In this document: one piece after another, positions 1 through 64,000 of the stretch | Layout of the letters: every line of letters begins with the position of its first letter | Numbering within the stretch: the stretch's first letter is position 1 | Source of the DNA: Minisyncoccota bacterium | Lineage (GTDB): Bacteria; Patescibacteriota; Minisyncoccia; Phycocordibacterales; SW-6-46-9 | Assembly (NCBI GenBank): GCA_040905385.1 | Contig: JBBDRP010000002.1 | Coordinates: forward strand, 395,526-459,525 | Length of the DNA stretch: 64,000 nt | Direction of reading: 5' to 3' | The notes under the pieces: model-generated | Databases searched by the model: none | What the model was told of the DNA's origin: nothing | The model's input: the letters and a program-made list of their open reading frames with translations, nothing else | Position numbers and translations under genes: made by a program

Positions 1-115
1 CGTGTTGTATAGGCTGAGTTTGCTTTCACTTGCATTCATACGTCACATTGTATCATTTATGTTGTGTTTATAACCAAGTTGCGATAGGTCGTCGGCTGTG
101 GCAAACTGGTAGGTA

Positions 116-1357
116 ATGACGTTGCCAAAAAGCTCAGCCAAAACAGCCGTTGGAGCAATTTTCTTTTCACTTATTATATTTGGAGTTGGTTTTTACTATG
201 GAAACATTCATGAGCAGGAGTACGGCAATAATGCAAATTTACTTGATTCACGTGAGGTGACACAGGATGATGTTGATTTTGAGGTTTTTTGGGAAGCCTG
301 GAACGTGCTGAACGAAAAGTTTGTATCCCAAAGCGGTACGTCAACTGATGAGCAGTACACAGATGAGCAGAAGCGAGTCTACGGTGCTATTCAGGGAATG
401 ACTCGATCGCTTGGGGATCCGTACACTACCTTTTTGCCACCGTCTGAAAATGAGACTTTTTCCGAGACGATATCCGGTGAATTTGGAGGTGTAGGAATGG
501 AGGTAGGAAACCGGGACGGTATCATCACCATTATCTCACCACTGAAAGGTTCTCCTGCTGAGGCGGCCGGCGTGCAACCAGGAGACCGAATTCTGAAAAT
601 TGACGGTGAATCAACCGAAATAACCTCACTTCAGCGAGCGGTTCAAAAAATCCGTGGTGAGGTTGGCACAGAGGTTAGCTTAACGGTACTACGTGAAGGT
701 GAAAGTGAAACCACAGAAATCACTATTGTGCGTGATTTAATTCAGGTTCCGACTATCCATACTGAGGTTCGGGATGATGCTTTTGTGATTTCACTGTATA
801 ATTTCTCGGCTCAGTCAGCTGAGCTCTTCCGACAGGCCTTGCTCGAGTATAATGTCTCTGGTAAGGATAATCTTGTGATCGATCTGCGAAATAATGCTGG
901 TGGGTTCTTGCAGGCATCGGTTCAAATTGCTAGTTTCTTTGTAGATGAAGGTAAGGTGATTGTGGAAGAAGACTTTGGCAGCAAGCAGGAACCCCGTGTG
1001 TATCGATCACGCGGATACGATCTAGTACCAGAATCAACGAATGTTGTGGTGCTTGTGAATGGTGGAAGTGCCTCGGCTTCAGAGATTGTTGCCGGCGCAC
1101 TGCGTGACCACGGAGTTGCTCAGCTGGTTGGTACGCAGACCTTTGGTAAGGGTTCGGTACAAGAGTTGGTTGATCTGTCTGGTGAGACAGCGCTGAAGGT
1201 GACGGTCGCGCGCTGGATGACACCGAACGGTGTGTCTATCTCTGAGGGCGGGCTGGAGCCGGATGTGGTAATTGAACGGGAGGATGAAGAGGATCCAGAA
1301 GTATACTCTCAGCGACAGATTGAAAGAGCAATTCAGGTGCTGCTGAATGATAATTAA
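116..1357 (+). CDS. ctpA: Carboxyl-terminal processing (tail-specific) protease, S41 family
   Basis: N-terminal TM anchor, then PDZ-like region and S41 catalytic region with conserved blocks LRNNAGG and GGSASASEI..GTQTFGKG. Confidence 0.85.
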   Translation: MTLPKSSAKTAVGAIFFSLIIFGVGFYYGNIHEQEYGNNANLLDSREVTQDDVDFEVFWEAWNVLNEKFVSQSGTSTDEQYTDEQKRVYGAIQGMTRSLGDPYTTFLPPSENETFSETISGEFGGVGMEVGNRDGIITIISPLKGSPAEAAGVQPGDRILKIDGESTEITSLQRAVQKIRGEVGTEVSLTVLREGESETTEITIVRDLIQVPTIHTEVRDDAFVISLYNFSAQSAELFRQALLEYNVSGKDNLVIDLRNNAGGFLQASVQIASFFVDEGKVIVEEDFGSKQEPRVYRSRGYDLVPESTNVVVLVNGGSASASEIVAGALRDHGVAQLVGTQTFGKGSVQELVDLSGETALKVTVARWMTPNGVSISEGGLEPDVVIEREDEEDPEVYSQRQIERAIQVLLNDN

Positions 1358-1377
1358 TACATTAAATAAATACAGAT

Positions 1378-1923
1378 ATGAAGGTAATTCTATTACAGGA
1401 CGTTCCAAACGTAGGAAAGAAATTTCAGGAAGCTGAGGTTGCCAATGGCTATGGCAGTAACTACCTTATCCCGAATGGTCTGGCACAGGTGGCTACAGAG
1501 GAAACCTTGGCCCGTTACAGTGCTCAGCAGGAGGCTGCTGAGGCAGCTCGACAGGAAGCTCGTGAGAAGCTAGCAACAGCCGTGGAGACGATTGATGGTA
1601 GTACTGTTACCATCACCGTAGAGAATGCTGGTGATCAAGGTCAGCTATTTGCTGGTATTTATCCCCAAGACATAGCCGCGGCTGTAAATAAGGAGTTCGG
1701 TGTGGATATTGCCGGTGTGGATATTGACCGAGACGCACCAATCAGCAAGGTGGGGGAGGAAGATGTGACCGTATCAATCCTGGATACGACCGTGACTGTT
1801 ACCGTCGAGGTGACTGCAGATAACTTTACCGATGAGGCTGATCCGGATGCAGATGAGGAGGAAGTAGAAGAGTATGATGAAGATTTCGTTGATGATGAGG
1901 TCGCGGATGAAGAAGAGGAATAG
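1378..1923 (+). CDS. rplI: 50S ribosomal protein L9 with poly-acidic C-terminal tail
   Basis: N-terminal MKVILLQDVPNVGK..EV..GY..NYLIP matches the L9 signature; the C-terminal 30 aa are D/E-rich (DEADPDADEEEVEEYDEDFVDDEVADEEEE). Confidence 0.85.
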   Translation: MKVILLQDVPNVGKKFQEAEVANGYGSNYLIPNGLAQVATEETLARYSAQQEAAEAARQEAREKLATAVETIDGSTVTITVENAGDQGQLFAGIYPQDIAAAVNKEFGVDIAGVDIDRDAPISKVGEEDVTVSILDTTVTVTVEVTADNFTDEADPDADEEEVEEYDEDFVDDEVADEEEE

Positions 1924-1931
1924 CACTAGTG

Positions 1932-1966
1932 GAAAGTCTAAAGTAGAAGGTCTAAAGTCAAAAACC
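1932..1966. repeat. Heptamer tandem repeat array (GAAAGTC TAAAGTA GAAGGTC TAAAGTC AAAAACC), GAAAGTN family
   Basis: Five contiguous 7-nt units directly after the rplI stop, merging into the terminator hairpin. Confidence 0.7.
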
Positions 1967-1986
1967 GCCGTTAGGCGGTTTTTGTG
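1961..1986 (+). terminator. Rho-independent terminator after rplI
   Basis: Hairpin accgcc-gtta-ggcggt followed by a T-run. Confidence 0.7.
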
Positions 1987-2055
1987 TTAAATGTGACTAA
2001 TTATAGGGCTATTATAAGAAAAAGGTATGTACTACTTGCCTGCGTAAAGCAGACA

Positions 2056-2205
2056 TGACTACCAAGCGGAGTGAGCGAAACGCAAGTTTACTTGCATGTC
2101 CGAACGGAGCGCCGGGAGGCAGATTGATAAATCTGCTCATCAAACGGAGTGAGCGACATGGTCACTTGTATCCATGTCCGAACGTAGTGCAGAGAGACAA
2201 ATAAA
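2056..2205. repeat. Structured repeat family, locus 1: two tandem ~65-nt units (ACCAAGCGGAGTGAGCGA..hairpin..TGTCCGAACGGAGCG..hairpin)
   Basis: Units at about 2056-2140 and 2141-2205 share the motifs cggagtgagcga and gtccgaacg with a second locus at 17813-17950; the internal hairpins covary between copies (gcaagt/acttgc vs gacatgg/ccatgtc; gcagat/atctgc vs gcagg/cctgc). Confidence 0.55.
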
Positions 2206-2210
2206 TGGCT

Positions 2211-2235
2211 AATATTCGCAGTATTTGCGAATATT
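2211..2235. promoter_or_regulatory. Perfect palindromic operator AATATTCGCA-N5-TGCGAATATT upstream of the promoter of gene 2399..3130
   Basis: 10-bp inverted repeat with 5-bp spacer, centred about 50 bp upstream of the -35; nearly identical copy at 31684..31708. Confidence 0.6.
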
Positions 2236-2269
2236 AAGAGTATACTCGGACAAATGTCCCACCATTTAT

Positions 2270-2297
2270 TTGACAAACATTATACAATATGTACTAT
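2270..2297 (+). promoter_or_regulatory. Sigma70-type promoter (TTGACA-16-TACTAT) for gene 2399..3130
   Basis: Consensus -35 and near-consensus -10 with 16-bp spacer; the whole about 110-bp block is duplicated at 31680-31790. Confidence 0.55.
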
Positions 2298-2398
2298 TAT
2301 AGTCAGAAAGTAATAGATAGATCAAATAATGGTCTTTCAAATTTTAACCAAGAGGACGCAAGATGTACTCCTCTCCAAAGCAAAAAAGGTGAAACCGT

Positions 2399-3130
2399 AT
2401 GAAAATTCTTGTTATCGAAGATACTCAAAAACACCTGCAAGACGCTAAAGAATACGTATCAAATCTTGTGAATTGCTCGGTTCATTATGCAACCACACTC
2501 ACAGAAGCCATGGAATTACTCGAGAAGAATGAGTACGATGCCGTAATTTCTGATGTATTCTTTCCTGCAGACAGTGAGTCTGAGGCAGATACATATGAGA
2601 ATGCGCTGACAGTTTCTAAAAAACTGAGAGAACTCGATGTTTACCACGTGTTTAACACATCCTTGCATCACCATGGTTCTGGCTTCGGGAATTTTTTCAG
2701 TGACGCTAAAATCCTTCAGGATTTTAGTCTTGCTAAGATCATTGAGGTATTTCCTGATGTAAATAGCTGGAATGAAGCCGTAAACAGCATCAGTCTAGTA
2801 TCTTACCCATTCACAATAGGGGTAGTTCTTGAGTCAAATATTAGTGGAGAAGAGGTGGATACGAAGCAGTGGGAAGGAGCTTTCCGTCAAGTTATTTTGG
2901 CTATTGAGGTTCGTCCTATTATTCTAGAAAATCGATTCAAGCTTTCAAAAGCACTTAAAAAAGGAAGAGATGGAAAAGGATACGAAGATCTGAATTCTCT
3001 CGTAGAAAAATACTATGGTGGTCCGATAAAAACTAGTTTCCATACCATTTTTGACTATGGACGTACCACTTCAAATTTAAGAGATACTCCAGACCATTTC
3101 CAGAAAATTTTTAAAAAATACAATGCTTAA
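2399..3130 (+). CDS. Orphan response-regulator receiver-domain protein with uncharacterised C-terminal domain
   Basis: N-terminus MKILVIEDT..DAVISDVFFP resembles a CheY-like receiver (acid pocket E7/D8, putative phospho-Asp in ISDVF); the C-terminal about 120 aa have no recognisable domain; AT-rich gene behind the duplicated operator/promoter cassette. Confidence 0.5.
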   Translation: MKILVIEDTQKHLQDAKEYVSNLVNCSVHYATTLTEAMELLEKNEYDAVISDVFFPADSESEADTYENALTVSKKLRELDVYHVFNTSLHHHGSGFGNFFSDAKILQDFSLAKIIEVFPDVNSWNEAVNSISLVSYPFTIGVVLESNISGEEVDTKQWEGAFRQVILAIEVRPIILENRFKLSKALKKGRDGKGYEDLNSLVEKYYGGPIKTSFHTIFDYGRTTSNLRDTPDHFQKIFKKYNA

Positions 3131-3212
3131 AAATTGGATTGTCTAGACCAGAAGATTTGTGGATGATTTCGTAAGAAATCTGTACACAGATTAAACCAAT
3201 AAATTAAAGGCG

Positions 3213-3240
3213 GCAAGATTGAATCTTGTCGTCTTTTTTC
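3213..3240. terminator. Bidirectional terminator between 2399..3130 and rnr
   Basis: Hairpin caagat-tga-atcttg followed by tcgtctttttt. Confidence 0.5.
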
Positions 3241-3305
3241 ATACCCAAATATTTAGTTTTTAGTCAACCAGCATGGTCAAACGAATAAATGAGGCACAAA
3301 TTTTT

Positions 3306-5276
3306 TTAATCACTTTCTACTAGAGAAAAATCAATCTCCCGATTATCGATGTTGACCTTGGTTAGCTTGACCTTTACTTCATCACCGAGGGTAAAGGTGC
3401 GGCCACTGTCACGACCAACGAGGGCGTAGTTTTCCTTATCCAGCTCGTAGTAGTCATCGTTGAGGGAACGCATTGATACCATGCCATTGGCCAGCGTCTT
3501 CTTCTCTTCGACGTAGAAGCCGCGCTTGGAGATACCACTGATAACGGCCGTAAACTCCTCGCCAATGTGATTCTCCATGTACTCAGCACGCTTGAAGGAG
3601 ATTGAGTCACGCTCGGCATCCATCACCTCACGCTCGCGCTCAGAGGCGTGCTTGGCAGCTGATTGATAGAAGTTGAATTCCTGCGGTGGGACCGGAATAT
3701 CATTCAGGTGCTTGTAGAGCAGGCGATGAACCAGCAGGTCGGGGTAGCGACGAATTGGGGAGGTGAAGTGGGTGTAGTACTCGAAAGCGAGACCGAAGTG
3801 ACCCTTGTTGGTGGTCTCATAAATCGCCTTGTCCATAGTGCGGATTACCTCGGTATTGACGAGGCCTTCTTCGGCCTTACCCTCGGCCTGGTTAAGCAGG
3901 GCGTTAATGTCGCTGTGGGTGATTTCGGCACCTTTCTCTAGCTCGAAGTCGTAACCAAGGGCACGCAGAAAGACTCCAAGCTCAGCAAGCCGGTCGCGGT
4001 CAGGAAGCCCGTGAACACGATAAACAAAGAAGTGACGCTCATCCTCATCCTCGGTCATACGGTGAATTTCCTTGGCAATCTCGCGGTTGGCCAGAAGCAT
4101 GTACTCCTCGACGAGCTCGTGAGTATCCATGTGTTCCTTTTTGGTAATAGACAGCACCGTACCATCATCGGTAATGTCGAACTCGACCTCTTCGCCGTGA
4201 AAGTTGATGGAGCCGTTAGAGAATCGCCGGTTTCGGAAGGTCTTGGCGATGTTATTTAAAATTAGCAGTTCATCAGAGAATTCATCATTTCCTGAATCAA
4301 TCTGTTTCTGCGCCTGTTCGTAGGTGAAGCGCTTGTCTGAGTGGATGATGCCTTTTCCAAACCAGCGATCCAGCACATTTCCTTCTGGAGAAACCGTAAA
4401 TTCAGCCGAGAAGGCCAGGCGATCAAGATTAGGGTTCAGCGAACAGAGATCATTAGAAAGAATCGGTGGTAGCATCGGAATCGTTCGGTCAACGAGGTAA
4501 GCAGAGAAGGAGCGCTTACGGGCCTCGCGATCGATGGCGGTGCCGGGCTGAACAAAGTGGGATACATCGGCGATGTGAACACCGATTTTGTAGTTTCCGT
4601 CCTTCTGCCGCTGAAAGGTGATGGCATCATCAAAGTCCTTGGCGGTTACGGGGTCGATGGTCATCGTGAGGACATCGCGAAAGTCACGCCGCTCGGAGAG
4701 GTCGACGTCGTCCATGCTCCAGTCCTCAAGCTCGGCAGCCTCGGCCATAACATCATCAGGGAAGTCAACTTCGATACCTTTGTCCATCAGAATCGATTTA
4801 ATTTCGACTTCATGATCGCCCTTTGGGCCGAGTACCTCAATAACCTTTCCGGCTGGATTGCGATCCTTGTTAATGTCGCCCCAGTCGGTAATCTCTACTA
4901 GTACCTTGTGACCGTCGGGAATTTCCTCATTCGTACGGACGAAGATGTCCTGGTACATGTGCTTTTTATCCGGCAGTAGGAAGTAGGTGTTGCCGTTTCG
5001 CTGGATAGTACCCACAAACTGTGTGCGAGCCCGGCGAACGACTTCGACAACCTCACCAATCATCAGGTCACCACGGTCATTCTTGATATCCGGTCGAGGC
5101 TTAACTTTTACGGTGTCGCCGTCGTAGGCATTGTTGATGTAGTCGGTCGGGATGACTAGGTCAGCAACATCCTTAACATCCTCTGGGTCGTGGGGAGGGG
5201 TAACGAACCCAACGCCGCTGCCGATGGTGGAGATAACTGTCTCAAATATATCTTCAGAATTTTTTTCTTGTGTCAT
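3306..5276 (-). CDS. rnr: Ribonuclease R (RNB family 3'-5' exoribonuclease with C-terminal S1 domain)
   Basis: 656 aa; cold-shock-like N-terminal domain, central RNB catalytic domain, C-terminal S1-like domain (GEEFTAVISGISKRGFYVEE..GMVSMRSL). Confidence 0.9.
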   Translation of the reverse strand: MTQEKNSEDIFETVISTIGSGVGFVTPPHDPEDVKDVADLVIPTDYINNAYDGDTVKVKPRPDIKNDRGDLMIGEVVEVVRRARTQFVGTIQRNGNTYFLLPDKKHMYQDIFVRTNEEIPDGHKVLVEITDWGDINKDRNPAGKVIEVLGPKGDHEVEIKSILMDKGIEVDFPDDVMAEAAELEDWSMDDVDLSERRDFRDVLTMTIDPVTAKDFDDAITFQRQKDGNYKIGVHIADVSHFVQPGTAIDREARKRSFSAYLVDRTIPMLPPILSNDLCSLNPNLDRLAFSAEFTVSPEGNVLDRWFGKGIIHSDKRFTYEQAQKQIDSGNDEFSDELLILNNIAKTFRNRRFSNGSINFHGEEVEFDITDDGTVLSITKKEHMDTHELVEEYMLLANREIAKEIHRMTEDEDERHFFVYRVHGLPDRDRLAELGVFLRALGYDFELEKGAEITHSDINALLNQAEGKAEEGLVNTEVIRTMDKAIYETTNKGHFGLAFEYYTHFTSPIRRYPDLLVHRLLYKHLNDIPVPPQEFNFYQSAAKHASEREREVMDAERDSISFKRAEYMENHIGEEFTAVISGISKRGFYVEEKKTLANGMVSMRSLNDDYYELDKENYALVGRDSGRTFTLGDEVKVKLTKVNIDNREIDFSLVESD

Positions 5277-5394
5277 ATGTCTATGAGTGTATCACAGTCA
5301 GGTGATTTTATAAGTCGCTTGTATAATATTGACAAATAGACAATATTAGGTAGAATAATAATCAGACTAAATCTTTAATAAAACGGAGAATAAA

Positions 5395-5757
5395 ATGGAA
5401 AAGGAAGTAGCGGTAATACTCACTATTATTGGAGCACTTGCGTATGGAGCAACATTCACTGCCATTCCGGCAATATCATTAATTATGTTTGGGCTGGGTG
5501 TAGTCGTTTCCATATTTGCTGGCCCTGAAGTTTTATATCCTGAAGTCGAGAAAGTTATGAAGATATTTTTTTGGGCCGCACTTGCATCAGTTACGTCCAT
5601 CGTATTATTGTGGATTGATTACTTTGGCGTCACCCAGTATTTCCCACGATCTATGGATTTCTACTTCTATGCCGTCTTTAGCTATGGTTCACTAATTGCT
5701 ATGGGACATTTATTCTATTTTATGATTAAGAAAAAACATACTCATTCTAATGAATAA
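5395..5757 (+). CDS. Hypothetical small membrane protein (3-4 TM)
   Basis: Hydrophobic 120-aa ORF with RBS; followed by a terminator hairpin at about 5779-5808. Confidence 0.4.
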   Translation: MEKEVAVILTIIGALAYGATFTAIPAISLIMFGLGVVVSIFAGPEVLYPEVEKVMKIFFWAALASVTSIVLLWIDYFGVTQYFPRSMDFYFYAVFSYGSLIAMGHLFYFMIKKKHTHSNE

Positions 5758-5883
5758 ATAATTAATTAAAATCTAATAAAACCGTCCCTGTAACTGGGGC
5801 GGTTTTTTATATAGCAGCCTACGCAAAGCTTATAGAGCCTGGTATAGTGTAGATAGAGCCAACCTTCACATAATCCCGATCCC

Positions 5884-6177
5884 ATGGAAACTCTCACCTC
5901 TGTATTCACTGGTGGCTTACTAGTAACATACATCGCATTGATCGCGTATGTCGTGTATCAGTTTGCCGCAACTTGCGCATCCTGTACGTTACGCAATTGT
6001 CTGCATTATATTCTGTCACTATTAACTTTGTTCGCTTTTTTCTGGCTAAGCTCAGGATTGTCCTTAGTACAGGATATTGCGTATCCAGATAAATTCGTTG
6101 CACTCGTCATGCTCACTATCTGTAGCATCATGGCTGGCGCGATTTTTTACATAAAGTATCCACAATTAGAAACCTAA
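5884..6177 (+). CDS. Hypothetical small membrane protein
   Basis: 97-aa hydrophobic ORF, Cys-containing N-terminal region. Confidence 0.35.
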   Translation: METLTSVFTGGLLVTYIALIAYVVYQFAATCASCTLRNCLHYILSLLTLFAFFWLSSGLSLVQDIAYPDKFVALVMLTICSIMAGAIFYIKYPQLET

Positions 6178-6257
6178 ATCCATGCCACTGTTGGTTTAAC
6201 ACCCCAACAGTGGCTTTTTCTTTGCATTATGTTGTATTTCTGCTATTATTTTCCCAT

Positions 6258-6704
6258 ATGTTACGAATAAGACTTTCAAGAGTAGGCCGAAAACACGACC
6301 CATCCTATCGGATGATTGTGACGGAAAAAGGTCGTGGGCCACAAACAGGAAATTATGTTGAGCAGGTTGGTACGTATGATGCTCGCTCAGACGAGCACAA
6401 CCTGAAGGCTGATCGTATTACGCACTGGATTTCAGTGGGTGCGCAGCCAAGTGATACGGTACACAACCTTCTTCTGAAGGCTGGTGTTATCAAGGGTGAG
6501 ACAGTTAATCCGCTGCCAAAGAAAACGCCGATTGTTTCTGAATCTGACCCCGTAAAGGAATCTGAAGATTCCCACGAGGCAGGAGAAGAAGAGGAAGCAG
6601 AAAAAGCTGATGAAGAATCTGATGACGAAGATAACGAAGCCGTGGAAGCTGAGGAAGATAATGAGGACGACGATACTGACGAAGAAGAGGAGGAAAATCA
6701 GTAG
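6258..6704 (+). CDS. rpsP: 30S ribosomal protein S16 with long poly-acidic C-terminal extension
   Basis: MLRIRLSRVGRKHDPSYRMIV..ITHWISVGAQPSDTV is canonical S16; internal ATG at 6258 within ORF 6210..6704; C-terminal about 65 aa are D/E-rich and carry the 41-nt element shared with udg. Confidence 0.85.
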   Translation: MLRIRLSRVGRKHDPSYRMIVTEKGRGPQTGNYVEQVGTYDARSDEHNLKADRITHWISVGAQPSDTVHNLLLKAGVIKGETVNPLPKKTPIVSESDPVKESEDSHEAGEEEEAEKADEESDDEDNEAVEAEEDNEDDDTDEEEEENQ

Positions 6705-6738
6705 AAAGTCGAAAGTCGAAAGTTGAAAGTTGAAAACC
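6704..6738. repeat. Heptamer tandem repeat array (GAAAGTC x2, GAAAGTT x2, GAAAACC)
   Basis: Five 7-nt units starting in the rpsP stop codon and running into the terminator stem. Confidence 0.7.
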
Positions 6739-6756
6739 GCCTAGGGGCGGTTTTTG
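6733..6756 (+). terminator. Rho-independent terminator after rpsP
   Basis: ccgcc-tagg-ggcgg stem followed by TTTTT. Confidence 0.7.
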
Positions 6757-6837
6757 TTTATTTAGAAATGTACCGTATAATGAAACTACAGTTTCGTCGA
6801 AGCTGTGATTAGCAAACCAATCTAGCTGAATCATATT

Positions 6838-7209
6838 ATGGCAGAATCACACGAAGATAAAGATTTTTTAGAATTTACAGTTAAGCATATTGTTGATAAC
6901 CCTGAAGCGGTGAACGTAGATCGAACCGTTGATGAGATGGGGGTACTAATGACACTGGATGTTCACGCTGATGACATGGGAAAGGTGATCGGCCGCAATG
7001 GTAATACTGCCAAGGCGCTACGCACGCTTCTACGGGTCGTGGGAATGAAGAATCAGGCTCGCGTTAACCTCAAGATTCGTGAACCAGAAGACCGAGAGGA
7101 TGCACCCGAAGCACCAGAATCATCTGCTCAAGACGCTGATGAAAAGGATGAAAAAGCGGATGACTCAGATACTTCTGTTGATGATGCGATGGAGGAATTG
7201 AAATCCTAG
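6838..7209 (+). CDS. KH-domain RNA-binding protein (YlqC/UPF0109-like) with acidic C-terminal tail
   Basis: VIGRNGNTAKALRTLL GxxG KH motif; conserved position between rpsP and trmD; C-terminal 45 aa acidic. Confidence 0.75.
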   Translation: MAESHEDKDFLEFTVKHIVDNPEAVNVDRTVDEMGVLMTLDVHADDMGKVIGRNGNTAKALRTLLRVVGMKNQARVNLKIREPEDREDAPEAPESSAQDADEKDEKADDSDTSVDDAMEELKS

Positions 7210-7230
7210 TTTCGAAACTTCATCAATAGT

Positions 7231-7260
7231 AAAAGCCGACCTTATTGGCCGGCTTTTTTA
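7231..7260. terminator. Bidirectional terminator between the KH gene and membrane gene 7242..7691
   Basis: aaaagccgacc-ttat-tggccggctttttt. Confidence 0.6.
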
Positions 7261-7691
7261 TGTTTATTTGCAGATTCTATAATCCTTCTTTTACCGAGCA
7301 TATACCCAATCCACGCACTCATAATTGTACTCGTAAATATTACAACAAGATAGGCTACAGCTAATTCTTCAAAACGTGAGAAGATATCAATAGGTAAGCT
7401 ACCTAGGAGAAATATTCCTAAAGGACTAAATAGTGCATACGTGGCTAAGCTTATACCCACCCATTGCTGATTTCCATCACTACTGACAAGATAAGCGAAT
7501 ACTGCAATGGAGAAAGCCATGATTAGTATAGAGATTACCGAAATTATAACAGCGATCGTCGTCATCTGTATACTGGTGATTTGAAATAAATCAGGAAATG
7601 CGAATACTTTAACAATTGCAGTGATTAACCAGATAAGAATTATAACTATTGCTGGATAAAAAGAGCCACTATGAGATTTTGAAGTTGACAT
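7242..7691 (-). CDS. Hypothetical 4-TM membrane protein (paralog A; divergent from trmD)
   Basis: 149-aa hydrophobic ORF; its upstream promoter region is about 85% identical to that of 8723..9142. Confidence 0.5.
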   Translation of the reverse strand: MSTSKSHSGSFYPAIVIILIWLITAIVKVFAFPDLFQITSIQMTTIAVIISVISILIMAFSIAVFAYLVSSDGNQQWVGISLATYALFSPLGIFLLGSLPIDIFSRFEELAVAYLVVIFTSTIMSAWIGYMLGKRRIIESANKHKKAGQ

Positions 7692-7733
7692 ACAACCTCC
7701 GGATTTAAGAGTTAAAGGTAGTTTCTGTCTTTA

Positions 7734-7762
7734 TTAATACCACTAAAATGCTATACTTGCAA
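7734..7762 (-). promoter_or_regulatory. Sigma70-type promoter for 7242..7691 (TTGCAA-17-TATTAA on the minus strand) with conserved spacer
   Basis: The same promoter, with a near-identical 17-bp spacer (ccacNaaaatgNtatac), recurs at 9185..9213. Confidence 0.5.
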
Positions 7763-7837
7763 GGTACGTGAATTCTCTACAAAATATAGAGGTTCAATCA
7801 TAATTCCTAATTCTTAAATTCTCTATTCAAAATTTCT

Positions 7838-7870
7838 ATGAAATTTTCAATAATTACAATATTTCCCTAA
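7838..7870 (+). repeat. Partial duplication of the trmD 5' end (atgaaattttcaataattacaatatttccctaa = MKFSIITIFP*)
   Basis: About 24 of 27 nt identical to the true trmD start region at 7944-7976 (aattcacaataattacaatatttcctgg), followed by a hairpin at 7899-7921. Confidence 0.55.
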
Positions 7871-7943
7871 AACAAATTTCTTTGAAATTTGTTCGGGCGA
7901 CGAAATCTTTTAGATTTCGTTTAGCCCAGACTAAAATCAATCT

Positions 7944-8642
7944 ATGCAATTCACAATAATTACAATATTTCCTGGCATGATCAAAGCCTATACCGACGAG
8001 TCGATCCTTGGTCGGGCGCAGGCAGATGGCCACATCCAGGTCGACATCATCGATCCGCGTGACTTTGCTGAAGACAAGCACAACAGTGTGGACGCACCGC
8101 CGTATGGTGGTGGACCAGGGATGGTCATGCAGGCCGAGCCGGTGCTACGCGCTGTTGAGAAAGCGCGTAGCGAGTCGAAAGTAGAAAGTAAAAAGTCGAA
8201 AGTCGTTGTATTATCGGCGCAAGGAAAGCAGTTCGATCGTCAGATGGCAAAGGGTACGGCAACAAGTATTGAGCATCTTATTTTGATCTGCGGGAGGTAC
8301 GAAGGGATTGACCGGCGAGTAATTGAAGCGCTGGAGGCCGAGGAAGTTTCGGTAGGGCCGTACATCCTTACTGGCGGTGAGTTGCCAGCACTGATCATGG
8401 TCGATGCGACCGCTCGGTTTGTATCAGGAGTACTTGGCAATGAGGAGTCCTTGGAGGATGAGCGTAGTGCCGGCACACACGTGTATACCCGACCAGAGAC
8501 CATTACCTATGAAGGCCAGGAGTATACGGTTCCGGAGGTACTAATGAGCGGTCACCACGCCGAGATCGAGGAGTGGCGAGCCCAGCAAGCCCCTCCTTCG
8601 CACAAGGCTTCGGAAGGGCGAAGGAAGAATCAGGAATCATGA
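7944..8642 (+). CDS. trmD: tRNA (guanine37-N1)-methyltransferase
   Basis: GGGPGMVMQAEPV, ICGRYEGIDRRV and ILTGGELPALIMVDA motifs; carries an in-frame heptamer-repeat insert encoding SESKVESKKSKV. Confidence 0.9.
   Translation: MQFTIITIFPGMIKAYTDESILGRAQADGHIQVDIIDPRDFAEDKHNSVDAPPYGGGPGMVMQAEPVLRAVEKARSESKVESKKSKVVVLSAQGKQFDRQMAKGTATSIEHLILICGRYEGIDRRVIEALEAEEVSVGPYILTGGELPALIMVDATARFVSGVLGNEESLEDERSAGTHVYTRPETITYEGQEYTVPEVLMSGHHAEIEEWRAQQAPPSHKASEGRRKNQES
8177..8204. repeat. Heptamer repeat array inside the trmD CDS (GAAAGTA GAAAGTA AAAAGTC GAAAGTC)
   Basis: Four in-frame 7-nt units of the GAAAGTN family encoding KVESKKSKV. Confidence 0.7.
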
Positions 8643-8722
8643 ATCCCGCTGAAAGCGAGGCTCCCCGAAGGCGGCAAGAAGAAAAGCCGTCTCGAAATGT
8701 ATCGAAACGACTTTAGTTACTA

Positions 8723-9142
8723 TTATTTTTGGAGATTATTTCCAATCCACATAGAGATAATCCAACCTGAAATTGCGTAAAGATTAAATATCAATCCTGG
8801 TAGGTAGTTGGCACCTACACTTGGTAATGTAAAAAGTGCTGCTGGAACCAAAAAGCTGACAACTATAAGATTAATAATTGCAGTTCGAGGTCTTTCTTTG
8901 CATTTCCAAAATCCGATCATTAGAAATGGAAAAGATGCAGTAAGAAGAGAAAAGCTTACAACCACTGGATTCTCTATACTTACGTTAAGAAGTGTGGAAA
9001 TTAATGACTCTTCTACTCCGGTAAGTAGCTGTACTAGAATAAGAAAGAATCCAATCATAAGCCAAGCTACTAGTATTACTGCAGGAACAAGAAGTATCTT
9101 TTCAACGGGTATCAACTGATTTTGTTTCTCGAAAGAAGTCAT
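8723..9142 (-). CDS. Hypothetical 4-TM membrane protein (paralog B; divergent from mnmA)
   Basis: 139-aa hydrophobic ORF; promoter region conserved with paralog A. Confidence 0.5.
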   Translation of the reverse strand: MTSFEKQNQLIPVEKILLVPAVILVAWLMIGFFLILVQLLTGVEESLISTLLNVSIENPVVVSFSLLTASFPFLMIGFWKCKERPRTAIINLIVVSFLVPAALFTLPSVGANYLPGLIFNLYAISGWIISMWIGNNLQK

Positions 9143-9184
9143 AAGACCTCCTTTTTTAAGAGTGAAAGATTATATCTGTATTTA

Positions 9185-9213
9185 TTAATACCACGAAAAT
9201 GATATACTCGCAA
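9185..9213 (-). promoter_or_regulatory. Sigma70-type promoter for 8723..9142 (TTGCGA-17-TATTAA on the minus strand)
   Basis: tttattaataccacgaaaatgatatactcgcaaggta matches the 7731-7765 block. Confidence 0.5.
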
Positions 9214-9278
9214 GGTAAGTAGGGTTACTTGCATTGGTAATAAAACACCTTCATGATTCCTCATTCTTATCTCTTAAT

Positions 9279-9311
9279 TCTTTCTACTTTAGACTTTTAA
9301 CTTTCTACTAA
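9279..9311. repeat. Heptamer repeat array (reverse orientation: TAGTAGAAAGTTAAAAGTCTAAAGTAGAAAGA) 5 nt upstream of the mnmA start
   Basis: Reverse complement of GAAAGTN-family units directly abutting the ATG at 9316. Confidence 0.6.
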
Positions 9312-9315
9312 TTTT

Positions 9316-10440
9316 ATGCTACCTAACTACATACAAAATATAGAAGATAAAGAAAACACGCACGTCTTCGTGGCAATGAGCGGCGGGGTGGACTCGTCTG
9401 TAGCCGCTTACCTCTTGAAGGAAGCTGGCTTTCAGGTGACTGGCTGTTTTATGACGGTCTGGCAGCCACCATTTCTTGACTGCTCGATGGAGAGCGAGCG
9501 ACAGGATGCGATGCGCGTGGCTGCTGAGCTCGAGATTGACTTTCAGACGGTGGATCTGGCTGAGGAGTACAAGACTCGTGTGGTCGACTACATGATTGCC
9601 GAGTACAAGGCGGGGCGGACACCTAACCCAGATGTGATGTGCAACGGTGAGATTAAATTTGGTGCTTTTTTTGACTGGGCGATGGATGAGGGAGCAGACT
9701 ATGTGGCGACTGGACATTATGCGCGGCTTCGCAAGTCGAAAGTAGAAAGTGGAAAGTCAAAGGTTGAATTACTAGCCGGAGTTGATGAGAAAAAGGATCA
9801 GACGTACTTTCTGTGGCAGGTACCAACCGATCGACTAGAAAAAACGATGTTTCCCATCGGTCATCTAGAGAAGTCACAAGTACGCGAAATCGCGACCGAA
9901 GCTCAGCTGCCAGTGGCAGACAAAAAAGACAGCCAGGGTCTGTGCTTTCTTGGCCAAGTTGACATGCCGACATTCCTCGCCGAGTTCACCGACCTGAAAC
10001 CCGGAGACGTGCTTAATGAAGCCGGCGAGGTCATCGGTACCCATGATGGGGCGGTGGTCTATACCATCGGCCAGCGACATGGTTTTAATATCCAGAAAAA
10101 GATGCCAGACAGTGGTCCGTGGTATGTCACCGACAAAGATACCGAAGCTAATACCATTACCGTCACCGAGGACAATACCATCGGTGGCGCCACCTTCAAC
10201 TGTCGTGAGATGAAGCTTACAAAGACAAACTGGATCAACGGCCAGCCCGAGGGTCGGCTGCAGGCACGAATCCGCTATAATCAAACGTTGCAGCCGTGTG
10301 AAGTTATGGAGAAGGACGGAGAAGTCGTTGTCACCTTTGATGAACCACTGCGGGCAGTGGCTGTGGGGCAGTCGTGTGTGGTTTATGATGGAGAGCACTG
10401 TCTGGGGGGAGGAATCATTGACATAATAAATATAGTGTAG
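9316..10440 (+). CDS. mnmA: tRNA-specific 2-thiouridylase
   Basis: PP-loop VAMSGGVDSSVAAYLL, catalytic Cys motifs; in-frame heptamer insert encoding KSKVESGKSKV. Confidence 0.9.
   Translation: MLPNYIQNIEDKENTHVFVAMSGGVDSSVAAYLLKEAGFQVTGCFMTVWQPPFLDCSMESERQDAMRVAAELEIDFQTVDLAEEYKTRVVDYMIAEYKAGRTPNPDVMCNGEIKFGAFFDWAMDEGADYVATGHYARLRKSKVESGKSKVELLAGVDEKKDQTYFLWQVPTDRLEKTMFPIGHLEKSQVREIATEAQLPVADKKDSQGLCFLGQVDMPTFLAEFTDLKPGDVLNEAGEVIGTHDGAVVYTIGQRHGFNIQKKMPDSGPWYVTDKDTEANTITVTEDNTIGGATFNCREMKLTKTNWINGQPEGRLQARIRYNQTLQPCEVMEKDGEVVVTFDEPLRAVAVGQSCVVYDGEHCLGGGIIDIINIV
9738..9765. repeat. Heptamer repeat array inside the mnmA CDS (GAAAGTA GAAAGTG GAAAGTC AAAGGTT)
   Basis: Same family as the arrays at 1932, 6704, 8177 and 17259. 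Confidence 0.7.
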
Positions 10441-10495
10441 TAATATTATTTTATAGCATTCTTTAAATAAAACAATAAGAAACGGAGGAACTACT

Positions 10496-11113
10496 ATGAA
10501 GAAAGTTATTTTCTTCTTAACACTCATTGTCACTGCAGCTACTGCTCCAGAGGCAACGGCACAGAGAGTTTTTAATTTCGAGTACGTCACGATGGGGAGT
10601 GGTGAAAGTGTAGTGGCTGATGGCATGTACTTCACAGCCACTGCATCACATGGTAATAATCTCTTAACCGCAGCTTTTACGCCAATAAGTGCAGAAGCCA
10701 GGTATCTAAGTAGTGATGTATTTGGAATCAACGGCCTCTATCTTGGCCCGTCAGGTGGCTTCATGAAAGGAGTTCCGTGGTTTGGTCCAATTGCAACGTA
10801 TTCGCCGATATCAGCGATAAGCTTGACCGCCTGGACTGGTGTCTCAGCTGGGGATGCTGCTCTCGGTGTTTTTGATCTAAAAAATCCAGAAATGGCTTTT
10901 CTGCAGCTAGATGCGATGATAAATTTTACAGAGAATCTTTATGTAGGGTTTAGTTATCTTGAATTTTCTGGTGACCATTATCTGCCATATGCTGGCGGTG
11001 AAATGTCATTAGGTAGTGCGATGGCAATCTTTGGTTCAATTACGCTTCCTGTGAAAGACGGTAAATTCGATGATCCCATGTTCTTTCTAGGCTTTCGTTT
11101 GGGATTTAATTAA
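10496..11113 (+). CDS. Hypothetical secreted protein
   Basis: Signal peptide MKKVIFFLTLIVTAATAPEATAQ; Gly/Ala-rich beta-type composition; terminator hairpin at about 11126-11159. Confidence 0.5.
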   Translation: MKKVIFFLTLIVTAATAPEATAQRVFNFEYVTMGSGESVVADGMYFTATASHGNNLLTAAFTPISAEARYLSSDVFGINGLYLGPSGGFMKGVPWFGPIATYSPISAISLTAWTGVSAGDAALGVFDLKNPEMAFLQLDAMINFTENLYVGFSYLEFSGDHYLPYAGGEMSLGSAMAIFGSITLPVKDGKFDDPMFFLGFRLGFN

Positions 11114-11196
11114 TTTTTTTTAACAAAGACACCTTGGCTTCACAGCTCTGGTGTCTTTTCATCTATATGTGGTGTATGCAGATAAAATGTACTTTT

Positions 11197-11228
11197 AACT
11201 TTACAGACCTTTGACTTTAGACTCTTTG
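11197..11228. repeat. Heptamer-family repeat (reverse orientation: ..GAGTCTAAAGTCAAAGGTCTGTAAAGTT) in the leader of 11250..12089
   Basis: Reverse complement of GAAAGTN-like units immediately upstream of the ATG at 11250. Confidence 0.5.
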
Positions 11229-11249
11229 TTCGTGATACAATTTATCTAT

Positions 11250-12089
11250 ATGAGTAAACGAATTATTGTTGAAAAGTATGACGGTACTAAGGAGCCGTTT
11301 GATGCAGAAAAGCTGCGCGAGTCGCTTGAGGAGTCTCAGACTCCGGAAGATCTGATTGATGATATTATTGCTACGATCGAGGCTGAGGTGGATGAGCAGA
11401 CGACGACGAAGGTTATCTACACACGAGCTTTCGATCTTCTGAAGGAGAAACGCCATTCGTACGCTGCCCGGTACTCATTACGTCAGGCATTAGCGGATCT
11501 AGGACCGACCGGGTATCCGTTCGAGCAGTTTGTAGCGCACATTTTTGAGGCCCAGGGATTTAAAACGACTGTTGGAGAGGTAATGCAGGGCTCATGCACG
11601 ACACATGAGATTGATGTAGTAGCAGAAAATGATGAGAAGCTGATTCTGGTAGAGGCAAAATTTCACAATGATCGGACAATTAAATCAGCACTGCAAACAG
11701 CCCTTTATGTTAGGGCTCGGTTTGATGATCTGCAGGATAACCATCATGACAAGTTTAAGGATGACGGAAAAAAGATTGAGCGCTGGCTGGTTACAAACAC
11801 AAAGTTCTCCAAGCAGGCTATTGAGTACGGCGAGTGTGCTGGTCTGCATATGGTTGGTTGGGGGCATCCAAAGCGGGGAAATCTAGAACATCTCATCACC
11901 GAGGCTGATCTACAGCCAGTCACCGCCCTAACAACACTATCTAATAGTCATAAGAGAGATCTTACGAAGCGAGGATTAGTTCTTTGTAAGAATATGCGTA
12001 ACGAGACGGACAAGCTTAAAGAGTTAGGTTTCAGTGATGAAAAAATTAAGGAGGTGTTGAATGAGGTCAATCATCTTTGTCAGTTATAA
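11250..12089 (+). CDS. ATP-cone domain fused to Mrr-like (PD-(D/E)XK) restriction endonuclease domain
   Basis: N-terminus RIIVEKYDGTKEPFDAEKLRESL..YSLRQ fits the ATP-cone pattern; GYPFEQFVAHIFEAQGF..THEIDVVAE..LILVEAKF..WLVTNTKFSKQA fits the Mrr catalytic domain; internal ATG chosen within ORF 11211. Confidence 0.6.
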   Translation: MSKRIIVEKYDGTKEPFDAEKLRESLEESQTPEDLIDDIIATIEAEVDEQTTTKVIYTRAFDLLKEKRHSYAARYSLRQALADLGPTGYPFEQFVAHIFEAQGFKTTVGEVMQGSCTTHEIDVVAENDEKLILVEAKFHNDRTIKSALQTALYVRARFDDLQDNHHDKFKDDGKKIERWLVTNTKFSKQAIEYGECAGLHMVGWGHPKRGNLEHLITEADLQPVTALTTLSNSHKRDLTKRGLVLCKNMRNETDKLKELGFSDEKIKEVLNEVNHLCQL

Positions 12090-12230
12090 TTGATTTATCA
12101 TTCATGGTATTGAATCGGTCACAGGTATACTAAAGTTGAACTATTTTTCACTTTTCACCCGGGCATAAAATCGTAGATTTCATTTTTGCGAAGAAAAATG
12201 TTTAACCGGGTAAACTTTTAACTAATTATC

Positions 12231-13025
12231 ATGTCTCAGTATTATCGCGTTCCGCGCACAAAATATAAGTTTAATCCCGAAAAGCCAGAGAGCTTCGAGC
12301 TTAGTCGGTCCAAAATTGATCTGTTTGTTGAGTGTCCACGTTGTTTTTATGTTGATATGCGGCTGGGAGTAAAGCGTGTTCCAGGTTATCCATTTACGCT
12401 AAACAATGCCGTTGATGAGCTAATGAAGCGTGAGTTTGATGAGTACCGAAAGGATGGCAAGACGCACCCTATCATGGAGGAGTATGGAATTGATGCGGTT
12501 CCATTTCAGCATGATGACCTTGAGGACTGGCGGCATCCGTTTACTGGTATTCGACGTAAACATGAAGCGACTGGATTTACTGTCTACGGTGCACCGGATG
12601 ACATCTGGAAGAATCCAGAAGGCCGGCTGGCGGTCGTGGATTACAAGGCCACTTCCAAGCAGGAGAAACTGAGCTTATCGGCCGACTGGCAGGGTGCCTG
12701 GAAGCGGCAGATGGAGGTGTACCAGTGGCTCTTGCGGGGGCAGGACTTTGATGTATCCGATCGCGGTTACTTTGTGTATGCAAACGCGGACAAGTCGCTG
12801 GCAGGGCTAAACGGATCGCTGCAGTTTGATCTGCAGATTCTGCCGTACGATGGCAGTGATGACTGGATTGATGAGACAATAGTTGCTATTGAGGAATGCT
12901 TGATGAGTGACGAGGTTCCACCGGCTGATGCCGAGTGTGACTACTGCACGTATCGAGAGGTCGCCAGCGAAGTCATCCAGAAAGCGGTTGAGGATGAGAA
13001 GCCGGATCAGGAGCTTCCATTTTAA
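12231..13025 (+). CDS. Cas4/RecB-like PD-(D/E)XK nuclease with Cys cluster (stand-alone, no CRISPR)
   Basis: VVDYKAT ((D/E)xK) and QMEVYQWLL (QxxxY) motifs; CPRC near the N-terminus and CDYC near the C-terminus suggest an Fe-S cluster. Confidence 0.55.
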   Translation: MSQYYRVPRTKYKFNPEKPESFELSRSKIDLFVECPRCFYVDMRLGVKRVPGYPFTLNNAVDELMKREFDEYRKDGKTHPIMEEYGIDAVPFQHDDLEDWRHPFTGIRRKHEATGFTVYGAPDDIWKNPEGRLAVVDYKATSKQEKLSLSADWQGAWKRQMEVYQWLLRGQDFDVSDRGYFVYANADKSLAGLNGSLQFDLQILPYDGSDDWIDETIVAIEECLMSDEVPPADAECDYCTYREVASEVIQKAVEDEKPDQELPF

Positions 13026-13027
13026 GT

Positions 13028-13288
13028 ATGTCTACAACGTTTTCAGATGCAGTTCTGGAATATGTTGCCAAAATACCAGCCGGTGAGGTGCGAACCTACG
13101 CCGAGGTCGCGGCGGCCTGCGCATCTCCGTTAGCATCACGAGCGGTAGGGTCGATTATGGCTAAAAATTTTAATCCTCAGGTTCCATGTCACCGGGTGAT
13201 TCGATCCGACGGTACGGTCGGAGACTATAATCGCGGTGGATCAGCGGCCAAGCGGAAGATTTTAGAGCGCGAAGGTGTTATGCTTTAG
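13028..13288 (+). CDS. ogt: Short methylated-DNA-protein-cysteine methyltransferase DNA-binding-domain protein (Ogt/ATL-like)
   Basis: VPCHRVI active-site motif in an 86-aa single-domain protein. Confidence 0.7.
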   Translation: MSTTFSDAVLEYVAKIPAGEVRTYAEVAAACASPLASRAVGSIMAKNFNPQVPCHRVIRSDGTVGDYNRGGSAAKRKILEREGVML

Positions 13289-13300
13289 GCGTCCAGGAAT

Positions 13301-13324
13301 CTAGGCTTTAGGCCTTTAGTAATT
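13301..13324. repeat. Octamer repeats in reverse orientation (CTAGGCTT TAGGCCTT TAGTAATT)
   Basis: TAGG-phased 8-mers, complementary orientation of the CCTA array 20 bp downstream. Confidence 0.5.
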
Positions 13325-13343
13325 CAATTTCATAGACTTTAAG

Positions 13344-13391
13344 CCTAGTAACCTAAATTCCTAGCAACCTAACTTCCTAGTAACCTAGACC
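13344..13391. repeat. Octamer tandem array CCTAGTAA CCTAAATT CCTAGCAA CCTAACTT CCTAGTAA CCTAGACC ending at the pcm start codon
   Basis: Six phased 8-nt units CCTARNNN ending at the base before the ATG at 13392; a sister array lies at 27662-27701. Confidence 0.7.
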
Positions 13392-14039
13392 ATGAATACT
13401 ACTGATATTTTTGCCGACAACTGGAAATCACACAATGACCTCGTCGATCGTCTTAAAGATGAGACGGGGGTACTGGAGACGCCGCGTATAGAGAGAGCCT
13501 TCAGAGAGATAGACCGCCGTGACTTTGTGCGTGATATGTATGATGTCGAGGCTTATGAAGACTATCCTATTCCGATTGGACAGGAGCAGACGATTTCGCA
13601 ACCTACGACGGTGGTCTACATGCTTGAGCTACTGTCACCACAAGAAGGTGATACGATTCTTGATGTTGGCTGTGGTTCTGGCTGGACGACAGCGCTGCTT
13701 GGAGAGATTGTTGGTCGACATGGTCGAGTGGTGGGCATGGAGATAATCGAGGAGCTGGCTGAATTTGGACAGAAGAATCTGGCTCGTTACGAGCTTCCGC
13801 AAGCTGAGATTCGTCATGGCAATCCACTCAAGGAAAAGCAGCCAGAAGCGCCGTTTTCGCGTATTCTGGTCTCGGCCGGAACTAATCATGTACCGAAAGC
13901 CTTAACCGACCAGCTGGCTGTAGGTGGAGTGATGGTGATTCCGATTGATGAGTCATTAGTGCAAGTTAAAAAGAAGTCTGATGATGAGCTGCTCCAGAAG
14001 GAGGTACCAGGCTTTGTTTTTGTACCGCTTCAGGAGTAA
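13392..14039 (+). CDS. pcm: Protein-L-isoaspartate O-methyltransferase
   Basis: TISQPTTVVYMLELL and ILDVGCGSGWTTALL SAM-binding motifs. Confidence 0.85.
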   Translation: MNTTDIFADNWKSHNDLVDRLKDETGVLETPRIERAFREIDRRDFVRDMYDVEAYEDYPIPIGQEQTISQPTTVVYMLELLSPQEGDTILDVGCGSGWTTALLGEIVGRHGRVVGMEIIEELAEFGQKNLARYELPQAEIRHGNPLKEKQPEAPFSRILVSAGTNHVPKALTDQLAVGGVMVIPIDESLVQVKKKSDDELLQKEVPGFVFVPLQE

Positions 14040-14044
14040 AGATT

Positions 14045-14722
14045 ATGAGCAACAAAGATAAAACTGCGGCATTAGAGGCGCTAAAGGACGAGGTGGTTGC
14101 CTTGGAAGCGTCGCCGCTGTATACGTACCGTCAGGAGCACGGTTATCTACCGGTGCTGGGTGAGGGAAGTCACGATGCTGATATTATGTTCATCGGTGAG
14201 GCTCCCGGAGAGAGCGAGGCCAAGACCGGTCGGCCATTTTGCGGACGAAGTGGGAAGCTTCTGGATGAGTTTTTGGAGCATATTAATCTTGATCGTGCGG
14301 ATGTGTACATCACCAATGTGCTGAAGGATCGCCCGCCAGAGAATCGTGATCCGCAAACGGACGAGATTGAGATTTATACGCCTTTTTTACGCCGGCAGAT
14401 CTCAATCATCCAGCCGAAGGTGATTGCTACGCTAGGTCGTTTCTCGATGGAGTTTATTGCCGATGAGTACGGTATCGAGCTGGATGGTACGATTACCCAG
14501 GTACGGGGTAAGATTTACGAGATAGACCCCGGTACCACGTCGTCTGACCCCGTAGAGGAATCAGAAAATTCCCACGAGGCAGGTGACGACGGCTACGGGG
14601 CAGGGGAGGATGGCCAGACGATTACCTTTATCCCGCTGTTTCATCCGGCCGTAGCGTTGTATGATGGTTCCAAGCGCGATGTGCTGAAGGAGGATTTTGA
14701 AACATTGGCCGACTTCACATAA
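14045..14722 (+). CDS. udg: Uracil-DNA glycosylase, family 4
   Basis: GEGSHDADIMFIGEAPGESEAKTGRPFCGRSGKLL and FIPLFHPA motifs; in-frame insert SSDPVEESENSHEAGDDGYGAGEDGQT before the HPA motif. Confidence 0.8.
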   Translation: MSNKDKTAALEALKDEVVALEASPLYTYRQEHGYLPVLGEGSHDADIMFIGEAPGESEAKTGRPFCGRSGKLLDEFLEHINLDRADVYITNVLKDRPPENRDPQTDEIEIYTPFLRRQISIIQPKVIATLGRFSMEFIADEYGIELDGTITQVRGKIYEIDPGTTSSDPVEESENSHEAGDDGYGAGEDGQTITFIPLFHPAVALYDGSKRDVLKEDFETLADFT

Positions 14723-14832
14723 ACGCTATAATAAATTGGGTGTGAAAAGCAAATACATCCAACGACTTGAATGAGCACCCGAAATCTTTTTTTTCTTGCT
14801 TGCAAGACAAAAGAACGGTTGTGTGAATTTAT

Positions 14833-14862
14833 GTCCGAATATTGCATGTAATATTCCTGGAC
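14833..14862. promoter_or_regulatory. 30-bp palindrome gtccGAATATTgcatgtAATATTCctggac upstream of pepF
   Basis: 7-bp inverted AATATT-containing half-sites with 6-bp spacer, flanked by gtcc/ggac; about 50 bp upstream of the ATG at 14912. Confidence 0.4.
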
Positions 14863-14911
14863 CAAGTCGGCACAGTTTTTAGTAAATAACTTGTCTTAAT
14901 AGATAAATTTT

Positions 14912-16699
14912 ATGAATACAAATGAGATTAAAACCAAGTGGGACCTGTCACTTTTTTATGAAGACGACTCGTCTAATAATGAGGCAGGAGATCCGTCTGA
15001 GGCAATTCAGGCTGATGTGGCATCGGCCAGAGAGGCGTACGAAGGATTTGCCGACACGTACCGAGCGGATGAGTCATACCTAGAAGACCCAAAGGCACTA
15101 AAGGGGGCACTAGAGGAGCTGGAGTACCTGGGCGGAAAAAAGAACCTGTCTCGACCACTCTACTATTTGGCGTACCGACGTAGTCTTAATTCAGCCGATC
15201 AAGAGGCCGAGGCAATGGAGAACAAGCTGTCGCAGGAGTATACCAAGCTCGGCAATCTTCTGACCTTTTTCGATCTCAAACTGGGGAAGGTATCTAAAGC
15301 GAAGCAGCAGGAGTTTCTGGCTTCTGAGGAGCTGGCCCATTATCGCAAGTATCTCCAGTGGTTTTTCAAGACAGCTCAGTACCAGCTGGATGAATCAACC
15401 GAGAATACCCTGTCACTAACAAGTCTCCCACGATTTGGAATGTGGGTAGATGGGGTGCAGAAGGTGCTGAGTCAGAAGACGGTGGAGTGGAAAGGTGAAG
15501 AGCTGCCACTGCCGGAGGCGATGAACAAGATTCAGGATTTGATCACTGACGATCGCCGGAAGCTACACAACCTCTGCATAGAGAAGGTCAAGGAAGTAAA
15601 GGAGTTTTCCGAAAGTGAGATTAATGCGGTGGTGACCAACAAGAAAATTGTCGATGAGATGCGGGGTTACGAAAGCCCGTATCAGGCCACGGTGCTTGGC
15701 TATGAAAATACACCAGAAGAGGTGGAGACGCTGGTAAATACTGTTACCGATAATTTTGATGTTGCTCATGATTTTTATGATATCAAGGCGGAGATACTGG
15801 ATGTCGATAAGCTTTCTTATGCTGATCGGCAGGCATCGGTTGGGAATATGGATCGAGAGTTTGATTATCAAAGAAGCGTAGAGCTGGCACATGAAGCCAT
15901 TAGTGGAATGGATGCAGATTTCGCTGCTGTATTTGAACGGCTTGTCACCGGAGGGCAGGTGGATGTGTATCCAAAGAAGGGCAAGCAGGGTGGTGCCTTT
16001 TGTTCCGGAGCTCAGTATCTACCAACTCTGCTTTTTTTGAACCATGTTGATAATTACGACTCACTTAAGACGTTTGTTCATGAGATGGGACATGCTATTC
16101 ATACTGAAATGTCTAAGGAGCGAACTCCGCTATATCAAGAATATACAACCTCCACGGCCGAGACAGCTAGTACATTGTTCGAGAAGGTCTTCTTTAATTA
16201 TTTGTACCCGCAGCTAACAGATGAAGAGAAGGTGATTGCCCTTCATGACAAGATTAACGGCAAGGTATCGACTATTTTCCGTCAGGTTGCCTGCTTTAAC
16301 TTTGAAAAGGATTTACATGAAGGCATTCGTGAGAAAGGAAGCCTACCACATACGGAGATTGCCAAGCTGATGAATCGGCATATGCAGGCGTATCTCGGTG
16401 ATCGGTTTGAGCTTACCGACGATGATGGTTACTTCTTCATCAGCTGGCCGCATATTCGTAACTCATTCTACGTATACAGCTACGCGTACGGAGATCTTGT
16501 TAGTAGTGCAATGATGGAAAAGCTGGATGATGATCCTGACTACACCCAGGAGATCAAGCAGTTCCTGTTGGCTGGAAGCTCGAAAAGCCCGCAGGAGATC
16601 TTTGCAGATATTGGTATCGACACCACAACACCGGAAGTCTTCGAGACCGGCATTCAGGCCGTGCGAGACGATATCGAGGAATTAAGAAAGCTTATCTAG
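14912..16699 (+). CDS. pepF: Oligoendopeptidase F (M3B family)
   Basis: HEMGHAIH zinc motif, 595 aa. Confidence 0.85.
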   Translation: MNTNEIKTKWDLSLFYEDDSSNNEAGDPSEAIQADVASAREAYEGFADTYRADESYLEDPKALKGALEELEYLGGKKNLSRPLYYLAYRRSLNSADQEAEAMENKLSQEYTKLGNLLTFFDLKLGKVSKAKQQEFLASEELAHYRKYLQWFFKTAQYQLDESTENTLSLTSLPRFGMWVDGVQKVLSQKTVEWKGEELPLPEAMNKIQDLITDDRRKLHNLCIEKVKEVKEFSESEINAVVTNKKIVDEMRGYESPYQATVLGYENTPEEVETLVNTVTDNFDVAHDFYDIKAEILDVDKLSYADRQASVGNMDREFDYQRSVELAHEAISGMDADFAAVFERLVTGGQVDVYPKKGKQGGAFCSGAQYLPTLLFLNHVDNYDSLKTFVHEMGHAIHTEMSKERTPLYQEYTTSTAETASTLFEKVFFNYLYPQLTDEEKVIALHDKINGKVSTIFRQVACFNFEKDLHEGIREKGSLPHTEIAKLMNRHMQAYLGDRFELTDDDGYFFISWPHIRNSFYVYSYAYGDLVSSAMMEKLDDDPDYTQEIKQFLLAGSSKSPQEIFADIGIDTTTPEVFETGIQAVRDDIEELRKLI

Positions 16700-16700
16700 T

Positions 16701-17270
16701 ATGAGATTCGCGATACAAGGTGGACCGGGGAGCTTTTCGGCCGAGGCCGGTGGTCGCTATGCAGATGACAATGACCTGACGCTGGAGCTTGATTACCGCT
16801 ACACCAGCGAAAATGTTCTTACGGCGGTTGAGGAAGGCTCGGTAGAGCAGGGGCTGATAGCGATTGAGAACGCCACCGGTGGCGTAGTGTATGAATCAAT
16901 CGAGGCGCTGGCCGAGCATCGCTGCCGGATTCTACACTTCCTGAATATCTTGGTGGTGCATGCGCTGCTTGTTCGGCCCGGTACTTCGATAGATACCATT
17001 GAATGCATCATCTCGCATCCACAGGCACTTAAGCAGTGTGAGGATACGCTAGCCACACGATTCGCCGATATTCCTACCGAGGTAGGGAAGGGTGAGGCGG
17101 TCGATCAGGCTACGGCTGCCAAGCAGCTGGCTGAGGGGAAACTGCCGGCAACAACGGCGGTGCTGGCCTCTCGTGTCTGCGCTGATCTGTATAATCTAGA
17201 GATCGTTGCCGAGAACCTACAGGATATCGAGGAAAACTATACGACGTTTTTGGTAGTCGAAAGTCTATAA
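16701..17270 (+). CDS. Prephenate dehydratase-like (PDT catalytic domain only, no ACT domain)
   Basis: MRFAIQGGPGSFSAEA..AIENATGGVVYESIEAL resembles the PDT N-terminal region; 189 aa. Confidence 0.4.
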   Translation: MRFAIQGGPGSFSAEAGGRYADDNDLTLELDYRYTSENVLTAVEEGSVEQGLIAIENATGGVVYESIEALAEHRCRILHFLNILVVHALLVRPGTSIDTIECIISHPQALKQCEDTLATRFADIPTEVGKGEAVDQATAAKQLAEGKLPATTAVLASRVCADLYNLEIVAENLQDIEENYTTFLVVESL

Positions 17271-17288
17271 AGTAGAAAGTCAAAAGTT
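17259..17288. repeat. Heptamer repeat array (GAAAGTC TATAAAGTA GAAAGTC AAAAGTT) spanning the stop codon of 16701..17270
   Basis: GAAAGTN family; followed by GAGTGAGTGAAACG, which resembles the start of the structured repeat units. Confidence 0.6.
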
Positions 17289-17456
17289 GAGTGAGTGAAA
17301 CGAAGGAAATCCAGCCCTAGCGTGCTGGGGCTGGATAAATGGGGAAATTTAAGGTGAGTTACTTTACAATACTGTATTTATTGTGTATTATAATAATCAG
17401 AAGCACCAAAGTTACTTAAACAATAATCCAAACTAATCAAACCAGAGAGGTTTGTT

Positions 17457-17693
17457 ATGAAAATAGAAAAAGAATTATCATTAGCCAAGACATATAGAGC
17501 AATATTCCTGATACTCTTTGTTGTCTCTGCTATCTTTGCAATTTTTGTTTTTAGTATAGAAGGTGTAAACAGTGAGTTTTTTTTGGGGCCTTTTGCACTG
17601 AGTATCCTTACGGGTTTTATGATTAAATTTATGAGTAGAGTCGTATCGGATGTAAAAAAAAGAATGAAAGCAAAAAGTACGGAAAATGCTTAA
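17457..17693 (+). CDS. Hypothetical small membrane protein (paralog 1 of 3)
   Basis: 78 aa, two TM; leader caaaccagagaggtttgttATG with the SD inside a caaacc/ggtttg hairpin; terminator at about 17705-17740. Confidence 0.4.
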   Translation: MKIEKELSLAKTYRAIFLILFVVSAIFAIFVFSIEGVNSEFFLGPFALSILTGFMIKFMSRVVSDVKKRMKAKSTENA

Positions 17694-17812
17694 ATCTATT
17701 TTTGATCCCGTTGTCTATCTAGGCAGCGGGATTTCTTTTATGTACGTGCTGTTACCCCCCCTAGCTAATAGTATTTAGCTAATGGGAACATCCGATGTTC
17801 ACATTATGTACT

Positions 17813-17950
17813 TGACTACCAAGTGAAGTGAGCGACATGCAAGCTTGCTTGCATGTCCGAACGGAGCGATGGGAGGCAGGAACCTGCTCACCAAGCGGAG
17901 TGAGTAGAATGAACGCTTGCATTTATTCTCGAGCGAAGTGCCGGCAGACA
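17813..17950. repeat. Structured repeat family, locus 2: two tandem ~70-nt units
   Basis: accaagtgaagtgagcgacatgcaagcttgcttgcatgtccgaacggagcgatgggaggcaggaacctgctc followed by accaagcggagtgagtagaatg..; homologous to locus 2056-2205 with compensatory stem changes. Confidence 0.55.
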
Positions 17951-18033
17951 AACAGATAACTATCTTCTGAGTCAAACTCAGAAGATAGGAGAGTTTTAAA
18001 CTCTTCTTGGTTTATATCTGTTATCTGTTTGAC
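17947..18033. repeat. Nested palindrome complex (gacaaacagataac [ctatcttctgag-tcaaa-ctcagaagatag][agagtt-ttaa-aactct] .. gttatctgtttgac)
   Basis: Outer 14-bp inverted repeat enclosing a perfect 12-bp-stem hairpin and a second hairpin; overlaps the -35 of the promoter for 18123. Confidence 0.5.
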
Positions 18034-18057
18034 AACACTTATAAAGTTATCTACTAT
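18029..18057 (+). promoter_or_regulatory. Sigma70-type promoter TTGACA-17-TACTAT for the small-membrane-protein genes
   Basis: Consensus -35 and a -10 identical to the one in the cargo cassette. Confidence 0.5.
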
Positions 18058-18122
18058 ATATAGCAGAAACACATAGTTCTATTAAATAAAAATCGAAATA
18101 AACCAAACCTTAGGAGGTTTGT

Positions 18123-18410
18123 ATGGAATTGTTACTCGCACTAATTGCTATAGGAGTTATTGGAACTCTTTTGAGTTTATTCTATGGCGACAATCTGATT
18201 GTTTTTCTGCTTCTAATAATCACTACAGCTGTATCTATGGCTATTTACTCAGTTTATGGTCTAGGGGGTCTGGAGAGCTATCTCGGTATAGCTTTATACT
18301 TTGGGTCATTTATCTGGGCTATTGGCGCATTTGGGCTTTATGTGTGGCAGGTAAGACGAGGGAATGCTGAAGAAGAGAAGGAGGTGGAAGAAACACCAAA
18401 GTTCTATTAA
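18123..18410 (+). CDS. Hypothetical small membrane protein (paralog 2 of 3)
   Basis: 95 aa, 3 TM; leader aaaccttaggaggtttgtATG. Confidence 0.4.
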   Translation: MELLLALIAIGVIGTLLSLFYGDNLIVFLLLIITTAVSMAIYSVYGLGGLESYLGIALYFGSFIWAIGAFGLYVWQVRRGNAEEEKEVEETPKFY

Positions 18411-18447
18411 ATTAAAATCGAAACAAGTAAACCTTAGGAGGTTTGTT

Positions 18448-18678
18448 ATGGAAAATGTGTTAATGGTATTTGCGCACATTATCATTGTGGGTATAACGAT
18501 CCCTGTTTTATATATTATTTATAAAACAAATCGTATCATTGCTATATGCTCAATCTTAATTGCTGGGGCGCTTATTATCTATTCTTTAATAAATAATATC
18601 GCTATGCCTATATCCTCACTTTCGATAATCTGGATAGTGGGGGTGGTAATGTATCTAAATGAAAAAATTGTCGGATAA
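18448..18678 (+). CDS. Hypothetical small membrane protein (paralog 3 of 3)
   Basis: 76 aa from the internal ATG; leader aaaccttaggaggtttgttATG near-identical to the 18123 leader; terminator palindrome at 18721-18746. Confidence 0.4.
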   Translation: MENVLMVFAHIIIVGITIPVLYIIYKTNRIIAICSILIAGALIIYSLINNIAMPISSLSIIWIVGVVMYLNEKIVG

Positions 18679-18899
18679 TTATAATTCTCGGTGTCTAATT
18701 TCTAGGCATCGAGATTTTATAAATAACTCAACCGGTTGAGTTATTTAGCTCTTTTCTAAAAATAATAATTATTTCAACGAGACAACGGGGTGTTCGTGTA
18801 TTATTTTAAATACGTATCTCGTTAGTTGATAAGCGAAGTATCATCGGCTCAAGCCGCTATATATTTTTGATTAGCTACTATATTTGCTAGAATACCCAT

Positions 18900-20681
18900 A
18901 TGAAATCAACCGAAATCAGACAGCGTTTCCTGGACTTTTTTAAAGACCGCGATCACGCGGTCATTCCATCAGCCAGTCTGATCCCGAAGGATGATCCGTC
19001 AGTACTGTTTACGACTGCCGGCATGCAGCCACTGGTGCCGTATCTCCTTGGTGGGAAGCATCCGGAAGGGAAGCGAGTCGTCAATGTCCAGAAGTGCGTG
19101 CGTACCCAGGATATCGAGGAGGTCGGGGATAAGACGCACGACACCTTTTTTGAGATGCTCGGTAACTGGTCGTTTGGTGACTACTTTAAAAAAGAAGCTA
19201 TTACCTGGAGCTATGAGTTCCTTACGGATGAGGAGGCCGGACTCGGGCTCGATCCTGATCGGCTTTACGTTACGTGTTTTGCTGGTAACGACGACGTGCC
19301 GCGTGATGAGGAGTCGGCTGAAATATGGCAATCACTTGGTGTTCCTGAGCACCGAATTTACTTCTTGAAAGAGAACTGGTGGTCTCCGGGACCAGACGGC
19401 CCGTGCGGACCGGATACCGAAATGTTTTATGATATTACTTCGGATGGATTAGGTGATCTCGATCTGCGTAGCTTTAAGGAAGCCGATGGTCGCCAGCAGG
19501 TGGTTGAGATCTGGAATGATGTTTTGATGGAGTATGAGAAGAAGGACGGCGAGGTTGTTGGCAAACTCGAACAACAGAATGTTGATACAGGGGCTGGTCT
19601 GGAGCGGCTGGCGATGGTACTACAGAGCGTCGACTCCATATTTGCCACTGATCTGTTCGCCCCGATAATGGAAAGAATCGATGAGCTTAAAGAGCAGGCG
19701 CACGAGCAGTCCGAGCGAATCGTGGCTGACCACATCCGTACCGCCAGCTTCATCATTGCTGCTGGGGTACAGCCGGACAATACCGGCCGTGGCTACGTCC
19801 TGCGCCGGCTGTTGCGCCGAGCGGTCCAGCACGCCGACAAACTCGGGATGCAGTCGGGGGATCTCCTTGAGCTTGTGCCGTCAGTTGTATCTATATACAA
19901 GAAGCCATATCCAGAAATATCCGATAATGAAGCCCTGATTGTCAGCACCATCGAGGAAGAGGAGGGAAGTTTTCGGGAGACACTTGAACGCGGCCGGGCA
20001 GAGTTTACAAAGATTAATGGCGACATCTCTGGGAAGCAGGCGTTTGACCTGTATCAGACTCACGGCCTGCCGCTGGAGATCACGCTGCAACTAGCTGAAG
20101 AGAAAGGAGTAGCAGTGGATGTGCCGGCCTTTGAGGAGGCAATGAAGGATCATAAGGAGAAGTCACAAGCCGCCGGTAGTAAACAGTTTGCTGGTGGACT
20201 GGCTGACAGTCAGGAGGAGACGGTGAAGCTACATACGGCTACTCATCTTTTGAATCAAGCGTTGCGGGATGTGTTGGGTGATCATGTGGCACAGGAAGGC
20301 TCCAACATTACGACCGAGCGTCTGCGGTTTGACTTTACGCATGACGAGGCTTTAACGGAGGAGGAGATCGCGGAGATTGAGCGGATTGTCAACGAAAAGA
20401 TTCAGTCTGGCCTGGAGGTTCGTTGTGAGGAACGCTCGGTAGAGCGGGCTAAGGAGAACGGAGCGATTTATCTACCGCAAGCGGATTACCCGGACACCGT
20501 GACGGTTTACGAAATGGCGCATCCCGAGTCTCATGAACATGGAGGCGTTATCTACTCTCGAGAGATCTGTATGGGTCCGCATGTTGAGAACACACGCGAT
20601 CTGGGAACCTTTAAGATCACAAAAGAAGAGTCGAGCTCAGCCGGTATTCGCCGAATCAAGGCTATCCTAGAATCTACATAA
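18900..20681 (+). CDS. alaS: Alanyl-tRNA synthetase, short form (catalytic and editing regions, no C-Ala domain)
   Basis: N-terminus FLDFFKDRDHAVIPSASLIPKDDPSVLFTTAGMQ; editing HTATHLLNQAL..H and CMGPHV motifs; 593 aa. Confidence 0.85.
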   Translation: MKSTEIRQRFLDFFKDRDHAVIPSASLIPKDDPSVLFTTAGMQPLVPYLLGGKHPEGKRVVNVQKCVRTQDIEEVGDKTHDTFFEMLGNWSFGDYFKKEAITWSYEFLTDEEAGLGLDPDRLYVTCFAGNDDVPRDEESAEIWQSLGVPEHRIYFLKENWWSPGPDGPCGPDTEMFYDITSDGLGDLDLRSFKEADGRQQVVEIWNDVLMEYEKKDGEVVGKLEQQNVDTGAGLERLAMVLQSVDSIFATDLFAPIMERIDELKEQAHEQSERIVADHIRTASFIIAAGVQPDNTGRGYVLRRLLRRAVQHADKLGMQSGDLLELVPSVVSIYKKPYPEISDNEALIVSTIEEEEGSFRETLERGRAEFTKINGDISGKQAFDLYQTHGLPLEITLQLAEEKGVAVDVPAFEEAMKDHKEKSQAAGSKQFAGGLADSQEETVKLHTATHLLNQALRDVLGDHVAQEGSNITTERLRFDFTHDEALTEEEIAEIERIVNEKIQSGLEVRCEERSVERAKENGAIYLPQADYPDTVTVYEMAHPESHEHGGVIYSREICMGPHVENTRDLGTFKITKEESSSAGIRRIKAILEST

Positions 20682-20792
20682 TCTTCTAATTTGCGAGCAT
20701 ATGTGCCGGCTTGAGCCGTTTAATAAAGATGGCTATCTGAAAAAAATTTCTTTATACAAACCTCACGAGAGGAGGAGTTCGTTAAGTTAAGC

Positions 20793-20819
20793 GATTTAGA
20801 AATATAAAATTTCTAAATC
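20793..20819. promoter_or_regulatory. Perfect 11-bp inverted repeat GATTTAGAAAT-ATAAA-ATTTCTAAATC upstream of gene 20905
   Basis: Same 11-bp arm / 5-bp spacer architecture as the grpE operator candidate. Confidence 0.45.
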
Positions 20820-20904
20820 GGTATTCGCACGGTTTCCTTACATTTAATTATATGGAATTAATATAAAGTTAGTGGAGTTTAAAGTGTGCTAATATTATAA
20901 GTAC

Positions 20905-22068
20905 ATGGGTTTCTTTACGAAAAAATCTTCATCGCGAGCCGCCGTTGTTTACGACATTAGTGATAACAGCGTGGCAGCGGCCTTTGTTGCTACTGATAAG
21001 AAGTTGCCAGAGATATTCTGGTCGCGTCGGTATCCTGTGGTTGTAAATAAGGATCATGGTCATAACTCCTACACCCGCGCTTTACGCCGAGCACTCGAGG
21101 TTCTGCAGCGAGATGTTCTGAAGACCGGACTTCCGCTTCTGAACCGACTCGGTATAGAGACTGATTCGCTGACGGTGAAGTGCGTTCTGTCATCTGGATG
21201 GCATACGGCCGATACTATTACGTCGCGTCTACATACGGGCGAAGCATTTATACCGGGTACGCATCATATAGAGAAGGCGCAGCAGCAGGCACATGATGAT
21301 TTCGTTTCTCGTTATGGCGATGCATTTTACGGTGATGATCCGGCACACCTTAGCCACCGCTTACTCGGTATTCACGGTGATGGTCAACCAGCTATGCTGT
21401 CGCGAAAGCGTCCGGTAGAGAAGCTGGACGTTCATATGTATATCAGTAAGGCACCACAGATGGTGCAGCAGATTCTCGAGTCACAGCTTGGGCAAACCTT
21501 TAATCGGGAAAGCATTGATTATCATTCTGGGTACGAGACAGTAAATGATGCCTTGATGGGAGCTGATCGCAGTCTACGAGATTTTCTCGTGATACTTCCG
21601 AGCCGACGTAAAACCGATGTACTACATACGGCCGGTGGCACAATTCGCGGTATCTCTTCATCACCGCTTGGTGAGGACTTTATGATCCGCACAATTTCTA
21701 AGGCATTCAATCGACCAGTATCTGACATTCGATCTCGAATTGAGCTGCATCGGCAGCAGCGTCATCATCCTGATTCTGCTCAGGAGATGGACATTGCACT
21801 GAGTGAAATATCCCGTCGCTGGACGGAGTCGGTCTACGAAAGTATGAGAGCTGCCAGCAACGGATCACTGCCGCAGCAGGCGTACCTTATGCTTCCGGCT
21901 ACAAAGACCAGTATTGTATTTGCTGACTTTGCATCCCGTCTCCTTGATAAGGCGCCGAGTCTGGAAGTATTTCTTATCAACCAGGAGCGATTCAGTGATT
22001 ACGTGCAGAATTACAACAAATCCGATCATACTCTCACAGTCAGTGTGCTTGGATCTTGTGGATATTAA
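20905..22068 (+). CDS. Hypothetical protein, possibly actin-like ATPase fold (PilM/FtsA/Ppx-like N-terminus)
   Basis: AVVYDISDNSVAAAFVA resembles the phosphate-1 motif of ASKHA-superfamily proteins; weak. Confidence 0.3.
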   Translation: MGFFTKKSSSRAAVVYDISDNSVAAAFVATDKKLPEIFWSRRYPVVVNKDHGHNSYTRALRRALEVLQRDVLKTGLPLLNRLGIETDSLTVKCVLSSGWHTADTITSRLHTGEAFIPGTHHIEKAQQQAHDDFVSRYGDAFYGDDPAHLSHRLLGIHGDGQPAMLSRKRPVEKLDVHMYISKAPQMVQQILESQLGQTFNRESIDYHSGYETVNDALMGADRSLRDFLVILPSRRKTDVLHTAGGTIRGISSSPLGEDFMIRTISKAFNRPVSDIRSRIELHRQQRHHPDSAQEMDIALSEISRRWTESVYESMRAASNGSLPQQAYLMLPATKTSIVFADFASRLLDKAPSLEVFLINQERFSDYVQNYNKSDHTLTVSVLGSCGY

Positions 22069-22097
22069 TCAGCTTTAACGTGATATACTAGCAATCA

Positions 22098-23384
22098 ATG
22101 AGCAAATCTGTATCAGGGATAACACAACGAAATAAACGCTCCATTCAGGAGATTCAGCGTCATCGTGAGGATTCAGGTGGCGGAGGTAGCCGTAATGGGG
22201 GAGATAATGATCATCATAATGGACCAGAGTATCAACCACCGGGACGACATGACTCACAGCGAGCTGCTACCTTTGGGATCTGGTTTGTTGGGGTTGTTAG
22301 TATCTTTTTTGTATTCTTTCTCTTCTCGGTTCTTTTTGCTGAGACGACTGTGACGGTTTACCCCGAGACTGCTGATATTAACATTGACGAAACGTACACT
22401 GCTTCTAACGCTAATGATGTAGACGGCGTACCATTTTCAGTTGTAACCGCCAAGGAGTCTATTGCGGTGAATGCCACGACAACCGGTACTGAGTATCGCG
22501 AGCAGGCGGCATCTGGTGAGATAACAATTTATAATGACTACTCAAACGAGACAATTCGTTTAGTACCGAATACACGTTTTCAGACTGATGAGGAGCTAAT
22601 CTATCGGACCAGCGAAGCCATCACCGTCCCGGGTCAGATGTCTGATGGTACTCCAGGCACGGTGATTGCCACAGTAACTGCAGATGAGCCGGGTGCTGAC
22701 TACAACGTTTCTAATATCAGGTTCTCAATTCCTGGCTTTGCGGATACGGTGTACGAGGAAGATGTATATGCTGAGTCGAACGGAGATATTTCTGGCGGCA
22801 TTGCTGGGGATGTACCGATTGTAGCCACCAGTACCCGTCAGGCTTTAGAAGAAGAGGTTGGTGATCAACTTCGAAGTCAACTACAAACATCAGTAGAGGC
22901 AGAACTTCCGGATGGATTTATTCTTTATGATGACGCTATGTTCTTTTCTACCAGCCTTGGTACTGATGACGAAGATGATACTACATTAGCTGTGGAGGGT
23001 GAGTTGCAGGCAGTTGTATTTGACGGTCGTCAGTTGTCGACATTCCTGGCCACTAACTATAGTGATGATATTTCACCGCAATCTAATATACGGATTCAGA
23101 ATTTGGAGGATTTTGTTTTTGAGATTATTGATCGTGAATCTTATACACCGTCTGAGGGATCAAGTTTCGAATTTTCATTACAAGGTGATTCACAAATTGT
23201 CTGGCAGTTTGATGAGCGGGCACTGGTCCGTGATCTCCGTGGTTTGCAGAAGGATCGGCTGAATGAAGTGTTAGTAAATTACGACAGCATTCAGGAGGCA
23301 GAGGTAGTAACCCGACCATTCTGGAAGCAGAATCTGCCGGATGATGCAGCTGAGATCGGTGTCCAGACAGTAATTGATCGCTAA
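22098..23384 (+). CDS. Hypothetical membrane-anchored protein with large extracytoplasmic domain
   Basis: Gly/His-rich cytoplasmic N-terminus, single TM (FGIWFVGVVSIFFVFFLFSVLFA), Thr/Asp-rich ectodomain. Confidence 0.4.
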   Translation: MSKSVSGITQRNKRSIQEIQRHREDSGGGGSRNGGDNDHHNGPEYQPPGRHDSQRAATFGIWFVGVVSIFFVFFLFSVLFAETTVTVYPETADINIDETYTASNANDVDGVPFSVVTAKESIAVNATTTGTEYREQAASGEITIYNDYSNETIRLVPNTRFQTDEELIYRTSEAITVPGQMSDGTPGTVIATVTADEPGADYNVSNIRFSIPGFADTVYEEDVYAESNGDISGGIAGDVPIVATSTRQALEEEVGDQLRSQLQTSVEAELPDGFILYDDAMFFSTSLGTDDEDDTTLAVEGELQAVVFDGRQLSTFLATNYSDDISPQSNIRIQNLEDFVFEIIDRESYTPSEGSSFEFSLQGDSQIVWQFDERALVRDLRGLQKDRLNEVLVNYDSIQEAEVVTRPFWKQNLPDDAAEIGVQTVIDR

Positions 23385-23427
23385 GTATTGACGTAGCCCG
23401 CTCATTTGCTACAATTGCAGTCGTCTA

Positions 23428-23640
23428 ATGGCAAAAAAACCAGAAGAAACAAAGAAAGCTACTGTCATAGAAGCATTGCCAAATGCGATGTTTCGTATTC
23501 AGACTGAAGACGACGAGGAGCTCCTCGGATACTTAGCAGGAAAGATGAAGCGCTATCACATCCGCGTACTGATAGGGGATGAGATACAGTACGTCGAGAA
23601 TCCTTACGGTGGAAAAGTTCGTATTACCCGCCGTCTCTAG
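23428..23640 (+). CDS. infA: Translation initiation factor IF-1
   Basis: S1-like IF-1 signature [24 protein letters not shown]. Confidence 0.9.
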
Positions 23641-23666
23641 GTCACTGCTTTTGTTGCTATTTAATT

Positions 23667-23780
23667 ATGAAAGTAAAAGCCTCAGTAAAAAAACGTTGTC
23701 CGAAGTGTAAAGTCGTCCGCCGGAAAGGGCGGGTGTATGTGACGTGTGAGAACCCACGCCACAAGCAACGCCAGGGGTAA
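23667..23780 (+). CDS. rpmJ: 50S ribosomal protein L36
   Basis: [37 protein letters not shown]; absent from the ORF track because under 60 aa. Confidence 0.85.
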
Positions 23781-23790
23781 GTAAATCACT

Positions 23791-24174
23791 ATGCGAATCG
23801 AAGGAATTACAATTAATGATAATGCACATCTGGCCGTTGGCCTTACGACTATTTTTGGTGTTGGTCGTTCGCGAGCAGAAGAAATTTTGGATGCGATTAA
23901 TGTTTCCTACGATACAAAGCCTACTGAGCTTACGGAGGAGCAGGACAAGAAACTACGGCAGAAGCTTGAGGATTACTCACTGGAAGGTGACCTCCGTCGT
24001 CAGAAAGAGTCTGACATCAAACGTCTCAAGGACATCAAGGCTTACCGAGGTACGCGTCACTCAAAAAATCTTCCGGCGCGCGGACAGAATACACAAACAA
24101 ACTCACGAACGAATCGTCCATACAAGGGTTATAAAACAGCTGGTTCTGGTAAGCGTTCAGTAGAAAAGAAATAA
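23791..24174 (+). CDS. rpsM: 30S ribosomal protein S13
   Basis: MRIEGITINDNAHLAVGLTTIFGVGRSRAEEIL. Confidence 0.9.
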   Translation: MRIEGITINDNAHLAVGLTTIFGVGRSRAEEILDAINVSYDTKPTELTEEQDKKLRQKLEDYSLEGDLRRQKESDIKRLKDIKAYRGTRHSKNLPARGQNTQTNSRTNRPYKGYKTAGSGKRSVEKK

Positions 24175-24220
24175 GTGAGTGCACAAAATCACTAGATAAT
24201 ATAATTTATAATTTTTTCAC

Positions 24221-24658
24221 ATGGGTAAAAAAAGAGTAGCCGAAAAAAAAGGAACAGTAGTTAACACGAAGTCGCGCGCTGAGGAATTTAAGCGTACGAC
24301 CAAACGACAGCTTACCGCTGTGGTTCTTCATATTCGCGCTACGCAGAACAATACCCAGGTAACGCTGACTGATCCTGAAGGTGATGTTATTTTTACCTCA
24401 TCATCTGGTGCTCTTGGTTTTCGTGGAGCTAAGAAAGGAACTCCGTTTGCAGCAGCCAAGGTTGGTGAGCTTGTTGGGGCCAAGGCCAAGGCACTGAATG
24501 CGAAGACTGCTAGAGTTGTAGTGAAGGGAACTGGTTCAGGTCGTGAGTCACCAATTCGGGCCTTTATGAATACAAGTGATGCATCGGTGACGGAGATTTG
24601 TGATGCAACACCAATTCCACACGGTGGAAACCGACCAAAGAAGCCTCGGCGAGTGTAA
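24221..24658 (+). CDS. rpsK: 30S ribosomal protein S11
   Basis: HIRATQNNTQVTLTDPEGDV..SSGALGFRGAKKGTPFAA. Confidence 0.9.
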   Translation: MGKKRVAEKKGTVVNTKSRAEEFKRTTKRQLTAVVLHIRATQNNTQVTLTDPEGDVIFTSSSGALGFRGAKKGTPFAAAKVGELVGAKAKALNAKTARVVVKGTGSGRESPIRAFMNTSDASVTEICDATPIPHGGNRPKKPRRV

Positions 24659-24683
24659 TAAATACCTATTAAAATTACTTACT

Positions 24684-25292
24684 ATGCAAATCGGACCACG
24701 ATACAAAATATGTAAACGACTCGGATCTGGTGTTTTTCAGAAGTGTCAGACACAGAAGTTTGAAACTGCGAAATCTCGTGGTGAGAAGCGTGGTGGACGT
24801 CCGCGCCGGCAATCAAATTACGGTGCTCAACTAGTAGAAAAGCAGAAGGTTCGTTACAGCTACGGTATTGAGGAGAAGCAGTTCCGTCGCTATATTAAAG
24901 GCGCTGTGTCCCAAAACCGCCGACGACCAGTAACTGCACTGTACCAGGATCTCGAATCTCGACTTGATAATGTCGTCTTTCGTGCTGGATTTGCCAAAAG
25001 TCGCCAGATGGCCCGACAGCTGGTCGTACATGGGCACATTTTTGTGGATGGTAAGCGTGTTGATGTACCTTCATATACGGTTAAGACAGGAGACAAGATA
25101 CATGTACGTGAGCAGAGTCAGGACAAGGGGCCATTTGTTGAAGCCAAGGAGAATCTTGAGGGTTTCACTGCACCAGCCTGGCTATCTGTTGATCGCTCTA
25201 ACCTAACAGTTGAGCTCCAAGCAGCACCAAACTATGACCCAACAGTGGAAATCTTCGATCTTACTTCAGTCATCGAGTTCTACAGTCGATAA
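24684..25292 (+). CDS. rpsD: 30S ribosomal protein S4
   Basis: MQIGPRYKICKRLG..; S4 domain LESRLDNVVFRAGFAKSRQMARQLVVHGHIFVDGKRV. Confidence 0.9.
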   Translation: MQIGPRYKICKRLGSGVFQKCQTQKFETAKSRGEKRGGRPRRQSNYGAQLVEKQKVRYSYGIEEKQFRRYIKGAVSQNRRRPVTALYQDLESRLDNVVFRAGFAKSRQMARQLVVHGHIFVDGKRVDVPSYTVKTGDKIHVREQSQDKGPFVEAKENLEGFTAPAWLSVDRSNLTVELQAAPNYDPTVEIFDLTSVIEFYSR

Positions 25293-25400
25293 GAAACTGT
25301 TTAGAGTCTCTAACAGTTTCTAAGTTTGCAAAGCAGTCAAAAATACGGTACTCTTTGACTGTTTGAAATACATTTTATGCGTTAACGTAAATATATTAGA

Positions 25401-26375
25401 ATGCCTCTGTCAACAAACATCTCATTTCCATCAAAACCCGAAGTCGTGAAGGAAGAAGGTTTTCAAGGAAAGTATAAAATAGACGGTCTGTATCCCGGAT
25501 ATGGTTACACGCTTGGTAATTCCTTGCGTCGTATCATCCTGTCTTCACTACCAGGAACAGCCATTACTGCCATTAAAATTGAGGGTGTCGAGCATGAGTT
25601 TTCCACGCTTGATGGGGTAAAGGAAGACGTCATCACTATGATGATGAATCTCAAGAATGTTCGTTTTAAAGCCAGCACAGACGAGCCGCAAACTGCTACA
25701 TTGTCAGCTAGCGGAGTGGGCGAGGTCACGGCTGGTGATATTGACGTACCCGGCCAACTTGAGGTCATTAATGATGATCTTGTCATTGCTAATATTACTG
25801 ACAAAGGTACAAACTTAGAAATTGAGATGAAAATTGAGAGTGGACTTGGGTATGTTAGCAAGGAAGATCACAAGCAGGAGAAGGTAAGTGCTGGAGAAAT
25901 TGCCGTTGACGCTAACTTTAGTCCGATTCGATTGGTAAACTACGAAGTTGAAGAGATGCGTGTTGGTGACCGAACCGACTACAACCGTCTTGAGATTACT
26001 ATCGAGACAGATGGCACGTTGTCACCACGAGAGGCACTTGAGACCTCAATACTGACAATGATTCGTCAACTGCAGGCGATTATTGATATTCAGGAACCAG
26101 TACGCGGACCAGTACCAGATGAACCAGAAGAAGTAGAGGAAGACATCGAAGACACTGACAGTGAATTAGCTGAATTTCTGAAGACACGTATTGAGAACCT
26201 TGATCTGCCAACTCGTACTACGAATGCGCTAGAACGTGCTAGTATCCGTACGGCTGGTGGACTTGTCAAAAAGACACGCTCTGATTTGCTGGTTGTCGAT
26301 GGCCTGGGAAAGAAGGGTGTAGATGAAATCGAGGACATGCTCGAGGATAACAACGCTTCGCTGTCAGAGTCATAG
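25401..26375 (+). CDS. rpoA: DNA-directed RNA polymerase alpha subunit
   Basis: GYGYTLGNSLRRIILSS, alpha-NTD and alpha-CTD. Confidence 0.9.
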   Translation: MPLSTNISFPSKPEVVKEEGFQGKYKIDGLYPGYGYTLGNSLRRIILSSLPGTAITAIKIEGVEHEFSTLDGVKEDVITMMMNLKNVRFKASTDEPQTATLSASGVGEVTAGDIDVPGQLEVINDDLVIANITDKGTNLEIEMKIESGLGYVSKEDHKQEKVSAGEIAVDANFSPIRLVNYEVEEMRVGDRTDYNRLEITIETDGTLSPREALETSILTMIRQLQAIIDIQEPVRGPVPDEPEEVEEDIEDTDSELAEFLKTRIENLDLPTRTTNALERASIRTAGGLVKKTRSDLLVVDGLGKKGVDEIEDMLEDNNASLSES

Positions 26376-26387
26376 AAATTTTTTATT

Positions 26388-26747
26388 ATGAAGCATCACA
26401 CGAAACAAAAAAAACTTGGTCGTGTAAAGAATCAGCGCAAGGCATTGCTGTGTTCGTTGACTGAGGCGTTGGTTGATCACGGTCAAATTACGACTACCGA
26501 AGCCAAGGCCAAAGCATTGCGACCATTTGTAGAGAAATTGATTACGAAGGCTCGAGCAGGTGATGATCAGCAGACGCGTCGCTTGCTAATCAAGCGTTTA
26601 AATGGCCGCAAGGAGACAGCTGCCAAGCTTATCCAGGATATTGCCCCTCAGTACAAGGATAGAAATGGTGGATATACACGAATAGTAAAGCTTCCGCCGC
26701 GAAAGAGTGATAGTGCAAAGCAGGCGATCATTCAGTTTGTTTCCTAA
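26388..26747 (+). CDS. rplQ: 50S ribosomal protein L17
   Basis: MKHHTKQKKLGR..LLCSLTEALVDHGQITTTEAKAKALRPFVEKLITKA. Confidence 0.9.
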   Translation: MKHHTKQKKLGRVKNQRKALLCSLTEALVDHGQITTTEAKAKALRPFVEKLITKARAGDDQQTRRLLIKRLNGRKETAAKLIQDIAPQYKDRNGGYTRIVKLPPRKSDSAKQAIIQFVS

Positions 26748-26757
26748 ATTTTATATT

Positions 26758-27111
26758 ATGCCAACAGATTCACACACAATTGATGCAACCGGAGAGAAGC
26801 TTGGACGTCTCGCGTCTCAGGTCGCCACGATACTAATGGGAAAGGATCGAGTCGATTTCGCCCGTAACCAGGTAGCCGACGTTACCGTGACAATTGAAAA
26901 TGCCTCGAAATTGGATATTACGGCTGACCGTTTGGACAATAAAGTTTATGACCGTTTCTCAGGGTATCCTGGTGGCCGCAAAGAGGAAACAGCCCGCGAA
27001 GTTGTTGAAAAAAAGGGATACGGAGAGTTGATTCGACGAGCAGTTCGTGGAATGCTTCCGGACAACAAGCTAAAGGATCCAACCATGAAAAACCTTATTA
27101 TTACGGAGTAG
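26758..27111 (+). CDS. rplM: 50S ribosomal protein L13
   Basis: MPTDSHTIDATGEKLGRLASQVATILMGK; internal ATG within ORF 26707. Confidence 0.85.
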   Translation: MPTDSHTIDATGEKLGRLASQVATILMGKDRVDFARNQVADVTVTIENASKLDITADRLDNKVYDRFSGYPGGRKEETAREVVEKKGYGELIRRAVRGMLPDNKLKDPTMKNLIITE

Positions 27112-27185
27112 TTAACGCTTGATACGGATTGAAATCAAGTCAAATATTTAGTAAAATACTTATGATGATCGATTACGATAAAAAA

Positions 27186-27584
27186 ATGACAGGAGAATAT
27201 ATTGAATCAGTTGGCCGCCGCAAGACGGCGACTGCGAGAGTGCGAATGTTTAAAGCTAAAAAGACTGAGGTTATCGTAAACGGTCAGCCTGTCGAGGAAT
27301 ACTTTCCGACCGAAGAAATGCAGTTAATGACAAAAGAGCCATTCACTACCGTAGAAGAACTAGCTGATCCATTTTTTGTTTCAGTTCATGTTTCAGGTAG
27401 TGGTTTGTCCGGGCAGGCACAAGCAGTACGTCACGGTATTTCCCGTGCGCTGGTTGATTTCTCAAGTGAAGCAAAAAAACCACTAAAGGACAAAGGATTT
27501 CTCAAGCGTGACCCACGAATGGTTGAGCGAAAGAAGCCAGGAAGAAAGAAGGCCCGAAAGTCATCACAATGGTCTAAGCGATAA
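27186..27584 (+). CDS. rpsI: 30S ribosomal protein S9
   Basis: ESVGRRKTATARV..; C-terminus RKKPGRKKARKSSQWSKR. Confidence 0.85.
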   Translation: MTGEYIESVGRRKTATARVRMFKAKKTEVIVNGQPVEEYFPTEEMQLMTKEPFTTVEELADPFFVSVHVSGSGLSGQAQAVRHGISRALVDFSSEAKKPLKDKGFLKRDPRMVERKKPGRKKARKSSQWSKR

Positions 27585-27606
27585 GTTACTATTACGCTAG
27601 CTTATG

Positions 27607-27633
27607 TATGAAAAATATACTGTATTTTTCATA
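27607..27633. promoter_or_regulatory. Perfect 11-bp inverted repeat TATGAAAAATA-TACTG-TATTTTTCATA upstream of grpE-dnaK-dnaJ (non-CIRCE operator candidate)
   Basis: Perfect palindrome about 70 bp upstream of the grpE ATG; no CIRCE (TTAGCACTC-N9-GAGTGCTAA) present in the operon region. Confidence 0.5.
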
Positions 27634-27661
27634 CGAACAAGGTCATCTAGTGTCACAAGAT

Positions 27662-27701
27662 CCTAGCACCCTAATTTCCTAAAAACCTAATCTCCTAGAA
27701 T
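27662..27701. repeat. Octamer tandem array CCTAGCAC CCTAATTT CCTAAAAA CCTAATCT CCTAGAAT ending 1 nt before the grpE start codon
   Basis: Five phased CCTARNNN units; same family and same position relative to the ATG as the array 13344-13391. Confidence 0.7.
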
Positions 27702-27702
27702 T

Positions 27703-28320
27703 ATGGCGGATACTGAGGATAAAGAAACACAGCAAGATCCTGAAGAAAACGCAACTGTCGACGCTGAGACTGATGGTGAGTATGTTATTGAGGAAGAGAA
27801 TGATGGAGATCATACCGACAGCGATAATCAGTCAAAAGACACTGTCAGCCGACTGAGAGAGAAGCTGAAGCAGTGTGTATCTGAAAAGCAGGAGTATCTT
27901 GATGGTTGGCAGCGGGCCAAGGCCGACATGGTTAACACACGTAAGGAGTTTGCAAGGGAGCGTGAGCGGATGAAGGAACGCACAACCGAGGAGGTGATTG
28001 CCTCGATTCTACCAGTCCTAGACTCATTTGAGATGGCTTTTGCTGATAAGGACAAATGGAATGAGGTTGAGGAGCAGTGGCGATCAGGAGTTGAGCATAT
28101 ACACACGCAGCTCGTTAATGTGCTCAAGTCACATGGTGTTGAGTCAATTATTCCCGGCGAGGGCGATGCTTTTAGTCCACAGCAGCATACATCGGTCGAT
28201 ACGATGGCTGCAGCGAGTGCGGATCAGGATGATACGGTGGCTCGCTGTGAGAAGACTGGTTACCGTATCGGTGATCGCATCATCCGCAGTGCAAATGTTG
28301 TGGTTTATAAATCAGAGTAG
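27703..28320 (+). CDS. grpE: Nucleotide exchange factor GrpE
   Basis: Coiled-coil N-terminus, SILPVLDSFEMAF, C-terminal beta domain GYRIGDRIIRSANVVV. Confidence 0.85.
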   Translation: MADTEDKETQQDPEENATVDAETDGEYVIEEENDGDHTDSDNQSKDTVSRLREKLKQCVSEKQEYLDGWQRAKADMVNTRKEFARERERMKERTTEEVIASILPVLDSFEMAFADKDKWNEVEEQWRSGVEHIHTQLVNVLKSHGVESIIPGEGDAFSPQQHTSVDTMAAASADQDDTVARCEKTGYRIGDRIIRSANVVVYKSE

Positions 28321-28365
28321 TTTAAACATATTTACGTATTATCAAGTAATTAATCATTACCTATC

Positions 28366-30252
28366 ATGAGCAAAATTCTCGGAATTGATCTCGGAACAAC
28401 CAACTCAGCCTTTGCTATTTTTGAAGGTGGAGATCCAAAAATTTTAGAAAATGCCGAAGGAAATCGTACAACACCGTCAGTGGTGGCGATGTCTAAGAAT
28501 GATGAGCGATTGGTCGGGCAGCTAGCGAAACGTCAGGCTGTTACCAACCCAGAAAATACTATTTTTGGTATCAAGCGCTTTATTGGTCATAGTTTCGACG
28601 AGGATGTAGTTGCAGCGGAGAAGGACATTGTGCCGTACGAAGTAACAGAGAGTAAAAATGGTGGTGTTGTGGTAAAGATGGGAGAGAAGACGTATCGACC
28701 AGAGGAAATTTCAGCTATGATACTCGGAAAGATCAAGCAGGATGCCGAAGAAAAAATTGGCGAAGAAATCACTCAGGCGGTTATTACCGTTCCGGCCTAC
28801 TTCAATGACTCGCAGCGAAAGGCCACCAAGGATGCTGGTGAGATTGCCGGTCTGGAGGTGAAGCGAATTATTAATGAGCCAACTGCCGCAGCCTTGGCAT
28901 ATGGCTTTAATAAAAAAGAAGACAAGCAGATCGTTGTCTTTGACTACGGAGGTGGAACCTTTGATGTCTCTGTTCTAGAGGTGGGTGAAGGTGTGGTTGA
29001 GGTAAAAAGTACTGACGGTGACAGCCACATGGGTGGTAAGGATATCGACCAGAAGATAATCAACTGGATTATTGAGGAGTTCAAGAAGGATTCAGGTATT
29101 GATATCTCCAAGGACCGTCTTGCATTGCAGCGACTAGATGAAGCGGCCGAGAAGGCCAAGATCGAGCTGTCTACTACCAACGAAAGCGAGATAAATATCC
29201 CGTTTATTACATCTAATGACTCCGGGCCACAGCACCTGATGCTGAAGCTGAGTCGTTCAAAACTTGAGCAGCTGGCCGGTGAGTTTATTGATCGCTCTAT
29301 TGATATTACGAAATCAGCCATCGAAGCCTCTCCATTCTCTAAGGGAGATATTGATGAGATTATTCTCGTTGGTGGACAGACGCGAATGCCGAAAATCTCA
29401 TCACGTGTCGAGGAGTTCTTTGGTAAGGCACCCAATAAGACAATCAACCCGGATGAGGTAGTGGCACTGGGTGCCGCGGTGCAGGGAGGAATCTTCCAGG
29501 ACGATGTGAAGGATGTACTGCTTCTGGATGTAACGCCGTTGTCGCTGGGAATCGAGACAATGGGTGGTGTATTTACCGAGCTGATTGAGGCCAACACCAC
29601 AATTCCAACCAGCCGTTCCAAGACCTTTTCAACTGCCCAGGATAATCAGACCTCAGTAGAGATCCACGTCCTGCAGGGAGAGCGCTCCATGGCCTCTGAC
29701 AATAAGTCACTTGGACGTTTTGTTCTTGAGGGAATTCCACCGGCCGCGCGCGGAAAGCCACAGATCGAGGTAGAGTTTGATATTAATGCCGATGGTATCC
29801 TGAATGTGAGTGCTAAGGATAATAACTCTGGCAAGGAGCAGTCGATTAAGATCGAGGCTAACTCGGATCTATCTGATGATGAGATTGAGAAGATGAAGCA
29901 GGATGCTGAAGCTCATGCTGATGAAGATAAAAAGAAGAAGGAGCTGATTAATACACGCAATCAGGCCGAGCAGCTCGCCTTTACCGCCGAGGAAGCGATG
30001 AAGGAAAACAAGGAGGCGATTGATGATGATACTGCCGAAGAAATCGAGGCTGATATAAAGAATCTTCGCGAAAAGAAGGAGTCAGATGATATTGATGAGA
30101 TTAAAGAGGCTACGGAAAAGCTTTCGAAATCTATGCAGAAAATTGGTGAGGCGATGCAGCAGAAGGCCGAGGCTCAAGAGGATAACGATAAGGAAGGTGA
30201 TGTTCGTGATGCTGAGGTGGAGGATGATGATGACAGCAAAGACGAAAAATAG
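28366..30252 (+). CDS. dnaK: Chaperone DnaK (Hsp70)
   Basis: [28 protein letters not shown]; acidic C-terminal tail. Confidence 0.95.
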
Positions 30253-30466
30253 GTCGTTCGCATCCCACTTTCCAAGATGCACATATCGAATTCCCAGCGG
30301 GAATTCGCACTCAGTCTCGCCAGCATATTCCGCGCATGCGGAACCATGCATATGCTGGCTCCGAAGGCATCATGGAAAGGAGATGCTCACTTTAAGGTCA
30401 CCACGTACAATGAGTATAATTAATTTACTTGCTAACTGCTAAGCGCTAGCAGCTAAAAGCTCAATC

Positions 30467-31528
30467 ATGTCAAAAGACTATTACAAGATATTAGGAGTTG
30501 ATAAGGACGCTTCGCAGGCGGATATCAAGAAGGCGTATCGCAAAAAGGCGCACAAGCACCACCCGGACAAGTCGGATGGTGACGAAGACGAGTTCAAGCG
30601 CATCAGCGAGGCATACAGTGTGCTCTCTGATGAGGATAAGCGAGCCAAGTATGACCGTTTTGGATCTGACTTTGATCAGGCTGGTGCTGGTGGATTCGGC
30701 GGCGGCTTTTCTGGATTTCAGCAGGCAGGTGGGGCGCAGGGCTTTAATATGGGTGATATCTTTTCTGAATTCTTTGGTGGCGGTGCGCGTACAGCCACCA
30801 AGCAAGCGGTTGGTAATGATGTGCAGGTTGATACCGAGCTTACTTTCAAGGAGTCAGTGTTTGGCACGACCAAGACCATTTCTCTTAGTCGCCAGACGAC
30901 CTGCAGTAAGTGTGGAGGCGCGCGTACAACCGATGGGGAGATGAAGGAGTGTGACCGCTGTGAGGGCTCTGGACAGGTAGAGACGGTTCAGCAGACGATG
31001 CTGGGCCGGATCCAGACAACACAGGCATGTAAGAAGTGCTTTGCCACCGGCGAGATTCCGGAGAATCCATGCTCTCGGTGTGGTGGTTCCGGTGTTACCA
31101 AGGAGTCTGAGGAGATTGATATCAAGATTCCGGCTGGTGTTTCCGATGGAGAGATGGTGCGAATTCGCGGTAAAGGTGAGCAGGCGCCAGGCGGTCAGGC
31201 TGGCGATCTGTATGTAAAGCTGCATGTTGGTGGTAGCAGTGAGTTCCAGAAGGATGGCCAGAATCTAAAAAAGCAGCTGACTATCAGCATGAGCGAAGCT
31301 GCGCTCGGAACCAAGAAGAAAATCAAGACACTGGATGACGGTGAGGTGACACTGAAAATCCCGGCCGGCATCACCCACGGAGAGCTTTTGAAAATAAGCA
31401 GCAAGGGAATTCCTGATCGTCGTGGCAGTCGTGGAGATCTTCTGGTGCGTATTCGTGTTAACATTCCCGATAAGCTGACCAAGGAGCAGAAGGAGCTTTT
31501 GAGTAAACTCCAAGACACCGGTTTATAA
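30467..31528 (+). CDS. dnaJ: Chaperone DnaJ
   Basis: J domain with HPD; four CxxCxGxG zinc-finger repeats. Confidence 0.9.
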
Positions 31529-31540
31529 AGACACTCATTC

Positions 31541-31609
31541 AGCCGTTTTTACTTAGCACGAGTCGAGCTCTCCGCTCAGCTTCGCTTCCGCGAGGTACGT
31601 AAAACGGCT
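31541..31609. other. Long-range inverted repeat (agccgtttttac .. gtaaaacggct) enclosing about 45 nt downstream of dnaJ
   Basis: About 11-bp arms bracketing a GC-rich segment; possible terminator or structured element. Confidence 0.3.
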
Positions 31610-31683
31610 AAATTCGCTCTATCACCACACAGGTTGAACCAGTGTGGTAAGGAAGCATACTCTAAATATATTAAAATGTGGCT

Positions 31684-31708
31684 AATATTCACAAATACTG
31701 CGAATATT
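31684..31708. promoter_or_regulatory. Second copy of the palindromic operator (AATATTCACA-N5-TGCGAATATT) upstream of the ankyrin gene
   Basis: One mismatch relative to the 2211-2235 copy; same spacing to the promoter. Confidence 0.6.
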
Positions 31709-31742
31709 ATGAGTATTATCGTACGTTTGTCCTGCCATTAAT

Positions 31743-31770
31743 TTGACAAAGAATATAAGATATGTATGAT
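31743..31770 (+). promoter_or_regulatory. Sigma70-type promoter TTGACA-16-TATGAT for the ankyrin gene (second cassette copy)
   Basis: Whole block 31680-31790 is about 80% identical to 2207-2315. Confidence 0.55.
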
Positions 31771-31842
31771 TATAGTCAGAAACTAAAATGTTCATTGTAT
31801 AATTCGATATCCAGTGATTAAAACAATAAAGCGAGGTGAATT

Positions 31843-32382
31843 ATGGATTCTTCTATAAACTTTACTCGATATTTTTTAGATGCAGTAAGCTATGGTGATG
31901 AAAAAGCTATGCGTTTTTTTATCAAAAAAGGTGCTGATATTAAGGGAGTAAAAGATGGTGGTACAACAGGATTAATGCTTGCTGCAGAGAAAGGTCATTT
32001 AGGTATTGTTAAAATATTTCTAAATGAATATAGTGTGAATGTGGATCAGAAAGACAAAAAAAGAGGAAACACAGCCTTGATTTATGCCATACGTCGTTCT
32101 GGAAGTACGCCTGTTCCGTGTACAAAAAAACTTCTTGAGAAGTACATAAAAATAATCGAGTTATTACTTGATTACGGTGCTGATGTAAATGTTAAAAACA
32201 AATACGGAAAAACACCTTTGATGTATGCATGTGAAGATGAGTACGGACTTAGATGGCACATCGTTGATATCTTAAACAATAATGGAGCCAATCTAGGTAC
32301 TAAAGACACGTGGGGTAAAAAAGCTCTAGATTACGCACGCGAAAATCCTGGAATTGTTGGTATTAAGGTATCTGCAATATAA
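31843..32382 (+). CDS. Ankyrin-repeat protein
   Basis: Three to four ANK repeats (TGLMLAAEKGHLGIVKIFL; GNTALIYAIRR; KTPLMYACE..IVDILNNNGANL); AT-rich; terminator at about 32423-32455. Confidence 0.7.
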   Translation: MDSSINFTRYFLDAVSYGDEKAMRFFIKKGADIKGVKDGGTTGLMLAAEKGHLGIVKIFLNEYSVNVDQKDKKRGNTALIYAIRRSGSTPVPCTKKLLEKYIKIIELLLDYGADVNVKNKYGKTPLMYACEDEYGLRWHIVDILNNNGANLGTKDTWGKKALDYARENPGIVGIKVSAI

Positions 32383-32674
32383 AAATTTAACTTTGTAACT
32401 TATTTACAAATATAAATATTAAGGCCAATCGGAGAATCCGATTGGCTTTTTTCTTTGCGAGTAGGTCGCTTAGGCTGTATTATAAAAAAGTATGAGTAAT
32501 GAAAATAAACCCCAGCGGTCGTTCACCTGATACCTTCTCAATCTCCACGCGTTAATTTATCCAGCGATAAATTACGCTCACTCTCAAATAATTTCCACTT
32601 TCAGCGGACCCTGCAAATTATTCTCCGAGAGGGAGCTGAGAAGGAACGGGTTCACTTTAAGGTAAAATGATTTT

Positions 32675-34048
32675 ATGACAGACAAAGAAAACAATTTAGA
32701 GGAGATAGTATCACTGGCAAAACAACGCGGGTTTATATATCAAGGTTCAGAGATTTATGGCGGCCTGGCCGGGACGTGGGATTACGGACCGCTGGGTGTA
32801 GAGCTGGTTCGTAATATTAAGAATATTTGGTGGAAGCAGTTTGTGCAGGCTCGCCCGGATATCTACGGAGTTGATGCTGATATCTTGATGAGCGCAAAGG
32901 TTTGGCAGGCGAGTGGTCATGTCGACGGCTTCTCTGATCCTCTTGTTGAGGACGTAAAGACCAAGAAGCGCTACCGGGCCGATCATCTGCTGGAAGAGGC
33001 AGGTGTTGCAGGTGCGGAAGGGATGACTATAGAAGAGATGGATGCAGCTATTAAGGAGAAGGGAGTTAAGAGCCCGGACGGTAATGAGCTCGGTCAGGTA
33101 CAGGAGTTTAATATGATGTTTGCGACGGAAATCGGCGCCTCGGGAGAGTCGGCCGAGACAACGTACCTGCGACCAGAGACGGCACAGGGAATGTTTGTGA
33201 ACTTCAAGAATATTATTGATTCATTTCACCCGGATATTCCGTTTGGTATGGCACAGATTGGTAAGGCCTTTCGTAATGAGATTACGCCACGTAACTTCCT
33301 GTTTCGTACCCGAGAGTTCGAGCAGATGGAGGTAGAGTACTTTGTTCGCCCAGACGAGTGGGAGGATAGCTTTGAGATGTGGCGCAAAGAGATCTGGACT
33401 TTTATGGAGTCGATTGGGCTTGATACAGATAAGGTATCCGAGTACGACGTACCAGATGGCGAAGGAGCTCATTACGCAAAGCGCACGATTGATTTCGAGT
33501 TTTCCTATCCTTTTGGTACGAAGGAGTTGTACGGTCTGGCCTACCGCACTGATTACGACCTCACGAACCACATCGATGGCAGTGGCGAGAAGCTCGAGTA
33601 CTTTGATCAGGCAGCCGGTGAACGCTTCGTACCGCACGTGATCGAGCCGTCACTGGGAATTGACCGAACGGTGCTAGCACTGTTGTGTTCGGCGCTTGAG
33701 ACCGAGGAGGTTGATGGGGATGAGCGAACGGTGCTGCGGCTTGCTAAGAAAATTGCACCAATCAAGGTGGCGGTACTACCACTGCAGCGTAAGGACGGGC
33801 TACCAGAGAAGGCGCAGGAAGTATTCGCCACCCTGCAGCAGGATTTTGTGTGTCAGTATGACAAGACTGCCTCGATCGGAAAGCGCTACCGGCGCCAGGA
33901 CGAGGTCGGTACCCCGTACTGTGTGACGATTGATTACGATACGCTCGAGGATGACACTGTCACCATTCGCGATCGTGATACGATGGAGCAGGAACGAGTC
34001 GCTATTGGTGATCTGGTAGAGGTTATAAATACAAAACTCAGCGCCTAA
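32675..34048 (+). CDS. glyQS: Glycyl-tRNA synthetase (dimeric class II)
   Basis: Class II motifs; FRNEITPRNFLFRTREFEQMEVEYF; C-terminal anticodon-binding domain. Confidence 0.9.
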   Translation: MTDKENNLEEIVSLAKQRGFIYQGSEIYGGLAGTWDYGPLGVELVRNIKNIWWKQFVQARPDIYGVDADILMSAKVWQASGHVDGFSDPLVEDVKTKKRYRADHLLEEAGVAGAEGMTIEEMDAAIKEKGVKSPDGNELGQVQEFNMMFATEIGASGESAETTYLRPETAQGMFVNFKNIIDSFHPDIPFGMAQIGKAFRNEITPRNFLFRTREFEQMEVEYFVRPDEWEDSFEMWRKEIWTFMESIGLDTDKVSEYDVPDGEGAHYAKRTIDFEFSYPFGTKELYGLAYRTDYDLTNHIDGSGEKLEYFDQAAGERFVPHVIEPSLGIDRTVLALLCSALETEEVDGDERTVLRLAKKIAPIKVAVLPLQRKDGLPEKAQEVFATLQQDFVCQYDKTASIGKRYRRQDEVGTPYCVTIDYDTLEDDTVTIRDRDTMEQERVAIGDLVEVINTKLSA

Positions 34049-34050
34049 AT

Positions 34051-35037
34051 ATGGAAGAAAAAAAGATACAATCAATTGTCTCTGGCATCCAGCCGTCGGG
34101 ACGACCGCACATTGGAAACTACTTTGGTGCCATGGCGCGGCACATCGAGATGCAGGATGAATTTGATAAGGTCTATCTTTTCATTGCTGAGCATCACGCC
34201 ATCACCTCAACCCAGGACAAGGAGACACTGCGACAGAATATTTATGATCTGGCTGTGGATTACTTGGCTCTCGGTTTAGATCCGGATAAGGCAGTCTTTT
34301 ACCGTCAGCAGGACGTACCGGAGATTTTCGAGCTCACCTGGATCTTCAACTGTTTGGTGACTACTGGCTTTCTCGATCGGGCACATGCCTTCAAGGATAA
34401 AAGCAGCCAGGGTGTGAGTTCGAGTGTCGGGCTTTTTGACTACCCAGTGCTGCAGGCGGCCGACATTTTAATAACTGATGCGGATGGCGTGCCGGTCGGC
34501 GAGGACCAGCGCCAGCACATAGAGTATACGCGGGAGATTGCCCGAAAATTTAATACTACGTACGTAGAAGTTTTCAAGGAACCGACCGAACTGATCGAGG
34601 AATCAGCCGGTACAATTGCAGGTATCGACGGGCAGAAGATGAGTAAATCATACGGAAATGATATCCCGTTATTTGCTGACGACGAGACGCTGGAAAAGAA
34701 GGTAATGGCCATCGAGACTGACTCTCAGCCAGTCGAGGCTAAGAAGGATCCAGATGAAGATTTGGTATTTAGCTTTCATAAACTCTTCACACCGCAACCG
34801 CAGCTGTCTGAAGTTCGTGCCGGATACGAAGAGGGCGGGCTTGGTTATGGTGAGTCAAAAAAGATTCTTTTGGAGAATATGAAGAGATTTGTTGCGCCAC
34901 TGCGCGAGAAGCGAACAGAGATTGCAGATGACAGGGAATTTGTAATGGATGTGCTGGCGGCCGGGGCAAAAAAGATTCGTCCCCAGGCTGAAAGGAAGCT
35001 TGCTCAAGTCCGCGAAGCAGTTGGACTGATTTTGTAA
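34051..35037 (+). CDS. trpS: Tryptophanyl-tRNA synthetase
   Basis: [16 protein letters not shown] (HIGH-like) and KMSKS motifs. Confidence 0.9.
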
Positions 35038-35081
35038 AAGTGACCTGCAAAATTGCGCTAATCCTGTATACTAAAGAGTAT

Positions 35082-36497
35082 ATGCAACGAACCAAAATCA
35101 GTGACTTACACGAACATATTGGCAAGGAGGTGACAATTAAGGGCTGGGTGGATAGTCGGCGGGACCATGGCAAGCTGGCTTTTTTTGATATTCGTGATGG
35201 CTGGGGAAAGATTCAGACCGTCGTCAAGGGTGAGGTGTATGGGGAGAATGAAAATCTGCGACCCGAGTGGGTGGTGGCTGTAACCGGTGAGGTCAAAGAG
35301 CGACCAGAGAAAATGATCACCGAAGATGAGGCTAATGGTGATCTAGAAATGCTAGTGACCGGCATTGATGTGCTGAACCAGGCAGAAACGCCCCCGTTTG
35401 ATATTTATGAGGATGGATACGAAATTGATGAGGATACGCGGATGAAGTACCGCTATCTGGATCTGCGGCGTCCTCGGCTGCAGAAGAATCTCCGCAGGCG
35501 CAACGAAATCATCCGCTTTTTTCGCGAGTACATGCACAAAAATGATTTTGTGGAAATCGAAACACCGATGTTGATGAAGGACACCCCCGAGGGCTCGCGT
35601 GAGTATGTCGTGCCGTCTCGATTGCATCAAGGAAGCTTCTACGCACTACCACAGTCCCCACAGCAGTTCAAGCAGTTGACGATGGTGGCTGGCTTTGAAC
35701 GGTACTATCAGGTGGCTCGCTGTATGCGTGACGAGGACCTCCGCGGCGATCGTCAGCCGGAATTTACTCAGCTTGACTATGAAATGTCCTTCGTTGACCA
35801 GGAAGATGTACTGCAGTTTACTGAAGAAATGTTTATCCAGCTTGTACGCGAACTATTTCCGGGTAAGAAAATAAAGGATGAGCCATTCCAGCGGCTAACG
35901 TATAAAGAGTCAATGGAGAAGTATGGCAGCGATAAGCCGGACTTGCGCAAGGAAAAGCAGGATGACGACGAGCTGGCCTTCGTGTGGGTGCTGGACTTTC
36001 CGATGTTTGAAAAGAAGGACAACGGCAGCATCGGGACAATGCATCATCCATTCTGCTCGGTAAAGGAAGAGGATAAAGAGCTTTTCCTGCGGGATGATCT
36101 GAGTGAAGATGAACTGCTTAGTATCCGGGCTAATGCGTATGACCTGGTGCTAAATGGCTACGAACTTTCCAGCGGCAGTATTCGTATTCACGAGCCAGAT
36201 GTCCAGCGGCGAATGTTCGCGCTCTTGGAAATCGACAATGAGGAGCAACAGCAACGCTTCGGCCACATGCTGGATGCATTTTCGTACGGTACGCCGCCGC
36301 ATGGTGGTTTCGCCCCAGGTATCGACCGGATTGCCATGCTTCTCTCTGACGAGCCGAATATTCGTGAGGTGATTGCTTTTCCGAAAAATGGGGAAGGAAA
36401 GGACCCGATGATGCAGGCTCCGGCTCCAATCTCTAATGCACAGCTAGCTGAGCTCGGACTTGATATTGTGGCTGACCCTGGCGAAGAGGAGGAATAA
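35082..36497 (+). CDS. aspS: Aspartyl-tRNA synthetase, short type lacking the GAD insertion
   Basis: [47 protein letters not shown]; [13 protein letters not shown] motif 3; internal ATG within ORF 35040. Confidence 0.85.
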
Positions 36498-36508
36498 GAA
36501 ATTCAGAA

Positions 36509-37210
36509 ATGAAAACAGACTTCGTCGTACAAACCGAAGGTTTCCAGGGACCGCTGAGTACGCTGCTGTCGATGATCGAGAAGCGGAAGCTGTACATTAA
36601 TAATATTTCGCTTGCGAAGGTCACCAATGACTACGTTCGTTTTGTGGCGGATAACCAGGAAACGGTAGAAAATAAAATTGAGTTTGTTCGTATTGCCTCA
36701 ACACTTGTGTTGGCAAAATCAAAGTCGCTTCTACCAGATATAGTTACAAGCGAAGACCAGGAGGAAATCGATGAGCTAGAGGATCGTCTGCGTGCCTATC
36801 AAATTATAAAGAATCAAAAGCAGGTGCTCGCAGATTTGTTTGGTAGCAATATGTTGTTTTCCGTCTCGCCACCTGCACAGGAGACAGCCGAAAATATCTT
36901 TGCACCCGGTACGACGCTTACGGTGAATCTGTTGGCAGATAAGGCTCGGAGATCAATCACGACGCTTCCTAAAGAGAGTCTCCCAACTGCACAGATTGAA
37001 AGAAAGGTGTCGCTGGCTGAGGAGATTGACCGCCTCCGTGATCGCTGTCGACAGACTCGTTCGATCTCATTTTCTGCTGCCGTTCGGTCTGATGACAAGC
37101 GTGATCAGGTGGTGATGTTTGTGGCAATTCTGGAGCTGATTAAGGCCGGAGAATTAGCCGCTGAGCAGAAGGGTATTTTTCGGGATATCAAAATACAGTA
37201 TCAATCATAA
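36509..37210 (+). CDS. scpA: Segregation and condensation protein A (kleisin)
   Basis: FQGPLSTLLSMIEKRKLYINNISLAKVTNDYVRFV N-terminal signature; adjacent scpB. Confidence 0.75.
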   Translation: MKTDFVVQTEGFQGPLSTLLSMIEKRKLYINNISLAKVTNDYVRFVADNQETVENKIEFVRIASTLVLAKSKSLLPDIVTSEDQEEIDELEDRLRAYQIIKNQKQVLADLFGSNMLFSVSPPAQETAENIFAPGTTLTVNLLADKARRSITTLPKESLPTAQIERKVSLAEEIDRLRDRCRQTRSISFSAAVRSDDKRDQVVMFVAILELIKAGELAAEQKGIFRDIKIQYQS

Positions 37211-37212
37211 AT

Positions 37213-37773
37213 ATGCCTGATAAAATTACCGCGAAAATCGAAAGTTACTTATTTTACTCGGGTGATGCCGAGTCATTTTCAACACTGGCTAAGCACTGCA
37301 GTATTTCAAAGCAGGACGTATCCATACAGTTGGATAAACTATCATCTGAACTAACTGACAGAGGGGTTTCACTAATCATTCACGATGAAACGGCTAAACT
37401 GGTTATCGCTAAGGAGTATAGTGAATTCATTGAGGAAATTCGTCATGCATCGATTGACAGTGACTTAACTGATGCGCAGGCCGAGGCACTATCGGTTGTG
37501 GCGTATCTTGCTCCGGTGCAGAAAATGGCCATTGATTTTATCCGTGGCGTGAATTCACGCGCAGTGCTACGGAACCTGGCTGCAAGAGGTCTAGTTCGTA
37601 GCCGGAAGGAGAATAGTATAAAATGCTATGTACTGACCAGTGATGCGCTGGCACACCTGGGTATTTCTGACACTGATCAGCTTCCTGATTATGGGGAAAC
37701 TCGAAATCAGCTGCAGGAGTTCGTGCACTCTGATACGCAGATGTCCCTTGAAATAGAAGGGGATGATGAATAA
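37213..37773 (+). CDS. scpB: Segregation and condensation protein B
   Basis: Winged-helix tandem; AEALSVVAYLAPVQKMAIDFIRGVNSRAVLRNLAARGLV. Confidence 0.75.
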   Translation: MPDKITAKIESYLFYSGDAESFSTLAKHCSISKQDVSIQLDKLSSELTDRGVSLIIHDETAKLVIAKEYSEFIEEIRHASIDSDLTDAQAEALSVVAYLAPVQKMAIDFIRGVNSRAVLRNLAARGLVRSRKENSIKCYVLTSDALAHLGISDTDQLPDYGETRNQLQEFVHSDTQMSLEIEGDDE

Positions 37774-37776
37774 AAT

Positions 37777-38910
37777 ATGAAAAAAACACAAAAAATGAGT
37801 TCATATCTACGCGATAATAAGACATTTGTCATTGCTGTACTTGGGGTACTGACAGTAATTCTTCTTCTGCTGTTTGTGACAACAAAGACCAATGGAGTAT
37901 CTACGATGAATTCAGAACCATCGCTGGCTCAAAATCAGTACCCAATAAAGGACTCTGACGTGCAGGGTGTGCAGTCAGATAATTCCAGAGATGATACGTC
38001 TACGACCACCACCGCTACGAATATAGGAGAAGCTGCTGAAAGTCAGGATATAAATCAAGACGATAATCAGCCGGAGCCAGTAGAACCTGAGCCGCAGGAC
38101 CTATCATCTGTACAAGTTCAAGCTGAGGCAGCTATCGTGTGGGATACTGAGACCGGAACTTCGCTATACGAGAAGAATGTGGATACGGAGATGCCGCTGG
38201 CATCTATAACCAAGCTGATGACAGCGCTGGTAGCAGCCGAGTCAGTTAACAATCCAGATGAGCAGGAAGTTATAATAACGCGAGAGCATTTGGAGGCATA
38301 CGGAACAAGCGGGCTGGTGGCCGGACAGACCTGGAATATTCAGGATCTTATATCCTTTATGTTGATGAGCTCAGCTAATGACGCGGCTCGGGCTGTCGCG
38401 GCACATTCGAGTGAAGAAAAAGCTGACGGCTACTATGCAAAGGCTTTCATTGAGGAGATGAACAACAAGGCGCGTGAGCTTGATCTTGAATCAACGTATT
38501 TTTTTAATCCATCCGGTTTGGATCTAAACGAGACACTCATTAGTGGTGGGTACGGAAATGCACGGGATGTGGCGCGATTATTTGGATATATTCTCCAGAC
38601 AAATCAAGGTATTCTGGAGCCAACCACGGTCTCATCTCGTGTATTTCAGTCCAATGAAGGCGCAACCTATTCGTCTCAAAATACGAACACCCAACTATCA
38701 CGTTTCTCCAATATACTGGGTTCGAAGACAGGGTATACTGTACTTGCGGGAGGGAACTTGGTAATGGGGTTTGATCTAGAAAATCCGGTTGTAATTGTAG
38801 TGCTGGGATCAACAAGACATGGGCGGTTTACCGATATGGAAAAGCTTTATCACGCAACCATCCAACACTTTAATCAACAGAAGACTACAAATGAGATAGG
38901 TATAAATTAA
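37777..38910 (+). CDS. dacA: D-alanyl-D-alanine carboxypeptidase (S11 family, PBP5-like)
   Basis: SITK (SxxK), SSAN (SxN) and KTGYT (KTG) motifs; N-terminal TM anchor. Confidence 0.75.
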   Translation: MKKTQKMSSYLRDNKTFVIAVLGVLTVILLLLFVTTKTNGVSTMNSEPSLAQNQYPIKDSDVQGVQSDNSRDDTSTTTTATNIGEAAESQDINQDDNQPEPVEPEPQDLSSVQVQAEAAIVWDTETGTSLYEKNVDTEMPLASITKLMTALVAAESVNNPDEQEVIITREHLEAYGTSGLVAGQTWNIQDLISFMLMSSANDAARAVAAHSSEEKADGYYAKAFIEEMNNKARELDLESTYFFNPSGLDLNETLISGGYGNARDVARLFGYILQTNQGILEPTTVSSRVFQSNEGATYSSQNTNTQLSRFSNILGSKTGYTVLAGGNLVMGFDLENPVVIVVLGSTRHGRFTDMEKLYHATIQHFNQQKTTNEIGIN

Positions 38911-38917
38911 TAATACT

Positions 38918-39994
38918 ATGTTTGGACTGGAACCGACAACAATTAATGCAATCGTTATTTTTGCACCGGCGGTGGTGTCCTTTTTTATCGGAATCATTAT
39001 AACGCCTGGTATAACTGATTTTTTATATGCAAACAAGATGTGGAAGCAGAAGAGTGGTAAGACGACACCGGATGGTCGAGAGGCCAAGATTTTCAACGAG
39101 CTACACAAGGAAAAGGAGACTGGAACTCCACGTATGGGTGGTTCCATTATCTGGATAGCAGTACTTCTAACCACAGCCCTTTTTGCTTTATTGGGGATGT
39201 TTGAGAGTTTCTGGCTGGAAAAACTTGACTTCTTTAGTCGTTCGCAGACCTGGCTGCCACTTTTTACACTGCTGGGTGGGGCAGTGGTTGGCCTTATTGA
39301 TGACTGGTTTGAGATTGTGGGTACGGAAAGCTATCTGGCTGGTGGATTATCTTTGAAAAAGCGGCTGGGAGTAGTGGCGTTGATGGGAGTTGTTGGCGGC
39401 TGGTGGTTTTTCTCTAAACTCGATATCAGTAGTATCGCTGTACCGTTTATAGGCAGCATCTCTTTGGGGTGGCTGTTCATTCCGTTCTTTGTTGTGGTGA
39501 TGATGGCAGTTTATTCGAGCGGTATTATCGATGGTATTGATGGACTTTCTGGTGGGGTGTTTGCCACTAGTTTCAGTGCCTATGGTGTCATTGCTTTTGC
39601 ATTGGGAATGATCAATCTAGCTGCTTTTTGTTTTGTGATTGTTGGTGGAATACTAGCGTTTCTTTGGTTTAATATTCCGCCGGCTCGATTTTATATGACC
39701 GAAACAGGCACAATGGCACTGACAACCACCTTAGCGGTGGTGGCTTTTCTCACGAATCAGGTGTTTGTTCTCCTGATAATTGGCTTCCCGCTCGTGGCCA
39801 CTACGGCCTCAAGCATTATTCAGCTCTTCTCTGTACGCTTTCGCGGTAAAAAAGTGTTTCGAGTTGCACCACTTCATCATCATTTTGAAGCGATGGGCTG
39901 GTCGGGCGCTAAGGTGACCATGCGGTACTGGGTCGTAAGCGTGGTGTGTGCTATCAGCGGAACGATTATTGCGTTACTTAGTATCGTTGGATAA
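38918..39994 (+). CDS. mraY: Phospho-N-acetylmuramoyl-pentapeptide transferase
   Basis: Ten-TM protein with APLHHHFE motif. Confidence 0.9.
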   Translation: MFGLEPTTINAIVIFAPAVVSFFIGIIITPGITDFLYANKMWKQKSGKTTPDGREAKIFNELHKEKETGTPRMGGSIIWIAVLLTTALFALLGMFESFWLEKLDFFSRSQTWLPLFTLLGGAVVGLIDDWFEIVGTESYLAGGLSLKKRLGVVALMGVVGGWWFFSKLDISSIAVPFIGSISLGWLFIPFFVVVMMAVYSSGIIDGIDGLSGGVFATSFSAYGVIAFALGMINLAAFCFVIVGGILAFLWFNIPPARFYMTETGTMALTTTLAVVAFLTNQVFVLLIIGFPLVATTASSIIQLFSVRFRGKKVFRVAPLHHHFEAMGWSGAKVTMRYWVVSVVCAISGTIIALLSIVG

Positions 39995-39996
39995 AT

Positions 39997-41103
39997 ATGC
40001 CTTCAAAAAAACCAAAACAATGGGATAGCTTATTTTTCTGGCTGGTTCTTACCTTGGTATTTTTTGGTTTTCTCATCTTTATTTCGGCTTCGCTGGGGCT
40101 GTTTGCTCAGACAGAGACAAGCTTTGGATCAATTGCCTTTCGGCAGTTTCTGATTGGTATTGTGTTTGGTTTTGGATTTCTGTGGGGTGTATCGCATATT
40201 CCGTACACATACTGGAAGCGATTTGCTGTTCCATTCTTTTTGCTTTCACTTGGTGCTACACTTCTCGTGTTTGTGCCAAGTATTGGATTTACGTACAACG
40301 GCGCTACCCGCTGGCTTGATATATTCGGCGTATCCTTTCAACCAGTAGAGTTGCTTAAAATTGGTGTTGTGGTCTGTCTAGCTGCCTGGTTTGCTCATAC
40401 TGGTGATAAGATTAGGACTTTTAAGTATGGTGTGCTTCCATTTATTTTTATATTAGCTTTGGTAGCCGGAGTCCTGTTTGCTCAACCAGATACTGGAAGT
40501 TTTCTGGTTATTGGTATGACCGCAGCAGCCGTTTTTGTAGCGGCCGGTGCTCGGTGGACACATATACTTGGAATTGGATCGTTGGGTGGGATCGGGCTAA
40601 CAGCGCTGGTGTATTCGCGGCCATACTTGCAGGAACGATTGATTACTTTTATAAACCCGGCTGTTGATCCATTAGCTGGTGGATATCAGATCAAACAGTC
40701 TTTAATAGCAGTCGGATCAGGGGAATGGTTTGGTCGTGGGCTCGGGCAGAGTATTCAAAAGTTCAACTACGTACCTGAGCCGCTTGGCGACTCCATCTTT
40801 TCAGTCTTTGCTGAAGAATGGGGTTTTATCGGCTCGGTAATCCTTATTAGTCTGTTCGTGGCGATGGCATTACGAGGTTATAAAATAGCTGTAAATTGTA
40901 AGGATACCTTTGGTCAGTTACTGGTCGTGGGATTGGTTACTGCCATCGCGGCGCAGTCATTTGTGAATATTGCTGCGCTTATTGGAGTTATCCCACTTAC
41001 TGGATTACCACTTATCTTTGTTAGTCAGGGAGGATCTGCACTACTGATGGCTTTGGTATCCGTAGGAATAATACTGAATGTGTCACGTTATTCTTCAAAG
41101 TAA
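39997..41103 (+). CDS. ftsW: Cell division protein FtsW / SEDS family
   Basis: Polytopic membrane protein with SEDS signature; position between mraY and murG. Confidence 0.85.
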   Translation: MPSKKPKQWDSLFFWLVLTLVFFGFLIFISASLGLFAQTETSFGSIAFRQFLIGIVFGFGFLWGVSHIPYTYWKRFAVPFFLLSLGATLLVFVPSIGFTYNGATRWLDIFGVSFQPVELLKIGVVVCLAAWFAHTGDKIRTFKYGVLPFIFILALVAGVLFAQPDTGSFLVIGMTAAAVFVAAGARWTHILGIGSLGGIGLTALVYSRPYLQERLITFINPAVDPLAGGYQIKQSLIAVGSGEWFGRGLGQSIQKFNYVPEPLGDSIFSVFAEEWGFIGSVILISLFVAMALRGYKIAVNCKDTFGQLLVVGLVTAIAAQSFVNIAALIGVIPLTGLPLIFVSQGGSALLMALVSVGIILNVSRYSSK

Positions 41104-41152
41104 TACGGAAAAGATGCTACTATTGTAAGTACATGTTTAAGCAGAGGATACT

Positions 41153-42295
41153 ATGCGAATAATTCTTACAGGTGGCGGAACTGGTGGTCATTTTTACCCG
41201 CTTATGGCGGTGGCAGATTCTGTGTATAAACAAGCTAGTAAAGGGAAAATACTGGGAGATCCAGATATATACTATCTTGCTCCAGAACCATACGATAGAA
41301 CTATGTTGAACAAGTATGGTGTTACGTTCCGGTCTGTTCAGGCAGGGAAGTCACGACCGGGATTTTCCTTCAAGAATTTTTTTGATTGGTTTAAGACAGG
41401 ATGGGGAGTTATTAAGGCCATCTGGACAGTGTTTGTAATTTATCCGGATGTAATATTTGCTAAGGGTGGATATGTGAGTTTTCCAGTTCTTTTAGCTGGA
41501 AGATTGCTGCGTATTCCGATTATTATCCATGAGTCTGATAGTGTTCCGGGTCGTGTTAATCGCTGGGCGAGTTCCTTTGCCAAACAAGTAGCCACCTCAT
41601 ACCCACAGGCAGCAAAGTTCTTTCCGGCAGAAAAAGTAGCTCTCACTGGTAATCCGATTCGAATGGAGGTGGCTGACCCAGCTCAGTCAGGAGCACGTGA
41701 GTTTTTGGACATGGACGAGAATATTCCAGTAATATTTGTGCTGGGCGGCTCACAAGGAGCACAAATCATCAACAGTGTTATTTTAGAGACATTGCCAAAA
41801 TTACTAGAATCATACTACGTCATACATCAGGTAGGAGAGAAGAATTTTAAAACCAGCCAAGAGACGACTGATTTTTTCTTTTCGGAGTTATCACGCTCGC
41901 AGCAGGAACTGCGTCGGCGATACAAACCGTTTGGATTTTTGGATGAAAATGCGATGAGAATGGCTGCCGGAGCGGCTGATATTGTTATATCTCGCGCGGG
42001 CTCAACAATCTTTGAGATTGCTGCCTGGGCGGTACCGAGCATCCTGATTCCGTTGGACATTGCCCACGCTGATCATCAGCGAAAGAATGCTTACGCGTAC
42101 GCTGCTACCGGCGCGTCGGTTGTAATTGATGAAGCTAATCTTGGTGATGATATATTACTATCAGAGATTCATAATATAATGGACAATTCCGAAAGGTATG
42201 AGAGTATGACAAAGGCAGCAGCCAGATTTGCTCGGCTGGATGCCGCTGAGGTAATAGCTGGAGAGATTATTCATATTGCTCGAAAGCACATGTAA
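41153..42295 (+). CDS. murG: UDP-GlcNAc:lipid I GlcNAc transferase MurG
   Basis: MRIILTGGGTGGHFYPLMAV G-loop; GT28 fold. Confidence 0.85.
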   Translation: MRIILTGGGTGGHFYPLMAVADSVYKQASKGKILGDPDIYYLAPEPYDRTMLNKYGVTFRSVQAGKSRPGFSFKNFFDWFKTGWGVIKAIWTVFVIYPDVIFAKGGYVSFPVLLAGRLLRIPIIIHESDSVPGRVNRWASSFAKQVATSYPQAAKFFPAEKVALTGNPIRMEVADPAQSGAREFLDMDENIPVIFVLGGSQGAQIINSVILETLPKLLESYYVIHQVGEKNFKTSQETTDFFFSELSRSQQELRRRYKPFGFLDENAMRMAAGAADIVISRAGSTIFEIAAWAVPSILIPLDIAHADHQRKNAYAYAATGASVVIDEANLGDDILLSEIHNIMDNSERYESMTKAAARFARLDAAEVIAGEIIHIARKHM

Positions 42296-42307
42296 TTTAC
42301 GGTAACT

Positions 42308-43669
42308 ATGCCAAAAAAATCACTACAAAACGAGGTTGTGACCCGATTTCCTCCCAGTCCAACAGGGAATTTACATATAGGAGCAGCGCGTACAGCTCTC
42401 TTTAACTGGCTGTTTGCAAAACACCACGATGGTCGTGTTGTACTTCGGTTTGAGGATACTGATGTTGCTCGTAGTGACAAAAAGTATGCTGAAAATATCA
42501 AGGAAGGTCTCGAGTGGCTTGGGATTGATTATGATGGCCCCTACTGGCAGAGCGAACGAACTGATATCTATAAGGGTTATATTGAGAAGCTTCTGGAGTC
42601 GGGAGCGGTGTATGTTTCTGATGAGTCCAAATCAGAGGGCGATCGTGACGAGGTGATTCGCTTTAAGAACCCAAATAAAATTATTACCTTCGAGGATATG
42701 ATTCGTGGTGAGATCAGTGTTGACACGACCGATCTTGGAGATTTCGTGATTGCCAAAAGTGTCGATGAGCCGCTGTATCACCTGGCTGTTGTTGTCGATG
42801 ATCACGAAATGGGAATCACAAACGTAATTCGCGGTGATGAGCATATTGCCAATACACCGCGGCAGCTGCTGCTTCTTGAGGCGATGGAGGTCACGCCACC
42901 AACGTATGCCCACATTCCGCTCATTCTTGGGGATGACGGCAAAAAGCTTTCTAAACGCCACGGTGCGACTGGCCTGGATGTGTACCGTGATATGGGTGTT
43001 CTACCAGAGGGGATGATAAACTACTTATCTCTTCTTGGTTGGCACCCAAGTGATGATCAGGAGATTTTTACACCTAAAGAGCTAATTGCTGCCTTCACAA
43101 TTGATCGTGTACAGAAGAGTCCGGCTACTTTTTCGAAAGAGAAGCTCCGCTGGGTGAATCGCCAGCATATTTTAGAAATGACCGAGGAGGAGTTCTATGA
43201 TGAGGTGAAGGGGCAGATTCCGGCTGATATTACCAAGCTACCGCAGTACCATCTGGATCGGGTGCGAGCATCACTACCAATTTTTCGTGAGCGCATTGAG
43301 TTACTGTCGGATATTGTCGAGATGGCGGAAGCAGGTGAGATGGAGTTTCTTTTCGAGGCACCGGATTATGGAGCCGGGGATATCGCCTGGAAGGATGACA
43401 CTCCTGAGGAGACGGCTTCATATCTACAGAAGGTAGCTGATCTATTGGATGCAGTACCGGCCGATGATTTTGCTACCGAGCTAGTCAAGGACGCTGTCTG
43501 GGATTATGCGAGCGAAATAGGGCGGGGAAATGTTCTGTGGCCGACACGTTTCGCCCTCAGTGGACAGAAGCAATCACCCGGGCCATTTATGATTGCTACC
43601 GCAATAGGGAAGGAGGAGACGGTTTCTCGGCTGCAGACGGCTATCTCTAAGCTAAAGGATGAAAGCTAA
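42308..43669 (+). CDS. gltX: Glutamyl-tRNA synthetase
   Basis: RFPPSPTGNLHIGAARTALFNW (HIGH) and KLSKR motifs. Confidence 0.9.
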   Translation: MPKKSLQNEVVTRFPPSPTGNLHIGAARTALFNWLFAKHHDGRVVLRFEDTDVARSDKKYAENIKEGLEWLGIDYDGPYWQSERTDIYKGYIEKLLESGAVYVSDESKSEGDRDEVIRFKNPNKIITFEDMIRGEISVDTTDLGDFVIAKSVDEPLYHLAVVVDDHEMGITNVIRGDEHIANTPRQLLLLEAMEVTPPTYAHIPLILGDDGKKLSKRHGATGLDVYRDMGVLPEGMINYLSLLGWHPSDDQEIFTPKELIAAFTIDRVQKSPATFSKEKLRWVNRQHILEMTEEEFYDEVKGQIPADITKLPQYHLDRVRASLPIFRERIELLSDIVEMAEAGEMEFLFEAPDYGAGDIAWKDDTPEETASYLQKVADLLDAVPADDFATELVKDAVWDYASEIGRGNVLWPTRFALSGQKQSPGPFMIATAIGKEETVSRLQTAISKLKDES

Positions 43670-44954
43670 TTTATTACAATCAGTTTTTACACTCGTTGTT
43701 GGCAGTATCTTGCTGCTTGTGCCGCTTTCCGCATGGGGACAGTCGTCTAATGAGCTGGAGGCTGAGATTGAGGAGCGCAGCGATCGAATTCGGCAGCTAG
43801 AGGAGGAGATTGGTCAGTATGAGGTCGAGCTGCAGGATACACGTCAGGAATCCTCAACGCTGCAGTCAGCAGTATCCCAACTGGACGAAAATGTTGACCG
43901 TATTTCGGGTCAAGTTGCCAACACACAGTCATCGATTAACAGGACACAGAAGGAGATTGCGAATTTAGAAGCATCAATTAGTGAAATTGAAAGGAGTATC
44001 AAGCAGAATCATTCAGCCATCGCCCAGATGGTGAAGGTAATGCAGCAGAATGATAACCAGACCTTTGTTGAGACAATTCTTAGTGCTGATACCTTTGGTC
44101 AGGCCTGGGAGCGCATTGATCAACTCCAGCAGATTCAGTCTCGTGTCCAAACCCAGCTAGAGGAGCTACGGACGAGTCGCGCCGAGCTTGCTTCTCAGCA
44201 GGCGGAGGCACAAGCCCAGCAGGCAGAGCTTCGTGGCTTACGCAGCGAGTACGCCGACCAGCAGGCGATAGTCGAGGACCAGAAACAGGAAAAGGCACGA
44301 CTGCTGGCAGCAACCAATCAGGAGGCAAGTGAGTACGAGCAGATGATTACGGAGCGGCGTCGGCTTAAAGAACAGTTTGAGGCTGAACTACGATCTTTTG
44401 AGGAGCAGCTAAACGCTCAGGCGAGTGGTGCGACGATCTCAGAGGACTCCGTGAGATTTTCCTGGCCGATCTCGCCAGTGGTGATTACGCAGCTTTTTGG
44501 TGGTACCGAGTTTGCTCGTCGTAATCCTGGTGTATACGGCCGACCATTTCATAACGGAACTGACTTTGGAGCACCAATTGGTACTCCAGTTACAGCTCCA
44601 GCCGGTGGAACTGTTCGTGGCAGTGGTAACACCGACGTTATAAGTGGCTGCTACTCATACGGTAAGTGGATTCTGGTTGATCATCCGACGGGCGTGTCGA
44701 CGCTGTATGCGCACCTATCGCAAATTGCTGTTCAACCAGGAGATCAGGTAGCCAGAGGAGATCGTATCGGTTATGTTGGAAATACCGGCTACTCGACCGG
44801 CCCGCATTTACACTTTACCGTCTACGTTCGTCAGGATGTCGAAATTGTGCGACTTGGCGATGTGAAGACGCGGACAAATTGTGCCTCAGCCGAAATACCG
44901 GTATCACCACTTGACAGTTATCTTAATCCGATGGATTATTTACCATCTAGGTAA
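43659..44954 (+). CDS. M23-family peptidase with N-terminal coiled coil (EnvC-like)
   Basis: Signal/TM, long Q/E-rich coiled coil, C-terminal HNGTDFGAPIGTPV..HLHF LytM motifs. Confidence 0.8.
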   Translation: MKANLLQSVFTLVVGSILLLVPLSAWGQSSNELEAEIEERSDRIRQLEEEIGQYEVELQDTRQESSTLQSAVSQLDENVDRISGQVANTQSSINRTQKEIANLEASISEIERSIKQNHSAIAQMVKVMQQNDNQTFVETILSADTFGQAWERIDQLQQIQSRVQTQLEELRTSRAELASQQAEAQAQQAELRGLRSEYADQQAIVEDQKQEKARLLAATNQEASEYEQMITERRRLKEQFEAELRSFEEQLNAQASGATISEDSVRFSWPISPVVITQLFGGTEFARRNPGVYGRPFHNGTDFGAPIGTPVTAPAGGTVRGSGNTDVISGCYSYGKWILVDHPTGVSTLYAHLSQIAVQPGDQVARGDRIGYVGNTGYSTGPHLHFTVYVRQDVEIVRLGDVKTRTNCASAEIPVSPLDSYLNPMDYLPSR

Positions 44955-44962
44955 TATATATT

Positions 44963-45241
44963 ATGAAGGAGTCTGGATTCATTCGTATAATTTTACTGAT
45001 TGTCGGCGTCATCATTTTACTGATGGTCAGCGGAATCGATGTTCGCGAAACAATCGAGTCAGTAGATGTTAGCAAACAGCTGGCAAATTTCCAGACGACT
45101 GCTATAAATTTTTACACCGGCCATATCCAGGAGCCACTGTATCGATTTGTGATCACACCAGCTGTGACGCTGTACGGATACATCAAACTTTACATAATAG
45201 ATGTTCTTGTTGAATTTATCCAGCAAAACACCGATATATAA
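44963..45241 (+). CDS. Hypothetical small membrane protein
   Basis: 92 aa, one TM. Confidence 0.35.
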   Translation: MKESGFIRIILLIVGVIILLMVSGIDVRETIESVDVSKQLANFQTTAINFYTGHIQEPLYRFVITPAVTLYGYIKLYIIDVLVEFIQQNTDI

Positions 45242-45249
45242 GGTTAAAA

Positions 45250-45740
45250 TACTGATACAGGAGGCAAAATCTTTTAATATCACATAATAAGGCTTATATT
45301 AGGGCTATTTCGCCCAAACGCTCTAATTTGGCCATAGCGCGGTGTTTATACGAAAGAGGTGTCCTTGCACCTATATATGGGGCAAATAAGGCTAATAAGA
45401 GCCTGAATACACGAGAGGGCGTAAATTTATGATCCGGAAAGAGGTAAATCATGCGCAGACAGAATAAAAGCGAAAGTAAAATATAAAAATAAAAATATTT
45501 AAGGTTCAGGAGGGAATCCAGAGAATATTTTCATCATAAAAATCAGCCAGATAGTTGTTGAGGGTTGAGTAATGAAAGAGAAGAGAAGGTACTGTGGATA
45601 AGAGGTAAGTGAAAGCATGTATAATGGGCGCAGTGAATAAGGTTCGCATAATTTAACTTAACCGACTATATAGGGGATATTGAATGGGTCTGAGGCTCGG
45701 ATACAATGTACATAGCTCATTCTGTTAAATCGTAAGTTCT
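45250..45740 (+). ncRNA. ORF-free purine-rich 490-bp region; candidate structured ncRNA (possibly divergent RNase P RNA)
   Basis: No ORF over 60 aa on either strand despite 490 bp; local resemblance to RNase P RNA conserved blocks (GAAAGaGGUG..AUAUGGGGCA; ACACGAGAG; GGUAAGUGAAAGCAUG..GGGCGCAG; ACAGAAU; AUAGGGG); local hairpins GGGCUAUUUCGCCC and GGUGUCCUUGCACC. Confidence 0.3.
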
Positions 45741-45744
45741 ATAT

Positions 45745-46701
45745 ATGAAAAAAAGCTCAACACCAATAATAAAGCATCTCCATGACTTTCTCGACTGGAT
45801 CGATGTCGAGAAAGGCTTGGCTTCGACGACGCAGGAAAATTACGCTCGCTTCCTGGAACGCTTTTTTCAGTGGTTGAGAAACAATGATCTTACAGACCTG
45901 AAACCACATGAGCTCTCTGAGGATCATGTCTGGAAGTATCGTATTTATTTGGCTCGATACGCTAAAGGAACCGGATCCGAGGGGTTAAAGCGTAGCACCC
46001 AGCAGTACTACCTAATTGGCTTGCGGAGTCTGCTGCGATACTTTACCAAACGTGACATTACTTCCCTTCCCCCGGATAAAATTACGTTACCGAAGGATGA
46101 TACTGGTGATGAGGTACGAAACCTGACCATTGATCAGTTAAAAAAGATTTTTAAAGCACCAGATGTATCTACCAAAAGCGGTCTGCGAGATCGGACAATC
46201 CTGGAGACCTTTTTCTCTACCGGTATGCGAATATCTGAGCTGGTAGCTTTAGATAAGAAGCAGATTTCAAGTTCTATAAATAAAGACGAGCTGGAGCTGA
46301 GTATTACTGGTAAAGGTAGAAAAACTCGAACCGTTTACTTTTCGCCCCGAGCTCTGAAGTGGCTCGGCCGGTACCTGCAGTCACGCAAGGATGATGAGCC
46401 TGCCTTGTTTGTTAACTACCGAGCACCAAAGGATGCGTCACGGCGTCTGACACCTCGTTCAATTCAAAAACGGGTAAAAAAATATGCCGTATCCGCCGGT
46501 CTCCCGCAGGACACGACACCGCACGTGCTTCGACACTCTTTTGCAACAGATCTGCTGCGAAAAGGTGTTGATATCCGTATTCTGCAGGAGTTTCTCGGTC
46601 ACAGTAGTATTACAGCAACCCAGATATACACTCATGTAACCGACAAGCAGCTGCGGGATATACACGGTAAATTTCATGGTGGTGATGAACTAGATGAGTA
46701 G
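45745..46701 (+). CDS. xerC: Tyrosine site-specific recombinase, XerC/XerD type
   Basis: RISELVAL (Arg I), HVLRHSFATDLL (HxxR), LGHSSITATQIYTHV (catalytic Tyr). Confidence 0.85.
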   Translation: MKKSSTPIIKHLHDFLDWIDVEKGLASTTQENYARFLERFFQWLRNNDLTDLKPHELSEDHVWKYRIYLARYAKGTGSEGLKRSTQQYYLIGLRSLLRYFTKRDITSLPPDKITLPKDDTGDEVRNLTIDQLKKIFKAPDVSTKSGLRDRTILETFFSTGMRISELVALDKKQISSSINKDELELSITGKGRKTRTVYFSPRALKWLGRYLQSRKDDEPALFVNYRAPKDASRRLTPRSIQKRVKKYAVSAGLPQDTTPHVLRHSFATDLLRKGVDIRILQEFLGHSSITATQIYTHVTDKQLRDIHGKFHGGDELDE

Positions 46702-46705
46702 ACTG

Positions 46706-46918
46706 TTATGCAACATCAAAATTTTCCCACCATGGCATGGCGATGTATAGAAAAGCAACCATAGGCACTAGAAAAATTCCGGTAAAGATTTTTACTGGTA
46801 CACTGGTGGTCTCCCAGCTGGGCTTTACCAGGTCAAGAAAGATTCCCATCGGAATGATGATAAAGCCTGATACGCCCTTAATAACGGCGCGTATGAATAT
46901 TTTGAGATTTTCTGACAT
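46706..46918 (-). CDS. Hypothetical small membrane protein
   Basis: 70 aa, two TM. Confidence 0.35.
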   Translation of the reverse strand: MSENLKIFIRAVIKGVSGFIIIPMGIFLDLVKPSWETTSVPVKIFTGIFLVPMVAFLYIAMPWWENFDVA

Positions 46919-47185
46919 ATTTATATTATATAAGGTGTAGTATAGATTGTCAAACTAATAATCCATAACGTATAACGCAAATCTTGTAGCGAAAAAAACC
47001 GCCTAATTTAGAGATATGAGCACCTTCCTTCATAAATCTATAAGACCGCGATTATAAATCGTAGTCGCTAACTCAAAGCAGCCCAGTTGTTTTTACGTGC
47101 CTTATACTAAAGTCGAATTTGGTACTTCCCTACTAAATCGTGTATACAGTAAAAGTTAAGGTAGGTTACCTTCAATGCGAATGTT

Positions 47186-47298
47186 CTCTTTTCTAGACCT
47201 CGCGCAAGGCGCTTAGCATGGTGTTCCTCGTACGCGGAACTGAGCGCCTGAGCGGATATAAGTCCTCGTCAGGGACTTATTTGTGTCTTAGAAAAGAG
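47186..47298. ncRNA. Candidate structured RNA element (multi-hairpin, bracketed by ctcttttctag / cttagaaaagag)
   Basis: Outer 11-bp inverted repeat enclosing hairpins gcgcaaggcgc, gttcctcgtacgcggaac and aagtcctcgtcagggactt; lies next to the 3' end of the - strand gene 47307..47633. Confidence 0.25.
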
Positions 47299-47306
47299 GA
47301 TATGAG

Positions 47307-47633
47307 CTATAGACCGGGACAATTCGAAGCCGGCTCATACCCGGCCGCTTCAGCTTCTTCAACACTATTAAAGTACAGACGATTTTCTGGACTAATGCGT
47401 TGCCCACCTCCACACCAGCGATAATGGTATTTATCTGAGTTTACCGACCCAACAAACAATCCGGCCGTCTCCGCATTTGAGAACGGAATCCTCTCGACTG
47501 TTACCGGGTGGGTTTTTTGCTCGCCACGAGCAATCCAACCTAATGCAAAGGAACTAAAGCCAATCAAGGCTATCAATACGGCGATGAATATATCAAATGG
47601 TATGTAACGTAGTTTTTGCTTGATGTTAGGCAT
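47307..47633 (-). CDS. Membrane-anchored protein with Ada-like metal-binding-domain remnant
   Basis: N-terminal TM; C-terminus KYHYRWCGGGQRISPENRLYFNSVEEAEAAGYEPASNC parallels Ada N-domain FCRPSCRARHALRENVSFYANASEALAAGFRPCKRC but keeps only 2 of 4 Cys. Confidence 0.4.
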   Translation of the reverse strand: MPNIKQKLRYIPFDIFIAVLIALIGFSSFALGWIARGEQKTHPVTVERIPFSNAETAGLFVGSVNSDKYHYRWCGGGQRISPENRLYFNSVEEAEAAGYEPASNCPGL

Positions 47634-47678
47634 CCTTTTATGTATACTTACGTACGTAAATAATACACTTTATTATCT

Positions 47679-47957
47679 ATGGCAACAACAAAATCCGCTG
47701 GAACAGCCTCGAACTTACGCGACTCTAACCCACAGTATCTGGGGGTTAAGCTGTCAGATGGTGCTCACGCACAGACTGGTTCAATCATCGTACGCCAACG
47801 CGGTACGAAGATCATGGCTGGTGATAATGTTGGTACTGGTAAGGATCATACGCTTTTTGCCAAGACTGATGGTACCGTGCGCTTCCGTCAGAAGAACCGC
47901 ACTCGCTTTAACGGCAAGACTGTAAAGAAGAAGTTTGTAGACGTGATCCCGGCTTAA
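47679..47957 (+). CDS. rpmA: 50S ribosomal protein L27
   Basis: GLGSTRNGRDS-like [41 protein letters not shown]. Confidence 0.9.
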
Positions 47958-47985
47958 GAAAAAAAGACAGGCAGATATAAGTAAA

Positions 47986-48012
47986 AACACCCGACATTTC
48001 TCGGGGTTTTTA
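47986..48012. terminator. Bidirectional terminator between rpmA and the LOG gene
   Basis: cacccgacatttctcggggttttt. Confidence 0.5.
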
Positions 48013-48035
48013 CGTTACTGCCAGCAATTTTCTTA

Positions 48036-48755
48036 CTACTCGTTTCTCATCGAGGCACCCTTGGTAATCTCGATAACCTCATCAACATTATCGGTGATAA
48101 CAAACAAATCTGTGTCGTCTTCACTGATAGTTTTGAACGTCTGCTTCTGGACATTTTCCATAAAGTCCAGTAATGGGTTCCAGAAATCGGACCCAACCAG
48201 CACGATCGGTACACGGACAATCTTTCCTGTTTGTACTAATGTCAGAATTTCGAAAAATTCATCGAGCGTTCCAAATCCACCAGGAAAAAATAGGTAAGCT
48301 TCAGCAGAGAATGTCAGGGCCACCTTACGTGAAAAGAAGTAATGAAAGGATTCGTTCTCATTAACGTATGGATTCAACAACTGCTCGTTTGGTAGACTGA
48401 TATTTAATCCAAGAGAATGTCCCCTTCCCTCCCCTTCTGCCTGATCGGCTCCGCGGTTGGCTGCCTCCATGATCCCTGGTCCACCACCAGTAACAATGTC
48501 GATCCCGGACTCCGCTATACCTTGAGCGATTTTAACTGCTTTCTCGTAGTATGGGTTACCCTCGTCAAATCGAGCCGAGCCGAAAAAAGTTACAGAGTGA
48601 TCATGCTGACGAATAAAGTTGAGGCCACGGATAAACTCACGTCGAATAACGTGGATGCGGTGTCTAAGGTCTCTGTCTAGATCTTCCATCCGCAGTGGTT
48701 GCTTGTCAGCTTCACCACTAGATTTATTTACAATCGGTTTTTCTTCTGCAGACAT
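48036..48755 (-). CDS. LOG-family protein (TIGR00730, Rossmann-fold nucleotide-binding)
   Basis: GGGPGIMEAANRGA and PGGFGTLDEFFEILTL motifs. Confidence 0.8.
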   Translation of the reverse strand: MSAEEKPIVNKSSGEADKQPLRMEDLDRDLRHRIHVIRREFIRGLNFIRQHDHSVTFFGSARFDEGNPYYEKAVKIAQGIAESGIDIVTGGGPGIMEAANRGADQAEGEGRGHSLGLNISLPNEQLLNPYVNENESFHYFFSRKVALTFSAEAYLFFPGGFGTLDEFFEILTLVQTGKIVRVPIVLVGSDFWNPLLDFMENVQKQTFKTISEDDTDLFVITDNVDEVIEITKGASMRNE

Positions 48756-48772
48756 AATTTATTATTAATATA

Positions 48773-51049
48773 TTAACTTTCAACTGTATCCATCGCCTCA
48801 CTAAAATTAAGCGACAGGAGGCGGGAACCTCCAGCCTGGTCCATAGTAACACCATAAAGAATATCGGCTCGAGACATGGTCTCACGATTATGAGTTACTA
48901 CCACAAGCTGTGAACGATTGGATAACTTTTCTATCATGTCACCAAACCGCTGTGAGTTAGACTCATCCAAAGCAGCATCCGCCTCGTCCAACACAATAAA
49001 TGGCGGCGGATTAATCTGCGACAGGGCGAACAGGAGCGCAATTGAGACTAGGGATCGCTCACCGCCAGATAGTACCCCCAATCCGCTCACTTTCTTGTTT
49101 GGTAGTCTGACACTGATATCAATACCACGCTCGGTCTCGTTAGGATCCTCGTCGATGTCTTCAACCCGAACATTTTTTCCTTTTGGATGCTCGGTAATGG
49201 ACAGCTGAGCATCGCCGCCACCGAACATAGTCGCAAAGAAGTCACCGAAGGCGGTATTAATCCTCTTTACTCCTCGGTCAAATTTTTGAGCGACGGTTTC
49301 TTCTATGTCCGAGATAAGCTCAAGCAGTGATTCTTTTGATGTACGCAAATCAGACATTTCTCCTTGGAGGAAATCGACATGCTCGGTGACGCGCTCGTAC
49401 TCGCGCAGAATCTCTGATTTGTCACTGACTCGAGTATTCTCAAGTTTGATCTTCAGTCGCTCTAGCTGACGATTAAATTCCCGATTTGATCGTTTGGTAC
49501 TGCCTTCGATTAGTTCTTCCTGGGTAACTTCTGTTCCGGCTGCATCTACGAGCGTTGTTGACCCAGTTTCAAGGGCTGCTGAACCGCACAGAATTTGTGC
49601 CTCGGCACGTTCATTATCCAGCTGCTCAATGGCATCAATAGTATCTTTATTCTGCTCTTCTGTTCTTTCAAGCTCTGCTGATGTATTTTCCAGCTGTGAT
49701 CGGAGTTGCAGAAGCTTTTTTTCGGCTTCGTGCTGTTGCCCTCTTTTCTGCTGCTGCTCCTTGTCTATTTTTTCACGTCGGGTCTGAAGCTCTGTTTTTT
49801 TCTCTTGTAAGGTCTGCTTCTTATCTTCTATATCGAGCTTTTGCTGCTGTAAGTTTTTAATCTGGTCGGCTTCATCATTGTCATTTTTAGTGTCTTTAGC
49901 CGTATCACTCGACTGCTGGATGTCTCCTAGAAATTCGCGTACTGCTGCTTGAAATTTAGCAAAAAGATCCAAACGACCCTGCTGGTCTTCAATGTTATCT
50001 GACTTGGTGATAAGGGTATCGAAATTTTCCTTGTGACGCCTAAGTGATGAGTTATCGATTCTGATGTCTGGATCATTCACGTTCCTTCCAATCTCTTGCT
50101 GTCGCTGAAGTGCTTGCAGCTGACCATGTATCTCACCCAGCTTCTGTGTGACGTGTGAAAGTTTCTTCTCTGTATCTTCAAGATGCGATTTAATTTGTGA
50201 TATCTCATCAACTACAGACGTATCTAAAATTTCCTCTTTTGAATGTAGTATCTTTTCCTTATCAGCAATCTCGTCTTTAAGACTTGATAAATTTTCTACC
50301 AAACGTTTCTTTTTTTCTCTAAGCTGCTGACTTTGAGCGTCTAGAAGTAGAGATTCACGTTTAAAAAACTGCTGGTATTTTTTTGTTAGTTGCTGGCGAA
50401 GCTTCTTTGTCTCGTCAATGCGTTTCTTTTGTCGAGTGAGAAATGAAACTTCCGGCTGAAGATCACGCAGTCGCTCCTTTACCTGTGTCAGATTATCCTC
50501 GGTCTTTTCTAGTTTATGCAGAGCATCTCGGCGCTGCTGGTAAAAGCGTCGTAGACCAAGCGCATCCTCGATCACACCCTTTCGTTCACGTTCTGAAATA
50601 TTTAAAATCCGGTCAGCCTCACCCTGAGAGATAATGTGGTGTCGAGAGGTTCCAATGTTAGCATCTGAAAGAAGATCTGCTACATCTTTTAGCCGCACCC
50701 GACTACCGTTGATTCGATACTCACTCGCATCACCACGCTGAATAATACGTTCGATCACAACTTCCGAGTACTCGATATCAAGTTGCTTATTACTATTATC
50801 AAAGACTGCCTTCACACTAGCTCGATTGGCACGACTTCCTTCGTGACCACCGTTGTAAAGAAGCTCATCACTATGCCGGGCACGTAAAGCCTTTAGAGAC
50901 TGCTCACCCAGCACAAAGCGAAATGCCTCGGCAGTATTTGATTTTCCTGATCCATTTGGACCAACAATTACGGATATCGGGGCGTCAAAAACGAGCGTAC
51001 TATTTCTACGAAAGGATTTAAATCCGTTTATTTCTAACGATTTAAGCAT
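48773..51049 (-). CDS. smc: SMC-like chromosome segregation ATPase, short (758 aa)
   Basis: N-terminal Walker A GPNGSGKSN; long coiled coil; C-terminal LSGGERSLVSIALLFA signature and VLDEADAALD Walker B; located between rnc and LOG; scpA/scpB present at 36509-37773. Confidence 0.75.
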   Translation of the reverse strand: MLKSLEINGFKSFRRNSTLVFDAPISVIVGPNGSGKSNTAEAFRFVLGEQSLKALRARHSDELLYNGGHEGSRANRASVKAVFDNSNKQLDIEYSEVVIERIIQRGDASEYRINGSRVRLKDVADLLSDANIGTSRHHIISQGEADRILNISERERKGVIEDALGLRRFYQQRRDALHKLEKTEDNLTQVKERLRDLQPEVSFLTRQKKRIDETKKLRQQLTKKYQQFFKRESLLLDAQSQQLREKKKRLVENLSSLKDEIADKEKILHSKEEILDTSVVDEISQIKSHLEDTEKKLSHVTQKLGEIHGQLQALQRQQEIGRNVNDPDIRIDNSSLRRHKENFDTLITKSDNIEDQQGRLDLFAKFQAAVREFLGDIQQSSDTAKDTKNDNDEADQIKNLQQQKLDIEDKKQTLQEKKTELQTRREKIDKEQQQKRGQQHEAEKKLLQLRSQLENTSAELERTEEQNKDTIDAIEQLDNERAEAQILCGSAALETGSTTLVDAAGTEVTQEELIEGSTKRSNREFNRQLERLKIKLENTRVSDKSEILREYERVTEHVDFLQGEMSDLRTSKESLLELISDIEETVAQKFDRGVKRINTAFGDFFATMFGGGDAQLSITEHPKGKNVRVEDIDEDPNETERGIDISVRLPNKKVSGLGVLSGGERSLVSIALLFALSQINPPPFIVLDEADAALDESNSQRFGDMIEKLSNRSQLVVVTHNRETMSRADILYGVTMDQAGGSRLLSLNFSEAMDTVES

Positions 51050-51111
51050 TATGTATATATGGAAATACCCCTTTTACGTAGATAAATTATAGCATGTAGC
51101 TGTGAATAGAC

Positions 51112-51810
51112 TTACTCCCAGCCTTTTTCCGACAAGGCTGCTTCAGCCGCCATGCTCTCGGCCTCCTGCTTACTTTTTCCTTTACCAGTAGCAATCTGAT
51201 TCTCTTCAAGAAAAACCCCGACAGTAAAGACCTTGTCATGATCCGGTCCATACTCGTCAATAATTTCGTATGTAGGAGTGATTGATTTATGCTTCTGCGC
51301 CTCCTCCTGAAATACGCTTTTAGCATCACGCCAGCTTTCATTATCAATAATATCACCAACCTCACTTAGCAGCGTCTCGCTGATAAAGTGAGCCGCCGTT
51401 TCATACCCCTGATCCAGATAAATGGCACCAATAATCGCTTCATACGTATTGGCAAGTATAAAACGCCGGCCTCGGCCAGTATCTTTAGCTTCCCCTTTTG
51501 AAAGCCATAGAAATTCTTCTGCACCGATTTTTTTTGCCGCTGCTGATATTGAGAGTGTATTGACCAAAGCTGCACGAATTGCGGTTAACTCCCCTTCAGG
51601 ACGATCTGGATACGCAGAAAACAGGTGGTCAGTTACCACCAGCTCCAGCACCGCATCACCAAGAAACTCAAGCCGTTCATTGTGTTTAATAGATTTATCC
51701 GGATGCTCGTTTATGTACGAACGATGGGTAAAGGCTCGCTGCAGTAGACTCTTATCATCAAAATGAATATCAAGTCGGTCTTCAAATTTTTCAAGATTAT
51801 TTCCATTCAT
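51112..51810 (-). CDS. rnc: Ribonuclease III
   Basis: ERLEFLGDAVLELVVTDHLF signature plus C-terminal dsRBD. Confidence 0.9.
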   Translation of the reverse strand: MNGNNLEKFEDRLDIHFDDKSLLQRAFTHRSYINEHPDKSIKHNERLEFLGDAVLELVVTDHLFSAYPDRPEGELTAIRAALVNTLSISAAAKKIGAEEFLWLSKGEAKDTGRGRRFILANTYEAIIGAIYLDQGYETAAHFISETLLSEVGDIIDNESWRDAKSVFQEEAQKHKSITPTYEIIDEYGPDHDKVFTVGVFLEENQIATGKGKSKQEAESMAAEAALSEKGWE

Positions 51811-51816
51811 ATAAAT

Positions 51817-52734
51817 TTAGTCGTCTATTTCGAGGTCAAGGTCAAGTAAGTACTCAACAGCGTCAGTTACGATCGGCATAATATCGTCGTAAAAATTAAG
51901 ATCCACAATCTCTGTAAGCGGAAACCACTTAGCATCGTCAAGACCACCTTTATCCTTAGGAAGCTGTAGCTTTCCGTAGTCTGCCGAGGCCAGATAGTAG
52001 GTCACCTGTTTGCGGATCTTGCCTTTGTCCGGATCAGCGGCAACGTACTCATTTTCACCTAGTTTATTTTCCAGCGTTATTTCTAAACCAATTTCTTCCT
52101 CAACCTTGCGCTGAATCTCCTCTCTTGTGTCTTCACTATCAAGGTGTCCTTTTGACAGCGTCCAGTGTCCAAAAACGTCATGCACAAGCGCAAGTTCGAT
52201 GTTACCGTTGTTTTCAGCGTAGACCACTGCCCCACCCAGCCGCTCGATTGGCATTTCTTCGTACGGAATATCCTTGATATTACTGGCCGAGCTTTGATCC
52301 TTTTCTGGCTCCCCGATTTCCTTGTAAACAGCCCCGATTACGCCGTTCACAAAGGAACCACTAGCATCACCTCCGTACCCCTTCGCCAGCTCAATTGCCT
52401 CATTAATAGCAACTTTTGGTGGAACATCTTCACGGTCTGCATACAGTAGTTCAAACAGGCCAATACGCAGAATATTACGATCAACCGTCGTAATTTTTTC
52501 CAGTGGCCAGTGTGGTGCCGCTGATGAAATAACTTCATTAAGATCTTCGAGATGCTCAACAACACCATTGAGAAGTTCGTATATATATGAGTAGTCCTCA
52601 AGACCAGGTGCAAACTCGTAAGCATTGCGCTCTAGTGCGGATAATAGCTCGGGCTGCGTATATGACTGGCCGCGAAAATCCCACTCGAAGAGCGTTTGCA
52701 TTACTACTGAGCGTGAGACATGTCGATTTGCCAT
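51817..52734 (-). CDS. nusB: NusB antitermination factor fused to a C-terminal Nudix hydrolase domain
   Basis: Residues about 1-140: LRIGLFELLYADREDVPPKVAINEAIELAKGYGGDASGSFVNGVIG (NusB). Residues about 170-300: GHLDSEDTREEIQRKVEEEIGL, a near-canonical Nudix box (GX4EX7RKUXEEXGU). Confidence 0.7.
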   Translation of the reverse strand: MANRHVSRSVVMQTLFEWDFRGQSYTQPELLSALERNAYEFAPGLEDYSYIYELLNGVVEHLEDLNEVISSAAPHWPLEKITTVDRNILRIGLFELLYADREDVPPKVAINEAIELAKGYGGDASGSFVNGVIGAVYKEIGEPEKDQSSASNIKDIPYEEMPIERLGGAVVYAENNGNIELALVHDVFGHWTLSKGHLDSEDTREEIQRKVEEEIGLEITLENKLGENEYVAADPDKGKIRKQVTYYLASADYGKLQLPKDKGGLDDAKWFPLTEIVDLNFYDDIMPIVTDAVEYLLDLDLEIDD

Positions 52735-52768
52735 TTGTTAATGAAATAAAATTAAACAGACAACCTTA

Positions 52769-53062
52769 CTAGTTGTTGCCTGCCTTGAGTTCTTGGTTTG
52801 TTTCTACTGAATCAGCGTTGATAGTCTCTGGATCATCACCACGGCTGCGGGCCTTTTCTCGGGCTCGCTCAAGTTGCTTCTGGCGCTTGGAGCGAACATC
52901 AATCACCTCACGGCCGCGATACGTACCGGTCTGGAGACTGGCTCGGTGACGCAGGTGATACACACCATCCTCCTTTGACAAGCGTTGCTCATCAAGCGAA
53001 TGATGCGAACGACGGTTACCCGTCTGCCCTTTGGTTTTTCTCATACGAGAAGACATGTGCAT
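52769..53062 (-). CDS. rpmF: 50S ribosomal protein L32 (Cys-less form) with C-terminal basic extension
   Basis: RMRKTKGQTGNRRSHHSL..HLRHRASLQTGTYRGREVI parallels E. coli L32 RSKRGMRRSHDALT..HLRHHITADGYYRGRKVI. Confidence 0.7.
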   Translation of the reverse strand: MHMSSRMRKTKGQTGNRRSHHSLDEQRLSKEDGVYHLRHRASLQTGTYRGREVIDVRSKRQKQLERAREKARSRGDDPETINADSVETNQELKAGNN

Positions 53063-53159
53063 ACGAGTATACGAAACTTTGCCCTAAATAGCAAGTAGTT
53101 TTACACATTTTGATAAGAAAAAAGACCAAGCTGATTTGCTTGGTCTTTTCGACAGTTGA

Positions 53160-53783
53160 TTAAACAGCCGTCGCTGAAACTTTGTTTTTCGAAATGATAT
53201 CATCTGTCATTAGACTAACTACACGCTGCGTTAAGGCAGTATCCAGATGTTGGATTACATCGATGGTTTTCATACCAAATCCGGAAGTTAATTCATCAAC
53301 TGATTCAATGAATATCTGTGAAAGTCTTTCGTTGGTGGGATTATTTTCCTTCCAACTGAATTTCTTTGACTCAGTACATCTATTTATCTCAGACTTGATT
53401 CGACTCAAATGAAAGTGAATTTGTTTGATTTGTATCTCAGTGCAATTTTCTGGCAGATAACTACGTCGCTTCTGTAGAGAACCAAGTTGCTTGATTGCAC
53501 TCGAAGAAAAAACATTTTCTGGATAAATTAAAACTTGCTTACCCTCTCCATTTAATCCACTTCTATACTTATCTGATTGAATCACCAGAAGATCTGAAGG
53601 TAGTAATCTGACCTCGAAGTCGATTATTTCAGGCATGCGAAATTTCTTGTGACACAAATATTGGTTTATCAGCCCAGCACCGCAAATATAACTTATAAGA
53701 TGGTAATTGTTTATTTCAAACATCCGTGCAGAGATAATAATATCTGCTGCGGTGGGGTTATACTTCATACGAAGCTTGTTCAT
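53160..53783 (-). CDS. Hypothetical AT-rich protein in the conserved rpmF-upstream (yceD/DUF177) position
   Basis: 207 aa, no recognisable motif; directly upstream of rpmF on the same strand, where DUF177/YceD usually sits; markedly AT-rich; perfect 29-bp tandem duplication in its promoter region. Confidence 0.3.
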   Translation of the reverse strand: MNKLRMKYNPTAADIIISARMFEINNYHLISYICGAGLINQYLCHKKFRMPEIIDFEVRLLPSDLLVIQSDKYRSGLNGEGKQVLIYPENVFSSSAIKQLGSLQKRRSYLPENCTEIQIKQIHFHLSRIKSEINRCTESKKFSWKENNPTNERLSQIFIESVDELTSGFGMKTIDVIQHLDTALTQRVVSLMTDDIISKNKVSATAV

Positions 53784-53861
53784 ATATTTTACTCCTTTTG
53801 TTTTGTTAAATAACTAGTTCGCGAGCAATGGTAATACTAATTGAATGGTATGTCAACTAGC

Positions 53862-53919
53862 TATTTTTTATACGATATTCGTAATGTAAGTATTTTTTAT
53901 ACGATATTCGTAATGTAAG
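53862..53919. repeat. Perfect 29-bp tandem direct repeat (TATTTTTTATACGATATTCGTAATGTAAG x2)
   Basis: The second copy encodes the last 7 codons plus stop of rnhB (minus strand); the first copy is an exact duplicate in the 53160..53783 promoter region. Confidence 0.8.
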
Positions 53920-54493
53920 AACGTCGGTGGATTGGTGAAGGTCCATGTGTTTGTATCGCCTCACAATGAGCTTCTGTACCGTAACCCTTGTGCTGGGCAA
54001 GCTTAAACGTCGGATACATGACATCAAGTCGACGCATATGATTATCTCTGGACACCTTGGCAATCACGGAGGCCAGCGAAATAATCGGCTGAATACCATC
54101 ACCTCCAATGATCGTTTTCTGGTGCTTGAATTTATCTGGCGCCTGTAATCCCCCATCCAGATAAATCTTTACGTTATCAGGATTAGGTACTAACCTCTCC
54201 AGTCCGCTATCTATTGCGTTCTGGACAGCTTGCTGAATACCGTCAGAATCAATTTCCGTAGCACTAGTATGGCTAGTAGTCCATCTTATACCGGGTGATG
54301 CTTCCTCCATTTTCCTCAGTATCGTATAAACCTTCTCGCGCCTACGTTCGGTCATCTTCTTGGAGTCATCGAGATGCGGAAAAATGCCAAAATCAAAGTC
54401 TATCGGTGCAGCCACAAGACCAACATAAACCGGACCAGCCAGTGGTCCGCGGCCAGCCTCATCGATGCCAATATGAAGTGTCGGTTTTTTCAT
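53897..54493 (-). CDS. rnhB: Ribonuclease HII
   Basis: MKKPTLHIGIDEAGRGPLAGPVYVGLV; internal ATG within ORF ending at 54550. Confidence 0.85.
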   Translation of the reverse strand: MKKPTLHIGIDEAGRGPLAGPVYVGLVAAPIDFDFGIFPHLDDSKKMTERRREKVYTILRKMEEASPGIRWTTSHTSATEIDSDGIQQAVQNAIDSGLERLVPNPDNVKIYLDGGLQAPDKFKHQKTIIGGDGIQPIISLASVIAKVSRDNHMRRLDVMYPTFKLAQHKGYGTEAHCEAIQTHGPSPIHRRSYITNIV

Positions 54494-54567
54494 ACACCTT
54501 ATAGTACCGCATGAATGCCGACACAGATCTCTTGTATAATGGTCATGCAATAAGCCGCCGCAACCTT

Positions 54568-57500
54568 ATGTCTCAAATTACCCATTTACATACACACAGC
54601 CACTACAGCCTGCTGTCGGCACTGCCAAAGATTCCGGAGCTGGTTGAACGAGCCGGGAAGCATAACCTATCGGCCTTAGCCCTTACCGATAGCAATAACC
54701 TGTACGGCGCGATTGAGTTTTATAAAGCCTGCCAGGCAGCAGATATTAAGCCCATTATTGGGGCTGAGATGTATGTTGCTCCACGCACTCGCCACGACAA
54801 ACAGGCCGGTGTCGACAAGGCTCGTGATCGTGTGATCCTTTTGGTAAAGAATGAGGTCGGGTACAAAAACCTCATACGTCTTGTAACCGATGCTAACCTT
54901 GAAGGTTTCTACTACACACCACGAATCGATACCGAACTGATGAAGAAACACCAGGAAGGACTCATTGCTATTCTGCCGGCACAAAATTCCGAGGTTACTG
55001 ATGCCTTGAAGGCAGATGATACTCAACGAGCTATCGACGCGATTGAAAAGTATCGAGGTGTGTACGGTCCAGAGAATACCTATCTCGAAATTACGCGGCA
55101 TCCAGAGATACCTGGATACGATGACGCCACCGAAAAGATTGTTCCACTTGCCAAGAAAACTGATACACCACTAGTGGCCGGACATGACATCTTTTATCTG
55201 GATCCAGATGATCATCAGGCCTGCCAAACACTACGAGATGTACAGTCGGCTGGAGGTGACTTCATGGCCGAGGGTGGTGATTTTTCCTTTCTGTCGCCAA
55301 AGGAAATGAAAAAGCGCTTCAAGGATCTTCCCGAGGCGCTGGACAATATCGATAAAATTGTCGCGGCCTGCAATCTAGAACTCGAACTCGGAAACTGGGT
55401 ATTCCCTGACATAGAAACAACCGGCGGACGCTCGTATGATGAGGAATTAAAGACCCTGGTCTATGACGGTATTCCCTGGCGAGAGCTAGAGAAGACCGAC
55501 AAACTTGTCGAACGAATTGAGTATGAGCTCGGTATCATTCGCAACAAAGGTTACTCCTCTTACTTTCTTGTGGTGGCTGACCTTCTCGCCTATGCCCGAG
55601 AAAACGACATTCTGACGACAATTCGTGGTTCGGTGGCGGGATCACTTGTTACCTACCTGGCCGGTATTACCAACCTGAACCCACTTGATTACGGTCTGCA
55701 GTTTGAGCGATTCCTGAATCCAGACCGACCGAGTGCACCGGATATTGATATGGACTTTGCTGACAACCGCCGAGACGAGGTAATTCAGTATGCTCGTAGA
55801 AAGTACGGTACAGACACTGAGGAACGCGTCGCCCAGATTGGTACTTTTGGAACCATGGCGGCTCGTGGATCGATTCGTGATGTCACTCGCGCCCTTGGTT
55901 ACAACTACAGTCTCGGTGATGATATCGCCAAGAAAATCCCCCTCGGGAGCCAGGGATTCAAGATGACCATCGAGCGGGCGCTAGATGAGTCTGATGATCT
56001 CGCCGAGATGTATAAAGATGATCCAAAGGTGAGAGAAATTGTCGACATGGCGCAAAAGGTTGAGGGTTGTGCCCGGCACATATCCGTCCATGCTGCTGGT
56101 GTGGTAATCGCCCCCGAGGAGATCACGAACTATGTCCCACTTGAGGTGGATAGTAAAAAAGGTGAGGTCATCACCCAGTATGACATGCACTCTGTTGAAG
56201 ACGCTGGACTGGTAAAGTTCGACTTTCTGGGCCTGAAAAACCTGGCCATCCTCTCTGACGCTATTCATCGAGTCGAGGATCGCACCGGCGAAAGGATCGA
56301 TATCGAGAAGATTCCGCTTGATGATGAGAACACCTTCGAGATGCTTGGTGAGGGTCATACCCATAGCACCTTTCAGCTGAATGGTGAAGGAATGACACAG
56401 TTTCTGCAGAAACTAAAGCCTACCAATATCAATGACATTAATGCGATGGTAGCGCTGTATCGACCGGGGCCGATGAAGTTTATCCCGGAGTACATCAAGC
56501 GCAAGCACAATCCTGAGCTCGTTGATTACCCCCACGAGGATCTCAAGGAGTTTTTGGAGCAGTCATACGGGCTGCTGATTTATCAGGAGGACGTTATGCT
56601 TACCGCTATTCACCTGGCCGGCTACTCCTGGCTTGATGCGGACAAGTTCCGTAAAGCAATGGGTAAGAAAATTCCCGAGCTGATGGCCAAGCAGGAGCAA
56701 AAGTTCAAGGAGGGATGTGTAAAAAATGGTATTAAGGACTCATTGGCAGATAATCTCTGGGAGCGTATCAAGCCCTTTGCTGCCTACGCCTTTAATAAGG
56801 CTCATGCTGCCTCCTACGGACGTGTGGCGTACCAAACAGCCTACATGAAGGCTAACTACCCCAAGGAGTACATGGCCGCAGTCCTAACCGCTGATGCTGG
56901 AAATGTCGAAAAGATTCATGACATCATCGGTGAGTGTGAGCGCATGGGTTTGGATGTGCTTCCACCAGATATCAATGAATCCTTTGGTACCTTCACGATT
57001 GTGGATGAAGGTGATCACGAGGCAATTCGTTTCGGACTCTTTAGTGTCAAGCATGTGGGCGAAAAGATTACGCAGACGATTATAGATGAGCGAGAAAAAC
57101 ACGGTAAGTTCTCCTCGCTTGAGGATCTCCTGACCCGTATCACCGGACGAAACTTCAATAAAAAGACCCTTGAAGCGCTGATTAAGTGTGGGGCTCTAGA
57201 CTCACTCGGTAAGCGGTATCACATGCTGGCTCATATTGATGAAATCCTGACCTTCTCCAAGGAGGCGGATTCGCGATCAAAGGATCAGCAGTCACTCTTT
57301 GGTGCTGCAGCGATCGAAGCGCAGCCGAAGTTGCGACTGAGTCGTGGTGAACCACACACCAAGGAAACCAAGCTGGCCTGGGAAAAGGATCTACTGGGTC
57401 TATATGTCTCGGGTCACCCACTGGATAAAATCCGCGAGAAGCTCGAGAAGCGAGAGAAGGATATCGCCTTTATTAAGAAGTATCATAAAAAGATGCCCAA

Positions 57501-57738
57501 GGTTGTTATCCCTGGGTTACTGGAAAGCATCAACGTTATCCGCACCAAAAAAGGTGACGAAATGGCCTTTGTTCGTGTGGCTGATTTATCCGACTCTATC
57601 GAGATTGTAGTTTTCCCGGATGCATTTGAAAAGTACAAAGACTCACTCGTGTCTGACTCCTGTGTGGTTGTGGAGGGAAAGATTTCAAATCGAAACAATG
57701 AGGTCAGTGTGATCCTTGATCGAATTAAGATTCTATAG
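54568..57738 (+). CDS. dnaE: DNA polymerase III alpha subunit
   Basis: PHP domain HLHTHSHYSLL; polymerase core; C-terminal OB fold; no intein. Confidence 0.9.
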   Translation: MSQITHLHTHSHYSLLSALPKIPELVERAGKHNLSALALTDSNNLYGAIEFYKACQAADIKPIIGAEMYVAPRTRHDKQAGVDKARDRVILLVKNEVGYKNLIRLVTDANLEGFYYTPRIDTELMKKHQEGLIAILPAQNSEVTDALKADDTQRAIDAIEKYRGVYGPENTYLEITRHPEIPGYDDATEKIVPLAKKTDTPLVAGHDIFYLDPDDHQACQTLRDVQSAGGDFMAEGGDFSFLSPKEMKKRFKDLPEALDNIDKIVAACNLELELGNWVFPDIETTGGRSYDEELKTLVYDGIPWRELEKTDKLVERIEYELGIIRNKGYSSYFLVVADLLAYARENDILTTIRGSVAGSLVTYLAGITNLNPLDYGLQFERFLNPDRPSAPDIDMDFADNRRDEVIQYARRKYGTDTEERVAQIGTFGTMAARGSIRDVTRALGYNYSLGDDIAKKIPLGSQGFKMTIERALDESDDLAEMYKDDPKVREIVDMAQKVEGCARHISVHAAGVVIAPEEITNYVPLEVDSKKGEVITQYDMHSVEDAGLVKFDFLGLKNLAILSDAIHRVEDRTGERIDIEKIPLDDENTFEMLGEGHTHSTFQLNGEGMTQFLQKLKPTNINDINAMVALYRPGPMKFIPEYIKRKHNPELVDYPHEDLKEFLEQSYGLLIYQEDVMLTAIHLAGYSWLDADKFRKAMGKKIPELMAKQEQKFKEGCVKNGIKDSLADNLWERIKPFAAYAFNKAHAASYGRVAYQTAYMKANYPKEYMAAVLTADAGNVEKIHDIIGECERMGLDVLPPDINESFGTFTIVDEGDHEAIRFGLFSVKHVGEKITQTIIDEREKHGKFSSLEDLLTRITGRNFNKKTLEALIKCGALDSLGKRYHMLAHIDEILTFSKEADSRSKDQQSLFGAAAIEAQPKLRLSRGEPHTKETKLAWEKDLLGLYVSGHPLDKIREKLEKREKDIAFIKKYHKKMPKVVIPGLLESINVIRTKKGDEMAFVRVADLSDSIEIVVFPDAFEKYKDSLVSDSCVVVEGKISNRNNEVSVILDRIKIL

Positions 57739-57784
57739 TATTCGTGTTGTACATGTGCAGCATATAAGCTACAATTTTTAATAT

Positions 57785-59596
57785 ATGAGTAACCAAAATA
57801 TCGATAAACAACGTCACTCCCTGGCGCATCTTCTCGCCCGAGCTGTTCTGGAGCATTATCCCGACGCCAAGCTCACGCTGGGTCCAGCCGTTGATACTGG
57901 TTTTTACTACGACATAGACTTCGGTGATACCGACTTCTCCGATGATGACCTCAAAAAGATCCAGAAGACAATGCGTAAACTACTTGGCGGCTGGAACACC
58001 TTCTCTCGTATTGAGGTCTCAGTTGACGAAGCTCGAGATTTTTTTTCCGACAATCCCTACAAGCTTGAACTTATTGATGATATTGAGTCGGCCGACGAAG
58101 CGGTCTCACTTTACTACGCCGGTCCAGAGGATGCTGTACCCACAAAGGATGATCTACTTGCAACTGGTAGTGTGGTTGTCGGTCGCGGATTTGTTGATCT
58201 CTGTCGTGGAGGTCATGTCGATAATCCGGCCGCCGATATTGACGCCAAGTCATTCGAACTAGACTCGGTGGCGGGTGCCTACTGGCGCGGTGATGAGGAT
58301 AACAAGATGCTGACACGGATTTATGGACTCTCCTTCCCTTCTTCAGAAGAGTTACAGGACTTTAAAACCAAGCGTGAAGAGGCAAAGAAGCGCGATCACC
58401 GCAAGCTGGGCAAGGAGCTCGGTCTCTTTACTTTTTCTCCGCTGGTGGGCTCAGGATTGCCGCTATTTACTCCAAAAGGAACGGCAATGCGGGATGCAAT
58501 TGTCGATAAAATTAACGAGATCCAGTCACAGTTTGATTACCAACGCGTGACTATTCCCCATCTAACAAAGCCGGCACTATATGAAAAATCCGGTCACTGG
58601 GAGAAGTTTGGCGAGGAGCTTTTTCATGTAAAGGGGATGGAGTCAGAGTTTGTTATGAAGCCGATGAACTGCCCGCATCACACGCAAATTTACGCTGCCG
58701 AGATGCGTAGCTACCGCGATTTACCGCTGCGTTTTGTTGAGAATACGATGGTCTATCGTGACGAGCAGTCTGGTGAGCTGTCGGGACTGTCTCGCGTTCG
58801 CTCTATCACCCAGGATGACGGTCACGTCTTCTGTACACCCGAGCAGATGCATACGGAGATTGATCAGATTGTTACAGTAATTGAGGAGTTCTATACCGCT
58901 CTAGATATGTGGCAGGAAGATCGTTTCTGGGTATCGCTGTCGGTGCGTGATCCGGAAACTCCGGAAAAGTATCTTGGAGACGATGAGCGCTGGAATGAGG
59001 CAGAAGCGTCTCTAAAGGAAATCGCAGAAAAGCGCAATTTTGATATTAAGGTTGTCGAGGGTGAAGCGGCTTTTTACGGGCCAAAAATTGATTTCATGTT
59101 TTATGATGCCCTGGATCGCGAGCGTCAGCTGGCAACCGTCCAGCTTGATTTTGTAATGCCGGAACGATTTGAGCTTGAGTACACTGATGAAGACGGCGAG
59201 CGTAAAACCCCCGTCATGATTCATCGTGCTATTGCTGGATCCCTAGAGCGCTTTATGTCGGTCATCATCGAGCACTTTGCTGGCAGCTTTCCGTTCTGGC
59301 TATCACCGGTCCAGATCGCCCTCCTCCCTATCGCTGATGAGCATGAAGCGTACGCTCAGAAATCCCGAAAGGTACTAAAGGATGCCGGGTATCGAGTAGA
59401 GATTGTCGGCGGCAGTGACTCACTTGGTAAGCGTATTCGTGGACTCCACGAACAGAAAGTCTTTAGCTTTGCCGTTATTGGTGATGATGAGGTAGAGAAT
59501 GAAGAGCTTAATATCGAAGCCCGGGTTGATGATGAAGAGATCACTGCTCCGCTGGATACTATCACCAAAAAACTTATCGAGTGGAAGCAGAACTAA
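57785..59596 (+). CDS. thrS: Threonyl-tRNA synthetase (no TGS domain; begins at the editing domain)
   Basis: HSLAHLLARAV editing motif; class II core; C-terminal anticodon-binding domain. Confidence 0.9.
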   Translation: MSNQNIDKQRHSLAHLLARAVLEHYPDAKLTLGPAVDTGFYYDIDFGDTDFSDDDLKKIQKTMRKLLGGWNTFSRIEVSVDEARDFFSDNPYKLELIDDIESADEAVSLYYAGPEDAVPTKDDLLATGSVVVGRGFVDLCRGGHVDNPAADIDAKSFELDSVAGAYWRGDEDNKMLTRIYGLSFPSSEELQDFKTKREEAKKRDHRKLGKELGLFTFSPLVGSGLPLFTPKGTAMRDAIVDKINEIQSQFDYQRVTIPHLTKPALYEKSGHWEKFGEELFHVKGMESEFVMKPMNCPHHTQIYAAEMRSYRDLPLRFVENTMVYRDEQSGELSGLSRVRSITQDDGHVFCTPEQMHTEIDQIVTVIEEFYTALDMWQEDRFWVSLSVRDPETPEKYLGDDERWNEAEASLKEIAEKRNFDIKVVEGEAAFYGPKIDFMFYDALDRERQLATVQLDFVMPERFELEYTDEDGERKTPVMIHRAIAGSLERFMSVIIEHFAGSFPFWLSPVQIALLPIADEHEAYAQKSRKVLKDAGYRVEIVGGSDSLGKRIRGLHEQKVFSFAVIGDDEVENEELNIEARVDDEEITAPLDTITKKLIEWKQN

Positions 59597-59940
59597 ATCA
59601 GCCGAATTGCAACCAAAATTCCAATACCACCAAGTAGCGTAACTGCCAACCAGAAAAATACCGTGTTCCATTTGCGCAAATGTCGTCGGGTTCCGTGCTG
59701 CAGTCCACGCCAGGAGAGCAGCAGGCTAACCAACGGCAGCACAAGCCAGAGAATTATCTGCACTGGATAGCTGGCGGAGATTATAAACTCGAGAAAGCTT
59801 GTTACTGCAGCTAAACTTGTAAACTGCAGAACGATAATACCGATCGCTGTAAGAAATAACGGAGTAATTGCTAGTCCGCCGAGATACGTCAGTCGCCGGT
59901 GCTCCCTGGTAAATATAAATTTATCATCCTTTACGTTCAT
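59593..59940 (-). CDS. Hypothetical membrane protein
   Basis: 115 aa, 3 TM. Confidence 0.4.
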   Translation of the reverse strand: MNVKDDKFIFTREHRRLTYLGGLAITPLFLTAIGIIVLQFTSLAAVTSFLEFIISASYPVQIILWLVLPLVSLLLSWRGLQHGTRRHLRKWNTVFFWLAVTLLGGIGILVAIRLI

Positions 59941-59994
59941 AGAATTTGGTGCAACAATATGTTCGTACTACTTATTATATAACAGATTTAACTT

Positions 59995-60246
59995 ATGGCA
60001 CAGTATCGAAATGGAAAAACTATTGCCTGGGCAGCGCTTATAATTTCTATTGCGGCGCTGGTTCTGGCCTGGATGTCATATACACAAGCAGATTCAAGCA
60101 TGCTAGATACATCTTCTGCATCAGATGATAATACTATTCAAATGAGGACTGATTTCCAGGCAACTGAAGAGGAGCTACTTGGTGACGACAGTGATGAAGA
60201 AAATGAACCTGAAACAGGTACATCTTCGGACACAGATCAGGAGTAG
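59995..60246 (+). CDS. Hypothetical small membrane-anchored acidic protein
   Basis: One TM, D/E/S-rich C-terminus; terminator at 60312-60340. Confidence 0.35.
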   Translation: MAQYRNGKTIAWAALIISIAALVLAWMSYTQADSSMLDTSSASDDNTIQMRTDFQATEEELLGDDSDEENEPETGTSSDTDQE

Positions 60247-60346
60247 TTAATAAGTGTCCCGTAAAAGAGTCTCACTACGCTTAATTCCCGCGGCGGATCC
60301 ACGTGATAAATAAACACCTGCTAAAGGTGTTTTTTTATTTTACGTG

Positions 60347-60365
60347 GTGGACCTGAGGGGACTCG
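60347..60365 (-). repeat. 19-nt direct repeat of the tRNA-Ala(GGC) 3' terminus (GTGGACCTGAGGGGACTCG), followed by CCA on the minus strand
   Basis: Identical to 60527-60545; lies 162 bp downstream (minus sense) of the tRNA; att-core-like. Confidence 0.7.
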
Positions 60366-60527
60366 GTCACGAATAAATTTGCTCACGCAAATTTTTCTCG
60401 ACCCCGGCTCGCTATTCTCACCTTTCGCTTGCGCTCAAACTCAAATAAAGCTGCGCCTTTCGAGATCCCCACGTGAGTGCAGAAATGCACTCACTCAGCT
60501 CCAGTCGTCGAAGTAAATTCTCCTTTG

Positions 60528-60600
60528 TGGACCTGAGGGGACTCGAACCCCTGATCTCATCGCTGCCAGCGATGCGCTTTACCAGCTAAGCCACAGGCCC
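60528..60600 (-). tRNA. tRNA-Ala (anticodon GGC)
   Basis: GGGCCTGTGGCTTAGCTGGTAAAGCGCATCGCTGGCAGCGATGAGATCAGGGGTTCGAGTCCCCTCAGGTCCA; cloverleaf with G3:U70 Ala identity pair; CCA not encoded. Confidence 0.85.
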
Positions 60601-60701
60601 GTCCAATGCACTCTTCCACCTATTTCTTGTCTCGTTCCTCGACAAACAAAATTTTCTCACAATGTTCGAAACCAGATAAAAAGCAAAGAAGGTTGCTTTT
60701 T

Positions 60702-60722
60702 ATCCAACTGAGCTAACGGCCC
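60702..60722 (-). pseudogene. tRNA 5'-half fragment (GGGCCGTTAGCTCAGTTGGAT, acceptor and D arm) with no 3' half
   Basis: Abuts the trhO terminator hairpin at 60677-60706; resembles the tRNA-Ala 5' half. Confidence 0.4.
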
Positions 60723-60730
60723 ATATGTAT

Positions 60731-61609
60731 TTAGGAAGTTTTTGCGTGCATTTTGCGTGCCAGGCGCAGAGAATCCGAACGCTTAGCAAAGCAATTATCA
60801 CAGCAAAGCAGCTGACGGGACGGCGTGACCGAGTCATCATCTACATACTGCTCGGTAGTATCGCCACAGAAAAAGCACTCGCCCACAATACCACGCTCGC
60901 TCGGATCATCGGCCATATCAATGGTCATTCGCCCGTCGAATACGTACAGAGCACCTTTGTAGTGACCATCGGGATACTTTTCAATGTAGCGATGAATTCC
61001 ACCCTGTAGCTGATGCACATCTGAAAAGCCTTCCTTTTTCAGAAAGGCAGTCGCCTTCTCACACCGAATTCCACCCGTACAGACGGCCACCACTTTTTTG
61101 TCCTTGAGATCCTCAATCTCTTCGTGCGTCTCGTGAATCTCACGGAAGTTTCGCATGCCCGGATGGCGCGTCTTTTCGAACTTACCGCTGATGACCTCGT
61201 AATCATTGCGCATATCCACCACCGTAAAATCCTCATCCTTCTCGAACCACTCATGCAGTGTATCTGGGGTGATGTGGGTGCCCGTATCAACGGTCGGGTT
61301 GATGTTATCGCCAAGATCAGAGGCCACAATCTCCTCCCGAGCCTTTACAGAAAGCTTCGGAAAAGCCGCACCGGTACCGGGACTTCGCTTGAAGTCGATA
61401 TCGGCAAAGCGGTCATCGGCCTTCATCGACGTAATGTACGCCTGGATGTTCTCATCGGTACCTTCTAAGGTGGCGTTAATTCCCTCCTCTGCCACAATAA
61501 CTCGGCCCGTAAGACCATACTTCTTGCACAGCTCCCGCTGCCGTTGTCGCTCGGCCTCCGGATCAGCAATGGTCACATATTTGTAGAACAGAATTACGGT
61601 GTAGTCCAT
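60731..61609 (-). CDS. trhO: tRNA uridine(34) hydroxylase TrhO (rhodanese-domain protein, YceA/UPF0176)
   Basis: ILFYKYVTIADPEAERQRQRELCKKYGLTGRVIVAEEGINATLEG; rhodanese Cys CTGGIRCEKA; C-terminal CxxC..CC Zn ribbon. Confidence 0.8.
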   Translation of the reverse strand: MDYTVILFYKYVTIADPEAERQRQRELCKKYGLTGRVIVAEEGINATLEGTDENIQAYITSMKADDRFADIDFKRSPGTGAAFPKLSVKAREEIVASDLGDNINPTVDTGTHITPDTLHEWFEKDEDFTVVDMRNDYEVISGKFEKTRHPGMRNFREIHETHEEIEDLKDKKVVAVCTGGIRCEKATAFLKKEGFSDVHQLQGGIHRYIEKYPDGHYKGALYVFDGRMTIDMADDPSERGIVGECFFCGDTTEQYVDDDSVTPSRQLLCCDNCFAKRSDSLRLARKMHAKTS

Positions 61610-61656
61610 ACGGAATATTATAAAGTTTCGCGTAGTTTATTCAAGTAAGGAGTATC

Positions 61657-62043
61657 TTAAAATAGTGCAACCGAACTGACAAACAAGGCAATTCCAAGTC
61701 CCATACCAACAATACTGCTGGCAGTAATTACGTCGTCATTATCAATACTATTGATTAGTGTTACAAGTGATCGATGTGGAAGGAAAAGGTACAGCAGTGA
61801 CTCAACCACGGCTCCCCAGGCAATGATACCCACCAGGAACCCATGAAAGCTCTTCCAGTCGTTATGCAGCAGTGTTAAGAGCAATCCGAAGCTGAATACA
61901 ACCGTGCCCATCACAAAGAACGCACCATTCGATTCCTTTAATGACATCAGCATTGCCCTGACCTTCCGGCGGTCTATCAAGATAGCTAGACTAATCACAA
62001 AGTAAAGTACTCCTAAAAACTGAGCTAGATATAGTGTCATCAT
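61657..62043 (-). CDS. Hypothetical 4-TM membrane protein
   Basis: 128-aa hydrophobic ORF. Confidence 0.4.
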   Translation of the reverse strand: MMTLYLAQFLGVLYFVISLAILIDRRKVRAMLMSLKESNGAFFVMGTVVFSFGLLLTLLHNDWKSFHGFLVGIIAWGAVVESLLYLFLPHRSLVTLINSIDNDDVITASSIVGMGLGIALFVSSVALF

Positions 62044-62140
62044 GAAATATATTAGTTATGCATCCAGTATACCGTGTGCAGTTATAACAAAAAAGCATCA
62101 CGTCTAGCGTAATGCTTTGGATCTTCAACCTGTACTATAT

Positions 62141-63043
62141 TTAGAACTCCTCGATAGTACGAGCACTCTGTACCTGACCATCATCATCACCGTCGCCACC
62201 ATCATCACCTTGTACATCAACAGAACAGAGAGTTGAATGGAACTCATCTCCAGAGCTTACAGTTCCAAAGGCCTTCTTTTCGCCAGCAGTGCTGTATGAA
62301 GTCTCGACTTGAGATTCGTTGCCAGAAACAGCCCCTGTCCATTCATAGTTATAGGAGCCATCACCCCCGGTTACTGTCATACTCCAGGTCACCGTTTCAT
62401 CAATTTCTGGTTCGGATGGTGTTGCACTACACTGACCACTTAGTGTGCCGGCGTCAGTAACTTCGTCCTCACAATCGACCGTAAATGTAACGCTGGCTTC
62501 TTCTCCGTTGTTGAATACACTCATTTCATAGGATCCGTTCGGAAGATCTGCGTGCGTTAGAAAGTCTGCATCATCCTCATTTACTCCGACCCTGTAAATA
62601 TCACCATCAAGCGATAGTCCGTATGAATGGACATTCGTTACCGCGAATTCCACAACACCATCACCGTCAACACAACGCTGGTCAAGAATGGAAATCTGAA
62701 TTTCCTCCTCCTCATTATTATTTGATTCATTACTGCCCTCATCAGTATCGGTACTGTCAAAGAACGCAGCTCCAACACCGGCTAGGTTGCTAAACTCATC
62801 TGCTGATTCAAACGAACCGCAGTTATCAGAAAAAATAGCATTAAATGAGTCACAGTTAGCCAGCGTAGATCCCTCCTGTTCGCTCAGCCAGTCACTGAAT
62901 GCTGTGCCGGAATCCTGATCAGAAAAGTAATCTCCGTGTGGAGCAGCTTGGGCAGTTACCGCAAGTACAACAAACAGCATCACCGTAAATATAGCGACAA
63001 TGGCCCGTACGGTTGTAATTGTAGTATCGGTTTTTGTATTCAT
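62141..63043 (-). CDS. Hypothetical secreted acidic Cys-containing protein
   Basis: Signal anchor, D/E/S/T-rich, C-terminal GDDGGDGDDDG. Confidence 0.45.
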   Translation of the reverse strand: MNTKTDTTITTVRAIVAIFTVMLFVVLAVTAQAAPHGDYFSDQDSGTAFSDWLSEQEGSTLANCDSFNAIFSDNCGSFESADEFSNLAGVGAAFFDSTDTDEGSNESNNNEEEEIQISILDQRCVDGDGVVEFAVTNVHSYGLSLDGDIYRVGVNEDDADFLTHADLPNGSYEMSVFNNGEEASVTFTVDCEDEVTDAGTLSGQCSATPSEPEIDETVTWSMTVTGGDGSYNYEWTGAVSGNESQVETSYSTAGEKKAFGTVSSGDEFHSTLCSVDVQGDDGGDGDDDGQVQSARTIEEF

Positions 63044-63206
63044 AATTTATTTCTTAACGTGAGAATATAATACCTTTGTTATTTCTTTTGTCAATAGGTA
63101 ATAGAAATCGTTTAAAACTGTTTAGATTCGGCTTTTCTCTATTCTCTAACACGACAGCCGGCTGTCGTGTTTATATAACGTATTCTGATTTCTCTCCGAG
63201 TATATT

Positions 63207-63226
63207 TGTGGACCCGACAGGACTCG
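63207..63226 (-). repeat. 20-nt direct repeat of the tRNA-Ala(TGC) 3' terminus (TGTGGACCCGACAGGACTCG)
   Basis: Identical to 63372-63391; preceded by hairpin 63236-63255, which is homologous to hairpin 60375-60394. Confidence 0.7.
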
Positions 63227-63373
63227 CCTACAAGTAAATTTCCATACGGAAATTTCTCGCAGGCCGCCCCTCGCGGTCGTGCTCGTATACTGCGCACGAC
63301 ATCGCTGCGGCCTTCTCGTCTGACGAAGACAAAGAAATTTGTCTTCTTCGTCTCCACACTCACTTCGTTCGTG

Positions 63374-63446
63374 TGGACCCGACAGGACTCGAACCTGCCA
63401 CCTCCTCAGTGCAAGTGAGGCGCTCTACCAGATGAGCTACGGGCCC
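63374..63446 (-). tRNA. tRNA-Ala (anticodon TGC)
   Basis: GGGCCCGTAGCTCATCTGGTAGAGCGCCTCACTTGCACTGAGGAGGTGGCAGGTTCGAGTCCTGTCGGGTCCA; G3:U70; CCA not encoded. Confidence 0.85.
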
Positions 63447-63482
63447 GTTATCTTACCCGTGAAATTATATCTGAAACTATAT

Positions 63483-64000
63483 TTAAATCAAATTACCGCT
63501 TCTGTTTCGGATTTTTTTGTGTTTCGTTGACTCCTTATGCCGTTTATGTGTGTGCCGTGTCACCGTAGCCAGTACTTCTGATATCGTACCACCTACCCGG
63601 CCAGCTGCATCAGCCACTAAGGAATGACGGTCAAGCGCCGGGTGCGGATCAACATCCAGCACGTACAGCTCATTATCGGGTGTCTCCAGAATATCCACCC
63701 GAGCTATATCTCGCAGATGTAATGCACTAAAGACTGATTTGGAAAGCGCAATAACATCATCCGGTGTTGGCCCGGATGATAATGGTCGATGTGTGCTGTC
63801 ATCCTGGTCATACGCATTCGCAACATCATGGTTGTGCAGAAGTTCATACGCCGGAAATACGTACGGAGACTGCTCGCGGAATGACTGCATCACAACAGTG
63901 GCGTACAGGTTCCCTTTGTAGCTGTCAGACACAGTAACCGGTGACTCGAGTGACATACATCGATCCAACACCTCCAGAAGCTCACCTTCTGAACGAACCA
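63483..64000 (-). CDS. ddl: D-alanine--D-alanine ligase (C-terminal part; continues past the window end)
   Basis: ARVDILETPDNELYVLDVDPHPAL..SLVADAAGRVGGTISEVLATV parallels Ddl [36 protein letters not shown]; basic C-terminal tail. Confidence 0.6.
   Translation of the reverse strand, partial: VRSEGELLEVLDRCMSLESPVTVSDSYKGNLYATVVMQSFREQSPYVFPAYELLHNHDVANAYDQDDSTHRPLSSGPTPDDVIALSKSVFSALHLRDIARVDILETPDNELYVLDVDPHPALDRHSLVADAAGRVGGTISEVLATVTRHTHKRHKESTKHKKIRNRSGNLI

Follow-up and report, generated by a model that had tools for sequence, protein, structure and literature searches.

Four genes in the 64,000-nt stretch of DNA that we have analyzed (the window) are preceded by short direct repeats with a period of 7 or 8 nt that run up to the start codon. 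The arrays before pcm and grpE are built of CCTARNNN, that before dnaJ of GCTARNN and that before mnmA of CTTTNNA, and all four may be leader elements of one phased direct-repeat class. Our preferred reading is that the arrays form a transcribed single-stranded platform acting at translation initiation, a view that we hold tentatively, at somewhat less than even confidence. The window is part of a MAG from an ultra-small bacterium of the Paceibacterota (Parcubacteria), its GrpE being 100% identical to a protein encoded on a 784-kb contig of a "Candidatus Paceibacterota bacterium" MAG. Its gene content is housekeeping, with ribosomal proteins, tRNA synthetases, cell-wall genes and the alpha subunit of DNA polymerase III.

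The two CCTARNNN arrays were placed by direct reading. They and their surroundings are as follows.

13284-13319, minus strand: inverted degenerate CCTAR-like set, TAGG-phased on the plus strand
13344-13391, plus strand: six CCTARNNN units, with the 3' end of the array flush with the pcm ATG at 13392
13392-14039, plus strand: pcm, protein-L-isoaspartate O-methyltransferase (Pfam PCMT, 1.2e-53)
14045-14722, plus strand: UDG-family gene 3' of pcm (Pfam UDG, 1.4e-29)
27662-27701, plus strand: five CCTARNNN units, then T, then the grpE ATG at 27703
27703-28320, plus strand: grpE (Pfam GrpE, 4.3e-35)
28366-30252, plus strand: dnaK (Pfam HSP70), with dnaJ (Pfam DnaJ) next

The units of the pcm array are, in order, CCTAGTAA CCTAAATT CCTAGCAA CCTAACTT CCTAGTAA CCTAGACC, and those of the grpE array are CCTAGCAC CCTAATTT CCTAAAAA CCTAATCT CCTAGAAT. 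The original prediction of a six-unit array ending at the pcm ATG and a five-unit array just before grpE is thus confirmed, the second ending 1 nt before the ATG of a gene that Pfam identifies as GrpE, followed by HSP70 and DnaJ. Tandem Repeats Finder assigns to the pcm array a super-period of 16 nt with the super-unit CCTAGYAA-CCTAANTT (89% matches), and the same super-unit describes the grpE array with 79% matches. On direct reading no two adjacent CTAR units are identical in either array. A three-unit CCTARNNN pattern has seven matches in the window, all of them within the pcm and grpE arrays, compared with 0.00 in 100 shuffles, and a two-unit pattern has nine compared with 0.18 in shuffles. 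The last CTAR core lies at a constant position, -7 to -4 from the AUG. Direct reading reveals no ATG, GTG or TTG within the pcm and grpE arrays, and the CTAR arrays carry TAA or TAG every 8 (or 7) nt, which places stop codons in all three frames. The pcm and grpE open reading frames therefore cannot begin further upstream.

On the minus strand the inverted set reads CTAAAGG CCTAAAG CCTAGATT CCTGGACG CCTAAA. The set runs across the stop codon of an MGMT-like ORF of 86 aa (13028-13288), and the spacer between this ORF and pcm is 103 nt long. A TAGG-phased inverted set had been predicted here and does exist, with a span of about 13284-13319 and not 13301-13324. We considered a hairpin between this set and the first three pcm units and rejected it; its z score is -1.06, and the set is missing at the related locus L208.

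A scan for 4-mers recurring at a fixed period gave the arrays at dnaJ and at mnmA. The features at dnaJ and mnmA are the following.

9280-9315, plus strand: 7-nt phased CTTTNNA array, flush with the mnmA ATG at 9316
30415-30420, plus strand: TATAAT, likely a -10 box, 10 nt 5' of the dnaJ array
30431-30466, plus strand: 7-nt phased GCTARNN array, flush with the dnaJ ATG at 30467

The dnaJ units are GCTAACT GCTAAGC GCTAGCA GCTAAAA GCTCAATC and the mnmA units are CTTTCTA CTTTAGA CTTTTAA CTTTCTA CTAATTTT, leaving 0 nt to the mnmA ATG if the CTAATTTT unit is counted. The GCTARNN and CTTTNNA patterns, and the reverse complement of the latter, AAAGTNN, are each expected 0.00-0.05 times in shuffles. 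The architecture first noticed at two genes is therefore real at pcm and grpE, but it is not confined to them. That it is a shared leader element and not a product of chance is upheld.

The reverse-complement family is found at other positions.

6704-6735, plus strand: AAAGTNN x4.5 (reverse complement of CTTTNNA), beginning at the rpsP stop codon
8173-8205, plus strand: AAAGTNN x4.7 inside trmD, encoding SKVESKKSKV in a variable loop
9733-9757, plus strand: AAGTNGA x4 inside mnmA, encoding KSKVESGKSKV
17260-17289, plus strand: AAAGTNN units across the stop codon of prephenate dehydratase (ORF 16701-17270), with a hairpin next

A terminator hairpin lies 3' of the array at the end of rpsP, and in L208 this array is interrupted by an insert of about 55 nt. 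The array inside trmD has one base different in L208. Its recent insertion into trmD is ruled out, as the length of the loop is unchanged and SKVESKKSKV is retained among TrmD homologues down to 59% identity. In the mnmA leader a run of 27 nt that includes CTTTAGACTTTTAACTTTCTACTAA is identical in L208, compared with 81% identity for trmD DNA.

The sequence AGTATAAT is invariant 10-25 nt 5' of the GCTA-phased dnaJ leader in the window and in L211 and L213, both of which have such leaders at the equivalent dnaJ position. A -10 box here would likely put the whole dnaJ array within a 5' UTR of about 40 nt. A full promoter is not called at dnaJ by a consensus scan, there being no -35 box that reaches 4/6, and the same scan finds no promoter upstream of the pcm or grpE array. 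The idea that the repeats are themselves promoters, or mark leaderless mRNAs, was rejected, with no sigma-70-like site on the plus strand near the arrays and no -10-like hexamer at -12 to -7 of pcm or grpE.

The gene order rpsI-grpE-dnaK-dnaJ is retained in relatives, and in the closer subclade the grpE array is kept at the equivalent site.

L213/L215 grpE leader: aCTAGAAT CCTAAATT CCCAGTAA CCTAATTT CCTAGTTT ATG
L211 grpE leader: aCTAAAGT CCTAACTT TCTAGCCT ATG
L216-218 grpE leader: TCCTGAGT TCCTGATC TCTAGTAA TCTAGCTT GCTAACAC ATG

We aligned the grpE repeats across four lineages using the ATG as the only anchor. Within the last 24 nt before the ATG, 8 of 9 positions of the CTA cores are invariant, compared with 1 of 15 positions in the spacers (Fisher p=1e-4). 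No nucleotide separates the last unit from the ATG at pcm of the window or in L208, L211, L213 and L216. The orthologous pcm array is present in L208, where two of its five cores have decayed and the inverted TAGG set is absent; L208 and L211 belong to one assembly (GCA_040904005.1), and the L208 TrmD is 86% identical. Across lineages the arrays have between three and six units. At L121, L124, L125 and L127, where GrpE identity is about 66-73% across part of the protein, there is no grpE array, and the rpsI-grpE spacers are short (16-53 nt). The pcm genes of L219-L222 similarly have no array though Pcm is 67-80% identical, and these genes are either coupled to an MGMT-like gene or have a TATAAT of their own. 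As to phase variation, the units are imperfect, and the organism's only other contigs are 100% identical to the window. This distribution indicates that the arrays were gained in particular lineages and, where present, have been maintained, with selection visible on the core and on its phase relative to the AUG.

To place the arrays among Parcubacteria, we assembled the window and about 80-83 loci (637 kb) from a metagenome scan with GrpE alignment, and scored as an array four or more units with a common 4-mer core at a fixed period. Of the arrays so scored, 32 have a period of 7 nt and 5 a period of 8 nt. The remaining periods that are not multiples of 3 give at most about one array each, the Markov control giving about 0.2 per period, and the arrays at periods 9, 12 and 15 are coding repeats. 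The original prediction had named arrays scattered without bias to 5' UTRs as the outcome that would count against it. We find instead that 22 of the 37 arrays have the ATG of a same-strand ORF, called heuristically, within -4 to +18 nt, against a baseline of 10.6% (p=7e-13). A further three have an ORF ATG nearby on the opposite strand.

The Parcubacteria arrays precede rpsM, rpsK, rpsD, rpoA, rplQ, rplM, rpsI, grpE, dnaK, dnaJ and mnmA, a list in which enrichment of a gene class is not readable because the loci are centered on grpE. At four loci (L134, L168, L133 and L201) the array is the entire intercistronic spacer within a conserved ribosomal-protein operon. Such an array must be transcribed, and it cannot be a stand-alone promoter. 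The cores vary from genome to genome (CTAC, AGTA, TTAG, AATT, TACT, AACT and others), and neighboring arrays within one genome have a common core family. Some of the Parcubacteria arrays, such as those of CTACAAT and AACTTCC, contain no stop codon.

A scan for four CCTAR units in one genome per species gave at least 120 loci in many phyla, with 30 of 80 among the matches listed falling in Bacteroidota. A few of the matches listed are contamination in the form of algal telomere repeats. For 121 such arrays in other genomes, again among the matches listed, we counted start codons of ORFs of at least 100 aa within 15 nt of the array, finding 16 in the CCTA sense and 3 in the TAGG sense. The genes 3' of the arrays in other phyla are diverse among the matches listed. 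As to whether the downstream genes are stress or repair genes, a question raised in the original prediction, the arrays show no such restriction; they also precede ribosomal-protein genes and mnmA in Parcubacteria and diverse genes elsewhere. A heat-shock or repair regulon across taxa was accordingly rejected as a general rule and kept as a local possibility, and a small proteostasis regulon may yet exist within the subclade.

The array genes lack the usual signal for ribosome binding. The absence of a canonical Shine-Dalgarno sequence had been predicted for pcm and grpE, and GGAG, GAGG and AGGA are indeed missing from both of these leaders, as they are from those of dnaJ and mnmA. In the Parcubacteria loci Shine-Dalgarno-like 4-mers precede 36 of 688 genes compared with 0 of 19 array genes, and G content is 8.3% in array leaders compared with 14.9% in other leaders. 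Upstream of the 48 non-array genes of the window GGAG and GAGG are the sole enriched 4-mers (8 genes compared with 2.1 expected), and where a gene does have a Shine-Dalgarno site, it is probably still recognized by this organism's ribosome. Single CCTA and CTAA motifs are not enriched upstream of the same 48 genes, and we rejected these as a general ribosome-binding motif of the organism. The low use of Shine-Dalgarno sites in the window and in the 688 genes agrees with the report by Tsurumaki et al. 2022 (PMC9297842), in which an anti-Shine-Dalgarno motif was detected in no more than 48% of Parcubacteria. The view that Parcubacteria hardly use Shine-Dalgarno pairing, and that the arrays stand in for the Shine-Dalgarno site, is thereby supported.

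Folding of the UTR in silico, which the original prediction had called for, leaves the start codon unpaired and is no better than that of shuffles. For the array with the start region the folding energy is -0.1 to -9.6 kcal/mol (z -0.1 to +1.2 relative to shuffles), and the full spacers give z scores of -1.06 and -1.36, with the start codon unpaired in the centroid structure. An RNA thermometer of the ROSE or fourU kind was rejected, as no hairpin occluding the start codon is better than shuffles. At gathering score, Rfam 15 matches only two tRNA-Ala genes in the window, and an Rfam E-value search of the dnaK-dnaJ spacer gives no match.

Taken together, the strand bias, the arrays internal to operons, the -10 box at dnaJ and the constant distance from core to AUG argue that the arrays act on the transcript beside the initiation site. 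Recognition at the level of RNA had at first been argued from a phasing that is off the helical repeat. That argument is weak alone; the orientation count (16 versus 3), the filled operon spacers, the invariance of AGTATAAT in three lineages and the phased cores in four point to a strand-specific role at the RNA level beside the start codon.

In the mechanism that we prefer, a tract that is G-poor, unstructured and without a Shine-Dalgarno sequence would offer a CUA-R core every 8 nt, and so might serve as a periodic single-stranded platform; three units of the CUAR repeat would read (CCUAGUAACCUAAAUU)3 in RNA. A single-strand RNA-binding factor could cover the tract one unit at a time, and load the 30S subunit at the AUG or gate it there. 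A KH domain reads 4 nt, and the strict period of 7-8 nt matches the footprint of one OB-fold or KH domain. Candidate binders would be an OB-fold protein, either bS1 or a cold-shock protein, each domain of which binds about one heptamer, or else a protein of the KH type; KhpA is encoded in the window at 6838-7209. The bS1 of Parcubacteria has three to four domains (Tsurumaki et al. 2022, PMC9297842). The ribosomal-protein and chaperone genes downstream suggest that a positive effect is to be preferred. We infer the transcription of the arrays, their action in translation, the identity of the binder and the sign of the effect.

Several observations stand against the platform. For a generic landing pad without structure a conserved core would be superfluous, and a sequence-specific factor is hard to reconcile with three cores in one genome and different cores across genomes. 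The arrays are labile, and the pcm and grpE orthologues in sister lineages do without them. The decay of two pcm cores in L208, the enrichment of GGAG and GAGG but not of single CCTA or CTAA motifs before other genes, and the lack of a called promoter upstream of the pcm and grpE arrays also count against it. Members of the repeat family also lie in 3' UTRs and in coding regions, as expansion at the DNA level would give.

If the cores are instead read by a dedicated protein, an oligomeric regulator resembling TRAP or HutP would bind three to six CUAR units of the RNA and cover the start codon. We regard this as unlikely, and have the same opinion of its extension, in which the regulator would tie the translation of pcm, of grpE-dnaK and of dnaJ to stress from protein damage, replacing HrcA/CIRCE in the subclade. 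Within the window and the contigs of its relatives, CTAR arrays with three or more units phased at 7 or 8 nt are found only before pcm, grpE and dnaJ, along with the inverted set adjacent to pcm, as a regulon of this kind would predict, but for the window this restriction is seen within 64 kb of a 784-kb genome. The core is kept while the spacers vary, and the HrcA/CIRCE element TTAGCACTC-N9-GAGTGCTAA has no match in the window at up to three mismatches. Arrays of one family at related genes elsewhere (TTAGAGT at grpE and dnaK in L179; ACTAC at rpsM, rpsK and rpsD in L165) would also fit a regulator, but these arrays are chromosomal neighbors, so that local copying explains the sharing equally.

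The targets of TRAP and HutP in Bacillus are phased GAG or UAG triplets in mRNA leaders, with short non-conserved spacers, and they overlap start sites. Several TRAP targets overlap the Shine-Dalgarno sequence or start codon and block initiation, and TRAP needs 9-11 triplets. Yet the spacing is 2-3 nt for TRAP and 4 nt for HutP, compared with 5 nt between successive UAR triplets in the CCTAR arrays of the window, which fits neither protein. In the dnaJ array the UAR triplets are 4 nt apart as for HutP, but they are mostly UAA and not UAG. Pfam and NCBIfam scans find no MtrB or HutP among the ORFs of the 64-kb window, and no other candidate protein was identified among them. The sister-lineage orthologues of pcm and grpE that have no array also weigh against a regulator.

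Neutral or near-neutral replication slippage, generating interrupted microsatellites that survive where they are harmless, in leaders, 3' UTRs and tolerant loops, is in our estimation a little less probable still. Among the matches listed, perfect octamer microsatellites account for many of the CCTAR arrays in other phyla, and in the window one family occupies 5', 3' and coding positions. The variation of copy number from three to six, the absence from sister lineages and the decay of cores in L208 are also what slippage would give. It does not account for the restriction to periods 7 and 8, for the bias to the sense orientation, for arrays that end right at the ATG in long spacers, or for invariant cores beside drifting spacers. 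Moreover, the mnmA leader is conserved above the neighboring coding DNA, and the lack of identity between adjacent CTAR units disfavors slippage that is ongoing.

A more far-reaching idea, which we offer as speculation and think distinctly improbable, is that phased-repeat leaders constitute a programmable post-transcriptional code in Parcubacteria. Every core family would have a single-strand RNA-binding protein of its own as reader, one subunit to each 7-8-nt unit, and the families would in this way delimit translational regulons. As an equally speculative reading of that code, CUAR might denote the proteostasis regulon of pcm, grpE-dnaK and dnaJ, replacing HrcA/CIRCE, and the AAAGUNN tracts in 3' UTRs might be decoys or pairing partners.

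There is slightly less again to recommend a DNA operator, in which a transcription factor, perhaps a heat-shock or damage repressor, would polymerize on the repeats and block RNA polymerase. The dnaJ array does lie downstream of a conserved -10 box, an inverted set does lie beside the pcm array, and the operators of CtsR are direct heptad repeats. However, an operator does not explain the strand bias relative to the gene, nor arrays that fill operon-internal spacers where no promoter is expected; with a period of 8 bp, neighboring sites would not face the same side of the helix, and L208 does not retain the inverted set. Least probable is an alternative mRNA-rRNA pairing of the CUAR cores with a changed 3' tail of 16S rRNA or another exposed 16S segment, for although the last core lies at a constant distance from the AUG, cores differ by genome and the anti-Shine-Dalgarno is missing in about half of Parcubacteria (PMC9297842), the enrichment of GGAG and GAGG alone in the window means that the canonical anti-Shine-Dalgarno is probably present, single CCTA and CTAA motifs are not enriched, and there are three cores in one genome.

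A translational platform has its nearest parallel in the TAACTGA heptamer direct repeats of marine Beggiatoaceae, some cyanobacteria and some Bacteroidetes (MacGregor 2015, PMC4679880). These occur in 2-6 copies, mostly forward, in the largest class 1 nt separates the repeats from the start codon, and Shine-Dalgarno sequences are rare; forward copies stop all frames, reverse copies lie inside ORFs, and the genes are diverse and include those of ribosomal proteins (PMC4679880). S1 or Csp was proposed as the binder, cold-shock proteins binding one heptamer each (PMC4679880). The arrays of the window are similar in having four to six head-to-tail units in the sense orientation that end 0-1 nt from the ATG without a Shine-Dalgarno sequence. 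Their CTAR members likewise stop all frames, and trmD and mnmA contain the reverse family AAAGTNN within their coding regions. In contrast to TAACTGA, which is one exact heptamer genome-wide, only a core of 4-5 nt is constant here, the spacers vary and the CCTAR period is 8; there are several core families per genome, cores differ between genomes, and the host belongs to the Parcubacteria. Going beyond TAACTGA, conservation of core and phase at orthologous sites is seen for the present arrays.

Other parallels are looser. Leaders that are unstructured and G-poor promote 30S binding in the S1-dependent A/U-rich and CA-repeat enhancers and in the Shine-Dalgarno-independent initiation of Bacteroidetes. 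Unlike the present arrays, S1-type enhancers have neither strict 7-8-nt phasing nor a conserved core. The cyanobacterial STRR heptamers and the repeats at Nostoc recF and recO are contiguous and no more than 100 nt away from a start codon or promoter, and the recO repeat, GAC(C/T)AAT x8, overlaps the start codon (bioRxiv 10.1101/2022.06.06.494920). Deletion of the Nostoc repeats changed reporter output, and the authors proposed an unidentified binding partner and discussed both the promoter and translation as points of action (bioRxiv 10.1101/2022.06.06.494920). Units, phylum and the perfection of units differ from those of the present arrays, and there is no sign of a common origin. Our literature search found no paper linking heptamer or octamer repeats with Patescibacteria. 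By analogy with these systems, the arrays look like an undescribed local variant of the poorly understood heptamer-repeat leaders.

For the way in which ribosomes locate start codons in bacteria poor in Shine-Dalgarno sequences, a recurrent phase-locked cis-element at ribosomal-protein and chaperone genes is a concrete and testable candidate. The arrays connect the scattered reports of heptamers in Beggiatoaceae and cyanobacteria, which suggests a general solution by way of single-strand-binding proteins, rather than a peculiarity of a single lineage. In Parcubacteria genomes the arrays identify genuine start codons, and they could be used as portable expression elements in Shine-Dalgarno-poor organisms.

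Within the window, the spacer between dnaK and dnaJ contains an element that is predicted to fold strongly, with a minimum free energy of -59.9 kcal/mol and a z score of -5.0. It is placed here with the other local features of the window.

30260-30386: structured element of about 130 nt in the dnaK-dnaJ spacer, comprising an outer stem and two hairpins.
27605-27635: perfect inverted repeat of A and U only, TATGAAAAATA-TACTG-TATTTTTCATA, between rpsI and the grpE array.
8173-8205 (in trmD) and 9733-9757 (in mnmA): heptamer DNA repeats in coding DNA, encoding (K)SKVES(K/G)KSKV.
12167-12187: motif of about 40 nt, AAAATCGTAGATTT(C/T)ATTTTT(G/A)C(G/A)AAGAAAAATG, upstream of a PD-(D/E)XK gene.
53862-53919: perfect 29-nt tandem duplication, TATTTTTTATACGATATTCGTAATGTAAG x 2, in the spacer preceding ORF 53160-53783, which is on the minus strand.

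All three helices of the dnaK-dnaJ element are kept in L211, a locus of GCA_040904005.1, with base pairs changed on both sides. Thus GAATTCCC/GGGAATTC in the window becomes GGATTCCC/GAGAATCC in L211, and GCCAGCATAT/ATATGCTGGC becomes CACCGATACAT/ATGTATCGGT. The element is present in a shorter form in L213, a locus from another genome, and a search of Rfam gave no match to it. Lying between dnaK and the dnaJ promoter, it could serve as a terminator or a processing site, or represent an unknown RNA.

The inverted repeat between rpsI and grpE would make a poor terminator, because it contains no G-C pairs and is not followed by a run of U. It could be a protein-binding palindrome; it is absent from the relatives examined. 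The spacer between rpsD and rpoA (25330-25400) contains a conserved hairpin, AAACAGTCAAAAATACGGTACTCTTTGACTGTTT, and downstream of it a leader that is also conserved. Both are also found upstream of rpoA in three comparison loci (L124, L125 and L127), and the element is nearly identical across the four lineages, the other spacers of which cannot be aligned.

Homologues of TrmD with as little as 59% identity still contain the peptide encoded by the trmD repeat, SESKFESQKSKV being one example, and thus the period-7 DNA repeat has persisted as coding sequence. Around these genes lie two small, paralogous membrane-like ORFs on the minus strand (7242-7691 and 8723-9142), inserted antisense between rpsP-khpA, trmD and mnmA, for which Pfam returned no matches. 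Their upstream regions (7692-7770 and 9143-9215) are near-identical, reading TTGC(A/G)AG...TATTAATAAA..., and contain the strongest Shine-Dalgarno sites (GGAGG) in the window.

The CTTTNNA array is missing in two relatives, in which the palindrome TGTTATATAACA occurs two or three times upstream of mnmA (L219, 325-390; L221, 378-451). At these loci mnmA is preceded by an element of another kind, one that resembles an operator. In L208, also from GCA_040904005.1, the membrane ORF and mnmA diverge from a spacer that includes a G-rich heptamer array, GGTGTAN x 8 (~6925-6990). Next come ATTCNNA x 4 and then the CTTTNNA array, so that arrays of three distinct heptamer families follow one another.

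The motif of about 40 nt occurs once in the window, and in L208 (~4505-4560) it is inserted in the middle of the AAAGTNN array at the 3' end of rpsP. Possibly this is a small repeat, either mobile or dispersed. The 29-nt duplication adjoins the dnaE start region.

Four loci from MAGs labelled as bacterial (L022, L099, L117 and L119) contain arrays of (CCCTAAAA)n, in some cases at the end of a contig. This is the Chlamydomonas-type telomere repeat, and these contigs are therefore probably eukaryotic contamination.

The relatedness of these lineages differs from gene to gene. Compared with the window, GCA_040904005.1 has identities of 86% for TrmD, 61% for GrpE and 62% for Pcm, while the contig of L124 and L221 gives 77% for Pcm, 72% for GrpE and ~57% for TrmD. 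Such discordance suggests either that lineages have recombined or that rates are very uneven.

Follow-up and report, generated by a model that had tools for sequence, protein, structure and literature searches.

A candidate dif site directly upstream of a Xer-family recombinase gene in a terminus-proximal intergenic region of a Paceibacterota chromosome

A 503 bp intergenic gap located near the replication terminus of a Candidatus Paceibacterota (CPR) chromosome contains a 28 bp sequence that we propose is both the target of the adjacent Xer recombinase and the site at which chromosome dimers are resolved, and from sequence comparisons we put the probability of this reading at about three in four. 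The proposal draws on the architecture of the 28-mer, its conservation, its linkage to the xer gene, its position at the terminus, and the occurrence of a copy on a phage contig. If it is correct, a chromosomal dif site and the gene for its recombinase, which follows immediately downstream, together make up a dif/xer module similar to difSL/xerS. The window referred to below is the whole 64,000-nucleotide (64 kb) stretch of DNA that was analysed, and all coordinates are positions within it.

The intergenic gap and its dif-like site

The gap (45242–45744, 503 bp) is flanked on its left by a 92 aa membrane-like ORF (44963–45241, + strand), which is the last in a row of genes coding for FtsW, MurG, GltX and an M23 peptidase, and on its right by xer. 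Loci of syntenic relatives were collected by way of the recombinase; they keep the order FtsW–MurG–GltX–M23–small ORF–gap–xer with gaps of 400–590 bp, and alignment of these gaps divides the region into three parts. The gap is a composite, in which a conserved element that we designate Block A is followed by a spacer, the dif-like site and the xer promoter. The initial annotation had described a 490 bp stretch that is free of ORFs and strongly purine-rich on the + strand, and both descriptions are accurate: there is no ORF of at least 60 aa on either strand, and the purine content of the + strand is 60% over the gap and 69% (with 10% C) over 45378–45643. Among 490 nt windows its purine content ranks 1324 of 63511, and it is the most purine-rich intergenic gap of the 64 kb window. 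That the surrounding genome has almost no intergenic space was an overstatement, as about 12% of the window is intergenic according to a rough gene list, and there are six further gaps of 388–852 nt.

Several other interpretations of the gap were considered and set aside. The short ORFs that it does contain (34 aa on the + strand; 39, 47 and 52 aa on the − strand) vary in length and sequence among relatives. A minus-strand ORF beginning at an ATG within the dif-like site (TTATGCGAA) recurs, but it was rejected as a small protein as it ranges from 21 to 88 aa with unrelated sequences; in one relative (L008) the recurring minus-strand ORF reads the dif-like site in a different frame. Plus-strand mini-ORFs behind SD-like runs were also rejected, relatives being without them. 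A pseudogene or mobile-element remnant was rejected because blastn against phage and plasmid collections returned no similarity, and an element in the style of a bridge RNA or guide RNA upstream of the recombinase was rejected because the gene belongs to the core, keeps its synteny and codes for a Xer-type tyrosine recombinase and not for an enzyme of the IS110 type.

The best-conserved sequence of the gap is the dif-like site (45641–45668, + strand, 28 bp), which consists of a left arm GGTTCGCATAA, a centre TTTAAC and a right arm TTAACCGACTA. As expected of a dif site (a total of about 28–31 bp with a centre of 6–11 bp), two imperfectly inverted arms of about 11 bp surround a 6 bp centre. The 11-6-11 layout recurs across 16 lineages, in which 5–9 of the 11 positions match from arm to arm (6 of 11 only for the site in the window), and the consensus across lineages is ..tTCGcATAA TTtaA. 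TTAA..gA... The two arms differ in their relationship to known sites: the left arm GGTTCGCATAA is identical at all 11 positions to the XerC arm in the Erwinia dif sequence that Carnoy and Roten list and at 10 of 11 to the E. coli arm, whereas the right arm TTAACCGACTA agrees with the canonical XerD arm at 4 of 11 only. The outer bases vary jointly in both arms between lineages (ACGTC/GACGT, ACTTCG/CGAAGT, GTTCG/CGAAC). The inner parts of the arms are more conserved than the centre and the outer ends, as expected of dif, for which Carnoy and Roten describe a central region that is less conserved than the inner arms. The Wildermuthbacteria site (L158), which retains both arms around a different centre (TTATAC), fits this rule. 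There is one copy of the site in the 64 kb window when up to three mismatches are allowed, and each related locus also has one.

Conservation is most pronounced in an 18 nt core, TCGCATAATTTAASTTAA, which shows 0 of 18 substitutions in 11 lineages whose Xer proteins are 64–93% identical, including loci labelled Colwellbacteria and Jorgensenbacteria. Near-copies of the core are present in Wildermuthbacteria (L158, two changes) and at a Magasanikbacteria-labelled locus (L160, one change). The core is invariably upstream of xer and in the same orientation, surrounded by flanking DNA that cannot be aligned. A variant clade with 70–76% Xer identity has ACTTCGCTTTT-TATATG-TAAAGAGAAGT at the same position and with the same geometry, its arms being palindromic at 9 of 11 positions. 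The site also accompanies xer where the upstream neighbours are different, following pspC in one lineage (L023) and a divergent mur ligase gene in another (L026), and in both of these it starts 33–35 nt before the xer start codon. The initial annotation had offered, as a fallback, that the region might be a recombination site region for the Xer enzyme; this part of it is supported for the 3′ end of the gap (the last 100 bp, with the 28 bp site) and does not extend to the purine-rich body, which is the least conserved part.

The adjacent xer gene (45745–46701, + strand) encodes a complete 318 aa tyrosine recombinase of the Xer family. Pfam reports Phage_integrase (1e-40) together with SAM-like N-terminal domains, and the box motifs TGMRISE, HVLRH, LGHS and IYTH, the tyrosine included, are present in the alignment, as would be expected of a cognate recombinase. 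The NCBIfam scores are 222.4 bits against XerC (TIGR02224, cut-off 335.15) and 217.1 bits against XerD (TIGR02225, cut-off 329.6), both below the cut-off, with 195 bits against the XerA model (cut-off 220) and 125 bits against XerS (cut-off 267). Because every equivalog score is below its cut-off, the protein is, judged by these models, a Xer-family enzyme outside the named equivalog groups XerC, XerD, XerA and XerS. The closest solved structure in a PDB search is E. coli XerD (1a0p), and XerH scores 59 bits. Orthologues of more than 60% identity are found across many Paceibacteria, which is as expected for a core function. One protein, encoded on a 784 kb contig of an NCBI MAG, is 100% identical, although an exact-protein look-up for the Xer of the window returned no record.

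Terminus position, a phage-borne copy and a proposed mechanism

The cumulative G−C curve rises from position 1 to about 45750, is level to about 47000 with its maximum at 46319, and then declines, and we read the plateau and maximum (45750–47000) as the replication terminus. The + strand carries most of the genes as far as about 47.9 kb and the − strand most of those after 48.0 kb. As gene strand and skew are confounded, GC skew was measured at third codon positions on the + strand of the window. To the left of the switch it is +0.21 for genes on the + strand and +0.24 for those on the − strand, and to the right it is −0.11 for genes on the − strand and −0.01 for those on the + strand. The sign thus tracks the side rather than the strand of the gene, with a switch at about 46–48 kb, which argues that two replication forks converge here. 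Within the 64 kb window the dif-like site is located at the GC-skew shift point, which is where Kono et al. and Carnoy and Roten place dif sites.

The heptamer GAGAAGG is directed toward the site at a ratio of 22:2 in the window, and of 5:1 inside counter-oriented genes, and is the best of 72 skewed 7-mers; in the flanks of relatives the ratio is 14:9, which does not show polarity there. The most replichore-polar 8-mer in the window, GAGAAGGT, is at 45583–45590, and the copy of GAGAAGG in the spacer is 50 nt to the left of the dif-like site (49 nt for GAGAAGGT), or 58 nt from start to start. GAGAAGG(T) resembles the recognition sequence of B. subtilis SpoIIIE, and we treat the heptamer as a lead only toward a KOPS/SRS-like motif.

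A 38 nt sequence identical to the site of one relative (L022) is present on an IMG/VR contig (L038), positioned 23 nt from the end of the contig and about 440 nt downstream of int. This contig encodes tail tube, tape-measure-like, HK97 gp10-like and Mu F-like proteins, as well as its own 364 aa integrase, which is 28% identical to the Xer of the window. The copy either marks the junction of a prophage with the host site or is an attP mimicking that site, and either way the sequence would appear to be one that is used in natural site-specific recombination. It is known that dif function gives rise to mobile elements that mimic the site; the dif site of Legionella was discovered through such an element, and the copy on the contig is the same kind of clue. 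No phage copies of the variant-clade site were found, and a scan of viral contigs with a 15 nt pattern was too unspecific for use.

How the module might operate can be inferred from the Xer family. Recombination between sister chromosomes would leave a dimer, in which two copies of the 28 bp site would be brought together with one Xer monomer bound to each 11 bp arm, and the resulting Xer tetramer would exchange strands across the 6 bp centre by means of the catalytic tyrosine so as to resolve the dimer. The same Xer protein probably binds both arms, given that there is one xer gene beside the site and that each arm is a diverged version of a single half-site (TCGnnTAA), the two lying in inverted orientation. 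A plausible elaboration is that the left arm, which is invariant, acts as the strong site and the right arm, which is variable, as the weak one, and that this difference decides which arm is cleaved first, as it does in XerS and XerH.

In the one searchable library that we consulted, no paper was found that joins dif, Xer and CPR or Patescibacteria; the dif/Xer system is of a known kind, and the CPR example appears to be without a description in the literature searched. These organisms have not been cultured or are difficult to grow, and most of what is said of their chromosome biology is inference. In Paceibacteria genomes and MAGs, a dif/xer module that can be recognised would serve as a sequence marker of the terminus and would aid assembly and replichore checks. 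It would also suggest that these reduced genomes may rely on a single Xer protein to resolve chromosome dimers at a site that has a canonical left arm and a non-canonical right arm, and the enzyme and its site would make a compact system for asking how one recombinase reads two unequal arms. The site would in addition be a likely integration hotspot for CPR phages and may help in linking phages to hosts.

Block A, the spacer and alternative readings

Most of the 490 bp, comprising Block A and the spacer, is not accounted for by the dif reading. Block A is a conserved element of about 96 nt (45282–45377, + strand) identified in the alignment of relatives and by nhmmer, with E values of 1e-14 to 1e-26 in relatives of 78–93% Xer identity, a weaker match at 76% and a marginal one at 70%. 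It has a near-palindromic box, CTTATATTAG (45293–45302, + strand; pattern CTnAnnTTAG), followed by a poorly kept hairpin H1 (45302–45315, + strand), a hairpin H2 (CGCTCTA/TAGCGCG; 45319–45341, + strand) flanked by AAA and GTTT, and a hairpin H3 (GGTGT/GCACC; 45358–45371, + strand). A further hairpin, H4 (GGCT-AATAAG-AGCC), is present in the sequence at 45390–45403 on the + strand. Three hairpins had been quoted in the initial annotation, and they are indeed found, at the positions given for H1, H3 and H4. Across relatives H2 takes the form CGCTCTA-ATTTGSCCN-TAGAGCG, in which the loop ATTTGCCCG is conserved; in the window it has a 7 bp stem with one mismatch and a 9 nt loop followed by GTGTTTAT, and it was not called by a consensus terminator scan. 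Block A was also considered as a decayed second dif site, which was rejected as it shows no joint change with the dif variants.

The most likely explanation of Block A is that it carries the terminator, possibly bidirectional, of the FtsW-MurG-GltX-M23 operon together with a conserved signal. In two relatives (L020 and L024) the position of H2 is occupied by other stems, each followed by 5–6 T, which favours a terminator. In another (L036) a 721 aa gene has been inserted and Block A is found downstream of it, still towards xer, as would also fit a terminator. Conservation of the H2 loop, which terminators do not need, and the weak T-run in the window count against a simple terminator.

Alternatively, Block A, with or without the spacer, could function as a small RNA specific to this lineage or as a structured, long 5′ leader of xer, transcribed from a −10-like box TTATATT at 45295–45301. 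Block A is conserved as strongly as coding sequence, the H2 loop ATTTGCCCG included, and on the + strand H3 varies in the way an RNA helix would, with G-C, G-U and A-U at one pair and U-G, C-G and U-A at the next. In addition, the segment 45282–45404 folds with z = −2.26 on the + strand as against −1.21 on the − strand, and in the spacer purines are favoured on one strand, in all relatives alike. However, the z-score of −2.26 is due to a long-range stem in which H4 pairs with the box at 45290–45302; this pairing is strong in the window and in L031 only, and the stem is significant in just two of eight relatives. H4 itself forms pairs in 53% of cells across the eight relatives. Furthermore, covariation is absent from H2, H3 and H4, with no pair changed on both sides and a score equal to that of shuffles, and the RNAalifold consensus is weak at −3.6 kcal/mol. 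The exchange of H2 for unrelated stems with T-runs in L020 and L024 is what would be expected of a terminator rather than of a specific RNA, and the element is absent below about 70% Xer identity. On balance we think it unlikely that Block A acts, in whole or in part, as a functional RNA.

The dif-like site could also act as an operator or promoter element for xer or serve as a phage attB, and one sequence may combine such roles with dimer resolution. A promoter scan places a candidate xer promoter at 45680–45707 (+ strand), with a −35 box TTGAAT, a 16 nt spacer and a −10 box TACAAT that would direct transcription of the gene; the −10 pattern T-A-n-A-n-T is invariant in a five-sequence alignment. 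The dif-like site ends 11 nt upstream of the −35 box (40 nt from the midpoint of the site to the start of the box), and this closeness to the promoter and to the start codon makes autoregulation plausible, such that Xer bound at the site may also repress its own gene. A TATAAT box at 45620–45625 (+ strand), 15 nt ahead of the site, may belong to a second promoter from which transcription would run through it, and TATAAT-like hexamers (TATAAT, TACAAT, TAGAAT, TAAAAT) occur at the same place in other lineages (L008, L013, L002, L009, L021 and L024). With a conserved TATAAT upstream the site may be transcribed, in which case a role as RNA is possible, notwithstanding a very weak hairpin (−1.5 kcal/mol, z = +0.19).

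It is a different matter to deny the 28-mer a part in the resolution of chromosome dimers and to suppose that it serves xer purely as a transcriptional operator or promoter element, or phages purely as an attachment site. The first of these would suit the distance from the site to the xer start, which is 30–130 nt in most lineages and in some 30–40 nt, so that the site nearly abuts the start codon, and the presence within it of a CATAAT hexamer; the second would suit the phage that carries a copy beside its own integrase. However, neither an arm identical at 11 of 11 positions to a proteobacterial XerC arm nor an 11-6-11 layout is expected of an operator, which would also have no requirement to be at the skew switch, and in a Jorgensenbacteria locus (L028) the site precedes a different gene, coding for a second, Xer-like protein of 454 aa, with xer coming after it. 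As for an attachment site, phage copies are to be expected in any event, since mobile elements are known to mimic dif as a result of its function. We consider it improbable that either role is the only one, and favour a dif site that may in addition serve in regulation or phage attachment.

Another suggestion builds on the dif reading and concerns the spacer (45378–45640, + strand), a purine-rich and C-poor stretch of about 265 nt (69% purine, 10% C). Its sequence cannot be aligned between relatives, and in eight lineages it is 252–312 nt in length with 61–71% purine and 9–17% C. There is no fold signal in either of its halves (z = −0.74 and −1.60) and no ORF in it that is conserved among relatives, and A-tracts show no significant phasing at 10–11 bp in the window (p ~0.28) and no consistent phasing across relatives. 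Block A and the spacer might constitute accessory DNA for the dif-like site, by analogy with cer and psi, with a bound protein or a DNA wrap on the left-arm side that would give selectivity to resolution without the usual control by FtsK in these bacteria of very small genome; in a variant of this suggestion the spacer would carry the last of the FtsK-orienting purine motifs, GAGAAGGT. We regard this as very improbable.

The proposal of the initial annotation that the gap encodes RNase P RNA, or else another known large ncRNA (tmRNA, SRP RNA or 6S RNA), has next to no chance of being right and, so far as sequence analysis and covariance models reach, is refuted: the covariance models for these RNAs, which for RNase P are RF00010 and RF00011 with the P4 pseudoknot and CR-I to CR-V, run with permissive filters among all 4227 Rfam families by cmscan, give no match in 44900–46000 at E≤10, and nothing relevant was found in the homologous gaps of seven relatives. 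At gathering scores, cmscan of the whole window reports two tRNA-Ala genes and nothing else, and ARAGORN agrees on these and finds no tmRNA in the window. What remains in favour of such an RNA is a set of short blocks matched by eye and three small hairpins; of the four blocks taken for RNase P segments, three, including those at about 45410–45447 and 45605–45633, are within spacer sequence that cannot be aligned among relatives of 78–93% Xer identity, which is the opposite of what is expected as universal segments should be the best conserved. Nor does the gap behave as a structured ncRNA of a generic kind, as folding of the whole gap is no better than that of shuffles (z = −0.11 on the + strand and +0.72 on the − strand), 0 pairs show changes in both partners, and the score for covariation is the same as for shuffles. 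One false candidate for RNase P RNA is thereby removed.

Comparison with known Xer systems

The canonical proteobacterial XerCD/dif system uses a 28 bp site, GGTGCGCATAA-TGTATA-TTATGTTAAAT, and the CPR site shares with it the 11-6-11 layout, the AT-rich centre, the location at the GC-skew shift and the left arm, while XerD is the nearest structure to the recombinase. There are also differences. The right arm matches the XerD arm at 4 of 11 positions, one xer gene is seen beside the site, and the CPR enzyme scores equally as XerC and as XerD, below both cut-offs. Furthermore, in organisms with XerCD the recombinase genes are usually not adjacent to dif, whereas the CPR xer gene adjoins its site.

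The plasmid sites cer and psi have accessory sequences of about 180 bp, and the CPR gap is similar in that the left-arm side of its Xer core site has next to it a conserved element and a stretch whose length is fairly constant. The likeness is one of analogy only, as no accessory-protein boxes and no consistent DNA-bending signal were found in the gap, and the CPR site is a chromosomal terminus site.

Further parallels are provided by systems in which dimers are resolved by a single recombinase, namely XerH/difH of Helicobacter and Campylobacter, XerA/dif of archaea and XerL/dif of Legionellales. Adjacency of site and gene is described as typical of single-recombinase Xer systems, and difH is also near its own recombinase gene. 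The dif site of XerL was found by way of a mobile element that mimics it, to which the phage contig L038 is a parallel. The sequences of these sites differ from that of the CPR site, however, and the enzymes are distinct, XerH being far more distant (59 bits) and the XerA model giving 195 bits against a cut-off of 220.

In the XerS/difSL system of streptococci and lactococci, as the review PMC5357621 describes the work of Le Bourgeois (2007), the site is immediately upstream of the recombinase gene in a terminus module, and its arms are imperfect and unequal. The CPR locus is similar in each of these respects, with the site directly upstream of the gene in one terminus module and with imperfect, unequal arms. 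It differs in dimensions, as the CPR site is 28 bp with a 6 bp centre whereas difSL is given there as 31 bp with an 11 bp centre, and the arm sequences are unrelated (TTTCCGAAAA as against TTCGCATAA). The proteins also differ, with 318 aa for the CPR Xer compared with 356 aa for XerS and a score of 125 bits against the XerS cut-off of 267. By analogy, the CPR module would work in the manner of XerS/difSL, although it is not a member of that group.

Genes and insertions around the terminus-proximal gap

The 92-aa ORF directly upstream of the gap contains an internal 24-nt tandem duplication at positions 44987-45034, the copies being 79% identical, and has no Pfam or NCBIfam match. Directly downstream of xer, and convergent with it, lies a small conserved ORF (46706-46918, - strand) that has no family match and is retained in most syntenic relatives, where it encodes 75-78 aa. 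In three relatives' loci, L035-L037 (e.g. L036, 278-2443), a 721-aa ORF without a Pfam match is inserted with the small membrane-like ORF on one side and Block A, the conserved element of the gap, on the other, which suggests that this gap near the terminus is a hotspot for insertions.

Dif-like sites and recombinases in relatives and a phage

Jorgensenbacteria (L028-L030; L028, 3590-5948) carry a tandem pair of Xer-like genes of 454 aa and then 315 aa, and here the dif-like site lies upstream of the 454-aa gene, its end 6 nt and its start 34 nt from the start codon. Two recombinases may be at work in this lineage, or a single one with an accessory paralogue.

The tailed-phage contig L038 (IMGVR_UViG_3300028304_000144; 24-41, - strand) repeats the dif-like site of the relative L022 over 38 nt, with the contig ending 23 nt beyond this copy, and also has the phage's own tyrosine integrase gene, int (484-1578, - strand). 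The copy is likely a prophage junction or a dif-mimicking attP, and provides a possible phage-host link for Paceibacteria.

Observations elsewhere

The longest apparent gap of the window (17271-18122, 852 nt) contains no ORF of at least 80 aa and no Rfam match at the gathering score. The 305-aa protein encoded at 51817-52734 (- strand) is an unusual fusion, with NusB as its N-terminal and a NUDIX hydrolase as its C-terminal domain. In the relative's locus L021, a sub-threshold Rfam match to Rickettsia sRNA47 (8267-8499, + strand; E = 3e-5, 34.5 bits where the gathering score is 60), in or near a CtpB-like protease gene, is probably due to chance.

A polar motif oriented toward the dif-like site

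Across the whole window GAGAAGG points toward the dif-like site in a ratio of 22:2, and the 8-mer GAGAAGGT in a ratio of 9:1; the copy nearest the site is at 45583-45590. Within genes of the window oriented against replication the ratio for GAGAAGG is 5:1, and GAGAAGG / GAGAAGGT is a candidate FtsK/SpoIIIE-orienting motif, but in the short flanks of relatives the polarity is absent (14:9).

Follow-up and report, generated by a model that had tools for sequence, protein, structure and literature searches.

Integrative elements that target tRNA and tmRNA genes, such as tyrosine-integrase islands, prophages, CIME-type elements and tycheposon satellites, insert into the 3' part of the gene and leave it functional. 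They are accompanied by direct repeats running from the T-loop to the gene end, by tandem accretion and by empty sites in relatives. The element described here, two copies of which follow tRNA-Ala genes in the window (the whole 64-kb stretch of DNA that was analysed), shares these features. Unlike the known systems, it is only ~165 nt long, lacks an integrase and cargo, and contains a conserved structured core together with an internal reverse-complement copy of its target; moreover, one family serves almost all tRNA species, and no attP-bearing free form of the element is known. It resembles MITEs in being small, non-coding, multi-copy, structured and patchily distributed, but it lacks terminal inverted repeats that match an IS, its ends (CA.../...GTGAC) not being inverted repeats at all, and instead of a short target duplication of fixed length it has a duplicated tRNA-specific segment, 56-73. 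Also unlike MITEs, its target is strictly a tRNA or tmRNA gene and its orientation is fixed. Our literature searches found no description of such an element.

The two tRNA-Ala genes of the window are 75% identical, as the first-pass annotation had estimated. Each is followed by a tail of 165-180 nt, which closes with an exact 19-20-nt copy of the T-loop/acceptor 3' end of its own tRNA. These copies had been described earlier, and their coordinates were recovered in our analysis; both repeats start at tRNA position C56. The genes, repeats and neighbouring signals are as follows.

60528..60600 (start 60527/8), - strand: tRNA-Ala(GGC), intact (ARAGORN; Rfam tRNA, 67.5 bits)
60527-60545, - strand: proximal repeat Y of GGC, tRNA positions 56-73 plus C74 (repeat search); 19-nt exact repeat CGAGTCCCCTCAGGTCCAC
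60347-60365 (with flanking CA, 60345..60365), - strand: distal copy of tRNA-Ala(GGC) positions 56-74, the second occurrence of this repeat
60312..60332, - strand: bidirectional intrinsic-terminator-like hairpin 3' of the GGC element, with the tRNA and tail upstream of it
63491-63464, - strand: promoter-like site of tRNA-Ala(TGC)
63374..63446 (start 63373/4), - strand: tRNA-Ala(TGC), intact (ARAGORN, Rfam)
63372-63391, - strand: proximal repeat of tRNA-Ala(TGC); 20-nt exact repeat CGAGTCCTGTCGGGTCCACA
63207-63226, - strand: distal copy of tRNA-Ala(TGC) positions 56-75, the second occurrence of this repeat, followed by native flank
63148..63171, no strand assigned: perfect 12 + 12-nt palindrome 3' of the TGC element, terminator-like with a weak U-run

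The last of these had been reported as a 10-bp stem at 63149-63170; the palindrome is present, but slightly larger. The proximal GGC copy reads ..A73-CAA on the gene side. The distal one is followed by CA and thus reads ..A73-CCA, in agreement with the CCA noticed before, and CCA ends three of the four tails first compared, the window GGC tail among them. A tRNA 5' relic at 60702-60722, also pointed out earlier, corresponds to the 5' terminus of a different tRNA-Ala(GGC) allele.

In the tRNA sense, the layout of an occupied gene is X (positions 1-55), Y (56-73), leader, Y', a core of ~90 nt, a second direct Y and the native flank. The proximal Y completes the working tRNA, and Y' is the reverse complement of Y. 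This internal copy, found in each tail, was absent from the first-pass annotation. The core was modelled with CM R1, a covariance model of the tail family built in this analysis.

60504..60526, - strand: GGC leader AAAGGAGAATTTACTTCGACGAC, without hairpin or terminator
60495..60503, - strand: GGC Y'acc UGGAGCUGA, reverse complement of the acceptor 3' strand (predicted fold)
60473..60494, - strand: GGC hairpin 1, 9-bp stem, UUUC loop (predicted fold)
60461..60470, - strand: GGC Y'T GGGGAUCUCG, complementary to the 3' strand of the T-stem and to the 3' portion of the T-loop
60366..60460, - strand: GGC conserved core (CM R1 60357-60479, 81.2 bits, E 3.7e-24; covariation)
63315..63371, - strand: 5' module of the TGC element (predicted fold), comprising the next four features
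63359-71, - strand: TGC leader
63348-58, - strand: TGC Y'acc UGUGGAGACGA
63325-47, - strand: TGC hairpin 1, UUUC loop
63315-24, - strand: TGC GU and Y'T CAGACGAG
63227..63314, - strand: TGC core, a diverged member (CM R1 63218-63333, 45.8 bits, E 9e-13)

The GGC leader is nearly identical to that of the tRNA-Ala(TGC) element of a syntenic relative, L008. The GGC Y'acc has one mismatch, opposite G69, and an A opposite U70, while hairpin 1 divides the antisense segment at the acceptor/T-stem junction. The order of the GGC core is AAA-[GnC]-GCA-[GC]..P3..[GC]-GA-[Gn'C]-GG-P4 (GGUCGAG..UUCGUGACC)-P4b hairpin (60375-60394), ending in GTGAC, with GCA where the family consensus is GGA. In the TGC core, compensatory changes rebuild P4 (GCCUGCGAG/CUUGUAGGC), the junction is GTAGG|C, and the P4b hairpin lies at 63236-63255. 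The core thus described is a three-way junction; one of its arms is P2/P3, which has an internal loop of tandem G.A, and another is P4/P4b. The A/U-rich hairpins which the first reading had rightly called homologous, with compensatory changes, are the AAATTT hairpins of both tails and correspond to helix P4b; a pattern derived from them occurs within the 64-kb window in the two tails only (0.01 expected). A degenerate copy of the tRNA 5' strand, as in a tandem pseudo-tRNA, was considered for Y' and rejected: of the 63 informative positions, 52 show Watson-Crick complementarity of Y' to the 3' strand of the tRNA and 4 favour the 5'-strand copy.

CM R1 finds exactly two tails in the window (81 and 46 bits) and also recovers those of relatives; the window tails are two diverged members of one family. 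Its core sequence pattern was present at at least 120 metagenome loci and in at least 119 GTDB genomes, nearly all of them Patescibacteria (CPR). Among 241 non-redundant copies, 173 lie no more than 270 nt downstream of a same-strand tRNA gene (19 amino-acid specificities) or tmRNA gene, and the direct copy usually matches the neighbouring tRNA from C56 to the end. The C56-to-C56 spacing of the 241 copies is mostly 160-190 nt, without coding capacity, and the direct-repeat length peaks at 19-22 nt. Longer direct repeats of 25-57 nt occur as well; being possible remnants of tandem units, they are ambiguous and were not accepted as proof of target-site duplication. In the fetched loci the elements follow a minority of tRNA genes: an exact 16-nt copy of the gene's own 3' end was found for 106 of 451 tRNA/tmRNA genes, nearly always 120-220 nt downstream. 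Only two of these 106 repeat pairs are more than 330 nt apart, owing to an IS3 insertion in the leader (L239) and an unrelated ORF unit (L215), and nothing else turned up in the search for an autonomous gene-bearing version. Tandem arrays of up to 3-4 units with mixed core types are also found, occasionally with an ORF (one of 124 aa).

None of the copies was linked to a gene for a recombinase, reverse transcriptase, TnpB/IscB or another candidate enzyme, no integrase gene, coding remnant or ORF was found inside the repeats (145-190 nt), and neither scans of viral contigs nor BLAST against phages and plasmids gave a match to the element. The first pattern used (AAATTT hairpin plus CGAGTCC) had only chance matches on viral contigs. 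The family has no match to any Rfam 15 family. Within the window, the gathering-score matches were the two tRNAs alone, and the tail core, antisense segment and distal copy gave no Rfam 15 match at E<=10; the sole overlap was a sub-threshold one with tmRNA_permuted (19 bits, E 0.5, 60495-60552), which starts in the 3' end of the tRNA and extends through the leader to Y'acc.

Related genomes were compared by synteny, using homologous proteins and the contigs encoding them (a TrhO-based scan of genome contigs gave nothing). As the first-pass annotation had proposed, empty sites were sought and they exist: relatives L006 and L010 are empty at both tRNA-Ala sites, and L007 is empty at TGC, so that the tRNA-plus-tail arrangement is not a single conserved unit. 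L007 bears a tail of the window-TGC type at GGC, the window-GGC type sits at TGC in L008, and L011 and L012 contain remnants. The window flank after the distal TGC repeat is homologous to the flank directly 3' of the tail-less L007 tRNA. These sequence comparisons support the conclusion that the tails are insertions relative to related genomes, although deletion between the direct repeats could also produce the presence/absence pattern. Furthermore, cores that are 85-97% identical stand behind Asn/Tyr/Arg, Leu/Trp and Ala/Gly tRNA genes and behind a pair of neighbouring tRNA-Arg genes, and in each case Y' and Y have changed so as to fit the gene at hand.

A tRNA 3' end of its own would make it hard for an element to shift to another tRNA. 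Target-site duplication would account for the match, yet it would account neither for Y' nor for a repeat that ends at the tRNA end. T-loop positions 55-59 are the one sequence common to nearly all tRNAs and tmRNA. Based on our observations, we consider it moderately probable that the tails are copies of an insertion element that is non-autonomous and targets the T-loop, and that folds, as a single strand, into a mimic of the acceptor/T-arm of a tRNA. It would enter by recombination at T-loop positions 55-59, and the gene would stay intact with its 3' end duplicated. In the single strand, either a read-through RNA from the tRNA promoter or ssDNA, Y' would pair with Y and rebuild an acceptor/T-arm-like helix, in which the core would occupy the place of the T-loop. 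This tRNA 'top-half' mimic might be what a trans-acting enzyme recognises, either for recombination, as a folded site of the attC/CTX kind, or for processing of the RNase P/CCA type. The negative searches for a linked enzyme gene and for a free, phage or plasmid copy count against this reading, as do the difficulty of shifting to another tRNA and the terminator-like hairpins in the leaders of many members. A further-reaching version, that the element is a protein-less ~165-nt CPR parasite or symbiont with a universal T-loop landing site, building, at each landing, inverted and direct copies of the local tRNA 3' end from the target itself, so as to mimic in every case the tRNA in front of it, without any linked enzyme and driven by host tRNA-handling enzymes or a trans-acting recombinase, is offered tentatively, as we regard it as rather doubtful.

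A partial parallel to such folding is offered by integron attC sites and CTX-type elements (IMEX), as here too an imperfect palindrome (Y'...Y) at the 3' end of the unit can fold into a mimic of a double-stranded target. As with integron cassettes, the units form arrays, a few with an ORF, and folding is strand-specific. On the other hand, the element lacks the R''/R' core sites and RYYYAAC / GTTRRRY, no IntI lies beside the array, most units are empty, and it is the T-loop that is targeted instead of attI or dif. Its stem sequence is tRNA-specific instead of following a consensus, and its loop (the core) is conserved and covarying, which the central regions of attC are not.

Among the alternatives, a host-function RNA fares best, though we judge it improbable: the tail would be a cis module of the tRNA transcript, vertically inherited and often lost between the direct repeats, which serves as a tRNA-like 3' domain for RNase P or 3'-end processing, as a 3' shield, as a decoy, or as a switch, with Y' alternating between the distal Y and the 3' half of the tRNA itself as pairing partner. 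The structural data, on which the insertion-element reading rests as well, are what is expected of RNA. Over more than 200 relatives, 98.4% of the cells in the core helices are paired (77% in shuffles; 35-55% in slid controls), double-change cells number 474 against 117 in shuffles, and the core keeps invariant unpaired bases. As G.U pairs (98) far outnumber all other non-standard pairs (39), the folded strand is the tRNA-sense strand, on which the core is conserved and covarying. Each window tail also sits between its tRNA and the next terminator-like hairpin, within the tRNA transcription unit; the predicted folds of the two tails (z = -4.6 and -5.4) pair Y' with the distal Y into an acceptor/T-arm-like helix, with the CCA ends noted above; and an orphan core in L012 without any tRNA copy still scores 66 bits. 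Against a host function, the two tRNA-Ala genes are tail-less in the closest relatives and swap tail types with one another, tandem arrays combine different cores, and 19 tRNA species and tmRNA are served, yet only a minority of the genes. The Y':Y helix (P1) matches the host tRNA and then decays neutrally, with a mismatch spectrum of GU 56 and AC 49. Finally, many family members have a strong terminator-like hairpin in the leader between tRNA and Y', therefore such copies may be barely transcribed. Filled and empty sites were compared to see whether these hairpins are native terminators; the only pair suited to this (L037/L076) lacks a hairpin at its empty site.

The predicted fold shares with the tRNA-like domain of tmRNA an acceptor/T-arm-like helix, sometimes a CCA end, and extra RNA at the place of the T-loop. 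It differs from an alanine acceptor in having A:U where the G3.U70 identity pair stood. A tmRNA or permuted tmRNA was rejected, as ARAGORN found no tmRNA, no model matched above threshold, and translation by eye revealed no conserved tag frame between the tails. Group I introns of tmRNA are also located in the T-loop (10.1101/2020.01.27.920355). The published tRNA introns of Patescibacteria lie at position 35/36 (PMC13011429). A group I or other intron was likewise discarded: the element has no group I core (no Intron_gpI match at E<=10), its core is only ~90 nt, and a complete tRNA precedes it, so that, unlike in T-loop introns, no splicing is needed.

We regard it as quite unlikely that Y' and the core are the guide and scaffold of an RNA-guided homing or insertion system, in which an unlinked nuclease or recombinase recognises unoccupied tRNA genes and the insertion point is the edge of the guide-target duplex. 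The arrangement does recall omega RNA (IscB/TnpB) and the IS110 bridge RNA, where a target-complementary segment is fused to an end-encoded scaffold and reprogrammed between copies. Y' (15-22 nt, complementary to the tRNA sense strand) abuts the conserved scaffold, its complementarity reaches C56, the insertion junction, and scaffolds that are still 85-97% identical carry different guide-like segments. However, no TnpB, IscB, IS110-type or Cas-like gene lies beside any copy, window and orphan copies included, and autonomous IS are all far larger than the element. Moreover, Y' decays neutrally instead of being kept matched, the full target persists in the occupied allele, and Y' runs on into the non-tRNA 3' flank of the gene. 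Selection on a guide-like Y', matched to the proximal copy where the distal one differs, was rejected, as neutral decay of two copies derived from one conserved sequence predicts the same and the mismatch spectrum is neutral. A retroviral-type primer-binding site was rejected too, since Y' continues into the flank and not into TGG, the complement of CCA.

It is very unlikely that the tails are by-products of replication or repair without a dedicated enzyme, with the T-loop palindrome (TTCGAA/TCGA) serving as microhomology for fold-back and template switching between occupied and unoccupied tRNA genes, which would yield inverted and direct copies around a fork-stalling, hairpin-rich core. Several observations are in line with this: both junctions (..TCGAA|AG at the end of Y' and GTGAC|CGA at the end of the core) fall in universal T-loop bases, the distal copy bears the element's G57 in tRNAs with A57, and the target is triplicated in direct-inverted-direct order, as is typical of template switching. 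In addition, the 46-nt direct repeat of L112 stops at the turn of a perfect fold-back, and rare mirror-image products duplicate the 5' part of the tRNA (L060, L096, L244). Such a process leaves unexplained the strand-specific, covarying core with its invariant unpaired bases, and the uniform architecture of several hundred copies in many CPR classes.

That the tails are attL/attR scars of classical integrase islands or prophages that lost almost all their DNA is highly improbable, even though tRNA 3'-end repeats from the T-loop are the classic tyrosine-integrase signature and tmRNA is also targeted, because independent deletions would not leave the same covarying 90-nt core and a size of 160-190 nt 241 times, without a coding remnant or any phage, plasmid or viral-contig match, and because the intervening genes belong to the conserved core neighbourhood of the two tRNAs. 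The first-pass annotation had spoken of mini-remnants or tiny integrative elements; the latter is nearer the truth, as copies so uniform, non-coding and covarying are not decayed scars of larger islands. The trhO, 4-TM and secreted protein genes, which it saw as enclosed by scars, are not cargo, because relatives without tails have the same gene order. Nor does anything link the tails to the xerC-like gene at 45745 that was suggested as a candidate integrase; this gene, the only recombinase in the window, lies ~14 kb away and scores as a generic XerC/D below equivalog cut-offs.

If it is mobile, few known site-specific elements would be as small as the T-loop-targeted insertion element, and in the literature searched no earlier one was found for which the tRNA T-loop is a universal target and every target gene stays intact. 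The phenomenon, which reaches almost every tRNA species and tmRNA across a phylum, went unnoticed in the first reading of this DNA. A considerable fraction of the tRNA genes is occupied by such elements, in a phylum whose genomes are extremely reduced and contain little non-coding DNA. In CPR genomes, tRNA annotation and programs that search for islands will be misled by the repeated tRNA 3' ends and the pseudo-tRNA fragments. The three-way-junction core represents a new family of structured RNA (or single-stranded DNA), absent from Rfam, and the covariance model makes it testable how the element comes to match each new tRNA with both a sense and an antisense copy. Should it be a parasite or symbiont, it would represent self-reprogramming target recognition without a linked enzyme.

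Both tRNA-Ala genes of the window are followed by a tail, i.e. a ~165-180-nt insert that ends in an exact copy of the gene's own 3' end. The coordinates and description of both tails in the first-pass annotation proved correct when the tRNAs were called and the exact repeats located again. The features discussed here are:

60528-60600, - strand: tRNA-Ala(GGC)
60527-60545 and 60347-60365, - strand: exact copies of the tRNA-Ala(GGC) 3' end, 19 nt
60312-60332: terminator-like hairpin, 3' of the GGC element
63374-63446, - strand: tRNA-Ala(TGC)
63372-63391 and 63207-63226, - strand: exact copies of the tRNA-Ala(TGC) 3' end, 20 nt
63148-63171: perfect palindrome AACACGACAGCC/GGCTGTCGTGTT, 12 + 12 nt, no spacer, directly 3' of the TGC element
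45745-46701: tyrosine recombinase after the dcw cluster, generic XerC/XerD (222 and 217 bits, below the equivalog cut-offs)

Both repeats run from C56 of the T-loop to the discriminator and one or two further bases. CCA follows the distal GGC copy and is absent after the proximal one. The two tails can be aligned with one another, and their folding lies far above that of shuffled controls (z = -4.6 and -5.4). As the terminator-like hairpin or the 24-nt palindrome (itself terminator-like, with a weak U-run) comes after each element, the sequence places both tails inside the putative tRNA transcription units.

We refer to tRNA positions 1-55 as X, to the 3' segment (56-73), proximal in the gene and distal after the core, as Y, and to its reverse complement as Y'. 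In the tRNA sense, each tail starts with a short leader, followed by a stretch complementary to the 3' strand of the acceptor (UGGAGCUGA / UGUGGAGACGA), a UUUC-loop hairpin, and GU with a second stretch complementary to the 3' strand of the T-stem and to the T-loop; the structured core (~90 nt) and the distal tRNA copy complete it. In the predicted folds of both window tails, pairing of these complementary stretches with the distal copy forms an acceptor/T-arm-like helix, in which A:U would take the place of G3.U70, the alanine identity pair, and 4:69 would be mismatched. No Rfam 15 family matches the core, even at E<=10, and no tmRNA features were detected in the window tails (ARAGORN, Rfam). 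An intron was rejected, as the whole tRNA precedes the element and no splicing is needed. The tRNA introns described from Patescibacteria belong to group I and sit at position 35/36 (PMC13011429); those known from a T-loop are likewise of group I and lie in tmRNA (10.1101/2020.01.27.920355).

The 3' part of the core supplied a search pattern, GGGGTNGNGNAA-N18-28-ATYYGTGACCGANTC, which matched at least 120 metagenome loci and at least 119 species-representative genomes, and nothing in the viral contigs scanned with it. Among the matches listed, almost all genomes are Patescibacteria, and the groups found are Paceibacterota, Kaiser-, Nomura-, Morani-, Yonath-, Lloyd-, Taylor- and Yanofskybacteria, and MAGs labelled Saccharibacteria. 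A few matches lie in MAGs labelled Polaromonas, Elusimicrobiota, Treponema or Bdellovibrionales (L133, L149, L154, L162, L188, L197-L199, L203, L209), which could be either mis-binned CPR contigs or genuine occurrences beyond CPR.

The matches listed yielded 241 non-redundant copies: 173 have a same-strand tRNA (19 specificities) or tmRNA no more than 270 nt upstream, 31 are truncated by a contig end, and the remaining 37 are mostly second or third units of tandem arrays. In these copies, GTGAC is usually followed by a copy of the local tRNA itself from C56 onward, with repeat lengths peaking at 19-22 nt and a C56-to-C56 spacing of mostly 160-190 nt. At the loci examined, an exact 16-nt copy of the gene's own 3' end was found for 106 of 451 tRNA/tmRNA genes, nearly always 120-220 nt downstream. 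The tmRNA genes carrying an element downstream (L036, L058, L097, L121, L145, L147, L151, L156, L165, L190) have 3' ends such as GGGGGTTCGATTCCCCCCATCTCCAC. In 227 element-free tRNA genes of the CPR contigs examined, the bases after the discriminator were most often CAA (72), CAG (30), CAT (18) or CAC (15), and CCA in only 46; because CA is so common at this position, the repeats appear 1-3 nt longer.

The covariance model of the family (R1), built on 99 metagenome copies, recognises both tails (81 and 46 bits) and nothing else in the window. The TGC tail is thus a diverged member with compensatory changes preserving P4. The core is a three-way junction with a P2/P3 and a P4/P4b arm and the consensus ..GGA(N)UCG-AAA-[GNC]-GGA-[GC]-GAUGU-P3-C[GC]-GA-[GN'C]-GG-[GGUCGCGG]AAA-P4b-AUUAU[CCGUGACC56]. 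Covariation was counted on 139 genome-set copies, none of them used in model building. In their alignment, which was fitted to the model's structure, 98.4% of cells are paired versus 77% in shuffles, and both sides are changed in 474 cells versus 117; sliding the partners lowers pairing to 35-55%. The middle pair of P2 is GC in 53 of these copies, CG in 31, AU in 24 and UA in 15. G.U pairs (98) far exceed all other non-standard pairs combined (39), which indicates that it is the tRNA-sense strand that folds.

TrhO adjoining tRNA-Ala(GGC) is identical to a Candidatus Paceibacterota MAG protein. The order Ddl, tRNA-Ala(TGC), secreted protein, 4-TM protein, TrhO, tRNA-Ala(GGC), ThrRS, DnaE is kept in seven related contigs (L006-L012), and the genes between the two tRNAs, earlier described as enclosed by integration scars, are thus conserved neighbours rather than cargo. 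Tail occupancy varies among these contigs:

L006 and L010: TrhO 80% identical, both tRNA-Ala genes without a tail
L007: TGC without a tail, GGC with a tail of the window TGC type
L008/L009: TGC with a tail of the window GGC type, GGC with other small elements
L011: GGC with a tail, TGC with a 5' remnant only
L012 (Campbellbacteria MAG), 1975-2087: orphan core (66 bits) after the tRNA-Ala(TGC) terminator, without antisense segment or distal tRNA copy

Because occupancy differs at the same tRNA genes, the tails are indels relative to close relatives; in L007, the sequence 3' of the TGC gene is homologous to that after the distal repeat in the window. Tail type is independent of tRNA type in the relatives compared, and the complementary segments nonetheless always match the local tRNA. 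The first-pass annotation had proposed site-specific integration that left mini-remnants or tiny integrative elements: tiny elements, with empty sites in L006, L010 and L007, are borne out, whereas the uniform size and conserved core speak against remnants.

The GGC locus has further irregularities. In L011, the interval between TrhO and tRNA-Ala(GGC) contains an ARAGORN call at 6243-6316, a tRNA-like gene whose anticodon has four bases (gaaa). In the window (60601-60730, -), a relic at 60702-60722, GGGCCGTTAGCTCAGTTGGAT, starts 8 nt past the trhO stop, exactly at the tRNA start position of L006/L007/L010. Its sequence matches another tRNA-Ala(GGC) allele at the 5' end; that allele is intact in L008/L009, where the same relic is also present. 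The ~100 nt after the relic resemble a decayed tRNA plus a remnant like type B, one of three core types (A, B and C) differing in sequence. The relic and this stretch suggest that tRNA-Ala(GGC) was also duplicated or replaced at its 5' side.

Cores 85-90% identical stand behind different tRNAs (Asn/Tyr/Arg; Leu/Trp; Ala/Gly), and 97% identical ones behind two adjacent tRNA-Arg genes; such elements differ only in Y', Y and leader. Y' is uninterrupted (14-22 nt) in about half of the family and, in the other half, both window copies included, interrupted by a hairpin at the acceptor/T-stem junction. Where the tRNA has a G.U or mismatch, Y' carries the Watson-Crick complement of the 3' strand in 52 cases versus the tRNA's own base in 4, which rules out a copy of the tRNA 5' strand. 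Mismatches of Y' lack wobble bias (GU-type 56, AC-type 49), in which respect the core differs. That Y' fits the proximal copy better is not counted as a sign of selection, since the same is expected if two copies of a conserved original decay neutrally. In A57 tRNAs, the gene keeps A57, Y' has T opposite and the distal copy has G57; the right junction therefore lies at 57-59, and the element ends in ..GTGACCGA. In this picture, Y' and the distal Y begin as faithful copies of the target, one inverted and one direct, and drift afterwards, with the core conserved.

Tandem arrays contain up to three or four Y-bounded units (L174, L194, L063, L188) and may combine different cores (types A + C; type B in L008) with a common 5' module. 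The type B core contains ..GUUUUCCGUGAAGGAGAGCAA.. and a long palindrome, and that of type C ends in ..GUACUGA(N)CUGUAAG(N)UCGA. Small elements with other cores and the same layout, i.e. tRNA 3' copy, leader, antisense segment, core and tRNA 3' copy, occur in L008 (7144-7330 and 3600-4000), L194, L063 and, downstream of tRNA-Ser, L060. This common layout suggests that types A, B and C may form one superfamily. One array unit, L063 (-) unit 3, has a 124-aa ORF, and L215 (4311-5300) a unit with an ORF of about 290 aa, both bounded by tRNA 3'-end repeats; these are possibly cargo-bearing cassettes. In L239 (1530-2900), an IS3-family insertion (orfA 145 aa, orfB 266 aa; ends TGTACCCC../..GGGGTACG) lies in the leader of a tRNA-Leu element. 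A rare mirror-image layout has a degenerate tRNA 5' part, the core at the T-loop position and, beginning 33-59 nt later, an intact copy of the same tRNA (L060, L096, L244; also L062, L218); in L244, the P4 hairpin alone replaces T54-T55.

The best-supported reading of the tails is that of small insertion elements, non-autonomous and targeting the T-loop in tRNA and tmRNA genes. The elements themselves have no ORF; no integrase or other enzyme gene was found in or beside them in the window and the examined loci, and no counterpart among the phage and plasmid sequences and viral contigs searched. The xerC-like gene at 45745, once put forward as one candidate for a cognate integrase, is of the generic Xer type, scores only weakly as an integron integrase and has no positional link to the elements. 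One crossover in Y by a circular or dumbbell-shaped [Y-leader-Y'-core] molecule would yield the layout X-Y-leader-Y'-core-Y. The Y':Y stem of such a molecule would imitate a double-stranded target, as do the stems of attC sites and the CTX phage attP hairpin. As RNA, it would imitate the acceptor/T-arm of a tRNA, and both RNase P and the CCA-adding enzyme could be recruited to it.

Among the alternatives, an RNA that serves the host and is often lost is unlikely, and an RNA guide for an effector encoded elsewhere is improbable. Template switching at the palindromic T-loop, with no enzyme involved, seems to us very doubtful. Scars of classical islands, contradicted by the uniform element size and conserved core, are hardly credible. 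For elements of this kind we found no published description in the literature searched, and the two window tails lead to a family of them that is phylum-wide.
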